From assembly GCA_029258795.1 (NCBI GenBank), contig JAPDKB010000002.1:1-64000 (forward strand): 64,000 nucleotides of DNA. Reading direction: 5' to 3'. This document shows, in pieces, positions 1 through 64,000 of the stretch (position 1 is its first letter; each line of letters starts with the position of its first letter). The notes beneath the pieces are model-generated. The model was given only the letters and a program-made list of their open reading frames with translations, was not told the origin of the DNA and did not search any database. Origin of the DNA: an archaeon (GTDB taxonomy: Archaea > EX4484-52 > WAPT01). Position numbers and translations under genes: made by a program.

Positions 1-3000
1 AGGAGGGATTCTGTATATGTTGCCAGTAGAGGGACGAACTCCACAACCTTCACCTTAAACACCAGCACAGCTGAAAGAGGCAAGTACAATGCTTCCTTCC
101 AAATCGAGTATGTTGATTCCTGCACGGGAAGAAAAATCGTTAAGGTTGTGAATCAGACAATTGGAGTGGGGCTTGCGGATGTGAGTGCAACCTTTATAAT
201 CTCAAAACCTCTGGCTCAGGATCAATACCAACCCGTTTATGTTGTGGTCAACAACACGGGAGGATTCAATCTCCAGAACATTAATGTCACGCTCTACTTC
301 GCGAATTCAACAGGAGAGCTCTATCTGTTCGATCCACCAATCTTTAGCGTGTCATCTCTGCCTATTGGAAGCGCTCATATTGAACGTGTGGGACTCTATA
401 TACCATCGAACGTAACTCCAGGCATTTACAACCTAACAGCTTCTCTATCCTTCATTGATCAGGATAACATGCTAGCTGTCAAGAACATAACCCAAGAAAA
501 GAGAATTTACAGGGGGGTGGATGTCAAGGTTTTGCTGGACGGAAATCAAACTCTCCTGGTCTCACCCGGAAAAAAGGTCAATTTGAGTATAGTTGTGGTG
601 GATGAGGAAGAAAATGCTGTGCCTTCCAACATATCCGCGGTTATCAGGGCTTTTAACGGGTCGAAGATTGAGCTGAAGGGTAGCAACACACACATGCTTA
701 GCGTTAACTACTCTCTGCTGGATCAGGAAGGGGGGTATCTTGTTGAGGTGAATGCAACCACTCCCCCCGATTATGAGAACGAGTCCATAAGGCACGTTTT
801 CATAGCGGATACAAACAAAAGCGTGCTGGTGGTTGGTGATGACGACTCCGATCAGGGGAGTTTCACGTCAGCAAAGGACATTATCACGACCCTTTCCGAA
901 CTCAAAAACAGCATAAATTTGAGCATAGATGAATGGTCAACCAAAACTAATGGCGACGCTTACCCTGCGCTACTAAACGATTATGATATGGTGTTCTGGG
1001 ATACTGGAAACTATTACTTTGGTCTCTTCTCAAACTCAAGCGAGGTTGATGCCATAGAATCCTATGTTAATGCAGGAGGCTCAATAGTAGTGAGCGGACA
1101 GTATGTGGCGTTTGATGTTTTTAGTGGTTATGCTGACAAGGACATATTTGATAAGGTGTTACGCGTTGAAATCCCTTCAACTAATCCGCAGATAGTGTCA
1201 ACACTCGATGAGCCAATAAGTTTCAACAATAGGTATGTGACAACTTACCTTCTTCAGGGTTACGGACGTGTAGCACGAAAGAACAAAGTTCTCTACTCCA
1301 AATCAGTTTTCAGGGATAAGGTGCGTGCAAACATTAGCGCCAATGCTTCAACATTTGCAACATGGCAGAATTATGATGGAGATGCAGCAGTGATTTATGA
1401 CGGCAATTACACCTCAATCTATTTCCCATTCAGCATAAACGCGCTTCCCGATTATAAAGCGCTAATCAGCAACATCTTCCTTTTAAAATCCAGAAGTTAT
1501 CTTGCAGTCATACCTAATACAAGCTCGATTACTTTACTTCCGAACGAGTCATCAGCGCTTCAATTTGAAGTTTATGATAGATCGGCAAGCAGGCTGAACC
1601 TGACACCGGGAAAGAGTATAAACGCGACAGTTTTTAATAACGATGTGCCGGCATACACGCTACCTTTATCAAGAATTGGCACCGGTATTTATGGTCTCAG
1701 CTTTTCTTCCCCGTCAGCAGGAAAGTTTGTAATCAACATCACTGTAAAAACACCAAGGTCCTACAGAAGCTATGGGTACACCACCGTATATGTTGGAAAG
1801 CCTGTCAATTTAACCGTGATAAACGAAAGCTTGATGCAGATTCAGAATTCAACAGTGATGGTTTACGAGAACGGCAAACTGCTTAAAGCCTATGAGATTA
1901 ACAATACTGATGTGACTTTTCCTTATTGGTATGAAAATAGATATGATATTATCATCAATTCTCCCATAAAAGGTGGAGTCAGAATAGAGATGCATGGGGT
2001 TAACCTTTCCAGAACAAATCTTATGAAGCTACAGATCGTGGCCAACTATTCCCACGAGTTGCCCTACCTCATTTCGAATACAACACCGATAATCGCGATA
2101 AATGATAGTGCCTTCAATTTCAGCTATGCCACGCTTTACTTCCCAAAGAACGGAATCTATGCAGATTATCTGATGCATTGCGACGATTGGAACTTCACTG
2201 CAGGAAGGTGTGATTCCAACTGGACTCTTCAGCTTCTTTCAAATCTTGAACACGGGGAAAACGAAACGCATGTGTGGGTTAATGTCACGCACTTCACAGC
2301 TTTCGGTGTGGCGCAGGGTAAGCCACTACCAAACGTCACAACCATCAGAATTTACGATGTGACCGATGCAGCAGATTACCGCACCGATACAGGCAGACTT
2401 GTGGGAGAGGGTCTCAACACAACTTTCAACCTGTCGGTCCAGAACTATAGAATCTACCGGGTTGAGTTCGTAGTCAGGAATGACGGAACTAGACAGTGGA
2501 GCCTTGATAGTAGTGATGTGGTTTACCACACTTACCTCAACCCTTCTTGGCGGGTGCTCGACCCCTCCACATATATTTGGTATAATATAAGTGGTACTAT
2601 CTATGCGGGGGGAAGCTATAATAACGGCAATGTCACGTGGGACACATCTCTGGGTGGTAAGATAACCAACGGAGAGAGCATGGTCTTTGCGTATGTCGTC
2701 AACATCTCTGCAAAAAGTGATGAGGTAACAAACCTTTACTTCTATGTTGAGGATGTTAGCGAGGGAACAGGAAGCTATGACTGGCACACATTCAACATAA
2801 CCAAGGTGGGATATCTCCATGTAAATCTTGTGGCTCCCGCTGAAGGGGCAACGAGCTACTTAACGCAGAACAATACATTCCTGTTTAACGCATCCATAAG
2901 GTGTGTGGATGGAGTGTGTGGGGATGTGTTTGCATATCCGCGCTACAACGCAAGCGGAACTTCAGCAAACTCCATCATTCTGGAAGGAAGCGGTACACCA

Positions 3001-3582
3001 TTTTACACGAACACATCCAGCCGGTATTACTGCGGATTTATGGAAAACGGGAGCGTGTGCTATGCAAGCTGGTATGTAAACGGCACAGGAGCTCTCGATA
3101 CGTTATGGGCGCTTGATGTCATGGCGAACTCAACTTACAATTATCTTGCCCTACAGAACGATAGCGCAGACACTTATATCTACATAACTGCAGAGAGAGT
3201 CATAATCACCCTGAAATTCGATACCGTTGATTTTGGAACTCTATATCCTGGAGAGTATGGGGAGGCACTGAACAATTCAGATAATTATTACGTTGTAAGG
3301 GTTGAGGATTTTTCGAGACCTGCGAACATATACATCAAAGGAATAGACCTTACCAGCAACACAACCACATACATAGTTCCGGTAAATAGCACATATTGGA
3401 ATGATGTGTACGATAACTCAACCGCAAAGATGATGAGTAAAACCTACTCACTTATAAAGCAGCATGTTCTTCCAGGTACAGAGTTTCCGCTGTACTTCTG
3501 GATCAGCATTCCTTACGGGATAGAAGCTGGTAAATACACCGGAATAATTTACATTATGGGAAATGAAAGTGTGACGGGGTGA
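1..3582 (+). CDS. Large secreted/surface glycoprotein with Ig-like modules, 5' end outside the window; paralogous in its C-terminal half to the 4336-aa protein
   Basis: Frame is open from base 1 (the ORF track start at 148 is internal). Many N-x-S/T sequons. Modules IRIYDVT..EGLNTTF and LHVNLVAP..NASIRC..CGDV..RYN are shared with 8193-21203. No C-terminal TM helix. Confidence 0.8.
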   Translation, partial: RRDSVYVASRGTNSTTFTLNTSTAERGKYNASFQIEYVDSCTGRKIVKVVNQTIGVGLADVSATFIISKPLAQDQYQPVYVVVNNTGGFNLQNINVTLYFANSTGELYLFDPPIFSVSSLPIGSAHIERVGLYIPSNVTPGIYNLTASLSFIDQDNMLAVKNITQEKRIYRGVDVKVLLDGNQTLLVSPGKKVNLSIVVVDEEENAVPSNISAVIRAFNGSKIELKGSNTHMLSVNYSLLDQEGGYLVEVNATTPPDYENESIRHVFIADTNKSVLVVGDDDSDQGSFTSAKDIITTLSELKNSINLSIDEWSTKTNGDAYPALLNDYDMVFWDTGNYYFGLFSNSSEVDAIESYVNAGGSIVVSGQYVAFDVFSGYADKDIFDKVLRVEIPSTNPQIVSTLDEPISFNNRYVTTYLLQGYGRVARKNKVLYSKSVFRDKVRANISANASTFATWQNYDGDAAVIYDGNYTSIYFPFSINALPDYKALISNIFLLKSRSYLAVIPNTSSITLLPNESSALQFEVYDRSASRLNLTPGKSINATVFNNDVPAYTLPLSRIGTGIYGLSFSSPSAGKFVINITVKTPRSYRSYGYTTVYVGKPVNLTVINESLMQIQNSTVMVYENGKLLKAYEINNTDVTFPYWYENRYDIIINSPIKGGVRIEMHGVNLSRTNLMKLQIVANYSHELPYLISNTTPIIAINDSAFNFSYATLYFPKNGIYADYLMHCDDWNFTAGRCDSNWTLQLLSNLEHGENETHVWVNVTHFTAFGVAQGKPLPNVTTIRIYDVTDAADYRTDTGRLVGEGLNTTFNLSVQNYRIYRVEFVVRNDGTRQWSLDSSDVVYHTYLNPSWRVLDPSTYIWYNISGTIYAGGSYNNGNVTWDTSLGGKITNGESMVFAYVVNISAKSDEVTNLYFYVEDVSEGTGSYDWHTFNITKVGYLHVNLVAPAEGATSYLTQNNTFLFNASIRCVDGVCGDVFAYPRYNASGTSANSIILEGSGTPFYTNTSSRYYCGFMENGSVCYASWYVNGTGALDTLWALDVMANSTYNYLALQNDSADTYIYITAERVIITLKFDTVDFGTLYPGEYGEALNNSDNYYVVRVEDFSRPANIYIKGIDLTSNTTTYIVPVNSTYWNDVYDNSTAKMMSKTYSLIKQHVLPGTEFPLYFWISIPYGIEAGKYTGIIYIMGNESVTG

Positions 3583-3637
3583 TGGTCTTATGGATAGAAG
3601 GGTGGTTGGTTTTTTTAACACGGCTGCAGGAGGAAAA

Positions 3638-6600
3638 ATGAAGGGAAGCAGGAGACCACAGAGGCTGTCTCTCCTCCTGCAGCCATTTTTATTCTTTCTT
3701 CTCTTGCTCTTACTAATGTCGAAAGTTGGCACAGCACAGAGTCAAAGCATTGTCGTTGTCGTTTCGGAAGATGGAAGAACATGTTCTGATGCTCCTGTCC
3801 TTTACGCGAAGCCCACCGACTACCTGTGCATAAAGGTTAACTTCACAGCGCTGAATCTAACCTGCGATCCAAGAGAAAACTCGCTGGATGTTCATCTTAA
3901 AAGCGAGGTGACGGGGGGTGAGAAGAACATCAATGCATCATGTGACGAGACATCAGGTGTTGCTATCACACCCCCTTTCGAGATGAGCTCAAACCTCTCC
4001 GTCAATGAGACGGATGTTGTTAATATCTCTGTGGGCACAGCCCTTGTTTACTCCATAGAAGTTTATGTTGACGGCTCCACGCCATTTATCACCATCTTAA
4101 ATCCTGTTGATGGTGCCTTGTATCACAACTCAACACTGAATTATTCCATGAGTGTTGCGGACAATTATGGAATTAAAAACTGCACACTGATTTTGGATGA
4201 CGGAGAAAGTTATTATATCAGGGTGGAAAATGAATCGATAAATGCGTCTTTTGCCTGGATTAACGGTACAGTAGAAAACCTGCCCGATGGCGAGTTTGGG
4301 TTGAGCATAAGATGTATGGATTATGCGGGAAATGAGGGAGAAGAGGAAATAGAATTTTTTGTGGATGCCAACCCGCCAGAAATATCCTTCAGTCCGTATG
4401 AGAACGGTACAGGTGTTAGAGTGGAGGAGCTTGAAGACGTCATCATCACAGTGTTTGATAAAGCGCTCAACACAGTGGTGGATAACACAACATGCGAATA
4501 TTCCGTCAACGGAAACAAAAATGAAGTGGTAATAGATTCGATGGTGGATGACGAGTACAACATAACGATCCCTGCTGAAGAACTAAACCGCAGCAACAGG
4601 GTAGAAATAGGGGTGTGGTGTACGGACTGGTACTTCAACACTTCTGCCCTTTTCTATATGCTGGTGGATTTCAAACCTCCAGAGATCCTCACAAACCTCA
4701 CCAACAATTCCGTACATTATGAGGAAGAAGGTAATCTATCCTTAACCTTAGGCGGCGCGGATGATGCCTCAGAAAATCTGAATTGCAGTGCTGTTGCGTG
4801 GTTCATGAATCCCGAGGTTGTGGTGCTTGCCAATGAAACATTCATGGTTGAGAACAACACCAGTGTGACTTTTGAGTTAGATATATCTCAAGTATCGGCC
4901 GATACACTTCACATGAACTTGAGTTGTGCTGATTTAGCGGGAAGAACATCAACTGAACATTTTGTAGTCTTTATTGATAGGAACGAGCCGGAAATAACAC
5001 TTTATCCCGATGAAATGATGGACTGGTTTGATTACTTTGTGGTTAGAGGGCAGAAGAATCCGTACCTCCTATTTAATGTTAGCGATGATGCAACATTAAC
5101 CATTACATGCGCTTATCAGTTTGTGAACGAAACTGAAGAGCATGTCATAGAGGTGCAGAATGGTTCAACACTTAACATAAGCTTGGAAATGCTGCAGGAT
5201 GGAAATCATACGCTCGAGTTATGCTGTAACGATTCGGTACATTCTCTCTGTTATGGTGAAGATGAAGGCCGAAATCTGGTTGTGTTGCTCGATACCGTGC
5301 CTCCAGAGCCACCGCAACTTCCGGATGAGATTGTGCTGTTACATGATGAGTATTCTGATGTCTTTTATTATCTGAACGGCACCTCAACAGAAAACATATC
5401 TTGGAGTTATTCGAACATGAGTGATGTTGATCGCTTTATTGTTGAGGTCAGCGCAACGGAGACATTCAATACCACCCACACTTTTGTTGTGGAGGAGTCA
5501 GCTTTGAATTTTGGAGAGAATGCGGTGGGTGAAGAACTGAGCTTCTATGATCTCATCGTGTCTTACCCTTACCTTTATATCAGAGTCAAAGCTGCTGATA
5601 TTGCGAACAACACCTCTCCAGAAGAGGAGACCACACTCAGAGTACTCAGGATTGAGAAGTACCCAAACTCCACGCTGGTGTGCGAGAACGAAAGTGAAAT
5701 GGGTGGTATATGCTGCCTCCATACCACCAGCGGAAATTATTACTCTGGGTTTGATTACAATTTTGTGTGGAGCAAAACATCCGACATAGTTGCCAATGAA
5801 CCAGTAGCGAGATACGCTGTCGTGGAATTCAAGGGATATAGTGATGAAATACAACCATCCTGCTTAAACAATGGGGATGAAGGACTGAGCAGCTTGCTGG
5901 ATGAAGATCAAGAATTTTACCATCTCGTGGACGGAGAAAACATGACGTTAGGATTTGAGAAGATGATTTACAAGCCATATCTTTGTTTAGTTGGCTACAC
6001 AACCAACAATAGTGCGCTATACTTATATGGGAAAGCAGAACAATCCGAGGTAATCCCGCCTAATGGTAGCTACGATCTTTACTGCATCCAGCTTGAAGGA
6101 AATAGCAAAAACGTAACGCTTGAGTGCAGCGGCGGTATTGCGAGCTGTTACATAGATAAAGCTTTTCTTTATGGCAGCACCGCGTTCTACGGCAATGTGA
6201 GCCAGATTATTTTCGAGTGGTTCAACATCACTGCTAATCTCTCAATCAACTTAATCAACTTCAGCATTTATGACTGGATGGAAGGGAATGTAAGTGAGGT
6301 GGTTGTTGAAAATGACAGCTTCAGCACAATCCCATTAGTTACAAGCTTCAATCTTTCAAGCAGGAGGCAGAATCCTGACAGAGTCAGTGAGGTTGATGGA
6401 AAAGCATATTCCATAATTAATTTCACTCTCACAAACCTCTTCAACCAGCGCTTTGATGATGTAGTGGTGCGCTACCAGAACTGCACTCAAGCCTTCGGAG
6501 AAAATGCGGAATGCTCCGATGTTATCATCAGCTCAATTCAGCCGAAAGCTGTGGTGGAAGGAGTTATGGAAGTGACCATGCATGATGTCATAACGGCAGA

Positions 6601-7786
6601 TTATCTCGAGAGCTCAATAACCCCTCTTGATAATGTGATCAGGGTCAACGAACCGTTCGAAGCTGAAATCAGGGTTGCCATAAAGAACAGCGATTCCATA
6701 CCATACGATAATGTTGTGTTTCGCCCCTCCTTTAATGGATGGGAAGGTGAGGAGATAGAGATAAACATGAGCTCTCAAGAAGTTAAGTATCTGAGCGTTC
6801 CTGTATCGAAGATTTTGATAGAGGAAACTTCCATGGAGCTGAGGGATGAAAGGTTAAAAAGAAGGGAGTATCTTCGTAGGATCACAATCAACATTTTCTC
6901 AAAAGAGGACGTTGAACACTATTTACCTGAGAGCGTGATATATGCTGCTGATCTCGCCGCTCTTCCCGGATTCAACATGGAGACGTGCAGAGTGGTGTTA
7001 GATGATCAAACACCTCTTGATTCGGAGGTTAGGGACGATTCTCTCGTAATTTACCTGCCAACAGATCTTGAACATGGCGATCATAAAATTGAGATAGTGT
7101 ATCGCATCAGAAAAGAGGAGCGCGGTGAGATTTCGGGGGGAGGCGGTACCGTAATCTCCCAACCAGATAACCAAACGCAGGAAAATGTGAACGGGACAGA
7201 AAGTGGAGGAGGAAAAGTGGGAGAAGAAAACTCGTCCGGAGAGAATGAAGGAAAAGTCAATGAAACTGCGATGACCACCATACTCAAAGAATACAGAATC
7301 AATTACACCAAAAGAAGGGGGGAGATAACATTCAACCTCGAACTTCCGGTTTTCAACGAAACCCTAGTCAGCGTTAAAATTTATCCATCGAAGGTACCTG
7401 CCGGCTGGAAGGTTACAATAGAGAAAAGTTACATCCCATTCATAAAACCCGGAGAAAAGGTAGCAATCCCAGTAAAAATTGCGATATCGGCAAAGAAAAA
7501 AGCAAAGAAAGGGGTTTACTGGTTCAATGTGGTTGCTGAAGGGCTGGATGAAAAGGGAAAAGAGGTTAGGGTTGTGAACAAGATAATAGTTGATGCTACA
7601 AAGAAAAAGGGAGGATGGATGTCATCCCTCACAGGAAGGCTTGTGGGTGTGGCGGGAAGTTTAAGAACCGTCGTGGTGGCTTTGGCCGTTGTGCTTGCGG
7701 GAGTGCTGATTTTGCGCATGCTTGGTAGAAAAAGGTTAAAGATTAAGCGCATCATTAAACCTGTGAGGTGGAGACGTAAATTATAA
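3638..7786 (+). CDS. Membrane-anchored acidic surface protein with tandem Ig-like (D..PP.I) repeats
   Basis: ATG at 3638 follows GGAGG. Hydrophobic signal peptide; repeated VDxxPPEI motifs with Cys pairs; Gly/Glu linker; C-terminal TM helix and basic tail. Confidence 0.8.
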   Translation: MKGSRRPQRLSLLLQPFLFFLLLLLLMSKVGTAQSQSIVVVVSEDGRTCSDAPVLYAKPTDYLCIKVNFTALNLTCDPRENSLDVHLKSEVTGGEKNINASCDETSGVAITPPFEMSSNLSVNETDVVNISVGTALVYSIEVYVDGSTPFITILNPVDGALYHNSTLNYSMSVADNYGIKNCTLILDDGESYYIRVENESINASFAWINGTVENLPDGEFGLSIRCMDYAGNEGEEEIEFFVDANPPEISFSPYENGTGVRVEELEDVIITVFDKALNTVVDNTTCEYSVNGNKNEVVIDSMVDDEYNITIPAEELNRSNRVEIGVWCTDWYFNTSALFYMLVDFKPPEILTNLTNNSVHYEEEGNLSLTLGGADDASENLNCSAVAWFMNPEVVVLANETFMVENNTSVTFELDISQVSADTLHMNLSCADLAGRTSTEHFVVFIDRNEPEITLYPDEMMDWFDYFVVRGQKNPYLLFNVSDDATLTITCAYQFVNETEEHVIEVQNGSTLNISLEMLQDGNHTLELCCNDSVHSLCYGEDEGRNLVVLLDTVPPEPPQLPDEIVLLHDEYSDVFYYLNGTSTENISWSYSNMSDVDRFIVEVSATETFNTTHTFVVEESALNFGENAVGEELSFYDLIVSYPYLYIRVKAADIANNTSPEEETTLRVLRIEKYPNSTLVCENESEMGGICCLHTTSGNYYSGFDYNFVWSKTSDIVANEPVARYAVVEFKGYSDEIQPSCLNNGDEGLSSLLDEDQEFYHLVDGENMTLGFEKMIYKPYLCLVGYTTNNSALYLYGKAEQSEVIPPNGSYDLYCIQLEGNSKNVTLECSGGIASCYIDKAFLYGSTAFYGNVSQIIFEWFNITANLSINLINFSIYDWMEGNVSEVVVENDSFSTIPLVTSFNLSSRRQNPDRVSEVDGKAYSIINFTLTNLFNQRFDDVVVRYQNCTQAFGENAECSDVIISSIQPKAVVEGVMEVTMHDVITADYLESSITPLDNVIRVNEPFEAEIRVAIKNSDSIPYDNVVFRPSFNGWEGEEIEINMSSQEVKYLSVPVSKILIEETSMELRDERLKRREYLRRITINIFSKEDVEHYLPESVIYAADLAALPGFNMETCRVVLDDQTPLDSEVRDDSLVIYLPTDLEHGDHKIEIVYRIRKEERGEISGGGGTVISQPDNQTQENVNGTESGGGKVGEENSSGENEGKVNETAMTTILKEYRINYTKRRGEITFNLELPVFNETLVSVKIYPSKVPAGWKVTIEKSYIPFIKPGEKVAIPVKIAISAKKKAKKGVYWFNVVAEGLDEKGKEVRVVNKIIVDATKKKGGWMSSLTGRLVGVAGSLRTVVVALAVVLAGVLILRMLGRKRLKIKRIIKPVRWRRKL

Positions 7787-7797
7787 AGAGGGTGTCT

Positions 7798-8202
7798 ATG
7801 AGGGTGCTCGTGCCGAGAGTCGGGAAGAGAGGGAGAAGGAGAAAAACAATTGTTCTTGGAACAGTACTGGTTTTGTTAATCGTAATTATCATGACCTTAA
7901 TCACACGCGCCGGAATATTTACAAAACGCGCTGGTGTGGAGAACTCACGATCAGTTGTGATGGTCGTGGGTGAGGAAACTATCATAAAATCGAATGATCT
8001 CAATTTGGGATCAATAATTAACTGCACATCCAACACACTCAAATCGGTAAAGTGTGATGGAAACGAGATCCACATACTTGCTGCGGCGGTGGGAAAGCAT
8101 ACGATTGTGGTGGAAGGAAAGGCAGGATTGTGGGATAAGAAAGTTAAACTGGATGTGTGCATCGGGAAGAATAGGACAGATGCAATAACTCGGTGTGGCT
8201 GA
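7798..8202 (+). CDS. Small membrane-anchored protein of the surface operon
   Basis: Basic N-terminus followed by one TM helix; tightly packed between the two large genes. Confidence 0.6.
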   Translation: MRVLVPRVGKRGRRRKTIVLGTVLVLLIVIIMTLITRAGIFTKRAGVENSRSVVMVVGEETIIKSNDLNLGSIINCTSNTLKSVKCDGNEIHILAAAVGKHTIVVEGKAGLWDKKVKLDVCIGKNRTDAITRCG

Positions 8203-11200
8203 TGAATGAAAACAAGTTGAGGTATGGTAGATTTGCAGGTATTATGTTACCAGTTATGATAGCGGTACTGCTGCTTCCTCAGGTTTCATACGCTAAAATC
8301 GTCCTGAGCTTTGAGAAAGTAACGCTAACATCATGTGAGGAGAGCAACACAGCTTTTGCTGTTGTGTTTGATAAGAATGGTGATCTCATACCGAACGCGA
8401 GTGTTCATCTTATCTATGTATGCGAGGGGAGAAGCTCACTTTCAGTTTATGAAATGAAAGAACTTTTCAAGGGAGTTTACACTGCAGAATTTCCAGCAAG
8501 AGCGGGAATTCCGTGTGATTTTGTGGTTGTTGCATCCTATAACGGAACGGCAGAAGTTGAAGAGACAGGTAGTGTGGTATTTCCCAAGAATGGTGTGTTG
8601 GTAAGAAGGAGGTTCAGCAGGGCTATAGACCCGACCACGACCCCTTTTGTAATGGTTATAGAGGTTGATGCAAGTGATGAGAACAATGTCACAATTATCG
8701 AAATAGTGCCCTCTCCGCTTGTTGTGGAAGATGCTCCAGATGCCGAAATCATCAGAACCTCAAATACCACCATTCTCATTTACCGTAATCTTCACGGAAA
8801 GGAAAAACTGGCTTATATTGCAAGATTGCCGGAAGAAAAAGGTGTTGTGTACTCTCTAGGCAGGATGGTGATTGAAGACGGAAAGGGCGATATAGTTGTG
8901 GAAGGATATCCCGCGCAGATCGTTGCAGATCCGGTAAGAAGAAGCGACGCCTTCTTCTTCTATACCGATGGCACAAATTATGTCAGATATTCCATTTACG
9001 ATGGTTCATCCCTAACCTCTCCGTACAGCACTCTAGATGCTCAGGGCACTCCGCTCTGGATCGAGGTTGCCGCTCATCCCTCAAAGCCTGAAATGGTCAT
9101 GGCCAGTGTGGCTGATACGGGCGTTGCTTATGCTCAGGTGTGGAATGGTTCATCATGGGGTAATGGAGTTGTGCTTACCACTGCCGCGGTAACCGCTTAC
9201 AGGAGCATAGATGTTGCGTATGAGCAGAAGAGAGGCAGAGCCATGGTTGTTTATGCTGACGGCTCATCCATACCGAAATACAGGATATGGGATGGAAGCA
9301 GCTGGAGTGATGAAGGCTTTGCTATGGACGTTGGCGCTACCGTAAATATAATCGAGCTGGGGTCAAACCCAACGAGCGACGAGATAATAATGGTTACAGC
9401 AGATTCTGCAAGGGATGAAAACGCTCAGGTATGGGATGGTTCTGCATGGACCAATCTTGTTGAATTAAGGAATGATGCTTACGCTAATAGACAGTCCTTT
9501 GATGTTGCGTGTCAGAGCATAAGCGGCACATGTTTTGTTTTCTATGCCGACAATGATGACAGAAATGCTTACTACGCCGTGTGGAATGGCGTGTCATGGT
9601 CTTATCCGAACACGGCATGTTTCTTTGGTGATTTTGTTAGAACGATGGAGGCGGCTTCAGATCCGAATTCCAACAGAATTGTACTGATGGGGGTTGATAG
9701 AGATAGCGATGTGCACTTTTGTTACTACGATGGCTCAACGTGGTACGACCTCGGAGAGACAGCCACGACATCAGAGCAGGTTTATCACGCCATAGACGTG
9801 GAGTTCGAAGCAAAATCGGGGGATGCTGTGTTCGTATACAATGATAACACTGCCACGCCCAAGTACAGGATTCTTCCCTACGACTCCACATCTTTAACAG
9901 CGCAGCAATCCTTCCCATCGTCTCTTGATGCTGAGCCGTACTGGATAAAGATGGTCTCAAAGAAAGGAAGCGATGAGATAGCTTTGATAACCCTGAGTGC
10001 GGGAAACGATGTCAACGCTTTCGTGTGGGATGGCAGTGCATGGCAGAGCTTGGGCACACTAACAACAGCGTCCAGCGGCTCATACAGAGGTATAGATGTT
10101 GCATACCCACTTGAGTATTTTGCTCCAAGTTACGATGCCTGGGGGATAACTGACGGCACAAGAACTTACGTTAGCGGCGATAAGGTCTACCGCACGCAAG
10201 AGCTTATAGCTTATGCGCACTGGGAAAACGTGAGCTTGGCTTATCTCAATCATAACGGCACGGGGGTATTTACCAACTATACGATCCCCACACCATATAC
10301 GGCAAACTGGACCAACACAACCATAGATTTCAGCAATGGATCGCAGTATCCAGTGACAGGTAAAATAACTTTCTCAATCTACGCTAAGGATGTTGATAAT
10401 GTGTGGAACAAAACCCAACCATCCATAACTCTCGAACTCTGGGGGTTTGCTGAAGTAAGTGACATGTGGCTTAGTGATAGCTCAATAAACAACGGGAGTT
10501 ACGTGGTAGCTTACTGCAAGATAAGAGATAATGAGACGCTGGCAGGCATAGCAGAGTATAACGTTTCCTTTTACCTTAACTCGTCATTTCTTGGATGGAA
10601 TGTGACAAATAGCAATGGTGTAGCTCAGCTGGGCTGGGTAGACAACACATCTAATCCGCAGAACCCGACAGTGTATAATGTATCATGTAACATAACCGAC
10701 ATGCCATCGCTGTACTACAATGCAAGCGATAAAAATCGAGCGTCCACCAAACTTGAAGTTTACAGCTCAGATTATGATGTCACACCACCGACAATAAACT
10801 GGATAGATGTGGCGCCGCAGCCGGCAGGTTTCGGGGTAGAGATCACAATCACCGCAAACATAACCGATGACAAGGCGGTGGATCACGTTATTGCAAAGAT
10901 AACACCTCCAGGAGAAGAAACCGCGAGTTTAAATATGGTTAACATTTCCCAAGATTTGTGGAGCGTTAATTACACTGGCTGGAAGACAGGAGATTATACT
11001 CTCGTCATCTACGCGTATGACTCGAACGGGAATGTCGGTACCGCAACAACAGCATTCTCAGTTAGGGGCAACACGAGCATGACAGTATCCACATCCAAGA
11101 AAAAATATGCCCCATTCGAGGATGTTCATCTCGGGAAGATGACATCATACATAACAAGTGATCTTGAAACCTCAACAAAAGAAGTAACTACCTATTACGG

Positions 11201-14200
11201 CGGGGATGTAATACACATCAAGATAGGAAGCGGGACAGCTCCAGCAACAGGGACAATGGTCAATTTTAATACGCCCTTCTCCACAACAGAATATGCAACG
11301 ATAGTAACAGCAGCGGACGAGGATGATACTCAAATAGCGATGTATGGAGCAAAATCAATGTCCAAATTTAACGTGAAATGTGAAGACGATAGGGGTGGGA
11401 ATGAGGATTGTAACTTCAACTGGATAGCAATACCTTATGGAGAATACAAGAGGGGAGATCTGATAATTAAGGCTGGTAGCGGATACGCTTCTCCAACGGC
11501 AACTATAACGTTTAACTCCCCCATGCCCACAAACAATTATGCAGTGTTACTAACAGCAGAGGATGAAGATGACACACAGATAATGATGTACGGATCCAAG
11601 AGCACAACAGGATTTTCTGTGAAGTGTGAGGATGATGGAGGCAGAAACGAAAACTGCAACTTCAACTGGATAGTCATACCCTACGGCACTTACCAGCTTG
11701 GGGATCTTGTAATCCAGGTAGGAACTAATGTTACTTCGGGAGGGGATGCGACTGTTGCTCTTAACTCCCCCATGCCCACAAACAATTATGCAGTGTTACT
11801 AACAGCAGAGGATGAAGATGACACACAGATAATGATGTACGGATCCACATTTATCTCAAGTTTTAACGTTAGGATGGAAGATGACAGAGGTGGAGGTGAA
11901 ACTGGTAGTTTTGATTGGATGGCTATTACTTATGGAGAATATGACTTTACAGAGTCCAAAATGATAGATACAGAATCGCAACCTTACATCTATAATGATG
12001 TCTTCACCGCTGATCTGGATTCACTCTACAGCATTGAGATTGTGGTGGAAACTTCTTACTACGATCCATCAGCATCCGTGCTTAACAACAACGCCGAACC
12101 GGATCTGGAAGTGCTGGTGTTTAATGGAAGCGGTTTTGAGAGTGCAGGCATCCTTAACCTGCCTTCTTTTTACACATCATCAACTCCGGACAGCAGAATC
12201 CATAACTTCACAATAGTTATTGATGACGCTGACGTACTTTCAGCATGGCTTTCGGATCCCTCCAACAGAGACATAGAAATAAGGGGTGTTTATCTTGACT
12301 CCTACAATGAAACAACCATTGACAAGATAAATTACACCGGAGTGTGGGTCAGATTGGTTGAGAAACCCGGATCCGAGCTGAGAAATGTTGGTGATGTGGA
12401 TGTTGCAGGATATCTTAAACTTTCCGTGGAAAAGAGAACGTCCACAAACACGTGGAATGAGATTGCCGTGGTGATGAACGATCTTGCAAACTCATCAAAA
12501 AGGGCTGTGCCAGCAGGAACATCACTAAACCTCTCCCGGCTTTGGGAGAGTGCGGGGGGCTGGAATCCCAATGGATCGGTTGGCACATACAGGGTAAGAG
12601 TCGAATTCCTTGATGAGGACGGAAATCCGATCGTGGATGAAAGAGGTAATATTCTTCAGGCATTTTGGGAGTTTGAGGTGGCACTGTTTGACAGCATTAA
12701 CGCCACACCAAATGTGATCGGATACGGAGAGCAAACAACCCTCTCTGCTGTTGTCACGGACGAAAGCATAGTATCCAATATGTCCGTGGTAGTTGTTGAT
12801 CCTGAGGGAAACAATTATGAAATGAAAGCAGTGAGGGTTTCCCAGAACACATACGCAGCAAACTTCTCAACCACATGGAAGCTTGGAAGCTACACCTATT
12901 ATTTCATCGCAAACCTAAGGGACGGAAGCTCTGCAACAAGCTCCTCATCAGTTTTCAATGTTAGCGCAAACACGATTCTAAACGTTTACGTTGAGAATGA
13001 CACCTATGGCCCCTATGAGGATGTGAATTTGAATCCACCAAAAACCGACTGGTGGAACAAGGTGTGGCACTATCGAGTTATGGTGAATGTGTCAGTTCAG
13101 AATCAGCACACCAACTTCCCCATAGAGCTGGATGTTAACTTCACCCAGCTTTTCCAGCAAGCTGGATGCAGCTCCTGTACTTTAGATGTGAATTCGATAA
13201 GGGTGGTTGAACACGGAAATGATGGAGATCCGCTTTATGAGGTGCCCTCAAAAACGTACTTCCCTGATGACTTTGATGCTGCCAGAAACGCAATTGCAAC
13301 CGTCATATGGGTGATGAACGGAACGACACCTGGGGGAACGACAAGAATATATTACATTTATTTCGATTCAACCTCCAATGGGCAGAAACCGGAACCATCT
13401 TACAATTTTTCGGTTAGATATTCTCCAACAACTAAAGGAGTTGAAATAGACGGGAAATACGTTGTTGTTTTTGATAGTGCTGGCGAGATAAAGGAGGTGT
13501 ATCTGCTCAACGGTTACACAGACCTAAGCTCCGGAGACTCCGGAGGGGGTAGGGAATACTGGTACTGGAGCTACGAATACTGGACGGGCTCAACATACTA
13601 CACTATGTCACCCAGATGGTGGAATCCTTTGATAACTTACGGACCAGTCGTGTGGATAAACGCCTCAGTTGAGAACGGCCAACGCTACACAGATGCGATA
13701 ATAAAGATTTACAAGCGCACGGATCACAGCTGGGTTTTGTGGCTGCATAACTGGCACAATAGATTTGATGAAGATGGTGGAGATGCGCTGATAGAGCACT
13801 TCGTTAACATTCAGAACAGTCCTGCGGGCAATGTTGATGTGAGAGAGTGCAATATGGCTGGAGGCACGCCTTCATGCAGTTACATAACAGTCTCACAAAA
13901 CGGAGGCGTCAATGTTGAGGGTTACGACTGGGTTGACGCAAGATTTTACAACGATGCAAACGAGCCGGAATTCTACATCACATACATCATGAAGAACGGA
14001 AGCTTTGTGGGATTTGATGATGTTCCGTGGGACTGGACGATAGAGAGAGTGGATCAGGCCCGTAATTTCGATAGAGTTGCCATCTCCGACAACCCCAATC
14101 GGGCAGTCCCAGCCGGGACAGAGTTCACGAGAGATCTTTTCATACTCATAACGGACAGTTCCGGCGGTTTTGCAGAGACAACCGAATTTTACAACGAAAT

Positions 14201-17200
14201 AGCGGACTGGCCTTCAATCAGCCTAAGCGGCGCTGAATTTCTCGATGAGTCTTCCTTCAACAATGTTGGAGAAACCGGCATTTACTTCTATCTTGAGGCA
14301 AGGGTGCAGAGGTGGGATGGTAGCAGCTGGGTGAGCTTCCAGCTTCCAGTTATAGATGATAGGGCAACATCAACATTGAGGTACCTCACTCCGGGAGAAA
14401 TGCTAAATATCTCCACCCTCTGGAACCCGATAGCATGGAACACAAGCGAGTATCAGGCTGGAACTTACAGAGTTTATTTCAGAGCTGTGGACCCATGGGG
14501 CAACACTCTCAAGAACGGTGATGGCACACTAATTGAAGGTTATGACACCTTCGAAATAATTCCGCCAAAACTTGAGCTCACAAGTCTCGAGCATGAAAAC
14601 CGGTATGAGCACAACATAAACGAGTATGAGATCACAGACACAATTTCATGGATAAACGTGACTGTGAACAATTATAATGCCACAGCCATAGATGCTAAGA
14701 TATCTCTCAACATTCTTGATTATGCTAAGAACACAGTTGACTGGGGCCCGAATGAAACTAAGCTCTGTGGAAGCATACCTGCAGGGGGGAGCTGTGAGGT
14801 CAAATATGATAATGGCTCAGCGGGATATCCTATTCCTGTGGATGCAACTCCCGGTACCTACACATTCCACTGGAATGTGACGATTGAGGCAAAGAACTAT
14901 CAGGCAACTACCAATACATCCCAGACTTTCGTGCTCCACCACATACCTTCCGGATTCAGCTCATCGATATATCCTTACAAAGTGCTGAATGGATCGTGGA
15001 CTACCTACAATTTTACGATGTACAACTTCTTCAGCAAGAATTTAACAGATGTAAATGTAACCATAAACTGCCCAGAAGGTGTTGGTATAACCTGCACCTG
15101 TTACGGAACATCTCAGCCTTACTGTTATCTCCCAGCACTTGATGCAAAAACAAATCACACTTTTTCTTTCAACATTTCAACATCTCCCGCAACACCAGTA
15201 GGAGAATATGTTGTTAATGTTACCGTTACTTACACCAACCCCGGGAATGAGGCGCACACTTGGTACGAGGTTGAGAGTCGGAGCTTTTTTGTCAAGCAGC
15301 CTTATCTGGATGTAAGGATAGTAACATACCCTATAAAGGTTACCAGGGGCTCAAGCTTTGTGCCGCTTGAGGGCTTTGTTAACAATACTGATCCGGACGG
15401 TAACAATGCTACGAACCTCTGGCTTAACTGGAGTTTGCCCGCCGGTTGGATAAATGCAACAGGCGAGCTAGGCAAATTCATAGCGGTGCTGCCTCCCGCG
15501 ACTCTCGCATGGAACAACATAACCGTCAATATTTCTCTCTCAGCATCTCTGGGAGAGCAGAAGGTCGTGCTGAAAGGTGAGAATCCTCAATGGTATGATT
15601 TGGATAAAAAGATTGTGGTGGTTTATGCGAACACGACCATACAACCCTACACTAATCAAACGGACCCTGCTCAGGGAGAAACAGTGTTGCTCAGGGCTAC
15701 GCTGCGCTACGATAACTCAACTCCGATCAGCTATGAGAACATAAGTTTTGTGGATGAAACGGCCGGCATTTTCATAGGATGGGATATAACTGATGCCAGT
15801 GGCGTGGCAGAGGTCACATACACTCTGCCATTAACAGCATCTACAGGCAATCACACAATCAATATGAGCTTTGATGGAAATGATGACAAATACATAAACC
15901 CAACACACTCGTTGCTCAACATCACCGTTCATGGCAAGCCCAATATAACGGCGATAGCGGCGTATCCGGACCCCCAGGGTTACGGTAAAAATGTGACCAT
16001 AAAGGCAAACGTGACATCAGTTGAGCCCGTGGATACCGTCATTGTTTACATTACCTACCCGAACGGAAGCACGACATCAATCACCATGCTCGAAACAGCA
16101 CCCGGAAGATACTCGGCAAACTTCTCTGATACATGGCAGCCAGGTAACTATTCGTATTATGTGGGGGTCAACACAACCGCATCAAAAACTGACAGATCTC
16201 AAACCGATTATTTTACCATTGAGGCGAATACCACAGCTTACATCCTCACGGATAAGGATTCCTATGAGCAAAATGAGAATGTAAGTTTTGTGGATCAGCC
16301 AGCAGACTGGTGGAACAGATCATGGCCTTATAGGGTTGAGGTAAATGTAACGGAAAAGGCAGGAGTCGATACCATAGGTTACCCGCTCGAGATTTCCTTC
16401 AATCCAAACGGGCATGTAAAAAGTGATTGCGAAGACATAAGAATTATAGATGCATCTTCTGGTTCGCTTATCAGATACAGGATGCTGAGCTGCACGTCAA
16501 CCAACGTTACTCTCTATCTCGAGCTCAACATCTCGGCAAACCAAAAAAAGACATACCACATCTATTACGGCAACCCGCTCGCAAGCGGAATGAGTGATGA
16601 CACGTTGTCTAAAATTGTGCCCGTTGGGTGGGAGACCCCCCACCCCTATCCAGCCAATATTGATTCGTGGAACTGTGATGGTACAGGGTGTTATGCTGGA
16701 GTGCCTGTTTATTCCGCACCTTTCACGGCAGTAGGCAACACTAAAGGCAGAGTTTACATGAGAGTGGTGGTTGAAGGTGATCTGGATGATCCATTTGAGA
16801 TATGGAATGGGGAGCAAACCACCAGATTTTTCCAGTTCGATCCAGGAGGTTTGGCGAATAACCCCTCATACTGGAATGGTGGAGATTACGGGTGGAGTGA
16901 TTGGTACAACACAGATGATTTCACTTTCCATTTTGCTTCAGACAGAAATTCAAACTACTGGGGTGTCGATGTGGTAAAAGCGGAGTTCGAGCTTGTCACC
17001 TTACCGACAATATCCGTTGGGAGGGAGGAAACAATCCCTAACCAGATTCTCAATACGGGCAACACAAGCTTTGAAGGTTATCTCACAATGAAAGTGCAGC
17101 GCAAACTCACCAATGGCTGGCAGGATGTGGATGTTGTTGTGAACGACCTTCATGTTGAGCTAGAACCACTAGATTATGTCGATCTCGACTCAATTTGGAA

Positions 17201-20200
17201 TGGGGTTAAGTGGAACACAGATAATCTCGCTTCAGGCACATACAGAGTTGTTGCGATGCTTACTGATCCCGCAGGAAACCTTCTTGTGAATGGAGACGGA
17301 ACGTATATGATGTACTATGATGAGTTTGAAATATTACCACCACCGAGTATAATACAGCTTGTAAGAATAAAGGTTTACGATGTAACCAATTCAACCTCAC
17401 CCAGAACGGATACATCCAACCTTGAAAAAGAGGGTTTGAATACAACATTCCTGCTTTTCACAAACAGGACTTACAGGGTGGAGGTGATTATTCTCAACAA
17501 CGAAACGAGCCAGAACGACTGGTGGGTGAACACTTCAAGCGAGATAATGTTTGAAGGAATCAACCCTTCATGGAGTGTGGATGATATTAATGATGTATGG
17601 TATGAGATAGGTGGGATAGAATATGTGGGCGGCACATACGATCTCGGGCAGGTGTGGTGGGATCACTCGCTCGGTGGTGTTCTCCCGGTAGGTAGTACGA
17701 TGAAGCTATCATACATCGTAAACACAACATCAGATAGTTCTGAGATTCTGCCCGTGAGATTCTTCCTGAATGGCACATATTTCGTTCTGGAGGATAACTC
17801 AACATTCAAGGTTGTGAAAAGCGAGAACGAGCCACCAAAGCTTTACAACTCAATCTATGGTTTAACGCCCTCTGATGTTATTAGAGATGTTGATGACTTA
17901 TCTCTTTATGCGAGATGGAACGAGGAGATAAGCCAGGCGAACTTCAGCGTTGAATACGCAAGCGGAAAATGGATCAACTCAACTCAGAACTACGACATCT
18001 ATTACTTACCACCTCCGCCTCCAGAAAACTGGACCAACTACACCACCCAGACTAATCTCTCGTGGAGCTTGGGAGAGCACAGGGCAAAGATAGCGGCAGC
18101 AGATCTGAATGGCAATTGGAACGACACCCTACCTTATTTGACTTTCACCGTGTGGGGCAGAGCTTATCTCAAGAAAATTTATGCAGACCCTGATCCTGTG
18201 GTCTACGGACAGAACACCACCATTTATTGCCGTGTTGTGGCAGACAACGGAAGCGGCATATTCAACTATTCTGTGCAGTTCTATTATTATGACAGCGGCT
18301 GGAGGTTTATAGGAGAGAACAGAACAAACGAAAGCGGTTACGCTTCCATGGTCTATCATCCCGAGTTACTAGGACACATACCAGTAAAATGCATAATAGG
18401 GGATTATGAGGAAAAGTACTGGATTGCTACCGTGCAAGAGATAAACACATCGGTCTGGGTGGTTGAAATACAACCGCCATGGTATGACATCTCATCGGTT
18501 GGATCCAACACGACGGTTGTGCATAAGGGTGACGCTGTGGAGCTTTATACCCTATGGTATGATGATTATCAGCTTGATAGTGCTTGGGTATCCACCAATG
18601 AGAGCGGAAGTTTTGTGAATAATTCACTGGCATCATCTATTAAGCTGAACGGCACAGTGGACTGGAGCAACTTCACAATACAGATTCCAACCACAATGGC
18701 TCCTGGCTACCTTGGATGGAAGATTTATGCTAATGACACCTCAGCAAATGTCAATGGAAGCATGCCAGCAAACGTCATTGAGGTATGGGGCTGGGCCGAG
18801 ATAAGGGACAGCATTAGTGAGGATGAAGCCTATCTCCATCCATCATCCATACTTCCTGGAGGCACAACAACTATGTACTGCAGGGTTAGGGATGTGAATG
18901 GGAGTGGTATAGCTAACTACAACGTTTCCTTCTATGAGAACGATGTTTTCTTGGGGTGGAACTTGACCAACGCTACGGGATGGGCCACATTCACGTTTTC
19001 TGAAAGTAATGAAGGCACTTACACAATCAAGTGTAACATAAGTGATGACCCCGTTCTTATGTACAACGCTACCTCAAACAATTACGGCACAGATATTCTG
19101 GTTGTGGGTTACGACACAACACCCCCTTACTTATTTAACAATGTGTACGGAATCAACACAACAAAAGTTTACAAGGGCCAGAGCCTCCTCATTTATGCAA
19201 GGTGGAATGAAACCGTAGGAGAAGCAAGAGTTATCATGAACACAACAAAACAAGAGCTCTCAAGTTATCCGATAAGCTTACCATCTCCCAACTCTCAAAA
19301 CTGGACAAATTACACCATAACTACCAACTCATCTTGGATTACAGGCACACACCATGCAAAAATAGAGGCAAGTGATCAAGTTGGCAACTGGAACGACACC
19401 CTTCCTTTCCAGACGTTTGAAGTTTGGGGTTATGCCAAAGTTTTCTGGCAGGAACCCATCGGTATAGCGTATAGAAGTGATAGTATACCTCTGAAATGTA
19501 AGGTGGTGGATAAGAGTAACAATAACGGTATAGCAAACTATCCGGTAAAGTTCTATGATACGGACTGGGTCTACATCGGCATGAACTACACGGATGCAAA
19601 TGGTATTGCTACCATGAATTGGAACGCTTTATCCTATCCTCCAGGAGACATGACGCTGCACTGTATTATAGCAACCAATTCCACCCTCTTCTACGAAGTG
19701 AAGTCCGGGGATGATGTGGCGGATGGAGCGATAACCCTCTACGGAAATCTGAGCGTGGTGATAGACAGTCCCACTAACAACGCGAACCTGACGAAAGGAC
19801 AGATGGTGTGGCTGAATTCCACAATTTATGAGGACAATGGTAGCGTAACTTCAGCAACAGTTAACTGGTACCTCAACGGAACGAACATAGCAAGCGGAGA
19901 GGATGTACAGTGGCAGGTTCCTTACGATGCGACTCCGGGCAGATACGTGCTGAAGGCCAACGCAACAAAGCAGCACTACGTGCCCGACGAATCAAGTATC
20001 AACGTCAGCATCTTCGGTTACGCTAAAGTCAGCTTCGTGAGTCCAGCATCAAATTCTTCCTATCCACAGGCATCAACTGTCCAGCTCGTTTGTTCGGTGA
20101 GTGATACGTACACAGGAGAAGGAATAGCAAACTACACCGTTCACTTTTATGTTAAGAATGAAACGGATGTATGGTATCTGGGTAACTCAACAACAAATTC

Positions 20201-21203
20201 AACAGGATTTGCAACTCTTAACTGGTATGTAAACCCAACGACATGGAACAATGGCACCTATAATGTGAGCTGTAACATAACCGACGAGCCAGCGCTTTAT
20301 TATTATGCTTCAAGCCTGAAAGAAGATACAATAATCATTAACATAACAAAAGCGGAAATTACAGCATGGTTGGAAGTCATAATGACCTCTCCTCCAGAGG
20401 GCTCCGCAGTAACAATCGCTCCAAACAGGACGTTTGTGTTGAACGCAACTGTAATCTGTCATCAGGACAACTGCGGAGAGGTCAGCATAAACGCGAGGTA
20501 CAACTCCACAGGCAACACTCCCGATACCACCATAACCAACCAGACCGGGGCTCAACCCTTCTACATTATTGGCAACGCAACGCAAAAATGCACACTTAAC
20601 ATCAATGAGAACTGTACTGTCACGTTTATCGTTAACGTCACGGCTTTGGCTGGAGAAATCTATGCTATAGATGTGAATGCATCATCCATAAACGCGTTCA
20701 TGAATGAGAGTGGCGATGCGACAATAGAGGTGCGTTACTTCCTCTTGCTAAATGTGACTCCCGAGTCCATAGCTCTGTGGTATCCGCCTCCCGCCGATTC
20801 ATCCCAACCCTACACAACCACCATAGCCACAAACGAGCTCGATCCACAAACGCGCGGTGCAAAGGGTAAGGATGTGATAAGCGTGAAGCTGGATGATTAC
20901 AGCGCGGATGCCAATGGAGGGCTGTGGGTGAAGGCAACGAATCTTGTGCCACCTTCCCCAAATAATTATGTGATAGCTGCATCAAACCTCACCCTCTGCC
21001 TCGGCTCTACTTACGACACTCCTATTGATGCGGAAGCATGTTTATCTTCCTCATCCAACCGACTGAACACCGACTATGTGCAGAGATTATCCGAGCTAAG
21101 GGCAGGAGAACTTGTCAACTTTACCCTCTTTATAGACATACCTGCAGTTCAGGCGGACAACTATGTTGGCACTCTAATCTTCCTTGTGAACGCAACATAT
21201 TAA
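8193..21203 (+). CDS. Giant (4336 aa) secreted adhesin-like protein: WDGxxW beta-propeller-like repeats, Ig-like modules, three lectin/tail-fibre-like repeats, two DUF2341-like domains
   Basis: Uninterrupted 13-kb ORF with a signal peptide. DWWNxxWxYRVxVNV motifs at ~13045 and ~16305. Dense sequons. Start may be ATG 8202. Confidence 0.85.
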   Translation: MWLMNENKLRYGRFAGIMLPVMIAVLLLPQVSYAKIVLSFEKVTLTSCEESNTAFAVVFDKNGDLIPNASVHLIYVCEGRSSLSVYEMKELFKGVYTAEFPARAGIPCDFVVVASYNGTAEVEETGSVVFPKNGVLVRRRFSRAIDPTTTPFVMVIEVDASDENNVTIIEIVPSPLVVEDAPDAEIIRTSNTTILIYRNLHGKEKLAYIARLPEEKGVVYSLGRMVIEDGKGDIVVEGYPAQIVADPVRRSDAFFFYTDGTNYVRYSIYDGSSLTSPYSTLDAQGTPLWIEVAAHPSKPEMVMASVADTGVAYAQVWNGSSWGNGVVLTTAAVTAYRSIDVAYEQKRGRAMVVYADGSSIPKYRIWDGSSWSDEGFAMDVGATVNIIELGSNPTSDEIIMVTADSARDENAQVWDGSAWTNLVELRNDAYANRQSFDVACQSISGTCFVFYADNDDRNAYYAVWNGVSWSYPNTACFFGDFVRTMEAASDPNSNRIVLMGVDRDSDVHFCYYDGSTWYDLGETATTSEQVYHAIDVEFEAKSGDAVFVYNDNTATPKYRILPYDSTSLTAQQSFPSSLDAEPYWIKMVSKKGSDEIALITLSAGNDVNAFVWDGSAWQSLGTLTTASSGSYRGIDVAYPLEYFAPSYDAWGITDGTRTYVSGDKVYRTQELIAYAHWENVSLAYLNHNGTGVFTNYTIPTPYTANWTNTTIDFSNGSQYPVTGKITFSIYAKDVDNVWNKTQPSITLELWGFAEVSDMWLSDSSINNGSYVVAYCKIRDNETLAGIAEYNVSFYLNSSFLGWNVTNSNGVAQLGWVDNTSNPQNPTVYNVSCNITDMPSLYYNASDKNRASTKLEVYSSDYDVTPPTINWIDVAPQPAGFGVEITITANITDDKAVDHVIAKITPPGEETASLNMVNISQDLWSVNYTGWKTGDYTLVIYAYDSNGNVGTATTAFSVRGNTSMTVSTSKKKYAPFEDVHLGKMTSYITSDLETSTKEVTTYYGGDVIHIKIGSGTAPATGTMVNFNTPFSTTEYATIVTAADEDDTQIAMYGAKSMSKFNVKCEDDRGGNEDCNFNWIAIPYGEYKRGDLIIKAGSGYASPTATITFNSPMPTNNYAVLLTAEDEDDTQIMMYGSKSTTGFSVKCEDDGGRNENCNFNWIVIPYGTYQLGDLVIQVGTNVTSGGDATVALNSPMPTNNYAVLLTAEDEDDTQIMMYGSTFISSFNVRMEDDRGGGETGSFDWMAITYGEYDFTESKMIDTESQPYIYNDVFTADLDSLYSIEIVVETSYYDPSASVLNNNAEPDLEVLVFNGSGFESAGILNLPSFYTSSTPDSRIHNFTIVIDDADVLSAWLSDPSNRDIEIRGVYLDSYNETTIDKINYTGVWVRLVEKPGSELRNVGDVDVAGYLKLSVEKRTSTNTWNEIAVVMNDLANSSKRAVPAGTSLNLSRLWESAGGWNPNGSVGTYRVRVEFLDEDGNPIVDERGNILQAFWEFEVALFDSINATPNVIGYGEQTTLSAVVTDESIVSNMSVVVVDPEGNNYEMKAVRVSQNTYAANFSTTWKLGSYTYYFIANLRDGSSATSSSSVFNVSANTILNVYVENDTYGPYEDVNLNPPKTDWWNKVWHYRVMVNVSVQNQHTNFPIELDVNFTQLFQQAGCSSCTLDVNSIRVVEHGNDGDPLYEVPSKTYFPDDFDAARNAIATVIWVMNGTTPGGTTRIYYIYFDSTSNGQKPEPSYNFSVRYSPTTKGVEIDGKYVVVFDSAGEIKEVYLLNGYTDLSSGDSGGGREYWYWSYEYWTGSTYYTMSPRWWNPLITYGPVVWINASVENGQRYTDAIIKIYKRTDHSWVLWLHNWHNRFDEDGGDALIEHFVNIQNSPAGNVDVRECNMAGGTPSCSYITVSQNGGVNVEGYDWVDARFYNDANEPEFYITYIMKNGSFVGFDDVPWDWTIERVDQARNFDRVAISDNPNRAVPAGTEFTRDLFILITDSSGGFAETTEFYNEIADWPSISLSGAEFLDESSFNNVGETGIYFYLEARVQRWDGSSWVSFQLPVIDDRATSTLRYLTPGEMLNISTLWNPIAWNTSEYQAGTYRVYFRAVDPWGNTLKNGDGTLIEGYDTFEIIPPKLELTSLEHENRYEHNINEYEITDTISWINVTVNNYNATAIDAKISLNILDYAKNTVDWGPNETKLCGSIPAGGSCEVKYDNGSAGYPIPVDATPGTYTFHWNVTIEAKNYQATTNTSQTFVLHHIPSGFSSSIYPYKVLNGSWTTYNFTMYNFFSKNLTDVNVTINCPEGVGITCTCYGTSQPYCYLPALDAKTNHTFSFNISTSPATPVGEYVVNVTVTYTNPGNEAHTWYEVESRSFFVKQPYLDVRIVTYPIKVTRGSSFVPLEGFVNNTDPDGNNATNLWLNWSLPAGWINATGELGKFIAVLPPATLAWNNITVNISLSASLGEQKVVLKGENPQWYDLDKKIVVVYANTTIQPYTNQTDPAQGETVLLRATLRYDNSTPISYENISFVDETAGIFIGWDITDASGVAEVTYTLPLTASTGNHTINMSFDGNDDKYINPTHSLLNITVHGKPNITAIAAYPDPQGYGKNVTIKANVTSVEPVDTVIVYITYPNGSTTSITMLETAPGRYSANFSDTWQPGNYSYYVGVNTTASKTDRSQTDYFTIEANTTAYILTDKDSYEQNENVSFVDQPADWWNRSWPYRVEVNVTEKAGVDTIGYPLEISFNPNGHVKSDCEDIRIIDASSGSLIRYRMLSCTSTNVTLYLELNISANQKKTYHIYYGNPLASGMSDDTLSKIVPVGWETPHPYPANIDSWNCDGTGCYAGVPVYSAPFTAVGNTKGRVYMRVVVEGDLDDPFEIWNGEQTTRFFQFDPGGLANNPSYWNGGDYGWSDWYNTDDFTFHFASDRNSNYWGVDVVKAEFELVTLPTISVGREETIPNQILNTGNTSFEGYLTMKVQRKLTNGWQDVDVVVNDLHVELEPLDYVDLDSIWNGVKWNTDNLASGTYRVVAMLTDPAGNLLVNGDGTYMMYYDEFEILPPPSIIQLVRIKVYDVTNSTSPRTDTSNLEKEGLNTTFLLFTNRTYRVEVIILNNETSQNDWWVNTSSEIMFEGINPSWSVDDINDVWYEIGGIEYVGGTYDLGQVWWDHSLGGVLPVGSTMKLSYIVNTTSDSSEILPVRFFLNGTYFVLEDNSTFKVVKSENEPPKLYNSIYGLTPSDVIRDVDDLSLYARWNEEISQANFSVEYASGKWINSTQNYDIYYLPPPPPENWTNYTTQTNLSWSLGEHRAKIAAADLNGNWNDTLPYLTFTVWGRAYLKKIYADPDPVVYGQNTTIYCRVVADNGSGIFNYSVQFYYYDSGWRFIGENRTNESGYASMVYHPELLGHIPVKCIIGDYEEKYWIATVQEINTSVWVVEIQPPWYDISSVGSNTTVVHKGDAVELYTLWYDDYQLDSAWVSTNESGSFVNNSLASSIKLNGTVDWSNFTIQIPTTMAPGYLGWKIYANDTSANVNGSMPANVIEVWGWAEIRDSISEDEAYLHPSSILPGGTTTMYCRVRDVNGSGIANYNVSFYENDVFLGWNLTNATGWATFTFSESNEGTYTIKCNISDDPVLMYNATSNNYGTDILVVGYDTTPPYLFNNVYGINTTKVYKGQSLLIYARWNETVGEARVIMNTTKQELSSYPISLPSPNSQNWTNYTITTNSSWITGTHHAKIEASDQVGNWNDTLPFQTFEVWGYAKVFWQEPIGIAYRSDSIPLKCKVVDKSNNNGIANYPVKFYDTDWVYIGMNYTDANGIATMNWNALSYPPGDMTLHCIIATNSTLFYEVKSGDDVADGAITLYGNLSVVIDSPTNNANLTKGQMVWLNSTIYEDNGSVTSATVNWYLNGTNIASGEDVQWQVPYDATPGRYVLKANATKQHYVPDESSINVSIFGYAKVSFVSPASNSSYPQASTVQLVCSVSDTYTGEGIANYTVHFYVKNETDVWYLGNSTTNSTGFATLNWYVNPTTWNNGTYNVSCNITDEPALYYYASSLKEDTIIINITKAEITAWLEVIMTSPPEGSAVTIAPNRTFVLNATVICHQDNCGEVSINARYNSTGNTPDTTITNQTGAQPFYIIGNATQKCTLNINENCTVTFIVNVTALAGEIYAIDVNASSINAFMNESGDATIEVRYFLLLNVTPESIALWYPPPADSSQPYTTTIATNELDPQTRGAKGKDVISVKLDDYSADANGGLWVKATNLVPPSPNNYVIAASNLTLCLGSTYDTPIDAEACLSSSSNRLNTDYVQRLSELRAGELVNFTLFIDIPAVQADNYVGTLIFLVNATY
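11512..11847 (+). repeat. Exact 87-bp direct repeat (11512-11598 and 11761-11847) inside the giant gene
   Basis: TTAACTCCCCCATGCCC...GTACGGATCCA is identical in both copies, compared base by base. Confidence 0.95.
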
Positions 21204-21225
21204 ACTGTTGGCGTACAGGTGAAGG

Positions 21226-22176
21226 TTGATGAGATTAAAATTGCGGAGAACTGATAGAAAACGAGTTGTTTTCATAATGATTACTGCGATCATTCTATTG
21301 ATTCTTAACTCTGCAGCATCACATGCCATAAGTTTGGGTGATGTGCCTCCCTCAACTACGCAGATATTTCTCTCCCCCGGAGAAACAGCAAAAATAAAGC
21401 TGGGATTCTTTAACCCGGGAGAGGAAGACATATCAGTGAGTTTGAGCTATGATGGACAGATAGAATCCACAGGCGGCATCCCTGATTTGAGAGTGTATCT
21501 TCAATCTAAAAGCGGGAGTGAGTTGAGCTCTTTCGTGCTTCCCGGAGGTACAGCAACTACCACTCCATCTTCCGGCAAGGACTGGGTTCTCATGCCTGAT
21601 GGCAAAACGTATGTTGAGTTGAAGCCCGTTTACGTTGTTTTTGATGTGCCATCCAAGTCCATATTTGCCAGAAATAGGTATAAGATTGTGGTTTACGCAA
21701 GAGCGATGAGCATGGAGAGCGCTTCAAGCGAGAATGTGGGCACGATCTACCAGAAAATAGGGCAGGAGAGACAATACACCTTTGATGTAGTAATCAGGAC
21801 ATCAGCAATTTCCTCGGTTGGAGAGGAGAGTAATGAAGCTTACACTGCTGGCGATACAGATTTAACCACCACTGACACCTCCCTTCAGCAGAATTATGAA
21901 ACGGGAGGAGAAGAGCTTACAACCACAACTGAAGAGAATGGTGGGGAAGGCGAGTTAACGAGTAAGGGTGGAGGAAATGAGGAGGAAATAAGTGAGGAAG
22001 GGAGTGGGGAAACACAAGAGGTATTTGAAAATCCAACAATAGGGGGTGAGAAAACGGAAAATAGGGAGAGAGGTGTCACAGGTTTGCTTACTGCAAGCAA
22101 ATCCAAAATCAACGCACATACAATAATAATAGTTCTTCTTGGGATAGCAGGAATCGCGTTTGTCTGGAAAAGATGA
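21226..22176 (+). CDS. Secreted Ig-fold protein with acidic linker and C-terminal membrane anchor
   Basis: Signal peptide; LSPGETAKIKLGFFNPG beta-sandwich start; E/G/T-rich stalk; C-terminal TM followed by KR. Confidence 0.75.
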   Translation: MMRLKLRRTDRKRVVFIMITAIILLILNSAASHAISLGDVPPSTTQIFLSPGETAKIKLGFFNPGEEDISVSLSYDGQIESTGGIPDLRVYLQSKSGSELSSFVLPGGTATTTPSSGKDWVLMPDGKTYVELKPVYVVFDVPSKSIFARNRYKIVVYARAMSMESASSENVGTIYQKIGQERQYTFDVVIRTSAISSVGEESNEAYTAGDTDLTTTDTSLQQNYETGGEELTTTTEENGGEGELTSKGGGNEEEISEEGSGETQEVFENPTIGGEKTENRERGVTGLLTASKSKINAHTIIIVLLGIAGIAFVWKR

Positions 22177-22181
22177 AAGAA

Positions 22182-22697
22182 TCAGTCCACATATCTCACA
22201 ACTTCGTCAAGCGGTTTTCTTGTTGAGGTTGGCTTTTCTGCAGGGTAACCAACGGTTATTATGGCTACAGGTCTCTCGATGGGGGGAACCCTGACTATAG
22301 ATGCAACTTCCTCTTCGTTAAAAGCTCCAATCCAGCATGTTCCAAGCCCTAGATCATAAGCTCTGAGAAGCATGTTCTGAATGGCTGCTGCAGTGTCCTG
22401 AATTGCGTAGAGCTCTACACCCCTCCTGCCGTAGAACTTATCTATCTCATCTCTATCGAAGGTCACAACAATGGAGACCGGGGCTTCAATTATCTGCTTC
22501 TGCATGTACGAAGCTTTCATCAGCTTTTCTCTTAAATCCCTGTTTCTTACCACGTAGAAGCGCCATGTCTGTGTGTTGCCTGCAGAAGGAGCCCATATCG
22601 CAGCTTCAAGAATTTCTCGGATTTTTTCATCTTCCACCTCTTTCTGTTCGTACTTCCTTATACTCCTCCTTCCCATTATTGCGTCTTTGACCTCCAT
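22182..22697 (-). CDS. Nitroreductase family protein
   Basis: RRSIRKY, APSAGNTQ and GLGTCWIG motifs. Confidence 0.95.
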   Translation of the reverse strand: MEVKDAIMGRRSIRKYEQKEVEDEKIREILEAAIWAPSAGNTQTWRFYVVRNRDLREKLMKASYMQKQIIEAPVSIVVTFDRDEIDKFYGRRGVELYAIQDTAAAIQNMLLRAYDLGLGTCWIGAFNEEEVASIVRVPPIERPVAIITVGYPAEKPTSTRKPLDEVVRYVD

Positions 22698-22730
22698 AAA
22701 GTGAGGTTACACATCCAACCTATATATAAT

Positions 22731-23681
22731 TTACTCTTCCTCCGGATACCTATCACACCTCAGCAGCTTTTTCATCGGGAACATCTTGGTGCTTAAATAC
22801 TTGAAGCCCATATCCGGAAATATGACTGCCACTCTTGCATTTTTATTTCTTGCAATTTCCCTTGCAACGTGAAGTGCTGCCCCACTCGACATACCCACCA
22901 GCAAACCGTTTGTTCTTGCAAGCCATCTTGCTGATTCGTAAGCATCCTCTTCATTCACATAAACAACATCGTCAATCACACTTTCGTCCAGAATCCGTGG
23001 CTTGAAACACCTCTTCAGGTTTCTCAAGCCCTGGATGTTACTGTCATCATCCGGCTCGACACCCACCACCTTTATTTCAGGATTCTTTTCCTTCAAAAAT
23101 TTTCCAACGCCCGTTATCGTTCCTCCAGTTCCTACACCAGCCACAAAGTGAGTTATCTTTCCATCCATCTGATGCCAGATTTCTGGAGCGGTGGTTTCAT
23201 AATGGGCCTTAATGTTAGCTTCATTGCTGTACTGGTCCAGCCATACGAACTTCTCCGGCATTTTTTCCACAAGATTTTTTATGTATTCAAACGCTCCGTC
23301 AGTCCCTTTCTCAGCAGGAGTCAACACAACCTCACAGCCAAGTGCCATCAATATTTTTCTCCTCTCCACAGACACGGATTCGGGCATTGCCACCAGAACT
23401 CTGTAGCCCTTAACAGCCGCAACCACCCCAATCCCTATCCCCATGTTTCCGGAAGTTGCCTCCACTATTATTTTATCCTTGGTTAACAACCCTTTTTTCT
23501 CCGCCTCCTCCACCATATAAAGCGCGGCTCTATCCTTAACCGAACCGCCGGGATTCATACCCTCCAGCTTGGCCCAAATTTCACCATAACTTTCATCCAT
23601 CTTTATTTTGACCATCGGCGTCTCTCCTATCAGCTCCAGAGTTGATGCTGCCACTTTCATGTTAACATTCACCTCCTCCAT
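22731..23681 (-). CDS. cysK: Cysteine synthase (O-acetylserine sulfhydrylase family, PLP-dependent)
   Basis: NPGGSVKDR (PLP lysine), ATSGN and GVGTGGT motifs. CysK versus CysM cannot be resolved by eye. Confidence 0.9.
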   Translation of the reverse strand: MEEVNVNMKVAASTLELIGETPMVKIKMDESYGEIWAKLEGMNPGGSVKDRAALYMVEEAEKKGLLTKDKIIVEATSGNMGIGIGVVAAVKGYRVLVAMPESVSVERRKILMALGCEVVLTPAEKGTDGAFEYIKNLVEKMPEKFVWLDQYSNEANIKAHYETTAPEIWHQMDGKITHFVAGVGTGGTITGVGKFLKEKNPEIKVVGVEPDDDSNIQGLRNLKRCFKPRILDESVIDDVVYVNEEDAYESARWLARTNGLLVGMSSGAALHVAREIARNKNARVAVIFPDMGFKYLSTKMFPMKKLLRCDRYPEEE

Positions 23682-23798
23682 CGTTTTGCAGAAAAGAGCG
23701 GAAACTTATAATTACATCTTTAGAAGAATTCAGGACAAACAGCGCCACCCTTCATCATGGCTTTAATAACATCGTTATATCTTTATAAAAGTTTTCAT

Positions 23799-24407
23799 TC
23801 AGCGCTTTTCAGCAATGAGAAGGTAGGACTTTCTGTTGAGGATATCCCGTCTCACTTCCAGAACTTTAACTATTCTGAAATCGCGGAAAAGATCGAGAAG
23901 CTTGTTCTTTGTGAAGCGGTGGAGGTGGAGATGTCTTGAGGAGACCCATTTTTTGGTGGAGAGAAATAGGAGAAGTGAATCAAAGAGGAAGATGGAAGAG
24001 CCCCTGAACAGCTCTTTTGGGACAAGGATGTAAACTCTACCTCCTTTCTTCAAAATTCTTTTCATTTCCACCACGCAGTTTTCCGGTTGAGGTAAGTGTT
24101 CCAGCAGGTGGGAGCACACGACGCAATCAAACGCTTCTGACTTGAATGGTAGCGTTTGCCCATCACCTTTTATAAAAAGAAAATCGTGCCCGTTGTATGT
24201 ATTCCCTATATCTATGCCAACCAGTTCATTTGCTTTGTTTTTTTCCTGAACCAGTTTTATCACTCTACTATTACCACACCCTATGTCGAGAAGTATTTCA
24301 CACCTTTTTATGATTCTTGTCAAGAAATCGATGTCCAGAGCCATCAGCTTTTTATCTCTCAACATGTCTTTTATGCGGAACATTCCGTTTTCGTACGGGA
24401 TTCCCAT
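23799..24407 (-). CDS. Class I SAM-dependent methyltransferase
   Basis: LLDIGCG, LPF..EAFD and LEHL..P motifs. Start moved to 24407 because the longer ORF overlaps tRNA-Trp. Confidence 0.85.
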   Translation of the reverse strand: MGIPYENGMFRIKDMLRDKKLMALDIDFLTRIIKRCEILLDIGCGNSRVIKLVQEKNKANELVGIDIGNTYNGHDFLFIKGDGQTLPFKSEAFDCVVCSHLLEHLPQPENCVVEMKRILKKGGRVYILVPKELFRGSSIFLFDSLLLFLSTKKWVSSRHLHLHRFTKNKLLDLFRDFRIVKVLEVRRDILNRKSYLLIAEKR

Positions 24408-24473
24408 AGTTTTCCAAATGTCCGTTGAAAACTTTAAAAACCATGACCTCAAATAATTATTGTTCTCTACGGT

Positions 24474-24647
24474 GGGGGCGTGGTGTAGTGGCATCACGGT
24501 GGGCTCCAGACGCAAGCTGGAGCGCTGACGCAAGGATGATCTGCGGTGGGTGTGTCAAGCTGGGAGACACCCACTGACCGGGGTTCGATGGCCGCTTTCA
24601 ACTCGTGCACGCAGATTTTGCGGCCGGAAATCCCTGCGCCCCCACCA
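24474..24647 (+). tRNA. tRNA-Trp(CCA) with two introns: 37/38 (24510-24568) and 59/60 (24590-24630); CCA encoded
   Basis: Acceptor GGGGGCG/CGCCCCC; anticodon stem GTGGG/CCCAC; T stem CGGGG/CCCTG. Both junctions form bulge-helix-bulge motifs. Confidence 0.92.
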
Positions 24648-24674
24648 CATTTTTATTTTTACAAGCAGAGGGAG

Positions 24675-24836
24675 GTGCCGAAGGTGCTTGATGAGATTCT
24701 TGCAAATCTGGAGAAGAACAGGAGGAATCTAACGATAAAAGAGAAAGCTCTGCTTGACATGCTTGAAAGCGTGAGGCAGAGAGATGAAGAAGCTAAAAAA
24801 GCAGGGAGGGACAGTTTTAAGAGGCCGCTGGAGTGA
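24675..24836 (+). CDS. Small hypothetical helical protein or gene fragment (53 aa)
   Basis: GTG start preceded by a purine-rich stretch; charged helical composition typical of this genome. Confidence 0.35.
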   Translation: MPKVLDEILANLEKNRRNLTIKEKALLDMLESVRQRDEEAKKAGRDSFKRPLE

Positions 24837-24885
24837 GGGGTTTGGGTGTGAATAAAACAACAGAGTTTCTTCGAAAATTTTAAAT

Positions 24886-24919
24886 ATTATTATCATAAAA
24901 ATTATTATCATGATAATAA
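24886..24919. promoter_or_regulatory. Putative operator: 18-bp palindrome TTATTATCATGATAATAA over the start codon plus an upstream half-site repeat
   Basis: Palindrome 24902-24919; ATTATTATCAT occurs at both 24886 and 24901. Confidence 0.5.
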
Positions 24920-26319
24920 AATTCTACAACAGGAAAAAAGAGCTCGAACTCCTGAAAAAAGTGAGGAGACCTTTTTTAGCGGTAATCTACGGAAGGAGAA
25001 GAATTGGCAAAACAAGACTCGTCCTTGAATTTGTGAAAGACGATAATTATGTGTATTTCTTTGTCAATCCCAGAAAATCCGAAGTCATGCTTATTGAAGA
25101 ATTTTCAAATCTTTTGAAAGAGAAGATGAACATACCCGATTATGTTTCTCCAACTTTCTGGGAAGAGTTCTTTGATCTGCTGTTTGAGTATGATGGCGTC
25201 GTGATTTTTGATGAATTTCAGTGGTTTCTGGAAGTCGGACGGGAAGTGCCGTACATTTTACAGAAGTTCTGGGATGTGAGAGACAAAAAGCCCACGATCA
25301 TAATTACGGGCTCAATCGTTGGCATGCTGAAAAAGCTCTTCGTGGAGGAGGGAGCACCACTTTTCAAAAGAGCAGAAGTGATTATGAACTTGAAACCTCT
25401 GGATATCGGAACGATTTTCACGATGCTTGGGGATATGGGAATCAGAGATATCGAGGAAAAGTTCAAGATTTACATGATCTTCGGCGGTGTACCTTATTAT
25501 TATGCTCTAATCAATAAATATGGTGCGAGGGATGTTGAGAACATAATAAAGGAACTGATAGTTGAAGAGAACGCACCGCTGAGAAGAGAGGTTGAGGATG
25601 TAATTGTGGAATCCTTCAAGAGGGAATACAAAACCTATCTTGCCATCCTTTATGCGATAGCTGAAGGAAAGACGAAGTTCGAGGAGATAGCATCCGTTGC
25701 GGGCGTAAAGGTCACGTCTCTCCCTGCATACCTCAATGACCTCATGAATATGCTCGATCTCATAGAAAGACAACCAGTCGGATTCAAAAAAAGACATATT
25801 TATCTGATTAAGGACAGGTTCCACAATTTCTGGCTGAGATACATCTACAAGTACTCGAGTATTTCGAGCAGCGAGCGGCTTTTTGAGTTGATAATGGAGA
25901 CGATAAACTACTTTTACGGGTGGAGTTTTGAGGTGACCTGCAGGGAGATCACACCTCTGCTGTTTCCACAGATGGAAAATATAATGCGATATCACGGCTA
26001 CCTCAGAAGGAAAGGTAAGCGTGAGGTGTTCGAGATAGACATCGTTGCCCTCAACGAACAAACTAAAGAAATCCTCTTCGCAGAATGCAAATGGCAGGAT
26101 GGTGTTGACGCGGGCAAAGTTGTTGAGGAGCTTGCTGAGAAAGCAAGGCATGTTGAATGGCACAACGATGAGAGAAAGGAAAGCTTTGCTGTGTTTGCGA
26201 AGAGCTTCAGCAAGAGAATTGATGAGTTTGAGGAGAAGAAAGTTTATTGTTTTGACCTGGAGGATATGGAGAGGGTGATCAAAGCGAATTCTGCTCGATA
26301 CGGGCTTCAAAAGGTGTGA
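24910..26319 (+). CDS. Archaeal ATPase (ATPase_2 type) with wHTH and C-terminal DUF234-type PD-(D/E)xK domain
   Basis: FYNRKKEL, YGRRRIGKT, VIFDEFQ, GGVPYY and EIDIV...AECKW motifs. Confidence 0.9.
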   Translation: MIIKFYNRKKELELLKKVRRPFLAVIYGRRRIGKTRLVLEFVKDDNYVYFFVNPRKSEVMLIEEFSNLLKEKMNIPDYVSPTFWEEFFDLLFEYDGVVIFDEFQWFLEVGREVPYILQKFWDVRDKKPTIIITGSIVGMLKKLFVEEGAPLFKRAEVIMNLKPLDIGTIFTMLGDMGIRDIEEKFKIYMIFGGVPYYYALINKYGARDVENIIKELIVEENAPLRREVEDVIVESFKREYKTYLAILYAIAEGKTKFEEIASVAGVKVTSLPAYLNDLMNMLDLIERQPVGFKKRHIYLIKDRFHNFWLRYIYKYSSISSSERLFELIMETINYFYGWSFEVTCREITPLLFPQMENIMRYHGYLRRKGKREVFEIDIVALNEQTKEILFAECKWQDGVDAGKVVEELAEKARHVEWHNDERKESFAVFAKSFSKRIDEFEEKKVYCFDLEDMERVIKANSARYGLQKV

Positions 26320-26348
26320 TGCAATGATTTTTAAATTTTCGGATTTAC

Positions 26349-27788
26349 ATGATAATCATGCAAAAGATAAAGTTTGTGGACAGGGAGCAGGAGCTTGAGT
26401 GGCTTGAGAACATCTATCGAAGGAAGGGCTTCAAACTTGTCGTTATCTTCGGGAGGAGAAGGGTCGGTAAGACTGAGCTCTTGAAGGAATTCCAGAAAGA
26501 CAAGAAACACATCTATTACCTATGCGATAAAGGAGGAACCGTAAAAAACGCGAGAGAATTCGCCAGAATAGCAAGCGTATTTTTTAACGATGTCCCACCA
26601 TCGGTTGAGAGGGGATTCGAGGATGTGTTCGAATACATAAAACGCCGAATCCAACCGGATGAGAAGATTGTAATCACAATTGACGAGTTTCCGTATCTGG
26701 TCGAGAAAGACCCCGCCATTCCCTCGATTTTTCAAAAAGTGGTGGACGAGATACTTAATGACACAGAGGTTATGCTCATCCTGTGCGGATCTTCGATGGG
26801 TATGATGTACGAGCACACTATAAGCTCCAAGTCTCCGCTGTACGGAAGAAAGAGCGGAATGTGGGAGGTGAGGCCGTTCTCATTTTTAGACGTCTGCAAA
26901 TTTTTCGAGAGACTCCCTTTTCATAAAGTTGTCGAGATATATTCGGTTTTCGGCAACATACCTGCATATCTCAAGGAGGTTGACTCCTCACTGACCTTGG
27001 AGGATAACATAAAACAAAAGATAATGCAAAAAGGCTCCCCGCTCTACAGAGAGCCCGAAATTCTGCTTCTGGAGGAGTTCAGAGACCCATCGCCATACCA
27101 GAACATACTTGAAGCCATGACCCGTGAGGCATCACTGAGCAAGATCGCATCGAGGGCTGGAATAGAGGCCAAGGACATGCCCAAGTATCTCAGCAAGCTG
27201 ATGCAGCTCTCGCTGATAAGAAAAGAGCTGCCGGTCACCCAAAGAAAGGGCAAGAAAACCCTGTATTTCGTAGAGGACAATCTATTTTACTTCTGGTTCA
27301 GGTTCTGCAGCAGGAATCTCTCATACCTTGAGGAGGGGAAGGAGGAGTTCGTATTCAAGGAATATGTGAGCGGGGAACTGCACAGGGTCGTAGGCATGGT
27401 GTTTGAGAGAGTCTGCAGGGAACTTATCCCTGTAGTATTTCCCAAGGCATGGGACAGGATTGGAAGATGGTGGGGATTCAGGAGAAACGAAAGTGGAGGA
27501 AGAGTGATCGAAGAGATCGACGTCGTAGCATTAAACGATCAAACTAAAGAAATCCTCTTCGCAGAATGCAAATGGCAGGATAATGTTGATGCGAGGAAGG
27601 TTGTTGAGGAGCTTGCTGAGAAAGCTCAGCATGTTGAATGGAACAACAATGAAAGAAAGGAGAGCTTTGCTGTATTTGCGAAGAGCTTCAGCAAAAGGAT
27701 TGATGAGTTTGAGGGGAAGGAAGTTTATTGTTTTGACATGGAGGATATGGAGAGGATTGTGATGGACGCTTCTCATCAGGAGAGCTGA
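26349..27788 (+). CDS. Archaeal ATPase (ATPase_2 type) with DUF234-type domain, paralog of the preceding gene
   Basis: FVDREQEL, FGRRRVGKT, IDEFPYL, GRWW and EIDVV...AECKW motifs. Confidence 0.9.
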   Translation: MIIMQKIKFVDREQELEWLENIYRRKGFKLVVIFGRRRVGKTELLKEFQKDKKHIYYLCDKGGTVKNAREFARIASVFFNDVPPSVERGFEDVFEYIKRRIQPDEKIVITIDEFPYLVEKDPAIPSIFQKVVDEILNDTEVMLILCGSSMGMMYEHTISSKSPLYGRKSGMWEVRPFSFLDVCKFFERLPFHKVVEIYSVFGNIPAYLKEVDSSLTLEDNIKQKIMQKGSPLYREPEILLLEEFRDPSPYQNILEAMTREASLSKIASRAGIEAKDMPKYLSKLMQLSLIRKELPVTQRKGKKTLYFVEDNLFYFWFRFCSRNLSYLEEGKEEFVFKEYVSGELHRVVGMVFERVCRELIPVVFPKAWDRIGRWWGFRRNESGGRVIEEIDVVALNDQTKEILFAECKWQDNVDARKVVEELAEKAQHVEWNNNERKESFAVFAKSFSKRIDEFEGKEVYCFDMEDMERIVMDASHQES

Positions 27789-29047
27789 TTGGCGAACAAC
27801 ACTTTCATTATCGGCACAAGTTTTATCATGCGGTCATCGAATTTCATCTCCTTTTCTGGTCCGCTGTAAATCACGTATCCGAGCTTGGTGGAGAACTTTC
27901 TCATGAAATAGAGAAGGGGTTTCAAATCCCCTTTCTTGAGTGTATCCTTTGCTTTCACCTCAATTGGGATGATATCGTCACCATCCACCTTGAGAAAATC
28001 CACCTCCTTGGAGCCATGCCTCCAGTACTTATCGAGAGCAAGAGATGCCATTACGAGGTTTTCAAAGATGCTACCTGCTTTTATAGAGGGATTGTATGGA
28101 TACGCGAGAGAGGGGTGGTAAGGATAGATTTTTCTCATCTTTCTTGATTCCGCACGAACTGACGGTCTGAAGTTTGTTACCGATTTCACTACCTTTCCGA
28201 ACTCCAAGTAGGAGATGTGTCTGCTGAGGGTCTGCTTGTGCACCCCCAAATCCTTTGCCAGTTCCGTCAAGTTCAGGATCGTCCCAACATCCCGCATGAA
28301 TATGTTCAGGAGTGTCATCAAAAGTTTGAGGTTGATCCCTTCAAAACTCTGAGGGATGTCGGACTTCACGATTTTCTCCACCACCAGTTCCCTTATGTAC
28401 TCGTTTATCCTCCTTTTGTCGCTCCATTTCACTATCTCCGGAAACGGTCGCCTCACGTAATCATCAAATATGGCTTTCAGTCTGGAGTGATAAAGCTCGT
28501 AGCTCTCCACGGGTCTGTTGTAGTAAAGCTCCGCAAATTCCTGAAGCGTGAGCGGCTTCACCTCAACGGAGAAGAATCGGCCTGCGAGATCTTTGAGTGC
28601 ATCCCTCCACAGCCCGATGTTGGCTGAGCCGGAGACGCATAGCTTGACGTTCGGCAGAGAGTCGTAGAGAAGCTTTATTTTTGAACTCCACCCCTCAAGT
28701 TTGTGTATTTCATCCAGAAAGATGTAAACTCTCTCGCGTTTCCAGTTAACTTTGGTCATGACCTCATATTCTTCCAGAATTCTGAGGGGATCCTCAATTC
28801 TTTCATCAAAGGAAAAGTAGAGTATGTTTTTATGGTTCACATCCCTTTTCAGAAGCTCTTCTATAAGCTGGTACATCAGTGTGGTTTTGCCCACCCTCCT
28901 CAAACCTGAGATGAGAATTATCTGGCGGTAATTGAAAAACAGATTCTCAAGTTCGTGAAACACCTTTCTTCTGTATGGCTTGGCCTTCTCGTTTGATATT
29001 GACCCATCCACCCACCACTCATTCAGCATCTCCAAAATCTCTCGCAT
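27776..29047 (-). CDS. AAA_14 / DUF4143 family ATPase
   Basis: GLRRVGKTT, FLDEIH, SGSA, LAGR, FENLV and EVDF...IEVK motifs. Confidence 0.9.
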   Translation of the reverse strand: MREILEMLNEWWVDGSISNEKAKPYRRKVFHELENLFFNYRQIILISGLRRVGKTTLMYQLIEELLKRDVNHKNILYFSFDERIEDPLRILEEYEVMTKVNWKRERVYIFLDEIHKLEGWSSKIKLLYDSLPNVKLCVSGSANIGLWRDALKDLAGRFFSVEVKPLTLQEFAELYYNRPVESYELYHSRLKAIFDDYVRRPFPEIVKWSDKRRINEYIRELVVEKIVKSDIPQSFEGINLKLLMTLLNIFMRDVGTILNLTELAKDLGVHKQTLSRHISYLEFGKVVKSVTNFRPSVRAESRKMRKIYPYHPSLAYPYNPSIKAGSIFENLVMASLALDKYWRHGSKEVDFLKVDGDDIIPIEVKAKDTLKKGDLKPLLYFMRKFSTKLGYVIYSGPEKEMKFDDRMIKLVPIMKVLFANQLS

Positions 29048-29048
29048 A

Positions 29049-29101
29049 TTAGTTCTCTATCAGAACTAAAATTTAAATTTTTGGTTCTGAACGGGAACTA
29101 A
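29049..29101. promoter_or_regulatory. Two inverted-repeat operators flanking an AT-rich promoter of the AAA_14 gene
   Basis: TTAGTTCT-N5-AGAACTAA (29049-29069) and TTGGTTCT-N5-GGAACTAA (29081-29101). Confidence 0.6.
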
Positions 29102-29119
29102 TGTTTTAACTAAAGGGGT

Positions 29120-29265
29120 TATGAGGATCAGCTTGAAAAGAAAAGCTGAAAGTGTGAGATAGAAGAATGAATATTTTTCCGTTTTTGCAAAAAGTTCCAG
29201 CAAAAGAATTGATGAGTCTGAAAAGATAAGAATTTATTGTTCTAGTCTGAGAGATACGGAGGAAA
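29120..29265 (+). pseudogene. Decayed third copy of the ATPase/DUF234 C-terminal tail
   Basis: TTTGCAAAAAGTTCCAGCAAAAGAATTGATGAG...TTTATTGTT aligns with the tails at ~26195 and ~27675 (FAKSFSKRIDE..VYCF). Confidence 0.7.
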
Positions 29266-29393
29266 TCTCTTCTGTGACCATATGTTAAGAAGTTTTTACA
29301 TTTATAGAACTAAAATTGTTGTTTTTTCTGAAGATTTAGGTTTTTGAATACTGTCAGAAAAAATTTATTTTTGAATTAACATAAAAACAACCA

Positions 29394-30062
29394 ATGGGTG
29401 TAAGTTTCCTAGCAAAATTGATTTTATCAGGTGCTCTTAAATTAGACGAAGGTCGCATAAATCTAAAAAATCAGCTAGATTTCTTACTAACTCCGGCACT
29501 TTTTGCTACTCAGATAACAAAATACTTCATATCTCAAGGAAAAGAAGATATACTATATCTTATATCCTGGATAAACGGGTATATTTCTAATTACAAAATA
29601 AAAATGCTGTTTAATTTGGATACTCCCGAAAAAATGTACCGGATTGGGATGGATTTTGGGGAATCTATGGGGATTGGACTTTATAAGACTCATGACTACC
29701 ATCCAGGTAGGTATACACACTTCGTGATACGAACAAATCCTATAGCAGAATTATATGGAAAGTCAGATCGGCCCATTGATTATATAATAGCTGGCGGAAT
29801 GGCTGGAGGCGGATGCTTAGTACACAATGACATATGTCAGAATGTAGAGATAAGATGTAAATCATGCTCTTCTGATGTATGTGAGTTCTTAACTGGGACT
29901 CCTCGAGAACTTAAATCAAGAAATTTATGGAAAGAAGTCCAGGTGCGATACAATTTAAAAGAAATTCTACCCATCCAAAAATATCTTTATGAAGAATACA
30001 ATCCTCAAGAAGAACAAAGAATACTTCAATATGTTTTTGAAGAACTTTCAAAATTAGAATGA
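29394..30062 (+). CDS. V4R (4-vinyl reductase/TRAPP-like) domain protein, AT-rich
   Basis: MGIG, PIDYIIAGGMAGG and VEIRC..CEF V4R-type signature. Confidence 0.7.
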   Translation: MGVSFLAKLILSGALKLDEGRINLKNQLDFLLTPALFATQITKYFISQGKEDILYLISWINGYISNYKIKMLFNLDTPEKMYRIGMDFGESMGIGLYKTHDYHPGRYTHFVIRTNPIAELYGKSDRPIDYIIAGGMAGGGCLVHNDICQNVEIRCKSCSSDVCEFLTGTPRELKSRNLWKEVQVRYNLKEILPIQKYLYEEYNPQEEQRILQYVFEELSKLE

Positions 30063-30887
30063 ATCAGCTATTTTATCTTTTTCCTCTTTTAACTTATTGT
30101 AGAGTCTTTGGCGATATGGTTCTTCATCTAGCCGATTTATATCCCTTTTAGCCTCTTTATATACTTCACTAGCGAGTTTGGGGATTAGTTCCGGTTCTCT
30201 TTGCTCTAGTATAATAATAGGAGTATGAGTTTCATGCTGTTTGTCATGAATGACATCATTTATGTCTTTAACAAATAAATTAAATTTTCTGAAGCCTTGA
30301 AAAGCTCTTTTGATTTTATCTTTATCTCTAATATTGGGGTTTTTGATTAACGGTATTTCTACAAAACCTATTATGTCATAACTTCTTGTTCTGTAGTTTT
30401 TCAATCCAATATCTAGCATATTGTCTTTATCTTCCTCTTGAAGTAGTAGTTGAATCGTATATTTCTCTCCACTCTGAACAAGTTGTAACACGGTTATATG
30501 CTCATTAAATATATTCTGGATATTTTCAGGAGCGATACCAAAAGCTCGTACTATTTTACCAAGTTCAAAAATATGCGCTGCACTTTCATACTTATTCATT
30601 TTTTCATCAGTTATTTCATCTCCAATAGCGGTAGCATAATCCAAAGCTATAGAATACGGAAGTAATTCGACCGGATACTTTTCCTTAAACACATCGTATA
30701 CATGTCTAGTTCTCAAGTCTTTTCTTCCTGTCTTGAATTTGTTATGAAGGAGTTGAGAAGACATACAGCTTATACTGTCTATTACCTCCGGGAGCTCAGG
30801 AATTCCAATTATTTTGCTCTCCTCTTTAATGTATTTTTTATCGATATTTACAAACTCCTCATATATATTTTCTATATCCTCTAGCAT
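30054..30887 (-). CDS. Hypothetical all-alpha protein resembling class I isoprenoid/terpene synthase fold
   Basis: Two Asp-rich motifs, AIGDEITDE and FVKDINDVIHDKQHETHTP, spaced like the first and second Asp-rich motifs of that fold. Confidence 0.5.
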   Translation of the reverse strand: MLEDIENIYEEFVNIDKKYIKEESKIIGIPELPEVIDSISCMSSQLLHNKFKTGRKDLRTRHVYDVFKEKYPVELLPYSIALDYATAIGDEITDEKMNKYESAAHIFELGKIVRAFGIAPENIQNIFNEHITVLQLVQSGEKYTIQLLLQEEDKDNMLDIGLKNYRTRSYDIIGFVEIPLIKNPNIRDKDKIKRAFQGFRKFNLFVKDINDVIHDKQHETHTPIIILEQREPELIPKLASEVYKEAKRDINRLDEEPYRQRLYNKLKEEKDKIADSF

Positions 30888-30964
30888 TATTAACTACCCA
30901 TAAGTAATAAAACACGAAATTATTTAAGTTTTTCGTTTCTGACCACCTTCCTTACCCAATCCAA

Positions 30965-31729
30965 TTATTTAATTAGCATAGTTGGATCAGTATTGACTTC
31001 TATCTCCTTTGCTTTTATGTCAAACGGAAATAACCCTTTTTCATGATCCGTAAACCTCATTTTTCTTATTTCCAACATTCTATTTTCCTCTGACCCGATG
31101 CTTAGGTAGTGTAACACAATCACTCCATCACACAAAAACTCGCTTATACCATCGCTGCTGAGCTGGTTTGAATCTTCCTGAATCTCGCTGAGGAGGAAAG
31201 CTGTTAGGTTCTTCTCATTTCTCAGCATGTTTATCAAATGGGTTATTATGGCTCTCCTCAACCAGCCCTCATGCCCCATGAACTTTACCTTTTTCTGCGT
31301 TACCCTGACATCAAGTCTTTCAGCTTCAATGAGCAGAGCAGGATGATTTTCAAGAGCTGTCAGAGAGTCGATCACCACCCTATTGTAGTTGCCGCTCTTG
31401 ATCTCCGATATCATCTTGTTGTAGAGCTCATACCCCTCTCTCACAAAATCAAAGCTCAGAATCTTGAGCAGCCCCTTCTTGATGTATCCCTCAACATCCC
31501 ATCCAAACGCCTTGGCTTGCTTAACTATATCCTCATACGGTTGCTCGAAGGAAACGTAAAGCCCCTTCTCCCCCATCTTACAGCCGTTTACCAGAATCTG
31601 CATGGAAAGTATGCTTTTCCCGCTACCAGGAGAACCGCTGATGAGTATTACAGCACCTTTCGGAATTCCTCCGTGCAGGAGTTCATCAAGGCCTTTAATA
31701 CCCGTTTTTGTTCTTTCCATATCCATCAT
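30965..31729 (-). CDS. KaiC/RAD55-like RecA-superfamily ATPase (single domain)
   Basis: TGIKGLDELLHGGIP, GSPGSGKS, VVIDS, DGVIVL and IRKMR motifs. Confidence 0.92.
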   Translation of the reverse strand: MMDMERTKTGIKGLDELLHGGIPKGAVILISGSPGSGKSILSMQILVNGCKMGEKGLYVSFEQPYEDIVKQAKAFGWDVEGYIKKGLLKILSFDFVREGYELYNKMISEIKSGNYNRVVIDSLTALENHPALLIEAERLDVRVTQKKVKFMGHEGWLRRAIITHLINMLRNEKNLTAFLLSEIQEDSNQLSSDGISEFLCDGVIVLHYLSIGSEENRMLEIRKMRFTDHEKGLFPFDIKAKEIEVNTDPTMLIK

Positions 31730-32000
31730 ATTTTGATTTTATGTTATGCAGGGATATTTAAGTGTTTCGAATTAAATTTTCGACAATTGTTGACTTTTAA
31801 AATAAATGGAAATTATTTTATTCTGCCAAGCTGAGTTTCGAAATAAAGGAGGCGGCAACGGTTCTTTTTACACAATGCGTGAATGTGTGTTGGGAGAAGA
31901 TAAAGAAATGCTGGCTGAACTTTGGCTCAAGCCAAACCCAGAGAATGTTTTAAATAATTTTCCCGCTATCACAAATTAACATCAAAATCTGTGTGTTCCT

Positions 32001-32123
32001 GCGCCGGTGGTCTAGGGGTATGACTGCGGCCTTCCAAGCCGCCAGCCCGGGTTCGAATGCTGCGGAAGCAGAGCTTGAAAGCTTGTGGTTGCTCCGCGGC
32101 TGAAAATCCCGGCCGGCGCACCA
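32001..32123 (+). tRNA. tRNA-Gly(TCC) with a 49-nt intron at 59/60 (32058-32106); CCA encoded
   Basis: GCGCCGG/CCGGCGC acceptor; GCGGC-CTTCCAA-GCCGC anticodon arm; BHB with TTCG:TGAA central helix. Confidence 0.95.
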
Positions 32124-32226
32124 ACCAACCATAAATCCCTGATTCTTTCGGTGTTGAAAGGGAAGATTAATATATATCTTCTTCACAAAAATTTCATCAG
32201 GTGTCTTAAAATATTTAGATATTGGG

Positions 32227-34215
32227 TTGATGGTCATGAGCTTGAGAGCCGTGCTCAAAAAAATGGGACAGTATCAGGGAAATTTGGGAAGCAAAAGCAT
32301 GGCAAATACATCACAATCTCAGATTAGAACTAACACTGTTTCATCAGGAAAAAACGTTGTTAACGTGCAAAAAATCCCGAAGGTTAATCACCTCATTCTC
32401 AGAATGGCACAGAAGCTGAAGGAATACGAAAAACTCCGGGAGGAAAGGAAGAGGAAGAGTGAGATTCTACCCATCTTTGCCGCTCAGGTGGAAGGTGCTG
32501 GAGGCGCTTCACTTTCAGCAACACCGCCTGCTTCTTATGGCGGTGCTCCTCCCACACGATCTGGAGTGAGTGGGAGTGAAGCTGGAGCCGGCGTTTCAGC
32601 GGGTGTAGAGGTGGAAGGAGCGGGGGGAGAAGTCTCGCTTACTAGTGTGTCGGGAAGTGCTCTGGGTTTAATGAAAGAGATGTTTTTCCTTACCAAAGAA
32701 GTGACTGAGGAATCAAAAAGGGATATAAATATAAAGTATCCACTTGTTCCCCTTCATCCAAAACCAAATGAGCCCGTTTACGCTTGGGCACACATACACT
32801 GGGACCCACGCTATCGCTCTCTCATCTACGAGGTTCATGAACCGGAGATAACTCAAGGAGAAAAAGTCCAGCTGGAAGAAATAAAAAAGATTTTGGAAGA
32901 CAAAATCGATGTTTCTCTTGACCTCATAGGGAAAGGTGCGGCAATAAACTACCTCAAAAGGATGCTGAATAAGATAATAACTGCATACGGTTTCAACCTA
33001 ACGCCAAGGCAGAGGGAGGTTTTTGAATACTACGTTCTCAGGGATTTTATAGGGCTGGGTAAGATTCAACCCCTCCTGAACGACCCGAACATAGAGGACA
33101 TAAGCTGCGATGGAGTTAACATCCCTGTTTATGTGTATCACCGTGATCCAAAAATAGGTTCATTGCGAACCAACGTGATTTTTGAGAGTACAGAAGAGCT
33201 GGATGAGTTCGTGATCAAGCTTGCACAATGGTGCGGGAGAAGCATCTCGGTAGCTGAACCATTACTGGATGGAAGCCTGCCTGATGGTTCTAGAGTTCAG
33301 GCAGTTCTAAGTACTGATATAGCAAGGAGAGGCTCCAACTTCACCATAAGAAAGTTCACCAAAGACCCTCTAACTCCGGTACACCTGCTGGAATATGGAA
33401 CGTTGAATGCAAGAGCCCTCGCTTATTTATGGTATGTGGTTGAGCATAATGGCTCCATTTTGGTGGCAGGACCGACAGCTTCCGGTAAAACCACTTTACT
33501 GAACTCAATCTCCCTCTTTATAAGACCTGAGGCCAAAATAGTCAGCATAGAGGATACGCCGGAGCTTAGATTGCCGCACGAACACTGGATTCCCGAAGTT
33601 GCGAGGTCAGCTGTAAGCGCAGAAACAGGAAAAATAGGAGAGGTTACCATGTTCGATCTCGTGAAGGCATCTTTAAGACAGAGACCCGATTACATAATAG
33701 TGGGTGAAGTGAGAGGTGAAGAAGCATATATCCTATTTCAGGAAATGGCCACTGGTCATGCAGGTTTGGCAACGATTCATGCGGACTCGCTTGAAAAGCT
33801 AATAGATAGGCTTACAACCCCACCAATAAACCTTTCACCCTCTTTACTGGAGATACTCGATCTGATCATCTTTGTCAAGAGGTTGAAATACAAAGGAGAA
33901 TATGTAAGAAAAGTCACAAACATATACGAGGTTAAGGGATACGACACTGTAAAAAAGAAGCTCATATGCAACGAGGTTTTCAAGTGGGATCCCAAAAAAG
34001 ACGAGATAGTGGTCGTAAATAAATCCTATTTACTCGAGAAAATAAAGGAAATGACCGGGATCACTGATGAAGAGCTTGCGGTTGAGCTTGAGAACAGAGA
34101 AAAGTTGCTGTTGTGGGCTAAAGAAAAGGGAATAAAGGATTATAGAGATCTGGGAAAACTTCTTTCACAGTATTACGCGGATTCGGTAAGAGTCATGGAA
34201 AGTATTGAAGAATAA
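32227..34215 (+). CDS. Type II/IV secretion (FlaI/VirB11-like) pilus assembly ATPase
   Basis: IEDISCDG, GPTASGKTT, SIEDTPEL, RQRPDYIIVGEVRG and TGH..ATIHA motifs. Confidence 0.95.
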   Translation: MMVMSLRAVLKKMGQYQGNLGSKSMANTSQSQIRTNTVSSGKNVVNVQKIPKVNHLILRMAQKLKEYEKLREERKRKSEILPIFAAQVEGAGGASLSATPPASYGGAPPTRSGVSGSEAGAGVSAGVEVEGAGGEVSLTSVSGSALGLMKEMFFLTKEVTEESKRDINIKYPLVPLHPKPNEPVYAWAHIHWDPRYRSLIYEVHEPEITQGEKVQLEEIKKILEDKIDVSLDLIGKGAAINYLKRMLNKIITAYGFNLTPRQREVFEYYVLRDFIGLGKIQPLLNDPNIEDISCDGVNIPVYVYHRDPKIGSLRTNVIFESTEELDEFVIKLAQWCGRSISVAEPLLDGSLPDGSRVQAVLSTDIARRGSNFTIRKFTKDPLTPVHLLEYGTLNARALAYLWYVVEHNGSILVAGPTASGKTTLLNSISLFIRPEAKIVSIEDTPELRLPHEHWIPEVARSAVSAETGKIGEVTMFDLVKASLRQRPDYIIVGEVRGEEAYILFQEMATGHAGLATIHADSLEKLIDRLTTPPINLSPSLLEILDLIIFVKRLKYKGEYVRKVTNIYEVKGYDTVKKKLICNEVFKWDPKKDEIVVVNKSYLLEKIKEMTGITDEELAVELENREKLLLWAKEKGIKDYRDLGKLLSQYYADSVRVMESIEE

Positions 34216-34246
34216 AACTAACAACTTTCCTCACGGTGATAATTAA

Positions 34247-35152
34247 ATGGAAATGGATGATAGGAAAAAGGGTTCGTTTCTAACTTTATGGACAGGAATG
34301 TGCTACCAATGGTTTGGCTCTTTTGTAAATCAGTATTTGGTAGAAACTTTCAGAGACATGCACGTTGATCTTAGAAGGGCCATGATTCCGTTAACTTTGG
34401 TGGAGTATCTGTCTTTGGCGTTGGGCACATCAGGAGTTGTGTTCTTTTTCATGTCTATCTTCCTTACCATGTTATTCACCCTGCTTTTCAGAAGCGTGCT
34501 ATTTGGCGTATTTGCAGGAGTGCTTGGAGGTTTCGTTTTTGCTATCGGAACATTCATTCTGTTTTACCTTTACCCATCTGTTGTGGTGGGAGAAAGAAAG
34601 AAAAAGATAGATGATACCCTTCCATTTGCCACCCTTTACATGGCAACTATGGCTGGGACAGGGGCTCCAATAGTTAGCATTTTCAGAATGTTATCTAAAT
34701 TTAAGGAATATGGAGAGGTGGCAAAGGAAGCCAAAAGGGTTGTGGAAACTGTGGAAATAACAGGAGCTCCAATAACCCGTGTGCTGGAGGATGTGGCTGA
34801 AAGAACACCGTCTGAAGCTTTTAGAGAATTACTGTGGGGGATAAGAAGCACCATAACTGTAGGAGGTGATTTAAGAACCTATCTTTACGAGAAGGCAAGA
34901 GGTTTTATACAGGAATATCGAAGAAGGTTAGCTGCCTATACAAACCAACTAGTAACCTTCCTCGAAATTTACATCAATGCTGTGATAATAGGCGTGGTGT
35001 TCTTTGTTGTACTTACGAGCATAATAGGAATTTTCGGAATTGACGCGAAAACAATATTGTTTATTCATTACGCACTGATATTCGTAGCGTTACCTTTAGC
35101 ATCTGTTGGGTTCATTGTGCTAATAAGAGGTATACAACCACACTCTGAATAA
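34247..35152 (+). CDS. Type II secretion system F / TadC-like membrane platform protein
   Basis: IDDTLPFA, YGEVAKE and TPS..FRELL motifs with TM helices; follows the ATPase. Confidence 0.9.
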   Translation: MEMDDRKKGSFLTLWTGMCYQWFGSFVNQYLVETFRDMHVDLRRAMIPLTLVEYLSLALGTSGVVFFFMSIFLTMLFTLLFRSVLFGVFAGVLGGFVFAIGTFILFYLYPSVVVGERKKKIDDTLPFATLYMATMAGTGAPIVSIFRMLSKFKEYGEVAKEAKRVVETVEITGAPITRVLEDVAERTPSEAFRELLWGIRSTITVGGDLRTYLYEKARGFIQEYRRRLAAYTNQLVTFLEIYINAVIIGVVFFVVLTSIIGIFGIDAKTILFIHYALIFVALPLASVGFIVLIRGIQPHSE

Positions 35153-35156
35153 AAAA

Positions 35157-36155
35157 TTGGCGGTGCGTGTCATGTTCGAGAGTTTGCTTGGGGGAGGAAG
35201 CAAACAGAAAAAAAGGAAAACACTTGATGAAAAGAAAACGTTCTATGATTACCGTTATTTACTCATAATCATGTTCTTCATTCTTCTCTTCATAGGTATG
35301 TTGGCGAGCAGTATCAATCCAAAACTAATGTCGATGTTTGTTCTGCTTGGCATGTTTACATGCATCCTACCCTATTTTGCCCTAGAGTATTTTGAATTTG
35401 CCAAATACAAAAAAATGGAGGAATATTTTCCATTTTTTCTGAGGGACTTTGCTGAAGCCATAAGAAGCGGGATGACCTTTCCCAGTGCTTTAAGAATGAC
35501 AGCAAAGATAGATTATGGCGCTCTTTCAGTCGAGATAAGGAGGGCTGCAGCCCAGCTTTCTTGGGGCATACCTTTTGTTAAAGTGCTCCGAAGGTTTGGA
35601 GAAAGGCTCAAAGGAAGCAAGGTATTAAAACAGAGCATAGCAATTATAATAGAAACGTTCAATTCCGGAGGAGATGTTGCCACAACGATGGACTCATTGG
35701 CTGACAGCATGAGTACTATTCGTGAAATGGAACTGGAAAGGAAAGCAGCACTCCAGCAGCAGGTGATGATTATATATATTGTTTTTATCATCTTTCTGGG
35801 TTTACTTGTGGGTATAGACAAATTCCTGATAACCAGATTCATGAGCACCTTCCAGACCATAGAACAGGCATCTGAAGCTACGCAATCGATGGGTTTCGGA
35901 GGATTTCAGTTTAGAGCTGAGGATTACTGCGACTACGCCATTGCTTCTCCAGTATGCGGCTTTGGCAGGATGTTCGGGTTTTCAGGAGATGACCTATATT
36001 ACAAATCCATCTTTTTATTGATGGCGCTGATTCAAAGTGTGTGCCAGGGTATATTGATCGGAGTTATGCTTGAGAATAGCGCTAAAGCAGGATTTAAGCA
36101 CGTGGCTATAATGATGGCCCTGTCACTTGTGGCGCTTCCTATTTTCCTAGGGTGA
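35157..36155 (+). CDS. Type II secretion system F / TadB-C-like membrane protein
   Basis: FPFFLRD..SGM, DYGAL and SWG.PF motifs. Start may be ATG 35172. Confidence 0.9.
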   Translation: MAVRVMFESLLGGGSKQKKRKTLDEKKTFYDYRYLLIIMFFILLFIGMLASSINPKLMSMFVLLGMFTCILPYFALEYFEFAKYKKMEEYFPFFLRDFAEAIRSGMTFPSALRMTAKIDYGALSVEIRRAAAQLSWGIPFVKVLRRFGERLKGSKVLKQSIAIIIETFNSGGDVATTMDSLADSMSTIREMELERKAALQQQVMIIYIVFIIFLGLLVGIDKFLITRFMSTFQTIEQASEATQSMGFGGFQFRAEDYCDYAIASPVCGFGRMFGFSGDDLYYKSIFLLMALIQSVCQGILIGVMLENSAKAGFKHVAIMMALSLVALPIFLG

Positions 36156-36161
36156 TGAAAG

Positions 36162-36866
36162 TTGAAAATGAAAAAAGCTCAGACGAATCTTGATTTTGCA
36201 ACCAGTATAAGTGTCTTTATAGTAGTGCTGGGTTTCTATTTTTATTATGTTTCAGGTCAGATAGCGGCAAGCACTGTGAAGCTAGATGAATTGAAGGGCG
36301 AATCAGAATGCGCACTAGCAGCAACGGCTTTGATGAACAAGTTGGTGCTGAACAATATGAGTTTGAATGAAAATTATTTCAATTCTGCTATTAAGGGGTG
36401 TATCGTATCCCCTCCACCTAATTCTCCAGACTGGGACGCTTACCAAGCCTTTCTTCAAAGCATAAATCTCACGAAAAGAAGCGCGTACTTAAGGATGGAT
36501 TTACTCCTCACAACTTCATACCTCATGAAAGTAACGGAAGAGTACACAGAAGGCACTCTCTATTTTAATCACAAAACCTATCCTGTGGTGTGTAATGTAA
36601 CTGCAAATTCAATTATGATAAATAATACGGGGCCGTATAAGGTTGGGGCGAATGTAACACTTGACAGTGTGAAGTTTACTGTTCATTGGATTGATCCCTC
36701 TTGCCAATACGCTGTGCTGAAGAATGTGAGGCCCTTCCACCAGTGTGGTGCTCTTCCTTCAATAGCATTAAGTGGTAGAGGTATTGGGGGAGGAAGGCAA
36801 GTGAAATATGTGTTCTTTGCTGTTAAGGATGGACAGCTTCTCAGGGTGACGTTTTTATGCATGTAA
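36162..36866 (+). CDS. Pilin-like protein with class III signal peptide
   Basis: KKA-QTNLDF followed by a hydrophobic helix. Confidence 0.7.
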   Translation: MKMKKAQTNLDFATSISVFIVVLGFYFYYVSGQIAASTVKLDELKGESECALAATALMNKLVLNNMSLNENYFNSAIKGCIVSPPPNSPDWDAYQAFLQSINLTKRSAYLRMDLLLTTSYLMKVTEEYTEGTLYFNHKTYPVVCNVTANSIMINNTGPYKVGANVTLDSVKFTVHWIDPSCQYAVLKNVRPFHQCGALPSIALSGRGIGGGRQVKYVFFAVKDGQLLRVTFLCM

Positions 36867-38545
36867 AAAAGAAAGGATTCCTAAAAACTCTTGAGGCAGT
36901 TATAGCAGGATTACTTCTCCTTTCCTACATGGTGTGGTTCTCCGCAAAGCCAGTGGAGGTGAGAGGGCTGGAAGCGAAGAACTACAAGCTTTATGCAACC
37001 CTTCTCATGGCTTCATTGAATTCAAACGTCTCGGATGTGCTTTTGAAAGCAGATGAAGATAGCGCATCAGAACTTTTAAGGGAGCTCAGTGGAACGGAGG
37101 CGAGGATGAGGTTTCACCTCAAAGAAATTCCTAGGAAGGAGATATGGGTAGGATATCTTCTTGAACCAAAAAACAAGCACAATGTGACTTTAGATCTATC
37201 CGTCGATGAAACAAATTGTAGTAGCACCTCCAAATGCACCGTTTTTGGAGCGAAAAGCACCTGTGCAGAATTTAGGTTGGGCTCTCACACGTTGTATTTC
37301 GTTAACAGAACTTATGTGGCTCCATTAAATTCTAGCGACCAGTGTGATCCCAACTTGCTTATACCCGTACAAGGGTACTTTGATTACAACGGAAAAGAAT
37401 ATTACGTCTTTGCTCGGGTTATCCAGAATTCACAATCTAACTATACATTGGTTTTTCTTAATCACACAACTTATCAAATAAACTTCTACAATCCACATCC
37501 TTCATTGTTCCACAGATTTTATTTGAATGGAAAGGAAATTTACCTTTATTTCACCCCCGTGACTTACGACATGCTAACTCTAGATTTAGATGCGATCATT
37601 ATTGTCAATAGAACACTAGCTCAGATAAGCGATGATGAACTGGAAGCAATTTCAAGATTTGCGGAAAGTGGTGGTGGAATCCTGTTGGTCAATGATGTGG
37701 ATAAACAGTATGACATTCTAAATCTCATTGGACTAAAATGGAACGGTTCAGCATCCGGACCAGATGGAAGTGATAGTGTGTTTTTAGATATTCTCAAAAA
37801 AAACTATGTTAAAGGTTACGAATTCGTTGAGTTTTTCGAACACGCTTATTATCCTGTAACAATGGACTATTTGAATCTTTCACGACCTGGTGTGAATGTA
37901 AGTTGTATTTCTTATTCTGGAATTGTTTTTGAGGGAAATCTCACTGTGAGGGATAAGGTATATCCGTTTATCGTGGTGAACGATACAACATCTCCGTTTT
38001 ACGATACTGTTTATGTTAGTAAGGACGGTGACTGGGATTTCTGTGATGGTGACAACAGCACTCCCATAAAAGAAAAAGATGTGTTTGAGCTGGAGGATAG
38101 CAGCAGTGGTGTGGTAAACAACATCACACTGGAAAAAATACCGGGGACTCTACATACTGGGGCAGTGTACTTTACATTTAACAGGAATCACAGATTTAGA
38201 GATATGTCTCTGGCTGTTGGCACAAATAAGAACATGCTCATCCCCGTCAAAAACGACACAACCAGAATAATCATTCATTCAGAAATGGAACGGGTTGGGG
38301 GTACATTTCCAGCTCCTGTACTCATATTACAGGAGATAAATAATACCTACCGAGCTGGATGGATGACCTCGAGCTTAAAAGGAGATGATGAATGGAAGAT
38401 ACTAAGAGATGCGGTGCTCTGGGTTGCAAGAAAGGTATCCTATGCAGCGTTACGCGAGCAAGGTTACACATATTCAGTATCCTTCCCCATTGCATGGGTC
38501 AACGAAACAAAACTGATGGGTATAGCCGAGTTGAGAATATGGTGA
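36857..38545 (+). CDS. Large minor-pilin/adhesin-like protein with class III signal peptide
   Basis: KKKG-FLKTLEAVIA plus hydrophobic helix; large sequon-rich extracellular domain. Confidence 0.7.
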   Translation: MHVKKKGFLKTLEAVIAGLLLLSYMVWFSAKPVEVRGLEAKNYKLYATLLMASLNSNVSDVLLKADEDSASELLRELSGTEARMRFHLKEIPRKEIWVGYLLEPKNKHNVTLDLSVDETNCSSTSKCTVFGAKSTCAEFRLGSHTLYFVNRTYVAPLNSSDQCDPNLLIPVQGYFDYNGKEYYVFARVIQNSQSNYTLVFLNHTTYQINFYNPHPSLFHRFYLNGKEIYLYFTPVTYDMLTLDLDAIIIVNRTLAQISDDELEAISRFAESGGGILLVNDVDKQYDILNLIGLKWNGSASGPDGSDSVFLDILKKNYVKGYEFVEFFEHAYYPVTMDYLNLSRPGVNVSCISYSGIVFEGNLTVRDKVYPFIVVNDTTSPFYDTVYVSKDGDWDFCDGDNSTPIKEKDVFELEDSSSGVVNNITLEKIPGTLHTGAVYFTFNRNHRFRDMSLAVGTNKNMLIPVKNDTTRIIIHSEMERVGGTFPAPVLILQEINNTYRAGWMTSSLKGDDEWKILRDAVLWVARKVSYAALREQGYTYSVSFPIAWVNETKLMGIAELRIW

Positions 38546-38925
38546 TTGTTGTGAAGAGAAAAATTAGCTTCCTTTCAAGAAGAAAAGGGCAGTTTTATAT
38601 ACTGGGGGTTGTAGTACTTCTAATCTCTTTCGGACATTTGCTTGCATCTCTTGGAGGAAATGTCATTTTTGATTTCAGTACTGTGCTTGGCGCTACCCAT
38701 TACATGTTAAACTTCAAGATAACCAAAGATATAGAATTGCTTAACCAGACGTGTGGTCAAGATGAGCTTGACATCTATGTGCCATGGTACATGACGCTGG
38801 TTGAGAGGGAATACGGAAAGCGAGGTGTAATAATAAGGTGGTACTACGATCCAAATAATCGCCTGTTAAAATACAAAATCTATGCTGAAAATTATTACCT
38901 TGAAAAAGAGCTAGTACTCAAATAG
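38539..38925 (+). CDS. Pilin-like protein with class III signal peptide
   Basis: RRKG-QFYILG plus hydrophobic helix. Start moved to ATG 38539 (GTG 38551 also possible). Confidence 0.7.
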   Translation: MVIVVKRKISFLSRRKGQFYILGVVVLLISFGHLLASLGGNVIFDFSTVLGATHYMLNFKITKDIELLNQTCGQDELDIYVPWYMTLVEREYGKRGVIIRWYYDPNNRLLKYKIYAENYYLEKELVLK

Positions 38926-40093
38926 CAGCTTCCTCCCCAAAAGCTTTTCTGAACGCGTCACTATCTTTCTCTTTCATCAACCTGAGAAGGGGCAAATACG
39001 AGCGTGCAACCTTCTTTGAACAGTGGAGCTGCTTGCTGAGTTTTTCAAGTAAGGCAGACATCCTTTCCCTTTCTTCTTTCGTCTGGGTCCATTTTTTCAG
39101 TTTTGAGGGATACCTGTACTTCACGAACTTCCTGTACTTTTCATCCTTTGCTGTTGCAACTCCGATGGAAAGGAGCTGCAGCACGTAAATTATGAAGCGC
39201 CAGTATTGCTGTCTTCTTATCCTCCCCCTGAACACGTCAGCTCTCGAGATGAAGTAGTAAGCTCTTTTTAGGTCGGGAGATTTCTCATACTCCAAAGGCA
39301 CATTTTCTCTTATCCACAGCATGAACTCATCTGGATCTTTATCCAGATTTGACACCGCCCAGTTTGCAACTTCAGCACGTTCCGTCTTGAATATTATTCG
39401 GAGCGCTTCGAAAATGTTCCTTTCGGTGTCTCTGTAGCCGGCTATTTTGACATCCTCAGCAGTTATCCTCTTCTTTCCCTGAGCTATTATTTGCAAATCG
39501 TTTATTGCCGCTTTCAAATCGCCGTTAGCATTGTTGGCTATCGTGTTTATCGCTTCTTCCTCGAAAGTTATGCCCTCCTTTATGAGGATTTCTTTCAGCC
39601 TTCTCGCTATGCTTCTCGTGTCTATCTTCTTGAATTCTATCATTTCACAGTAATCGCGTAACGGTCTTAAGGCGGGGACATAAGCGTCGTTGGCAATGAG
39701 GATTACTGGAAACTTGCTCTTCTTTATGATGTTGATTATCTCAGCCACAGCTCCTTTATCCTCGCTTCCAGCTATGCCATCTACCTCATCAAACACCATT
39801 AACTTCCCCCTGTGGAACAGTGATGCCTGCTGAAGCGCATCTTCGAACTTGTCCCTCAGAACATCTGCTGACCTCACATCAGAGGCGTTGGTTTCTATGA
39901 GAAGGTAGTTGAACTTTTTTGCGAGCAGACCCATGAGCGTGGTTTTTCCCACCCCCGGCGGGCCATAAATGAGAAGGGCTTTCTTTTTCTCATTCTTCCA
40001 GTTCTCAATCCACCTGACTATTCTGGCTACAGCTTCTCTATTTCCTATGAACTCTTCAAGAGTTTTGGGAGCATGTTTATGGATCCACAGCAT
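38918..40093 (-). CDS. rfcL: Replication factor C large subunit
   Basis: W..KHAP, GPPGVGKT, ETNASDVR, DEVDG, GDLKAAINDLQ and SRADVF motifs. Confidence 0.95.
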   Translation of the reverse strand: MLWIHKHAPKTLEEFIGNREAVARIVRWIENWKNEKKKALLIYGPPGVGKTTLMGLLAKKFNYLLIETNASDVRSADVLRDKFEDALQQASLFHRGKLMVFDEVDGIAGSEDKGAVAEIINIIKKSKFPVILIANDAYVPALRPLRDYCEMIEFKKIDTRSIARRLKEILIKEGITFEEEAINTIANNANGDLKAAINDLQIIAQGKKRITAEDVKIAGYRDTERNIFEALRIIFKTERAEVANWAVSNLDKDPDEFMLWIRENVPLEYEKSPDLKRAYYFISRADVFRGRIRRQQYWRFIIYVLQLLSIGVATAKDEKYRKFVKYRYPSKLKKWTQTKEERERMSALLEKLSKQLHCSKKVARSYLPLLRLMKEKDSDAFRKAFGEEAAI

Positions 40094-40173
40094 AAAAATA
40101 AAATGTGGAAAGAAAAAGATTTAAAGGGAAGATGAGCAGCGCTGCTCTGCCCACCCTATCTTACATACTCACT

Positions 40174-42357
<2,184 letters not shown>

Positions 42358-42430
42358 TCACCTCCAGTGAATTCTGTGATGAACTTGTGAGCATGAAACG
42401 AAGTGGGAAAAATGAAAGGAGCTTGTGACA

Positions 42431-42910
42431 TCACTCAACTTTAACCTTCTTCGCCTTGCCGCTCTCCTTGACCTTGGGTATTCTGATTTCAAGCACACCG
42501 TTCTTGTAGGTCGCTTTGGCTTCCTCTGGCTTCACTTCGGTTGGAAGCGGTATCATCCTGTAGAATCCTTTGTAACTTCTCTCAACCCTGTACACACCTT
42601 CCTTCTCCTCCTTTGCCTCGATCTTCACCTCAGCTTTCACTTCCACGCTGTTCTCTGTAACGTTGACTTCAATGTCTTCCTTCCTCACACCCGGAAGCTC
42701 TACCGTCACCACAACTTCTTTGTCAGTCTCAAACACATCAGCTAGTGGCTCCCTGAAGCCACGCAGCTCTTCCATCGCTGGACCTTCCCATCTGAACCTG
42801 AAGCGCGCCGGTCCAACTCCAAAATCCCACTCCTCTTCAAAAAGCCTTTCCATCCTGTCTATCATCCTGCGCATCTCCTCAAAAGGATCGCGCCTCCACA
42901 CCATCGGCAT
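42431..42910 (-). CDS. hsp20: Small heat-shock protein (Hsp20)
   Basis: DPFEEM, PLADVFET, ELPGV and YKNGVLEI motifs. Confidence 0.96.
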   Translation of the reverse strand: MPMVWRRDPFEEMRRMIDRMERLFEEEWDFGVGPARFRFRWEGPAMEELRGFREPLADVFETDKEVVVTVELPGVRKEDIEVNVTENSVEVKAEVKIEAKEEKEGVYRVERSYKGFYRMIPLPTEVKPEEAKATYKNGVLEIRIPKVKESGKAKKVKVE

Positions 42911-42947
42911 CACCCCCCACTTTTTATTTTTCGATAAGTTGTATGTT

Positions 42948-42968
42948 TTGTCGAAATGATTTCGACAA
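42948..42968. promoter_or_regulatory. Perfect inverted repeat TTGTCGAAA-TGA-TTTCGACAA in the divergent hsp20 / wHTH promoter
   Basis: 9-bp arms with a 3-nt spacer, read directly from the sequence. Confidence 0.7.
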
Positions 42969-43022
42969 TATTAATATTTTATCAAAAAATATATAAACTT
43001 TTCGAATACAGTAATTTTAATT

Positions 43023-43427
43023 ATGGTGCGCAGGGAGATCATCATAAAAGAAAGGCGCATGCCGGAAAGGGAGGAAGTGGAGGATTTGATGGAATGGGTG
43101 TGTGAGTGTCTGGGTCTGGTTAAGGGTAGAGATACCGATAAAACCTCTGCCAAACTCCTCATGTGCTTTTTGCGTCACAGCATGAAAAACGAATCAGCCA
43201 CACCCGAAATTATGGCTTCTGAGCTCAACCTTTCCAGAAGCACAGTTATCCACCACCTCCAAAAGTATGTGAAGTCGGGGCTTATCATTCGAACTTCCAA
43301 GGGTTATGAGCTTAGAGAGAGAACGCTGGAAGAGACCTTAGCGGAAATAGAGAAAGATGTGGAAAGAGAGTTCGAAAGAATAAGAAAAATAGCAAGAAAA
43401 ATAGACGAAGCTCTGAAAGGATTATGA
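43023..43427 (+). CDS. Winged-helix transcriptional regulator
   Basis: MASELNLSRSTVIHHL HTH; CECLGL..GRD N-terminal motif. Confidence 0.85.
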   Translation: MVRREIIIKERRMPEREEVEDLMEWVCECLGLVKGRDTDKTSAKLLMCFLRHSMKNESATPEIMASELNLSRSTVIHHLQKYVKSGLIIRTSKGYELRERTLEETLAEIEKDVEREFERIRKIARKIDEALKGL

Positions 43428-43435
43428 CGATGCAT

Positions 43436-44110
43436 TTACTCCTCTTCTGCTTTCTTTCCCACGAAGAGGCAACAGTCATCACCCATTGCTTCGCACTTCA
43501 CCTCATGCACCTCGATTTTCTTTCCTGTTAATGCCGTGAAAACTCCCGCTATAACACCGCAAAGGAAGTGGCAGTAGGGTTCTGTGGTTTTCTTTCCGCT
43601 TTGTTTGATGATGGCGCTCTCAAAACAGTTTCTCATCTCCACAACAACCTCTCCAGTGCTGGCATCCGAATACAGAATTCGTGATTCTCCGAACCATCCG
43701 GCATGCATACCATAACCAAGCACTTTGGAACACTGCTCCTCCACGCTGGTTCCTTTTACCTTACTAAGTTTTGAGACATCAAAACCAGATTTCATCATAA
43801 CTCCAAGCTTTGATCCTATCCCTGCCTTTGCCATCCTGTTGAACATGTTTCCAATGTCCTCCCCAGCCCTAAACCCAAAGTCGTGCAGAACTCTCTTCTG
43901 CATCGCTGGACCGAGGGTCTTTCCCAGTGCTTCCTTAACATCGTTGAAAACCACATAGTTTATGAGAAGCACCCTCCTTCCGTGAAAAGCCATAACTCCA
44001 TCATCACTCGGCATGATCGGTGTGAGCTTGGGCGTCAACCCATAAAATGCATCCCTAACTTCTTCCAGATACTTTATCTTTTCCTCGTTGAACTGTTTAA
44101 TTTCCTCCAT
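43436..44110 (-). CDS. V4R domain protein
   Basis: GWFG, NCFES, PYCHFLCG and EVKC..GDDCCLF motifs. ATG 44110 follows GAGGTGA. Confidence 0.88.
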   Translation of the reverse strand: MEEIKQFNEEKIKYLEEVRDAFYGLTPKLTPIMPSDDGVMAFHGRRVLLINYVVFNDVKEALGKTLGPAMQKRVLHDFGFRAGEDIGNMFNRMAKAGIGSKLGVMMKSGFDVSKLSKVKGTSVEEQCSKVLGYGMHAGWFGESRILYSDASTGEVVVEMRNCFESAIIKQSGKKTTEPYCHFLCGVIAGVFTALTGKKIEVHEVKCEAMGDDCCLFVGKKAEEE

Positions 44111-44388
44111 ACTTTTCACCTCTAACATTTCGATTGGATTGGAGCGAGTCGATATTTTCCAAATTCTAGATAGTTCACTGTTTGAATTCCGTATATATAG
44201 ATATCCTAACAAATTGTCGAACATTTAGTCAATTAACGTAGTGTTAAATCAAAAAATTGGAGGTTGTGCTCCCTTCCTTTGAGGTGGCAGAACTCCAGTA
44301 AAACATTTAAAAATATTACCCAACACAAACAATACATCTTATCCTGATGCGATTAATTTTTGGTCAAAAATTTTACGGGTGTGTTTGA

Positions 44389-44823
44389 ATGGCTACCGTG
44401 TATGATGTGGACCCCAACATGCTGATTGAGAGAGCGGCACAGAAGTTAAAAGAAGTCAAAGAGATAAAGCCGCCGGTCTGGGCAGCTTACGTTAAGACAG
44501 GCATGCATAAGGAAAGGATTCCTGACCAGCCGGACTGGTGGTATTATAGAGCTGCAGCCGTTTTACGCCAGATATACTTGAGGCCGCGCGGCGTTTCCAG
44601 GTTGAGGAGGAAATATGGTGGAAAAAAGAACAGAGGTCATGCTCCAGAGAAGTTTTATCCCGGGAGCGGTAGCATAATCAGGAAATGCTTGCAGCAGCTG
44701 GAAGCGGCTGGCTTCGTTAAGAAAGGTCCCAAAGGAAGGGAGATAACCCCCACAGGCAGAAGCTTTTTGGATAAGATTGCAACGGAAATAGCAAAGGAAA
44801 TGGAAAAGGTAGTGAAAGCGTGA
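44389..44823 (+). CDS. rps19e: 30S ribosomal protein S19e
   Basis: TVYDV, VKTG..KER.P and DWWY.RAA motifs. Confidence 0.97.
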
Positions 44824-44886
44824 TGGGACAGCTCCACACTCTCAATGGCGACCCTTGATTTATTATTGCGCCCGGGTGCATGCTCG

Positions 44887-45222
44887 ATGGATGATTTGGA
44901 GATGCTGAAAAGAAAAAAGCTCGAAGCTTACATGCAAGCCATGCAATCCAGCCAGCAGCAGGAGATTGAGGCGGCGCAACAGCAGGCCGCCCTCGAGATG
45001 CAGATAAAGGCTCTCATGCAAAAGTTGCTTGAACCCAATGCAAGAGAAAGGTTGTCAAACGTTAAGGTTGCGAAACCCGATCTTGCAAGACAGGTTGAGC
45101 TGCTTATACTTCAACTTTATCAGGCCGGAAGGATTCAAAAACCCCTTACCGAGCAACAGCTCGTGAATTTGTTGAAAGCACTATCCTCAGGCAAGAGAGA
45201 ATGGAAGATAAAGCGCGTGTAA
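44887..45222 (+). CDS. PDCD5-family DNA-binding protein
   Basis: L.P.ARERL..VK..KP motif; conserved position between S19e and L39e. Confidence 0.93.
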   Translation: MDDLEMLKRKKLEAYMQAMQSSQQQEIEAAQQQAALEMQIKALMQKLLEPNARERLSNVKVAKPDLARQVELLILQLYQAGRIQKPLTEQQLVNLLKALSSGKREWKIKRV

Positions 45223-45244
45223 ATAATGATTTAGGGTGCGGATG

Positions 45245-45424
45245 ATGGGCAGGTACAAAACCTCATGGGAGAAAACAAAGGTAATTAAGGAAAAGAGGAG
45301 CGCTAAAGCTGCACCTCGTTGGGTGGATCTGCGTGTCTTTGGTTTAGGAAGAGCAAGATTCAGGGCAGTTAAACGTTTCAGATCAAGACACTGGAGGAGA
45401 GGTGGGAGCAAGTTGAAGCTGTGA
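45245..45424 (+). CDS. rpl39e: 50S ribosomal protein L39e (divergent)
   Basis: P.WV and RHWRR..KLK motifs; synteny. Confidence 0.85.
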   Translation: MGRYKTSWEKTKVIKEKRSAKAAPRWVDLRVFGLGRARFRAVKRFRSRHWRRGGSKLKL

Positions 45425-45435
45425 TGGTGGTGTGA

Positions 45436-45987
45436 ATGGCCGAAGCAAAGGTTGAGATTCAGAAGGAGATGGTTTATACTGTTCCTCTCAAGTATGCATG
45501 GCTTGGCCCTCACAACGACAGGACAAGGAAGGCTGTAGATGTTCTCAAAAGGTTTGTAATGAGGCATATGAAAGTTAAGGAGGTTAAGATAGCTGCCGAG
45601 TTAAACGAGAAGATATGGGAGAGGGGGATAAAGAACCCTCCCAGAAGGATAAAGGTCAGGGTAGCAAAAGTGAGTGATGAGGTTGCATGGGTTACGCTGC
45701 CCGAGCACAAGTTTCCGTTTGAATTGGAAGCGATGAAAAAGAAAGAGGAGGAAGTGGTGGAAAAGAAGGAGAGTGAAGAAAAGGGAAAAGCTGGGAAGGT
45801 GGAGGAAGAGAAGGTGAAGAAGGAGGAAAAGGATACCACATCATCCAAAGCTGAAAAAACCGAGGAGAAAGCCAAGAAAACAAAAAAGGAGGAACCAGAA
45901 TCCAAACAGGAATCCAAAAAGGAAGAGAAGAGCACAAAATCATCCAAAAAGGGCGGGAAAGCAACTTCTCCCAAAAAAGAAAAATAA
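45436..45987 (+). CDS. rpl31e: 50S ribosomal protein L31e with long Lys/Glu-rich tail
   Basis: YTVPL, RHMK and LNEKIWERGIKNPPRRIKV motifs. Confidence 0.95.
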   Translation: MAEAKVEIQKEMVYTVPLKYAWLGPHNDRTRKAVDVLKRFVMRHMKVKEVKIAAELNEKIWERGIKNPPRRIKVRVAKVSDEVAWVTLPEHKFPFELEAMKKKEEEVVEKKESEEKGKAGKVEEEKVKKEEKDTTSSKAEKTEEKAKKTKKEEPESKQESKKEEKSTKSSKKGGKATSPKKEK

Positions 45988-46017
45988 AGAGACCGATTGA
46001 GCCGGTGATGCTTTTAG

Positions 46018-46686
46018 ATGGCGCACGTGATGAAAACCACATACAATGGTGATGTCAACATAGGATTGTTTGCTCTTGCCACCGACGAATTCTGGATGGC
46101 TCCCGCTGACTTTCCCGAGCTTGAAGTTCTGAAAGTTCCACGTATTTCCTGTACAGCTTCCGACACACCGCTGATCGGGCTTTTTGTTGTGGCGAACTCG
46201 AATGGAATAGTTCTGCCAAAAATAACGGAGAAGAGAGAAGTTGATGCGCTCAAAAAGAGGATTAAAGAAGTGGGAAAAGATATCAACATTTCCGTTCTCC
46301 GCACTAAATATACTGTGCTGGGCAACCTCATAGTGTGCAACGATAAGGGTGCTTTAATCTCAGAAAATCTCAGAGCTTCAGCCAAAAAGATTGAAGACAC
46401 TTTAGGGGTTGAGGTTGTTACAGGCAGCATTGCTGGAAGCAAACTCCCTGGAAGTTATGCTGTTGCCACGAATAAAGGGTTTTTGCTTTCCAATCTGGGG
46501 AGTGAGGATGATTACGCACTTTTAGAAAGCGTGCTGAAGGTCGAGGGTGATCTCGGAAGCGTCAATTTTGGCAGCAATTTTGTGAGGAGCGGACTCATTG
46601 CTAACTCCAATGGCTATGTGGTGGGAGAACCAACAACTGGTGTGGAACTCACAAGAATAGATGAAGCGCTGGGTTTTTTGGAATAA
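46018..46686 (+). CDS. eif6: Translation initiation factor 6 (aIF6)
   Basis: GSVNFG..VRSGLIANS.G and TTG.EL.RI.EALG motifs. Confidence 0.95.
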   Translation: MAHVMKTTYNGDVNIGLFALATDEFWMAPADFPELEVLKVPRISCTASDTPLIGLFVVANSNGIVLPKITEKREVDALKKRIKEVGKDINISVLRTKYTVLGNLIVCNDKGALISENLRASAKKIEDTLGVEVVTGSIAGSKLPGSYAVATNKGFLLSNLGSEDDYALLESVLKVEGDLGSVNFGSNFVRSGLIANSNGYVVGEPTTGVELTRIDEALGFLE

Positions 46687-46755
46687 TCTTGACCATCAGC
46701 AAAGCAAAATCTTTTTAAGAGCTACGCACAATTAGATTATTACTCCCTTCTGTGC

Positions 46756-46833
46756 AGCGGGGTAGAGCAGCCTGGAGTGCTCGCCGGGCTCATAACCCGG
46801 AGGTCGCAGGTTCAAATCCTGCCCCCGCTACCA
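46756..46833 (+). tRNA. Initiator tRNA-Met(CAT), intronless; CCA encoded
   Basis: A1:T72 pair and three consecutive G:C pairs in the anticodon stem (CCGGG-CTCATAA-CCCGG). Confidence 0.97.
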
Positions 46834-46900
46834 GTTCTTAAATTTTTCTATATCACAAAATCGAAAAGCTTATATATACCTTTATACCACAATCGCCGAT

Positions 46901-47563
46901 ATGCTTAAGGATGTGATAATGCTCGGTTCTGTAGCTTTGCTCCTCTACATGGGGTGGCAGGTTGAAAAGAGAAAGCGGGCAACACACAAATCCATACTCA
47001 CGAAGCTATCCATGTTCTACTTTGCTCTGGGCATTTCTATTCTAATGTATTACATCAGGGATTTTTATGTTGCCAACGAAGCACTAGATCTCTTATTTTA
47101 CCGCATAGGGGCTATGTTTCAAGGATTGTCTTTTCTGCTTATTTTTCTGTTCTCGATCGACATATTTTATTCTGAAAGCAGGTTTAAAATGCCAGCATAC
47201 ATTCTCGCATTTCTAATCTTTGTTATGTTCTCTATTGGTATGTGGACTTTTCATCTGGAGCGTGAGATGCAAGTGTTTTATCTGGATAAAAAGTACGAAG
47301 TCACAAGAGTGTTCTTCCCCATTGAAATCGAAAAAATCATCATAACCTTGATAGGTATTTTTGCATCCACACTCCCGACACTGTCATTCGTTATTTATGG
47401 ATTGCGCGACAAAAATTCGAGGAAGAAAGCATTTCTCTATGCTACAGGTATGGTAGTCATGTTTGCAGGATCGATGCTATGCTATCTTATATCTCCGTTA
47501 CTAGCCAGATCCTTGTATCTGGTTGGCGCGATAATCTGTTATTATGCTTTCAAGATGAGGTGA
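46901..47563 (+). CDS. Seven-transmembrane protein without a cytoplasmic output domain
   Basis: Seven hydrophobic segments by eye, with a long loop between TM4 and TM5; 7 bp from the V4R gene. Confidence 0.75.
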   Translation: MLKDVIMLGSVALLLYMGWQVEKRKRATHKSILTKLSMFYFALGISILMYYIRDFYVANEALDLLFYRIGAMFQGLSFLLIFLFSIDIFYSESRFKMPAYILAFLIFVMFSIGMWTFHLEREMQVFYLDKKYEVTRVFFPIEIEKIIITLIGIFASTLPTLSFVIYGLRDKNSRKKAFLYATGMVVMFAGSMLCYLISPLLARSLYLVGAIICYYAFKMR

Positions 47564-47570
47564 GTGGAGG

Positions 47571-48029
47571 ATGCGATTGAAGAAAAATGAAAAATATGTG
47601 GTGTTCGGAGCAGAAGAATGGAGGGTTACTGTGGGTAAGCTTTATGAGGTCGCGGGAAAGGTGTGCGGTAGGGCTCTTTATGATGGAGGGTTGGTTAAAG
47701 GGAGGAAACTCGCGAAAGCCAGTAAGTTGAAGTCGATGGCGGAGATTGAGAGCGTTCTCAAGAATGAGAATCTTGCAGAGCAGGTACAAGTTGAGAGAGA
47801 TATAATTCTTGTTAAGGGCTCTTTCGAAGGAGAAGCCCTAAAACCATCCCTGAAGCCGAGATGCTTCTATCTGGCTGGAGTGCTTGCCGCGCTTTATTCT
47901 GCCTGCAGCGGTAAGGATGTTAAGGTGGAGGAGACGGACTGCATAGCGATGGGTAAAAAGGAGTGCAGGTTTGTGGTGAGGGAGTTGAAATGGTATGAGA
48001 AAATGAAGGAAGTGATGGAAGTGATTTGA
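47571..48029 (+). CDS. Stand-alone V4R domain protein
   Basis: SFE, PRCFYLAG and EETDCIAMG..ECRF motifs. Confidence 0.88.
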   Translation: MRLKKNEKYVVFGAEEWRVTVGKLYEVAGKVCGRALYDGGLVKGRKLAKASKLKSMAEIESVLKNENLAEQVQVERDIILVKGSFEGEALKPSLKPRCFYLAGVLAALYSACSGKDVKVEETDCIAMGKKECRFVVRELKWYEKMKEVMEVI

Positions 48030-48133
48030 GGTGGAAAAGGGTTGAAGAATGTGACGGAAACCTATAAAAAGCTTCTTTTCCAACCAATCATATCTTCATC
48101 TTTTGACCTTCCTTTCTGAGTGGAGGAGATAAC

Positions 48134-50029
48134 ATGACTAAAGATTACGATGCCTCAGCCATCAAGGTTCTGGAGGGGCTTGAGGCGGTGAGAAGAAGGC
48201 CCGCAATGTATATAGGTAGTGTGGGGAAGCGCGGTCTCCACCATCTTGTTAATGAAGTTGTTGACAACAGTGTGGATGAAGCCCTAGCCGGCTACTGTAC
48301 GAGAATAGTGGTAACGCTTCACAAGGATGGATCGGTTAGCGTTGAGGATAATGGACGGGGCATTCCGGTTGACAAGCATCCAAAGTATGGAATTTCTGCG
48401 CTTGAGGTTGTCATGACGAAATTGCACGCAGGAGGTAAGTTCGACAAGAAGGTTTACAAGGTTTCTGGAGGGTTGCACGGAGTTGGAGTTAGTGTGGTGA
48501 ACGCTCTTTCTGAATGGATGGAGGTTCGTGTTAAAAGAGACGGGAAAATCTGGATGCAGAAATACGAGAGAGGTAAGCCAGTAACACAGCTCGAAGTTGC
48601 GGGGGAAACCGATGAAACCGGAACTTATGTCAGGTTTAAGCCCGACCCTGAGATATTCGAGGATACGAGATTTGACCCGTCCATAATAGAGGCGCGCCTC
48701 AAGGAGCTCGCTTATCTCAATCCCGGACTTGAAATAATTTTCAGGGATGAGATTAACGGTAAGGAGAAGCGCTTCTGCTTTGAGAACGGAATAGTTGACC
48801 TTGTGAAAGAGCTTACAAAGGGCAAAAACGCTTTGCACGATGATGTCATCTATCTAAAAGGGGAGGATAATGATGTGATAGTGGAGATTGCGCTGCAATA
48901 TACACAAATGGAAGGTTCAAGCGAGTTCTCGTTTGTCAACAACATCAACACGATTGAAGGCGGCACTCATGTCACAGGATTCAGAATGGCTCTCACAAAA
49001 GCTATTAAGGAAGCTATGGAAAAGCAGGGGCTTTTGAAGGAGAAGGGCGTAAACATCGAGAGTGAGGATATAAGGGATGGGTTAACAGCGGTTATTTCCG
49101 TTAAGGTGCCAAACCCGCAGTTCGAAGGTCAGACGAAAACCAAGCTGGGTAATAGCGAGGTAAGAAACGTAGTTTACAGCATAGTTTACTCCGGGCTCAA
49201 GGATTACTTTGAGAAGCACCCCGAGTTGATAAAGAACATAGGAAACAGGATTATACTTGCTGCAAAAGCCAGAATAGCGGCGAAGAAAGCAAAGGAGCTC
49301 GTGAAAAGAAAGAGCGCGCTTGAAACCACCACGCTTCCAGGCAAGCTTGCTGATTGCATAGAGAGAGATCCTGAAAAATGCGAGCTGTTCATAGTGGAGG
49401 GTGAAAGTGCAGGAGGTAGCGCAAAGCTCGCAAGGACAAGACAGACACAAGCCGTACTTCCGCTGAGGGGTAAGATAATAAATGTGGAAAAAGCTGGACT
49501 GGTCAAGGTGCTGAGAAATGAGGAAATAAAGGCATTGATTTCGGCCATAGGCACTGGCATAGGGGAGGAATTCGACATCAAAAAGCTGAGATACGGAAAG
49601 ATAATAATCATGACGGATGCTGATGTTGATGGAGCTCACATAAGAACACTGCTCCTAACCTTCTTCTACCGCTACATGCCCAAGCTTATAGAGGAGGAGA
49701 AGATATGCATAGCGATGCCACCTCTCTACCGAATCAAGGCGGGGAAGGATATTTATTATGTTTACAGCGAGGAGGAGAAGGAAGAGCTTCTCAAAAAGCT
49801 TGAAGGGAAGAAAGTTGAGGTGCAGCGTTACAAAGGTCTGGGTGAGATGAATCCGGAGCAGCTCTGGGAAACAACCATGAATCCCGAAACTCGAGTCATA
49901 AAAAAAGTGTTCATGGAGGATGCGATAGAGGCCGATAGAATATTCTCGATACTCATGGGTCCCGATACTGAACCCCGAAAGGAGTTCATAATGACTCATG
50001 CAAAGGAAGCTGTGAACATAGATGTTTAA
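48134..50029 (+). CDS. gyrB: DNA gyrase subunit B
   Basis: LEAVRRRPAMYIG, EVVDNS, SGGLHGVG, EGESA, PLRGK, TDADVDG and YKGLGEM motifs. Confidence 0.98.
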   Translation: MTKDYDASAIKVLEGLEAVRRRPAMYIGSVGKRGLHHLVNEVVDNSVDEALAGYCTRIVVTLHKDGSVSVEDNGRGIPVDKHPKYGISALEVVMTKLHAGGKFDKKVYKVSGGLHGVGVSVVNALSEWMEVRVKRDGKIWMQKYERGKPVTQLEVAGETDETGTYVRFKPDPEIFEDTRFDPSIIEARLKELAYLNPGLEIIFRDEINGKEKRFCFENGIVDLVKELTKGKNALHDDVIYLKGEDNDVIVEIALQYTQMEGSSEFSFVNNINTIEGGTHVTGFRMALTKAIKEAMEKQGLLKEKGVNIESEDIRDGLTAVISVKVPNPQFEGQTKTKLGNSEVRNVVYSIVYSGLKDYFEKHPELIKNIGNRIILAAKARIAAKKAKELVKRKSALETTTLPGKLADCIERDPEKCELFIVEGESAGGSAKLARTRQTQAVLPLRGKIINVEKAGLVKVLRNEEIKALISAIGTGIGEEFDIKKLRYGKIIIMTDADVDGAHIRTLLLTFFYRYMPKLIEEEKICIAMPPLYRIKAGKDIYYVYSEEEKEELLKKLEGKKVEVQRYKGLGEMNPEQLWETTMNPETRVIKKVFMEDAIEADRIFSILMGPDTEPRKEFIMTHAKEAVNIDV

Positions 50030-50050
50030 AGCCAGGAAAGGTGATGATAT

Positions 50051-52477
50051 TTGACACCGCAGAAAGCAAAGCTCATTGAAGCCCCTCTCGAGCAGGAGAT
50101 GAAGCAGGCATATCTGGATTACGCGATGAGCGTTATAGTGGGAAGAGCACTTCCTGATGTGAGGGATGGTTTGAAGCCAGTTCACAGGAGAATACTCTAT
50201 GCCATGTACGAAATGGGGCTTTTCCACAACAAGCCCTACAAGAAGTCAGCCAGAGTGGTTGGAGAAGTGCTCGGTAAGTACCATCCGCATGGTGACGCTT
50301 CCGTTTATGATGCACTCGTCAGAATGGCGCAGGATTTTGTTATGAATTATGTTCTCGTGGATGGCCACGGTAATTTTGGCAGTGTGGATGGCGATCCACC
50401 AGCTGCCATGCGTTACACCGAAGTGAGGCTTTCGAAGATAGCTGAGGAGATGTTGAAGGACATAGACAAGGACACTGTGGATTTCGTGCCCAACTTCGAT
50501 GGCACGCTGAAAGAGCCAGTAGTTTTACCTGCTGCATTTCCCAATCTCCTTGTGAATGGCTCTTCTGGTATAGCTGTAGGAATGGCAACCAACATACTAC
50601 CTCACAATTTGAACGAGGTGGTGGATGCGCTCATCTTCCTTATAGATAACAGGAAACGAGAGGTGAAGGATGAGGAGCTGCTTTCTATAGTTCAGGGACC
50701 TGACTTTCCGACAGGAGGTATAATTCTGGGTAGAGAGGGTATAAGGAGGGGTTATCTTACAGGTAGAGGAAGGGTGATTGTTAGAGGGAAAGCGGAGATT
50801 GAAGAGGGCAAGGGGAAAAGCAGAATAGTTATAACTGAAATTCCATATCAGGTCAACAAAGCGAGAATGATAGAGCACATAGCAGAGCTTGTGAAGGATG
50901 GAGTTATAAGCGGTATAAGAGACATAAGGGATGAATCGGATAGAGAGGGATTGCGCGTCGTTATAGAGCTGAGAAAGGATGCAGACCCCAACATAGTTCT
51001 CAATCAGCTCTACAAGCACACTCAACTTGAAACCAGCTATTCCATGCTGAATCTGGCTCTGGTTGACAACCAGCCGAAAATCCTCACACTCCGCCAGATG
51101 CTGGATGAGTTCATAAAGCACCGCTTCACCGTCATCAGGAGGAAAGCTTCTTACGAGCTGAAGCTTGCCAGAGACAGGGAGCACATAGTGGAGGGCTTGC
51201 TCATAGCTCTGGCCAACATAGATGAGGTTATAGACCTCATCAAGAAATCAAAGGACAGGAAGGAAGCCATGAGCTCACTCATCTCAAGATTCCAGCTGAG
51301 CGAGAAGCAGGCAGATGCCATCCTAACCATGCAGCTGCAGAAGCTGACCTCCATGGAAGTGGAGAAGCTGAAGGAAGAAAAGAAGGAGCTGGAGGAGAGA
51401 ATAAAGAAGCTGCAGAAGATTGTGAATGAAGATGATGAAGTTTACAGGATAATGAGAGAGGAGTTTGAGGAGATAAAGAAGAAGTATGGAAGGGAGAGGA
51501 GAACGAGAATAGAGGAAAGGTATGAAAGCATCGATATTGAGGACCTCGTGCAGGAGGAGGAGGTCATAGTTCTCTGCACAAAGGAAGGTTTCATAAAAAG
51601 GATGCCCGCAAAGCTTTACAGAACGCAGAGGAGGGGTGGCGCTGGCATAATAGGATTGCGTGCTGGCGATCACGATTACACAAAACATCTGATAGCTTGT
51701 TCAACCCACGATATTCTGCTCATCTTTTCAAACAAAGGTGTGCTCCGCACAATCAAAGCTTACGAGATTCCGGAGGCGAGCAGATACAGCAAGGGAAGGC
51801 ACATCTCACAGCTTTTGAAAATGGGTGAGGATGAGAAGGCGGCTGCAATCATTCCTTACAGAAAATCAAACAATTACAAGTACCTCTTCATGTACACCAA
51901 AATGGGCATCGTTAAAAAATGCGAGCTTGAGCTTTTTGCCAACGCAAAGAGGAGCGGAGTTATAGCAATAAAGCTGAAAGAGGGAGATAAGTTGATGGGT
52001 GCAATGCTCACTACAGGAAACAATACGATAATGCTCGCAACAAGGAAGGGCATGGCAATACTTTTCAATGAGCAGGACGTCAGACCCATGGGAAGGAGCG
52101 CGGTCGGAGTGGTTGGAGTCCGGCTTGGCAAGGGTGATGAGGTCGTTGCAGGAGCTGTGGTTGATGACGCGGATTACATCCTCACGGTTACATCGAAGGG
52201 TTATGTGAAGAAGAGCAGGAAGGAAGAGTACAGGGTGATCAAGCGCGGTGGAAAGGGTGTGACTAACATAAAGCTGAGCGAGAAGAATGGTGAGGTGGTG
52301 ACGGCTTTTGGAGTTAGAGATGAGGACGAGATTGTTGCGATAACCAAGAGCGGCATGACCATAAAGGTGAGTGTGAAGCAAATTCCATGTCACGGAAGAG
52401 CAACCATGGGTGTCAGGTTGATCAAACTTAAAGATGGGGATGTCGTGGCGGACGCTGCAAAAATAATTAATATTTAG
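50051..52477 (+). CDS. gyrA: DNA gyrase subunit A
   Basis: [17 protein letters not shown] and AAMRYTE motifs; GyrA-box-like QRRGGAG; C-terminal pinwheel repeats. Confidence 0.97.
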
Positions 52478-52502
52478 CGCCATAATACTTTCCCTGTTGC
52501 AA

Positions 52503-52624
52503 GGGCCGGTGGTCTAGCGGCTATCTGCGAAAACCGGAGGGCTCAGCTCTCTCCGGTCTTCCAGACCGAAGATGACGTCGCCCTCACGCGGCGAAGGTCG
52601 GCGGTTCGAATCCGCCCCGGCCCA
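52503..52624 (+). tRNA. tRNA-Val(CAC) with a 49-nt D-loop intron (about 52523-52571); CCA not encoded
   Basis: GGGCCGG/CCGGCCC acceptor; TCGCC-CTCACGC-GGCGA anticodon arm. Removing the insert restores GGTCTAGCGGCTATGAC. Relaxed BHB. Confidence 0.9.
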
Positions 52625-52635
52625 TAGAAATTATC

Positions 52636-52830
52636 CGAATCGCATGTTTACCTAATCGCCAACATAATGCGTTACGAATATCACAAGGAGTGCTATCATC
52701 ACGTGTTCTGCTATCATGTTGACCGGGGTTCATTTTTCATTCTGGCCATTCTGTAACTCAGAAATGAAAGGAGAGACAACTCCCAGAAAACGCTGACCAA
52801 AACAGCCTTCTCCAATTCCAGAAGCAACAT
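52636..52830 (-). pseudogene. 3' fragment of a VIT1/CCC1-like membrane protein gene
   Basis: Manual translation LLLELEKAVLVSVFWELSLLSFLSYRMAR..EP / VNMIAEHVMIALLVIFVTHYVGD* contains a frameshift and a stop. Confidence 0.5.
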
Positions 52831-52974
52831 GGGCACCAGAAAGCTGAGAGCGAAGATGCTTATTAGGGAGAAGGCTTGCTCTACCGTGGTTCATCACTCC
52901 ATTAGCTTGTTTGATGAACAGGTGGAACAAGCCTCCCTATAAATGTTTTGTTATCGGGACAGTATCAAAATTCC

Positions 52975-53752
52975 GGACATGTCAACTTAAGAACCAATTT
53001 CTCCACTCTGGCATAAAAATCAAAATAAGGGGGCTCAGCATATCTTGATTTTGCAAAACACACCTTAAAGGAGGTGATATACCATGCTGAGCCCCCATAT
53101 AGATGAAATGTTCTCAAGGATATTTAAAAGAAACAAAAAGCTGAAAGAAAAACAAGATAAAGCCAGTATTGCTTTATTTCTCGGGATTATCATACAGAAA
53201 AGCAGGAGATGAAACAGATATGAGCCATGAGAACGTGAGAAAGTTATTCAGAAAAACGAAAGAATTTCTCAGGGAAATAAAGCCAGTAAAAAGAAAAACG
53301 ATAGCAATGGATGAGACGGTGATAAAAACAAACGGGAGGAGATGTTACATTTACGCAGCTTACGCATGAGGGCTTATGCAGCAAGAAGTTATTTGGCAGC
53401 TCTGGATTTTGTAAAACGGGTTTTTGGAGTTGGGTAAGAAAATAATCTCCTGTTTGCTGTTGATAAGGCTCCGCGGCATTAGACGGGTTTTTGAAAGACC
53501 CGGGTTGAGATATGTGCATGAGACTTCTGGAATGAGGAATAAAGTGTGGAGGGGGATCTTTTGGTTATTTGAAGCAGGGAAGTGTTTTGTTTTATTCACG
53601 ACAATTAATGTGAATTTGGGGTCTGTGTTTGGAAGAATGGATAAAAGGGTTGAGGGATGGAGAAGCTTTGAGGCATCTGAATTTGTTTTTGAAGTTGTTT
53701 ATGGTTTATTATGATTGGTTTGTCAGGAGGTGAGGCTTATCCGGATGCACTC
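52975..53752 (+). mobile_element. Decayed IS6-family element (archaeal type)
   Basis: Fragments IFKRN..K, LYFSGLSYRK and TIAMDETVIK..YIYAA in broken frames; degenerate ends GGACATGTCAACTTAAG and CTTATCCGGATGCACTC. Boundaries approximate. Confidence 0.7.
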
Positions 53753-53803
53753 CTTGCACATACCACAAACATTTATATATAACTTTTGCCAAAATATAAA
53801 GCC

Positions 53804-54457
53804 ATGATTAAAGATGCAATAATGTTGGTTTCTATAATGTGGGGTGGAAGGTCGAAACAATAAGAAAAGAAAGTGGAAAGAATCTTCTTTTGAAATTGAC
53901 TTTATTTTATGTTGCGCTGGGTATTGCTATATTTTTTTACTATGTTCGGGACTTTTATGTATATAATCAGGCATTGGATTTTTTGTTCGGTAAAATAGGT
54001 GGAACATTCCATACAATTTCATTCCTTTCCATTTTCCTCTTCTCCGTAGATATATTTTATTCAGAGAAGTGGAAGAGATAGATATGCTTACTTTCTGGGA
54101 ATTTTGCTGATGACTGTTTTCGTGATTTTCCTGTGGAACGTAACGTTTGCCAGTGAAATTCAGGTGGTTAAGCTTGATAAGGAGTACGTCGTAACTCACG
54201 TTTATTTTCCAGATAAATCCGAAATGATGCTTTACGTTGTTTTAGTGAGTGTAATATCATTTTTACCTATTCTCTCATTTTTAGCTTACGGAATAAAGGT
54301 TCCGGCGAAAAGAAGAAAGGCTCTAACCTATTGTTTGGGAATAGCCGTTACCGCCTCAGGAACCATGCTTTGCCTCCTTATATCCCCAATACTTGCACGA
54401 GTTATGTATCTGCTGGGTGCAGTCATCTGCTATTATGCTTTCAAAATGAAGAGTTGA
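53804..54457 (+). pseudogene. Second 7TM protein, frameshifted twice
   Basis: MIKDAIMLVS matches MLKDVIMLGS of 46901. About 13 bp are deleted near 53838 and a 4-bp AGAT duplication lies near 54078. Motifs RDFYV.N.ALD and ISP.LAR..YL.GA.ICYYAFKM are shared. Confidence 0.85.
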
Positions 54458-54461
54458 GGTA

Positions 54462-54935
54462 ATGAACATGACTGTGCTGCGAAAAAAAGAAAGAAGCATA
54501 TGTATATCCCAGAGAGAATGGGCGGTGATGACTAAAAGGTTGTATGAAGTTGCAGGAAAGGTTTTTGGTAGAGCGCTCTATGAAGGTGGACAGGTAAAAG
54601 GAAAGGAATTGGTAAAAAAATATGGCGTAAAGAAAGACGATTTGAAACAATTGCAAGAAGTAATAAAAAAAGAGGGCCTTGCAAGAAATGTGGAGATACA
54701 TGATAGAGAAATATTGGTTGAAGGTTCTTTTGAAGGAGAAGCTCTAAAACCATACACAAGGCCTGTGTGTTTTTATCTCGCAGGGATCATTGCAACCATT
54801 TATTCAAAGATAGAAAAGGAAGATGTAAAAGTTGAAGAAACGGACTGCATCTCCACAGGTAAAAAAGTGTGCAGGTTTGTCGTCAGGCCGCTTGAGTGGT
54901 ATGAAAAGATGAATGAAGTTATGGAAATAATTTGA
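54462..54935 (+). CDS. Stand-alone V4R domain protein, paralog of 47571
   Basis: LYEVAGKV.GRALY.GG, GSFEGEALKP, CFYLAG, VEETDCI and WYEKM.EVME motifs shared with 47571. Confidence 0.88.
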   Translation: MNMTVLRKKERSICISQREWAVMTKRLYEVAGKVFGRALYEGGQVKGKELVKKYGVKKDDLKQLQEVIKKEGLARNVEIHDREILVEGSFEGEALKPYTRPVCFYLAGIIATIYSKIEKEDVKVEETDCISTGKKVCRFVVRPLEWYEKMNEVMEII

Positions 54936-55059
54936 AAAAAGTAAGCATGTTTTGGCTTCGTTTCCTTATATAAAGGGACAAGCAATTGCGACTTACTTAT
55001 TCATATTATATCGTTTGGATAGAGGATGCTTGGAACTTTTGAAGTGAGAGGCTTTGGGA

Positions 55060-55335
55060 CACCTATGTAAGCCACCTCCAAACATTTTTATTGGTTATAA
55101 GCTATATATCTCTATCGAACAAACACCTATTCGCGGTCTAAGCCGCAGTATAGCATCTTCGTTCATGGGGATAGGGAAAGCTTAATCAAAATGTCGCAGT
55201 CTTAAGCTGCATGTCCCAAGTCAAGCTTTTCCCTATCCCCTAAACATTTCCTTTCTTTTAAGCATGAAGTAAATTGCAATGCATAACTTTCTTGCTGCAG
55301 CAACTATTGTTTTGTGTGCTTCATAAATACCCACG
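55060..55335 (-). mobile_element. IS110-family remnant: transposase C-terminus (55233-~55325) plus intact downstream non-coding end
   Basis: TIVAAARKLCIAIYFMLKRKE is a typical IS110 C-terminal helix. Junction GGCTTTGGGA-CA-CCTATG at 55050-55067. Confidence 0.75.
55115..55240 (-). ncRNA. Predicted bridge/seek RNA of the IS110 element (target-binding loop and donor-binding loop)
   Basis: Two consecutive stem / internal-loop / hairpin units; loop strands match the flanking target and the element end (see findings). Confidence 0.75.
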
Positions 55336-55383
55336 GTGAGAGTCTGGGTCTTCTGGTGGCTATGCCCGACCGGGTTTTTTGAT

Positions 55384-56264
55384 ATGAGAGTGTGCATTGT
55401 TGGTCCTGCGAATCCTGGCGAGACAGAGATAGCTCTCACCGAGGCCGCCAAAAAGCGCTATTCCAAGGTATTGTACGCGCCCTTTTCCCGTCTCAGGATA
55501 GAAATGGTTGCCGGAGAGCCGAGAGCCTTCTACAAGGAATAGACCTTTCAGAGTTTGACATTGTCATACCCCGCGTCAGGAGGAGCGACGCGGATTTCGC
55601 ATACGTCCTCTTAGGGGTTCTCGAGGACCTGGGAGTCTATTCTCCAATCTCGAGGGACAGCATTCTCTACGGGTTCAACGAGTATCTCATACCTTTCATT
55701 CTCGGGAGGGCTGGGGTCGAGACCCTCACAACCCTCCTGGGCTCTACCCGGGCCGCCCTCGAGAAATCGATCTCGAGGCTGAGGTTCCCCGTGGTGGTAA
55801 AACTCCCCCACAACAAGGACGGGGCAATGATAGTGGACAGCGAGAAGATCGCCAGGTGCGTGCTCGACACTCTCGAGAGCCTCGGAGAGCCGATAATAGT
55901 CCAGGAGATGCTCGAGGGATCTGAGAGCTTCAGCATCCTCTATATCGGGGAGAGAACATATTGCATAGAAAAGCACAACGGGACCGCGAGAAAGAGAAAG
56001 CTTGGCATAGAAGAAAAGCGGACCGCGAGGCGCATGACATCCCTCCTGGGAGCGAGCGTGTGTCAGCTGAACGGAATGATCTCTGGAGATAGGCTCGTGG
56101 TCATAGACCTCAACATCAACCCCTGGGTGCACAGACTCCAGGAGCACTTCAAGACCAACCTGTTCGAAAAGATCCTGGACCACCTGGAGAGCGGGTACTC
56201 TTCCTCTCGACGGGGCACTATCCTAGACAAGTTCCTGAAATGGTTCGAGGAGATGAGGTGGTAG
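55384..56264 (+). pseudogene. RimK-like ATP-grasp protein with a one-base frameshift near 55536
   Basis: MRVCIVG...FYK in one frame continues as GIDLSEFDIVIPR..FPVVVK..IVQE..DLNINP in another. GC-rich relative to flanks. Confidence 0.75.
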
Positions 56265-56265
56265 A

Positions 56266-56430
56266 GTGTACAACGTTCTCATTACGGCATCGCCAAGAGT
56301 CTTGTGGACTACCCGCCAGCTTATTGAGGAGGGCAGGAAGAAGTTCAACCTCCACGTTGTCTCTCTATATGTTATCAATATTGAGGTTTCTCCCGGGATC
56401 GTCTCGTGCAGGCACAAGCGCTATTTATAA
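56266..56430 (+). pseudogene. N-terminal fragment of a second RimK-like gene
   Basis: Manual translation MYNVLITASPRVLWTTRQLIEEGRKKF resembles the RimK N-terminus; ends at the GC-to-AT boundary. Confidence 0.5.
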
Positions 56431-56434
56431 ACGT

Positions 56435-57718
56435 TTAGTTTTTGCGGGAGAATAAGTCCTTATAATGACCCCAGTCCAGAATCTCCTTTAAGAAATCATT
56501 TATTTTAGACTCCAACATTATGAGCCTTCCATCAGGGTCATAAACCCTTTCCAGAATATTTATGCGCTCGTCCAAAGTATTCCCATTTAAGCCTTGATAA
56601 AGAGGAGAGGAAAGAACTTCATACAGTTTTTTAAGAATTTGTTCTTCACAAGCAAGAGCTTTACATTCCCGGATTTCCGATTTATATTTTTTAATTTCTT
56701 CAACCCTATTCTTCATTATTGAAATGCTTTCGCTTATTTTCTTCAGTTTTTCTTCACAATCCTCTACTCCCTTTATACTGTATTTCTTAAGCCAGATTTT
56801 TAATATCTGTGGCGGGAAAGTTTTCGGATTCTCTAGTATAATCCCCGAAAGATTTTCATCTCTTACTACCGAATTAATTTCATTGAAGATATCATCTCTG
56901 TTTATAACGTAATCCCATTTTATTTCTATACCTTCCCGTGTTTTTTTTCCAAATTTATTCAACATATTAACAAAACTTCTCGGCAGATTGTTTGAATGTT
57001 TCTCCCACATATACTCTATTTTTCTGTCAGCTTTCACTCTATAGACTGAAAATAGACACGAAGAAAGTGGAGGTTCTACGCAGATTGGAAGACCTGAGAT
57101 GTCTTCCAGACCTGAGATCTCTTCCAGATTTTCAGATTCTATATAACGATTATACTCATAGATTGGGTTTTTTGTTGATATTATAATTCTCTTGCCTTCA
57201 TCCCGTTGCTCAAGGGCTATTAATGCAAGTTCATTCATGACAGCTTTTCCTATGTCTCTTGTAGCTTCTCTTGCGACAAGATCTCCTACGTAGTCCCAGT
57301 TATCGATGCATACAACCTCTGCCTCATTTATAAGCTTTTTTGGGTCAGTTAGATCGGCTTTTAGGGTCCATTCCCATTTTTCTCTATTTTCCTCTGAAAG
57401 ATATATTCTAGGGTCAAATGCCTTTATATCTCCTGTGAAGATATCGAAATATACTCCTGCAGGAAATATATCTTCTTCCGCTAAAATATTAAACGCAGCT
57501 AGAATTCTGGTGGTTTTTCCTATACCTCTTGTTCCACGAAGTTCTATATTATCTGACTTGATCCTATCTGCTAATATTTTCGAGTCCAAATAATATACTT
57601 TACATTTTAGTATGTCATTCAATAGATTATAGTCCATTTCTTCCGCTCTGAGCGGAATATTCGGAGAGTAATCTTCTGATGTCACTTGATTTGGACTTTT
57701 AATATCAGTTTCCTTCAT
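56435..57718 (-). CDS. Orphan P-loop NTPase, AT-rich
   Basis: Walker A GTRGIGKT and Walker B-like VVCIDN. The track start at 57775 lies inside an IS terminal repeat, so ATG 57718 is preferred. Confidence 0.7.
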   Translation of the reverse strand: MKETDIKSPNQVTSEDYSPNIPLRAEEMDYNLLNDILKCKVYYLDSKILADRIKSDNIELRGTRGIGKTTRILAAFNILAEEDIFPAGVYFDIFTGDIKAFDPRIYLSEENREKWEWTLKADLTDPKKLINEAEVVCIDNWDYVGDLVAREATRDIGKAVMNELALIALEQRDEGKRIIISTKNPIYEYNRYIESENLEEISGLEDISGLPICVEPPLSSCLFSVYRVKADRKIEYMWEKHSNNLPRSFVNMLNKFGKKTREGIEIKWDYVINRDDIFNEINSVVRDENLSGIILENPKTFPPQILKIWLKKYSIKGVEDCEEKLKKISESISIMKNRVEEIKKYKSEIRECKALACEEQILKKLYEVLSSPLYQGLNGNTLDERINILERVYDPDGRLIMLESKINDFLKEILDWGHYKDLFSRKN

Positions 57719-57755
57719 AGATAGAAATTTTTGACATAAAATTTTAAATAATTTT

Positions 57756-58671
57756 GGCTCCACGCCATAAAACATATAAAAAACATTTAATTCGGCAAGG
57801 ATTCATAACAAAAACAAGAGCTTTCTCTATTCCATCATCCAATTAATTTCCCATAAATTCAAAAACGAAGAAAATTTTTTCATGTTCTTAAAACCGCGAA
57901 ACTTTCTGTATCTGTTCCTGAGCCATGAGATCAAACCTTCTGCCCTGTTATTGCTAAGAAAATAAATCATACCTTTATGAAAAACAATCTTTTTTTCAAA
58001 ATGAGCTATAACACGCTTAATCTTTCTAATTCTTAACCCCTTTCTCAGGGTTTTACTATCATATCCATACCATCCATCCGTTACTATTATCTCAGGTTTG
58101 TATCCCGCATTCTCTATAGCTTTTCTAAGCAATCTAACAACTTCTTTGCTTTCCCTTCTATCACTAACATGCATTGCCATAATTCTTGATCTTTCATCGC
58201 AGCAAACATAAAGATAGTTCATTCTTCCCTTAGCTTTAACATACATCTCATCCAAATGCCATACCTCTGCAATTTTTTCAAATTCCTTATTCTTTGCCTT
58301 AAGCTCTTTGAGAAACTTTTTATCCTTTCCAAATTTATGTATCCAGTTAAGAACAGTTCTTGCAGGAACTCTTATTCCTTTAAATTTTTCCATAATCTTC
58401 TCAACATCATAGGTTGAAACAACAAATCTTGAGTAAAGCCACAGGCAAAGCATAACAATCTCTTTATCATATCTTATCCTCGCAAATTCGTCCATACCTT
58501 TTTCTGAGAAAACGTAGAAACATTTTTTGCATCTGTATCTCTGGTATTTCTTATCTTTATGTTTGTAAAAACCCAGCTTCCATATATCTCTTGATGAGCA
58601 TCTGGGACATGAAATCTTCATGAATTTTTTATTATGAATGAGGTTATTTATATGTTTTTTGGCGTAGAACC
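57756..58671 (-). mobile_element. IS6-like element with 25-bp TIRs; transposase 57827-58621
   Basis: GGCTCCACGCCATAAAACATATAAA versus GGTTCTACGCCAAAAAACATATAAA (22/25 match). CPRC..QRYRCKKC zinc ribbon; WHLDEMY, VTDG and NNRAE motifs. Confidence 0.88.
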
Positions 58672-59611
58672 CATTAATTTCTCTATTACTGCCAGAGTTT
58701 TCCCTATTAAATTTGTTTTTAAATTAAGCAAAAATTCGAAAAAGCTTACCCATAAGCTAAGATATTTCTTGCTTATCCCCCTAAACACCCTATACCATGA
58801 TTTTAAAAAAGAAAATCTATTCTCTGCATTGTTAATATGAACATTGCCTTCCGCAAACCTTTTCTTGTTATGCGGGATTATTCCATGTTTATAACCTTTT
58901 CTCTCTATTTCCTTTGTATAAATAGGAAAGTCATCAGTATTTACTATAGAGCCTTTCTCAACATAAGTTTCGAGTAGCTCTAAAACAAGCTCTTCACTTA
59001 AGCCTTCCAGAGCTACGAAGAATATGCTCTTACCTTTTCTTTCAGTTAAAACTATGACTGGAGTTTTGCCTTCTTTTAGCCCACCTCTACCTTTAATTCC
59101 AGTTCCACCCCTCTTCATAGGCTTTCTAGAAAGCCTTCTATTACCCTTTTCACCAGCTGTTAGATAGGTTTCATCCATCTCAACATTAACTTTTAGCTTG
59201 GAAGCTATTTGCCTTGCAAGCAAATCTTGCTTGATTTTCTTAGCTGCTTTCCAAACATGCTCATATTTTCTACCAAGATCGATTGCTATTGAATAAATGC
59301 TTCTTCCAGCCGAATGCTCTTTTATTATATAAGACCATTCCCAAATCGGTAGCTTTGATTTATCGAATATCGTTTTGGTTCTATTGTTGAAAGTTCTTTT
59401 GCATTTTTTGCAAAGATAGCGTTGAAAGCCTTTCTTATCCTCACCCCTCTTAACAACCTCCTTTGACCCGCAGAAAACGCACCTTACTCCTTCTTTCCAT
59501 CTAAGCTTTTGGATTATTTCTATGCACTTCTCATCACCTGGGGGCAAAATCTCTTGCAGTCAGCATACATTGTTATTTTATAGTTTTCTATTTTCGTTAT
59601 GAGATGTGAGC
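58672..59611 (-). mobile_element. IS1595-family element, 3' end interrupted by the IS6-like element; transposase to ~59547
   Basis: RW..GVRCVFCGS, VEMDETY, TDDF..Y and HINNAENRFS motifs. The ORF runs into the IS6 TIR. Outer boundary approximate. Confidence 0.85.
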
Positions 59612-59647
59612 GAAAGCTTTTTGTAGTTGATTTTTTGAACTTTGTTT

Positions 59648-60457
59648 ATGATGCCCGGTAAAAAAGCTGTGATTCTAATAGGAGGAATGATAATGGTTGT
59701 GGCAGTTCTGAGCTTATGCGTGCAGAAACCGGAAGAAGGGGCACCCACGATTCAGCCAGGAAAGGAATTAAAGCTTTCTGATTTCCCTGAAGTGTTTAGC
59801 GAGAGTACTTTGATTGTTGTTGGAGACAACGCTTCTGAGGTTGAAGTTCAAGCAGCTAATGAAATTGCTGAATATTTGGAGGATGAGACCGGGAATAAAC
59901 CTTTGATAAAGAAGTATTCTGAGGTTAGTGAGGAAGATAAGAGAAATTACAACTTGATTATTGTTGGCGCTTCTAATTCTAACCCTATGCTAAGGAAAGT
60001 CTCTGAGGAATGTACAAGAAAGAACTTCAAAAAATTAGAATTTAAGGGAGTTAATAGTTATTGGCAGGGCACAGGTAAAGGATACATACTTATTTTAGAA
60101 AACTTATGGTCGACAAGTAAATGTATGTTGATTGTTGATGGATATGACAGCAGCGGGCTAGAATCTGCAGTTAGCACCCTTTTAAATACAGATATAATTA
60201 TGTCCATAAACAATAGCGGTATTTTAGTAAAATTAGAGAGTAGTACTCGAATACAAACTCTTCCAGTGTCTAAACTTTCAAAAATAGTGGCTAAAGATAT
60301 TGCAGCAGAGTATTTGATAAAACGATGTCAAACTATTCCTGAGGATAGTTTTAAGCTGAAAGTGTCGGATTTTGGAGATTACTGGCTAATTGAAGGAGGC
60401 TGTATCAAACTTCTAGTAGATAAAAATAATGGTTTTGTAGAGGAGGTGAAATCTTGA
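59648..60457 (+). CDS. Lipoprotein-like protein with S-layer C-terminal-type domain
   Basis: Signal peptide ending LSLC; IVVGDNAS...NLIIVG..NSNP motif. Confidence 0.7.
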   Translation: MMPGKKAVILIGGMIMVVAVLSLCVQKPEEGAPTIQPGKELKLSDFPEVFSESTLIVVGDNASEVEVQAANEIAEYLEDETGNKPLIKKYSEVSEEDKRNYNLIIVGASNSNPMLRKVSEECTRKNFKKLEFKGVNSYWQGTGKGYILILENLWSTSKCMLIVDGYDSSGLESAVSTLLNTDIIMSINNSGILVKLESSTRIQTLPVSKLSKIVAKDIAAEYLIKRCQTIPEDSFKLKVSDFGDYWLIEGGCIKLLVDKNNGFVEEVKS

Positions 60458-60577
60458 AGGCCAATTAATGACCTTCTTTGTATTATTCGTTCTCTTGTGT
60501 CCTACTGCATACGACATTCTATCATCGAGATACTCTCTAAAATTCTATAGTAGTAACCAACTTTTGAAAGTTCACAT

Positions 60578-61506
60578 TCATGTATTATCACCTCCTACTA
60601 ACATGGAACCGTCGCTACATCCTTCAGCCTGGCATGGAACTTTTACATTTTTTAAACCCCAGTCGTGGATCACTACTAAATTTAGACTCTTATTTAGATT
60701 AATCACAGCACAACTATGGTTGACAATATAGTTCAGAGTTGGATAACCTACGAAATAAGTTTCGTTTGATGATAAAAAGCTCTTGTTAACAATTATTCTC
60801 CCGTAATATTTATCTTCGCCAACCTGGTGTAAAGGTGCTGTAACTATTTCTTTAATCGACTCGAACGTTCTTGTACTTTTATTATATCCGATCAATTGAT
60901 ATAAAGTCACTACTTTAGGTGGCTCTCCACTTAACTCATATTTTGGATCTGATGGTTCATCTGTTAGAACTAAAACATCTATTCTGATCTTGTCCTTAAT
61001 GCTTGGAGCAATTACTACACTGGTTTCATTTTTAATCAGTGCAATCGGGTTTAGTTCAAGTCCCGCACTATACACCCCCACTCATCCCACCCTTCAACCA
61101 GTAACATCGCCTTATTTTTATTCCAAGGATTCCTCAAAATTTCCAAAACACCCTTACCCTCTCCCGGAAATGTATCATTAACTTCCAAAACATCAACCAT
61201 AGAATAAACTTCTATCAGCATGAGATTGGAATTCGGCGTGCCAACAACAACTAAATTGTGGTTTCTTTTATCTTTCTCCGTGATTTCAGAATATTTTTTT
61301 ATTAAGGGTTTATCCCCTGTTTCATTTTCCAAATAAGAGGTAATCTCGTTTGCGGCTTGCAATTCAATCTCAGAAGCATTATCACCAACGATAATTAAGG
61401 TATTATTCCCGAAATTTTGCCAGAGGAAAATGCCTATTATCAAAAGGATTAAAATTACGGTTCCTGCAATAATTAAGATCTTTCTGTTCATCATAATGTT
61501 TATCAT
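60578..61506 (-). pseudogene. Convergent paralog with the same S-layer-type domain, split by a one-base frameshift in a G run near 61077
   Basis: LIIVGDNASEIELQAANEI..NLVVVG.PNSN motif; adding one G joins EGWDEWG to VYSAGLELNP. Confidence 0.7.
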
Positions 61507-61552
61507 TAAGTCTCATTATGCTTTTTTAATTATAAAATTTACGGCTCCAAGC

Positions 61553-62696
61553 GGCTTCGAGACAAAATTCATAGCTTGAGTTTTCGAGCTATGAAGATCA
61601 GAACTCCATACCACAAAAATTAGTTAGCTAAAACATTTCCGTATAAAAAACCATATTATACAGCATGGGGGATAAAAAGAAAAGAAAAATAACAACCGAG
61701 GAAATAAGAGACATTACAAACAAACTTGATAAAATAATCAAATATTACAAAGAGAAATACGGGGAAGATAAGAGCAGGAGAGACTGGCGTACATATGAGC
61801 AGAGAAGAACATTAAGGATGAAGCAGGCAGGGAGAGAGCTAAAAAATCTTATAGAAAGGGCTGCAGAGAATATAGAAATAGCTAAGGATAACAACAGGGG
61901 AAGAAAGCCGAAGCTTACAGCCAAGGACAAAGCCCTGATCATTCTTATAAAGGAAATATTCGATCTGAGCAACAGAGAACTTGCTGATATGATATTCATC
62001 TTTTCCTTAATGGCAGGAGTTGATGTAAGTTATAAAACCATTGAGAGAGCTTACGATGATGAGCTTGTTAAGTTAAGCCTGCACAACTTATTCGTTCTCA
62101 TGGTTAAGGAAAAGATTATAGATGATGTTGAGCTTGCTGGAGATGGAACTGGATACAGCTTGAGCATTAAGAAGCAATATGCTGATATTGAGGATGAGGG
62201 AAAGCAAAGAAAGGATTTCGTTTATTACTTTGCTCTGCTCGATTTAAGAACAAATCTTTATGTTGGATATGGCTACAGTAAAAGGTCGGAGAGGGATGCT
62301 TTTGATAAGGCCATGAAAATTATGAGTAAGCTCGGCATTAATGTTAAGAGTGTGAGGCTTGATAGATATTATTCAAGCAACGCTGTGGTTAAAGAATATT
62401 TTGATGATAAGGATGTTAAGCTTTATTTAATTCCCAAGAAGAATGCTTCTGTTAAAGGCTGTAAGAAATGGAAGGAAGTTATGCATGGCTTTGCTGATGA
62501 TGTTTACGGGTTTTTGCGTGAGTATTTTAAAAGGAATAAAGTTGAAAGCATGTTTTCCTTTGATAAGCGTAAGTTTTCTTCTCGATTAAGGGTCAGGAAG
62601 GATGAGAGAATTGCTACGAGCTTGCTTGCAAGGACTGTCTTGCATAATTTGTTTTGGTTTTATGGTTAGCTATTGGGTTAATTTTGTCCCAAAGCC
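61553..62696 (+). mobile_element. Complete IS with 17-bp TIRs and intact DDE transposase (61665-62669); possibly ISNCY/ISA1214-like
   Basis: Left GGCTTCGAGACAAAATT versus right (reverse complement) GGCTTTGGGACAAAATT, 15/17 match. GDGTG, RLDRYY and R..VESMFS..KR motifs. Family name tentative. Confidence 0.85.
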
Positions 62697-62753
62697 ACCA
62701 CAACCACAAACTTTATATACGACGATCGCAATATTTCTATCTGGGTGATTTGG

Positions 62754-63773
62754 ATGGCGGAGAATTCTCCTAATTACCGATATGATCCTCTCATAGGCGA
62801 GCTTTACTTGAATAAAATCTCGTGTGAGTTAACAACCAGAAAGTTTCACAATGACTTGAGGAGGGAGTTCGAGGCCATTCTGGGCGCGGTAGCTAAATCC
62901 ATGTTCTACACGGTGGGTAAGGTAACGGGCATGATTGTTGCAAAGTACTTTGATGATATTGATGTGCTTTCGTGGATGGGTTGGGGTGTGCCTCTGGTTA
63001 AAAAAGATGGAAGCGTGGAAGTTAAAAATTCTTACATGACCATGTATCGGAGCGAGATAGGCAAGAAGTCATGCGATATCGTTGCAGGATTTCTGGCAGG
63101 GTGGTTCAGTAGGAAGGAAAAGGATAATGTCGATTTTATAGAATCGAGGTGCGCCTCAACCACTAAGTTCAAGACCTGCAGGTTTGAAAGGGTTGAAAAG
63201 AATGTGGCTGTCGAAGTACCTAAAATCAGGATGAAGAAGCCCAGAGAACACCTGAAAAATGTGAATATAAACCTGAAACCATCCAGTGGTGAGATAATTT
63301 ATAGGGGAGATTCGTCTCTCATCATTCCACGTGGCTTTACCGCGATCTTTCAGAGGGAATTTGAAAGGGTGATCGGGGCTGTTGCTTCCAGAAAAATGTA
63401 CGAAGTTGTGAAGAAAATAAGTTATGAGGCAGTTGTGAAGGAGCAGGGGTTCAGGTTTATTGGACTTGCTATTCTTCCCAAATTCATCCGTGCAAAGCTG
63501 CTTCTTCATGAAGAGCTTGTGCAGCTACCCGAAAGAGGTTTTGGGAATGTCAGGGTTTTAAGACTGGATTTGAAGGAAGGGATTCTGCTGGAAATTGATA
63601 ATTCTTACAACGCATTCACCTACGGTAAGGTTGGCAAGCCCGTGTGTCACACGCTTGCAGGAGTTCTTGCGGGAGGTGCCAAGGCGGTGATTGGCGGAGA
63701 TTGGGAATGCGTGGAGAATAAATGCGTTGCTGCAGGAGATGGTGTCTGCGAGTTCGAGTTGAAGCCGGCGTGA
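62754..63773 (+). CDS. Protein with two tandem V4R domains
   Basis: GWG..NSY..SCDIVAG..ESRC..CRF followed by GFG..NSY..PVCHTLAG..ENKC..GDGVCEF. Confidence 0.88.
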   Translation: MAENSPNYRYDPLIGELYLNKISCELTTRKFHNDLRREFEAILGAVAKSMFYTVGKVTGMIVAKYFDDIDVLSWMGWGVPLVKKDGSVEVKNSYMTMYRSEIGKKSCDIVAGFLAGWFSRKEKDNVDFIESRCASTTKFKTCRFERVEKNVAVEVPKIRMKKPREHLKNVNINLKPSSGEIIYRGDSSLIIPRGFTAIFQREFERVIGAVASRKMYEVVKKISYEAVVKEQGFRFIGLAILPKFIRAKLLLHEELVQLPERGFGNVRVLRLDLKEGILLEIDNSYNAFTYGKVGKPVCHTLAGVLAGGAKAVIGGDWECVENKCVAAGDGVCEFELKPA

Positions 63774-63832
63774 AAGTACTGCAAAATTTAAAAGTTAACG
63801 CTGTAAAATATTTTTCGTTCTCCTGCCCGGGT

Positions 63833-64000
63833 GCGGGGGTTGCCGAGCCTGGCCAAAGGCGCTGCCTTGAGGGGGCAGCCGCCGCGGTGTATGAGAGGTG
63901 GCGCCGCAGTGGCCCATTCCCTTAGTGGGTTCGAGGGTTCAAAAGCTTGGTCAAGCCGTCCTCCCTCGGCAGCTTAAATGGCTGGAAGTCCCTCCCCCCG
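63833..64000 (+). tRNA. tRNA-Leu(GAG) with two introns: 43/44 (63879-63917) and 59/60 (63944-63988); 3' end runs off the window
   Basis: GCGGGGGTTGCCGAGCCTGGCCAAAGGC D arm; CTGCC-TTGAGGG-GGCAG anticodon arm; variable arm TCCCTTAGTGGGTTC; GAGGG/CCCTC T stem; both junctions form BHBs. Confidence 0.9.

Follow-up and report, generated by a model that had tools for sequence, protein, structure and literature searches.

RNA-guided target choice is established for IS110 and IS1111 elements (PMC11208160; PMC11187229, both in their available parts), and the principle that such elements may target other mobile elements is already known in bacteria. IS4321 and IS5075 insert into Tn21-family repeats (as given in the reference list of PMC11208160), and ISEc21 inserts into IS3-family transposase genes (available text of PMC11187229). 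According to that same text, the RNA of IS1111-type elements lies downstream of the gene, and in their seekRNAs the top-strand complement comes first (5'), followed by the bottom-strand complement (Siddiquee et al., PMC11187229), the order being reversed in the IS110 type. As further described there, IS1111 elements carry their inverted repeats (11-13 bp) at subterminal positions, beyond which the element extends by about 7 bp at its left end and by 3 bp at its right end. For archaea, 662 homologues of IS110 recombinases have been counted in 2,835 archaeal genomes (10.1101/2024.06.21.599552), and the available part of the seekRNA paper includes haloarchaeal members (PMC11187229). In the literature we found no archaeal IS110/IS1111 element reported to target the repeat of another IS; the supplements of PMC11208160 and PMC11187229 may list some.

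Here, we analyzed a window of 64,000 nucleotides (contig JAPDKB010000002.1 of assembly GCA_029258795.1, positions 1 to 64,000) that holds a comparable locus. The genome assembly comprises 1,168,407 bases on 23 contigs and is 96.3% complete, and the host phylum counts 42 species genomes in a single order. At the rRNA operon of the genome, the archaeal SSU (1407.7 bits) and LSU rRNA models are the winners of their clans, in agreement with the archaeal host that an earlier note on this DNA had proposed. We consider it very likely that the locus is the bridge/seekRNA-bearing remnant of an IS1111-type element that had inserted into the inverted repeat of an IS5-like element. With equally high probability, the stretch from 55062 to about 55304, read on the minus strand, represents the 3' remnant of that element, made up of about 23 recombinase codons, a bispecific guide RNA of about 125 nt and a right end of 55 nt; the surviving remnant spans about 245-275 bp.

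On the minus strand, the remnant opens with the last 23 codons and TAG (VAAARKLCIAIYFMLKRKEMFRG; 55233..55304) of an IS110-family-like recombinase gene, recognized by a match to model NF033542, with a possible extension of the peptide match (HKTI...) to 55316. The stop codon (TAG, 55235-55233) falls within the base of the first RNA unit, from where the RNA runs toward the right end. Unit 1, the putative target-binding loop (55240-55167), is supported by its fold, a genome-wide 12-mer count and junction statistics. It has a basal stem of 19 bp with one bulged A, an internal loop with a 5' strand CTTGGGACAT (55220-55211) and a 3' strand GACATTTTGA (55195-55186), and a closing hairpin of 4 bp (GCAG-CTTAAGA-CTGC). 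Unit 2, the putative donor-binding loop (55164-55117), is supported by its fold, junction statistics and sequence reading. It has a 7-bp stem (GAACGAA/TTTGTTC), loop strands GATGCTATACT (5', 55157-55147) and GAATAGGTG (3', 55132-55124), and the hairpin GCGG-CTTAGA-CCGC. Behind unit 2 lies the right-end tail of 55 nt (55062..55116, minus strand), which terminates in ...GGAGGTGGCTTACATAGG-TG at 55060/55062, at the core. Within this tail, an outward-facing, A/T-rich ATATATA box (55109-55103, minus strand) might act as a promoter, and GGAGGTGGC (55079-55071, minus strand), near the right end, is a candidate subterminal repeat arm.

The two stacked stem, internal-loop and hairpin units had been proposed in the earlier note, all of whose sequence strings are present where it had placed them. 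Upon folding, the 184 nt of 55245-55062 reached a dG of -59.8 kcal/mol, compared with -40.6 +/- 4.2 for shuffled sequences (z -4.57), and none of the 200 shuffles folded as stably. For the 134-nt core, the minimum-energy fold (-54.2 kcal/mol) pairs up both internal loops through G-U-rich pairs, while the open-loop form resembling a bridge RNA reaches -46.0 kcal/mol, which counts against the open-loop reading.

The sequence that the first unit appears to read is found at an IS end elsewhere in the window. An intact IS5-like element of 1144 bp (61553..62696, plus strand) encodes a 334-aa transposase (61665-62669) and is bounded by the inverted repeats GGCTTCGAGACAAAATT on the left and GGCTTTGGGACAAAATT on the right (read on the minus strand, 62696-62680). 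Its transposase matches the NCBIfam IS5 model NF033579 below the cut-off of that model (E 4.5e-16) and has no Pfam match. The 5' strand of unit 1 contains TTGGGA-CA, and its 3' strand contains ATTTTG, the reverse complement of CA-AAAT. Together they spell TTGGGA-CA-AAAT of the right inverted repeat, as the earlier note had pointed out. The corresponding 12-mer target, TTGGGACAAAAT, has exactly one occurrence in the 1,168,407 bases of the genome, at 62681-62692, within that repeat.

The remnant itself adjoins a piece of the same repeat. The plus strand at 55050-55066 reads GGCTTTGGGA-CA-CCTAT, of which the first 12 bp (GGCTTTGGGACA, 55050..55061) match positions 1-12 of the right inverted repeat of the IS5-like element without a difference, with the shared core CA as the last two bases (55060-55061). 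Past position 12, the intact repeat goes on as AAATT and the junction as CCTAT. The 12/12 identity is in line with the stub of a terminal repeat, core included, fused to the donor end, as initially proposed. TTGGGA-CA in the unit 1 5' strand equals the last eight bases of this stub, and the AAAT read by the 3' strand corresponds to the next four bases of the intact repeat, which the stub does not have. Outside the stub, the sequence is not the one found outside the intact IS5-like copy, and the stub is therefore not a duplicate of the flank of that copy. The intact element lies about 7.5 kb from the remnant and is single-copy in this genome; the copy that was targeted is therefore gone except for its 12-bp tip.

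The second unit reads the element itself. Its 3' strand contains ATAGG-TG, which equals the remnant's own last bases plus the core; the earlier claim that this strand matches the element's own end thus stands, all of the last seven bases being equal. The core occupies loop positions 8-9 in both units, so that ATAGG-TG stands in the same register as ATTT-TG. The 5' strand, GATGCTATACT, would read the missing left end, which we predict from it to resemble the reverse complement of GATGCTAT; at the core position this strand has AC instead of CA. Three of the four guide-to-DNA matches are thus seen, and the fourth requires the deleted left end, of which we found no remnant anywhere in the genome. 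The position of the right end also has support independent of the RNA, as identity with the repeat stops there and the contig of another sample starts four bases from it.

To gauge how often such matches arise by chance, we drew 2,000,000 random junctions from the same genome. An 8-mer of core plus six flank bases occurred as reverse complement in the unit 1 5' strand for 73 of these, and the last seven element bases occurred in the unit 2 3' strand for 535. Both conditions were met by a single junction of the 2,000,000, which is probably the real site. We therefore regard it as extremely unlikely that the region is an unrelated structured RNA or terminator with coincidental matches to flank and repeat. 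What speaks for such a coincidence is that Rfam 15 gave no relevant match, and hence no family, for the region, and that the peptide evidence (below) is weak. Rfam is equally silent on the RNA region of IS4321, our positive control, and because of this its silence carries no weight. Moreover, the genome has the 12-mer target only once, inside an IS end, and IS4321 shows the same four-segment logic; both argue against coincidence.

With regard to family membership, the protein evidence is limited to the last 23-27 residues of the recombinase, the DEDD (RuvC-like) domains PF01548 and PF02371 having been deleted. The earlier note had assigned the peptide to IS110 transposases. In NCBIfam, a 37-aa stretch matches only NF033542 ('IS110 family RNA-guided transposase') and aligns to positions 320-342 of its 343, in agreement with a C-terminal fragment. 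The match is weak, with an E of 0.018 for the single protein and of 0.107 for the 23-27-residue peptide in a genome-wide search, where it ranked beside two chance hits. BLASTP of the peptide against the transposases of IS4321 and of L013, a genome of the same order, gave no alignment. The peptide evidence for IS110 is thus thin, and its worth is positional, in that the end of the model, the stop codon and the base of the RNA coincide. The RNA offers stronger evidence of IS110/IS1111 identity than the protein does. It lies directly downstream of the transposase-like C-terminus, as in IS1111-type elements, and in element orientation TTGGGACA (the top-strand complement) precedes ATTTTG (the bottom-strand complement), which is the IS1111 order.

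Searches for relatives returned the remnant itself and little else. A search for homologous proteins gave no candidate for the peptide at near lengths and 13 candidates at longer lengths, none of which reached E <= 0.01; phmmer with the 37 aa against 1.84 billion representatives gave no hit at E <= 0.001, which for so short a query is weak evidence. At the DNA level, we found no second copy of the remnant in its own genome and, among the 42 phylum genomes, its own copy only. The junction pattern, with up to 2 mismatches, likewise matched 1 of these 42, the own genome. Exact patterns (two for each collection) were absent from metagenome contigs and from viral contigs. Matches of 27-35 nt in three of 60 relatives (E 5.6e-4 to 5e-3) were taken as chance. 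A single-sequence covariance model of the RNA (R1) matched 1 of 151 genomes, again by the own copy, leaving 150 relatives blank, and gave no score above 7.7 bits on seven loci that included plasmid R751. The genomes of the same order designated L009, L010 and L013 do carry IS110-type genes; these were rejected as relatives, belonging to a different, distant lineage. A search of plasmids for diverse IS1111 members yielded IS4321/IS5075 only. Full-length copies, which the earlier note had suggested looking for, were thus not found in the collections searched; the RNA segment did turn up in contigs from another study.

These contigs come from Logan, and what we report of them holds for the matches listed. 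In run X3, a whole contig of 222 nt (depth 39.1) corresponds to 55058-55279 with one difference, and in run X2 a whole contig of 184 nt (depth 90.8) corresponds to 55096-55279, also with one difference. The host DNA on either side is far less similar. To the left, an X3 contig (depth 19.3) aligns to 53804-54939 with 84 other letters and 32 gaps, and X2 host DNA aligns to 54155-54939 with 47 other letters and 13 gaps; to the right, an X3 contig (depth 27.8) aligns to 55305-56386 with 38 other letters and 2 gaps. With the segment conserved at about 99.5% while the surrounding DNA differs by 4-10% between strains, the remnant segment behaves like a recently mobile element. The 222-nt contig of X3 begins at 55058, with GACA followed by the element end. 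GACA is the exact stretch that the two repeat variants of the own genome have in common beside the insertion point, so this start may fit insertions into more than one repeat variant. In a contig of run X4 (depth 24.8, its shorter side having at least 37 letters), sequence like that up to 53595, plus 10 other letters, is linked to 55049, which immediately precedes the stub, giving a second context for the stub and right end.

The same short contigs could point to a non-autonomous module of RNA plus right end, mobilized in trans by a recombinase whose gene lies elsewhere. The segment appears in X2 and X3 as short separate contigs that both end at 55279, and ISPpu9 offers a precedent, with circles that hold the small-RNA gene alone and three solo ssr9 copies in one genome (PMC12288879, in its available part). 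We nevertheless think such a module improbable here. At least 23 in-frame C-terminal recombinase codons continue up to the break with host sequence, as expected of the end of a deletion rather than of an element; nothing resembling the predicted left end occurs near 55279 or elsewhere in the genome; the assembly holds no recombinase able to move the module; and the contig end at 55279 may be a mere strain variant.

The contigs of related strains also bear on where the remnant ends. Among the matches listed, contigs over the left-hand gene cease to align at 54939, and those of related strains in X3 and X4 match the window from 55305 onward and carry different sequence further left. As the left alignments stop at 54939 and the right ones start at 55305, 54940-55304 is specific to the arrangement in this strain. 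The inner boundary of the remnant is probably at 55304/55305, where the related-strain contigs begin to align, and the right limit of 55335 set in the earlier note has been corrected to this position. A boundary of this kind could also be a product of assembly, in which case the organism would carry the whole element and the apparent truncation at about 55304 would be a join across a repeat. Repeats often break or mis-join metagenome assemblies, and composition shifts at the boundary, with a GC content of 0.40 in 55062-55304 against 0.54 in 55336-55600. We judge such a join very unlikely, given that a contig of 6314 nt from the separate Logan assembly of run X1, annotated as a hydrothermal vent metagenome, covers 53895-58000 with 0 differences, and that none of the 23 contigs holds an IS110 recombinase fragment. 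As X1 may be the source sample, its contig is not independent support. Searches of the whole assembly (23 contigs) with PF02371, PF01548 and NF033542 gave nothing over cut-off; as the assembly lacks a recombinase gene, the fragment in the window is an inert fossil.

The targeted repeat belongs to a family with wider occurrence. Allowing up to 1 mismatch, the repeat-tip pattern GGCTTYGRGACAAAAT is found at 23 places in 10 of the 42 phylum genomes, compared with 9 places for a reversed control of the pattern. The signal is due to GGCTGTGGGACAAAAT, with 6 copies in genome G004, 5 in G037 and 1 in G027, several of them at a distance of about 110 nt from the end of a contig. Two GGCTGTGGGACAAAAT repeats of G004 flank an element of 1521 bp whose 249-aa ORF is clearly homologous to the transposase in the window, with the blocks SYKT-ER-YDDE, IRLDRYYS, YLIPKKN and HNLFW in common. 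A search of genome contigs with the IS5-like transposase gave one relative, of 45% identity, in a Micrarchaeota MAG, with the repeat tip ...TGGGACATAAGT. Judged from these sequences, the guide would recognize the core that is conserved among the repeats of an IS5-like group common in this phylum. In the own genome, the repeat has two variants, which differ at positions 6 (T/C) and 8 (G/A), where the guide bases are U and G; wobble pairs (U-G and G-T) could thus permit the guide to read both variants. Sister genomes hold five extra exact 12-mer stubs, none of which is adjoined by IS110. All five were rejected as insertion sites: four are located in or beside ordinary genes, according to the listed ORFs, and the fifth is, by its sequence, an intact repeat variant.

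Taken as the remnant of an IS1111-type element, the locus suggests the following sequence of events. The recombinase of the intact element would have loaded the RNA, assuming that the guide was produced as such. The first loop would pair with both strands of the IS5-like inverted repeat at TTGGGA-CA-AAAT, and the second with the circle junction of the element itself, ...ATAGG-TG-(ATAGCAT...). Strands would then be exchanged at the CA/TG core, which would place the element 12 bp inside the repeat in a single orientation, its right end facing the repeat tip. Such an insertion would split the repeat and probably cripple that end of the IS5-like element, so that the other IS may have been disabled. 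A later deletion would have taken the left end and the remainder of the recombinase gene, along with the body of the IS5-like copy that had been targeted.

What is new here is the archaeal case, the new target family and the lack of detectable sequence relatives. The locus adds an archaeal example of a transposon homing to the ends of another transposon family. Since sister genomes hold multiple copies of the targeted family, elements of this kind may keep IS expansion in check where archaeal genomes are small. More tentatively, and as a reading we hold to be less likely than not, a living, sequence-novel lineage of IS1111-like bridge recombinases might circulate in hydrothermal or sediment archaea, specialized on the conserved repeat tip (GGCT-T/G-TGGGACAAAAT) that marks an IS5-like family with multiple copies across this phylum. 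Were there such a lineage, this would be IS-against-IS parasitism in archaea. Full-length copies should then be recoverable from the runs holding the 222-nt contig, and they would encode a probably heat-tolerant RNA-guided recombinase without a close relative among the 15 billion proteins searched. The public runs are in any case indicated as a source from which an unusual recombinase might be assembled.

As a positive control, we read both IS4321 copies of plasmid R751 for guide segments. The first unit of IS4321 consists of a stem, a loop and a 4-bp hairpin (GGCT-CATTGA-AGCC). Its 5' strand contains, as reverse complement, the TTCCGTTTT that spans the right junction, and its 3' strand has TATTT in common with the left flank. 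In the second unit, the 3' strand contains the right end ATAGATT and the 5' strand the reverse complement of the left-end start ATGAG.

Several other described systems share part of this logic. ISEc21, of the IS110 type, is likewise an RNA-guided IS that naturally targets another IS; it differs in that its RNA lies upstream of the gene, the order of strands is reversed, and the target is a coding sequence rather than a terminal repeat (available text of PMC11187229). The bridge RNA of IS621, of the IS110 group, similarly has a target and a donor loop that each read both strands around a 2-nt core. That RNA precedes the recombinase gene and is located within the left end; in the remnant, the RNA has the opposite orientation with respect to the element ends, and membership of the remnant in this subgroup is not supported. 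ISPpu9 with its ssr9 gene resembles the remnant in that the gene for a small RNA, sited downstream of an IS110-family gene, can also occur on its own (PMC12288879, in its available part). The same source reports Ssr9 to be dispensable for transposition, whereas the RNA of the remnant has clear target and donor guides.

IS4321 and the remnant are not detectably similar in sequence (on R751, no R1 score exceeds 7.7 bits, and BLASTP is blank). IS4321 resides on bacterial plasmids and the remnant on an archaeal chromosome; the target of the former is a 38-bp Tn3-family repeat, and that of the latter a 17-bp IS5-like repeat. In IS4321, about 80 nt separate the stop codon from the start of the RNA, and the second hairpin is longer, whereas in the remnant the stop codon falls within unit 1, whose basal stem measures 19 bp, and the remnant survives only as a fragment. 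Nonetheless, the two agree in their layout: in both, the RNA region lies downstream of the recombinase gene, and the first unit combines a basal stem, an internal loop and a 4-bp hairpin. In both, the 5' strand of this unit reads the core plus the right flank and its 3' strand fits the left flank, the second-unit 3' strand equals the right end, and the guide is directed at an inverted repeat that belongs to another transposable element. Even the right ends are alike, with ...GGAGTGACCATAGATT (...CATAGA-TT) in IS4321 and ...CATAGG-TG in the remnant. In other words, this one locus can be read almost entirely by the bridge-RNA and seekRNA rules known from bacteria, as regards target, core, orientation and own end, and this near-complete reading supports the view that the mechanism operates in archaea.

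The stretch from 53100 to 62700 of the window is an island rich in IS, with a GC content down to 0.33-0.39 over most of its length and with two V4R-domain genes as its flanks (54462-54935 and 62745-63773). The IS110-type remnant lies within this island, as do a degenerate IS6/IS240-like fragment (about 53169-53700), the transposases of IS240/IS6-like (57827-58621) and IS1595-like (58648-59547) type, both on the minus strand, and the IS5-like element (61553-62696). Immediately left of the latter are two convergent ORFs (59642-60457, plus strand; 61051-61506, minus strand) that have a conserved N-terminal region in common (...IVGDNASE.E.QAANEI..YLE.ETG.KPLIKKYSE...DKRN.NL..VG..NSN.ML...) and look like a diverged inverted duplication.

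Beside the remnant, a RimK-like ATP-grasp gene (55376-56264; PF08443, E 9e-9) is shared between two frames, with the split near 55540. Aligned contigs from related strains (sequencing runs X2-X4) have an additional A after 55537 and an additional G after 55371, and the window's gene is therefore frameshifted relative to these strains: it is a pseudogene, or else the assembly is wrong here. The related strains also differ from the window between 56386 and 56428, directly upstream of a 446-aa ORF (56435-57775), where one contig each from X3 and X4 has 4593 other nucleotides; this difference represents either an insertion in the related strains or a deletion in the window.

In sister genomes, a multi-copy IS5-like element related to that of the window has the repeats GGCTGTGGGACAAAAT. 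It is found in G004:C32 (L041 254-1774), and further contigs with these repeats are G004:C27 and C31, G037:C3, C73, C99, C105 and C117, and G027:C55. Since the element often lies about 110 nt from contig ends, it probably breaks these assemblies. IS110-type elements are present in two same-genus genomes (loci L009, G027:C26, and L010, G041:C94); they are 79% identical across about 1.6 kb and encode recombinases of 444 and 465 aa, respectively, with non-coding stretches of about 150 nt upstream and about 200 nt downstream of the gene.

The right-end tail of the remnant, its last 55 nt, contains an outward-oriented ATATATA box (55103-55109, minus strand), ~40 nt from the element end. Bacterial IS110/IS1111 elements have junction promoters, and on that model this box could, purely as speculation, be an archaeal TATA box from which transcription crosses the circle junction and enters the recombinase gene.
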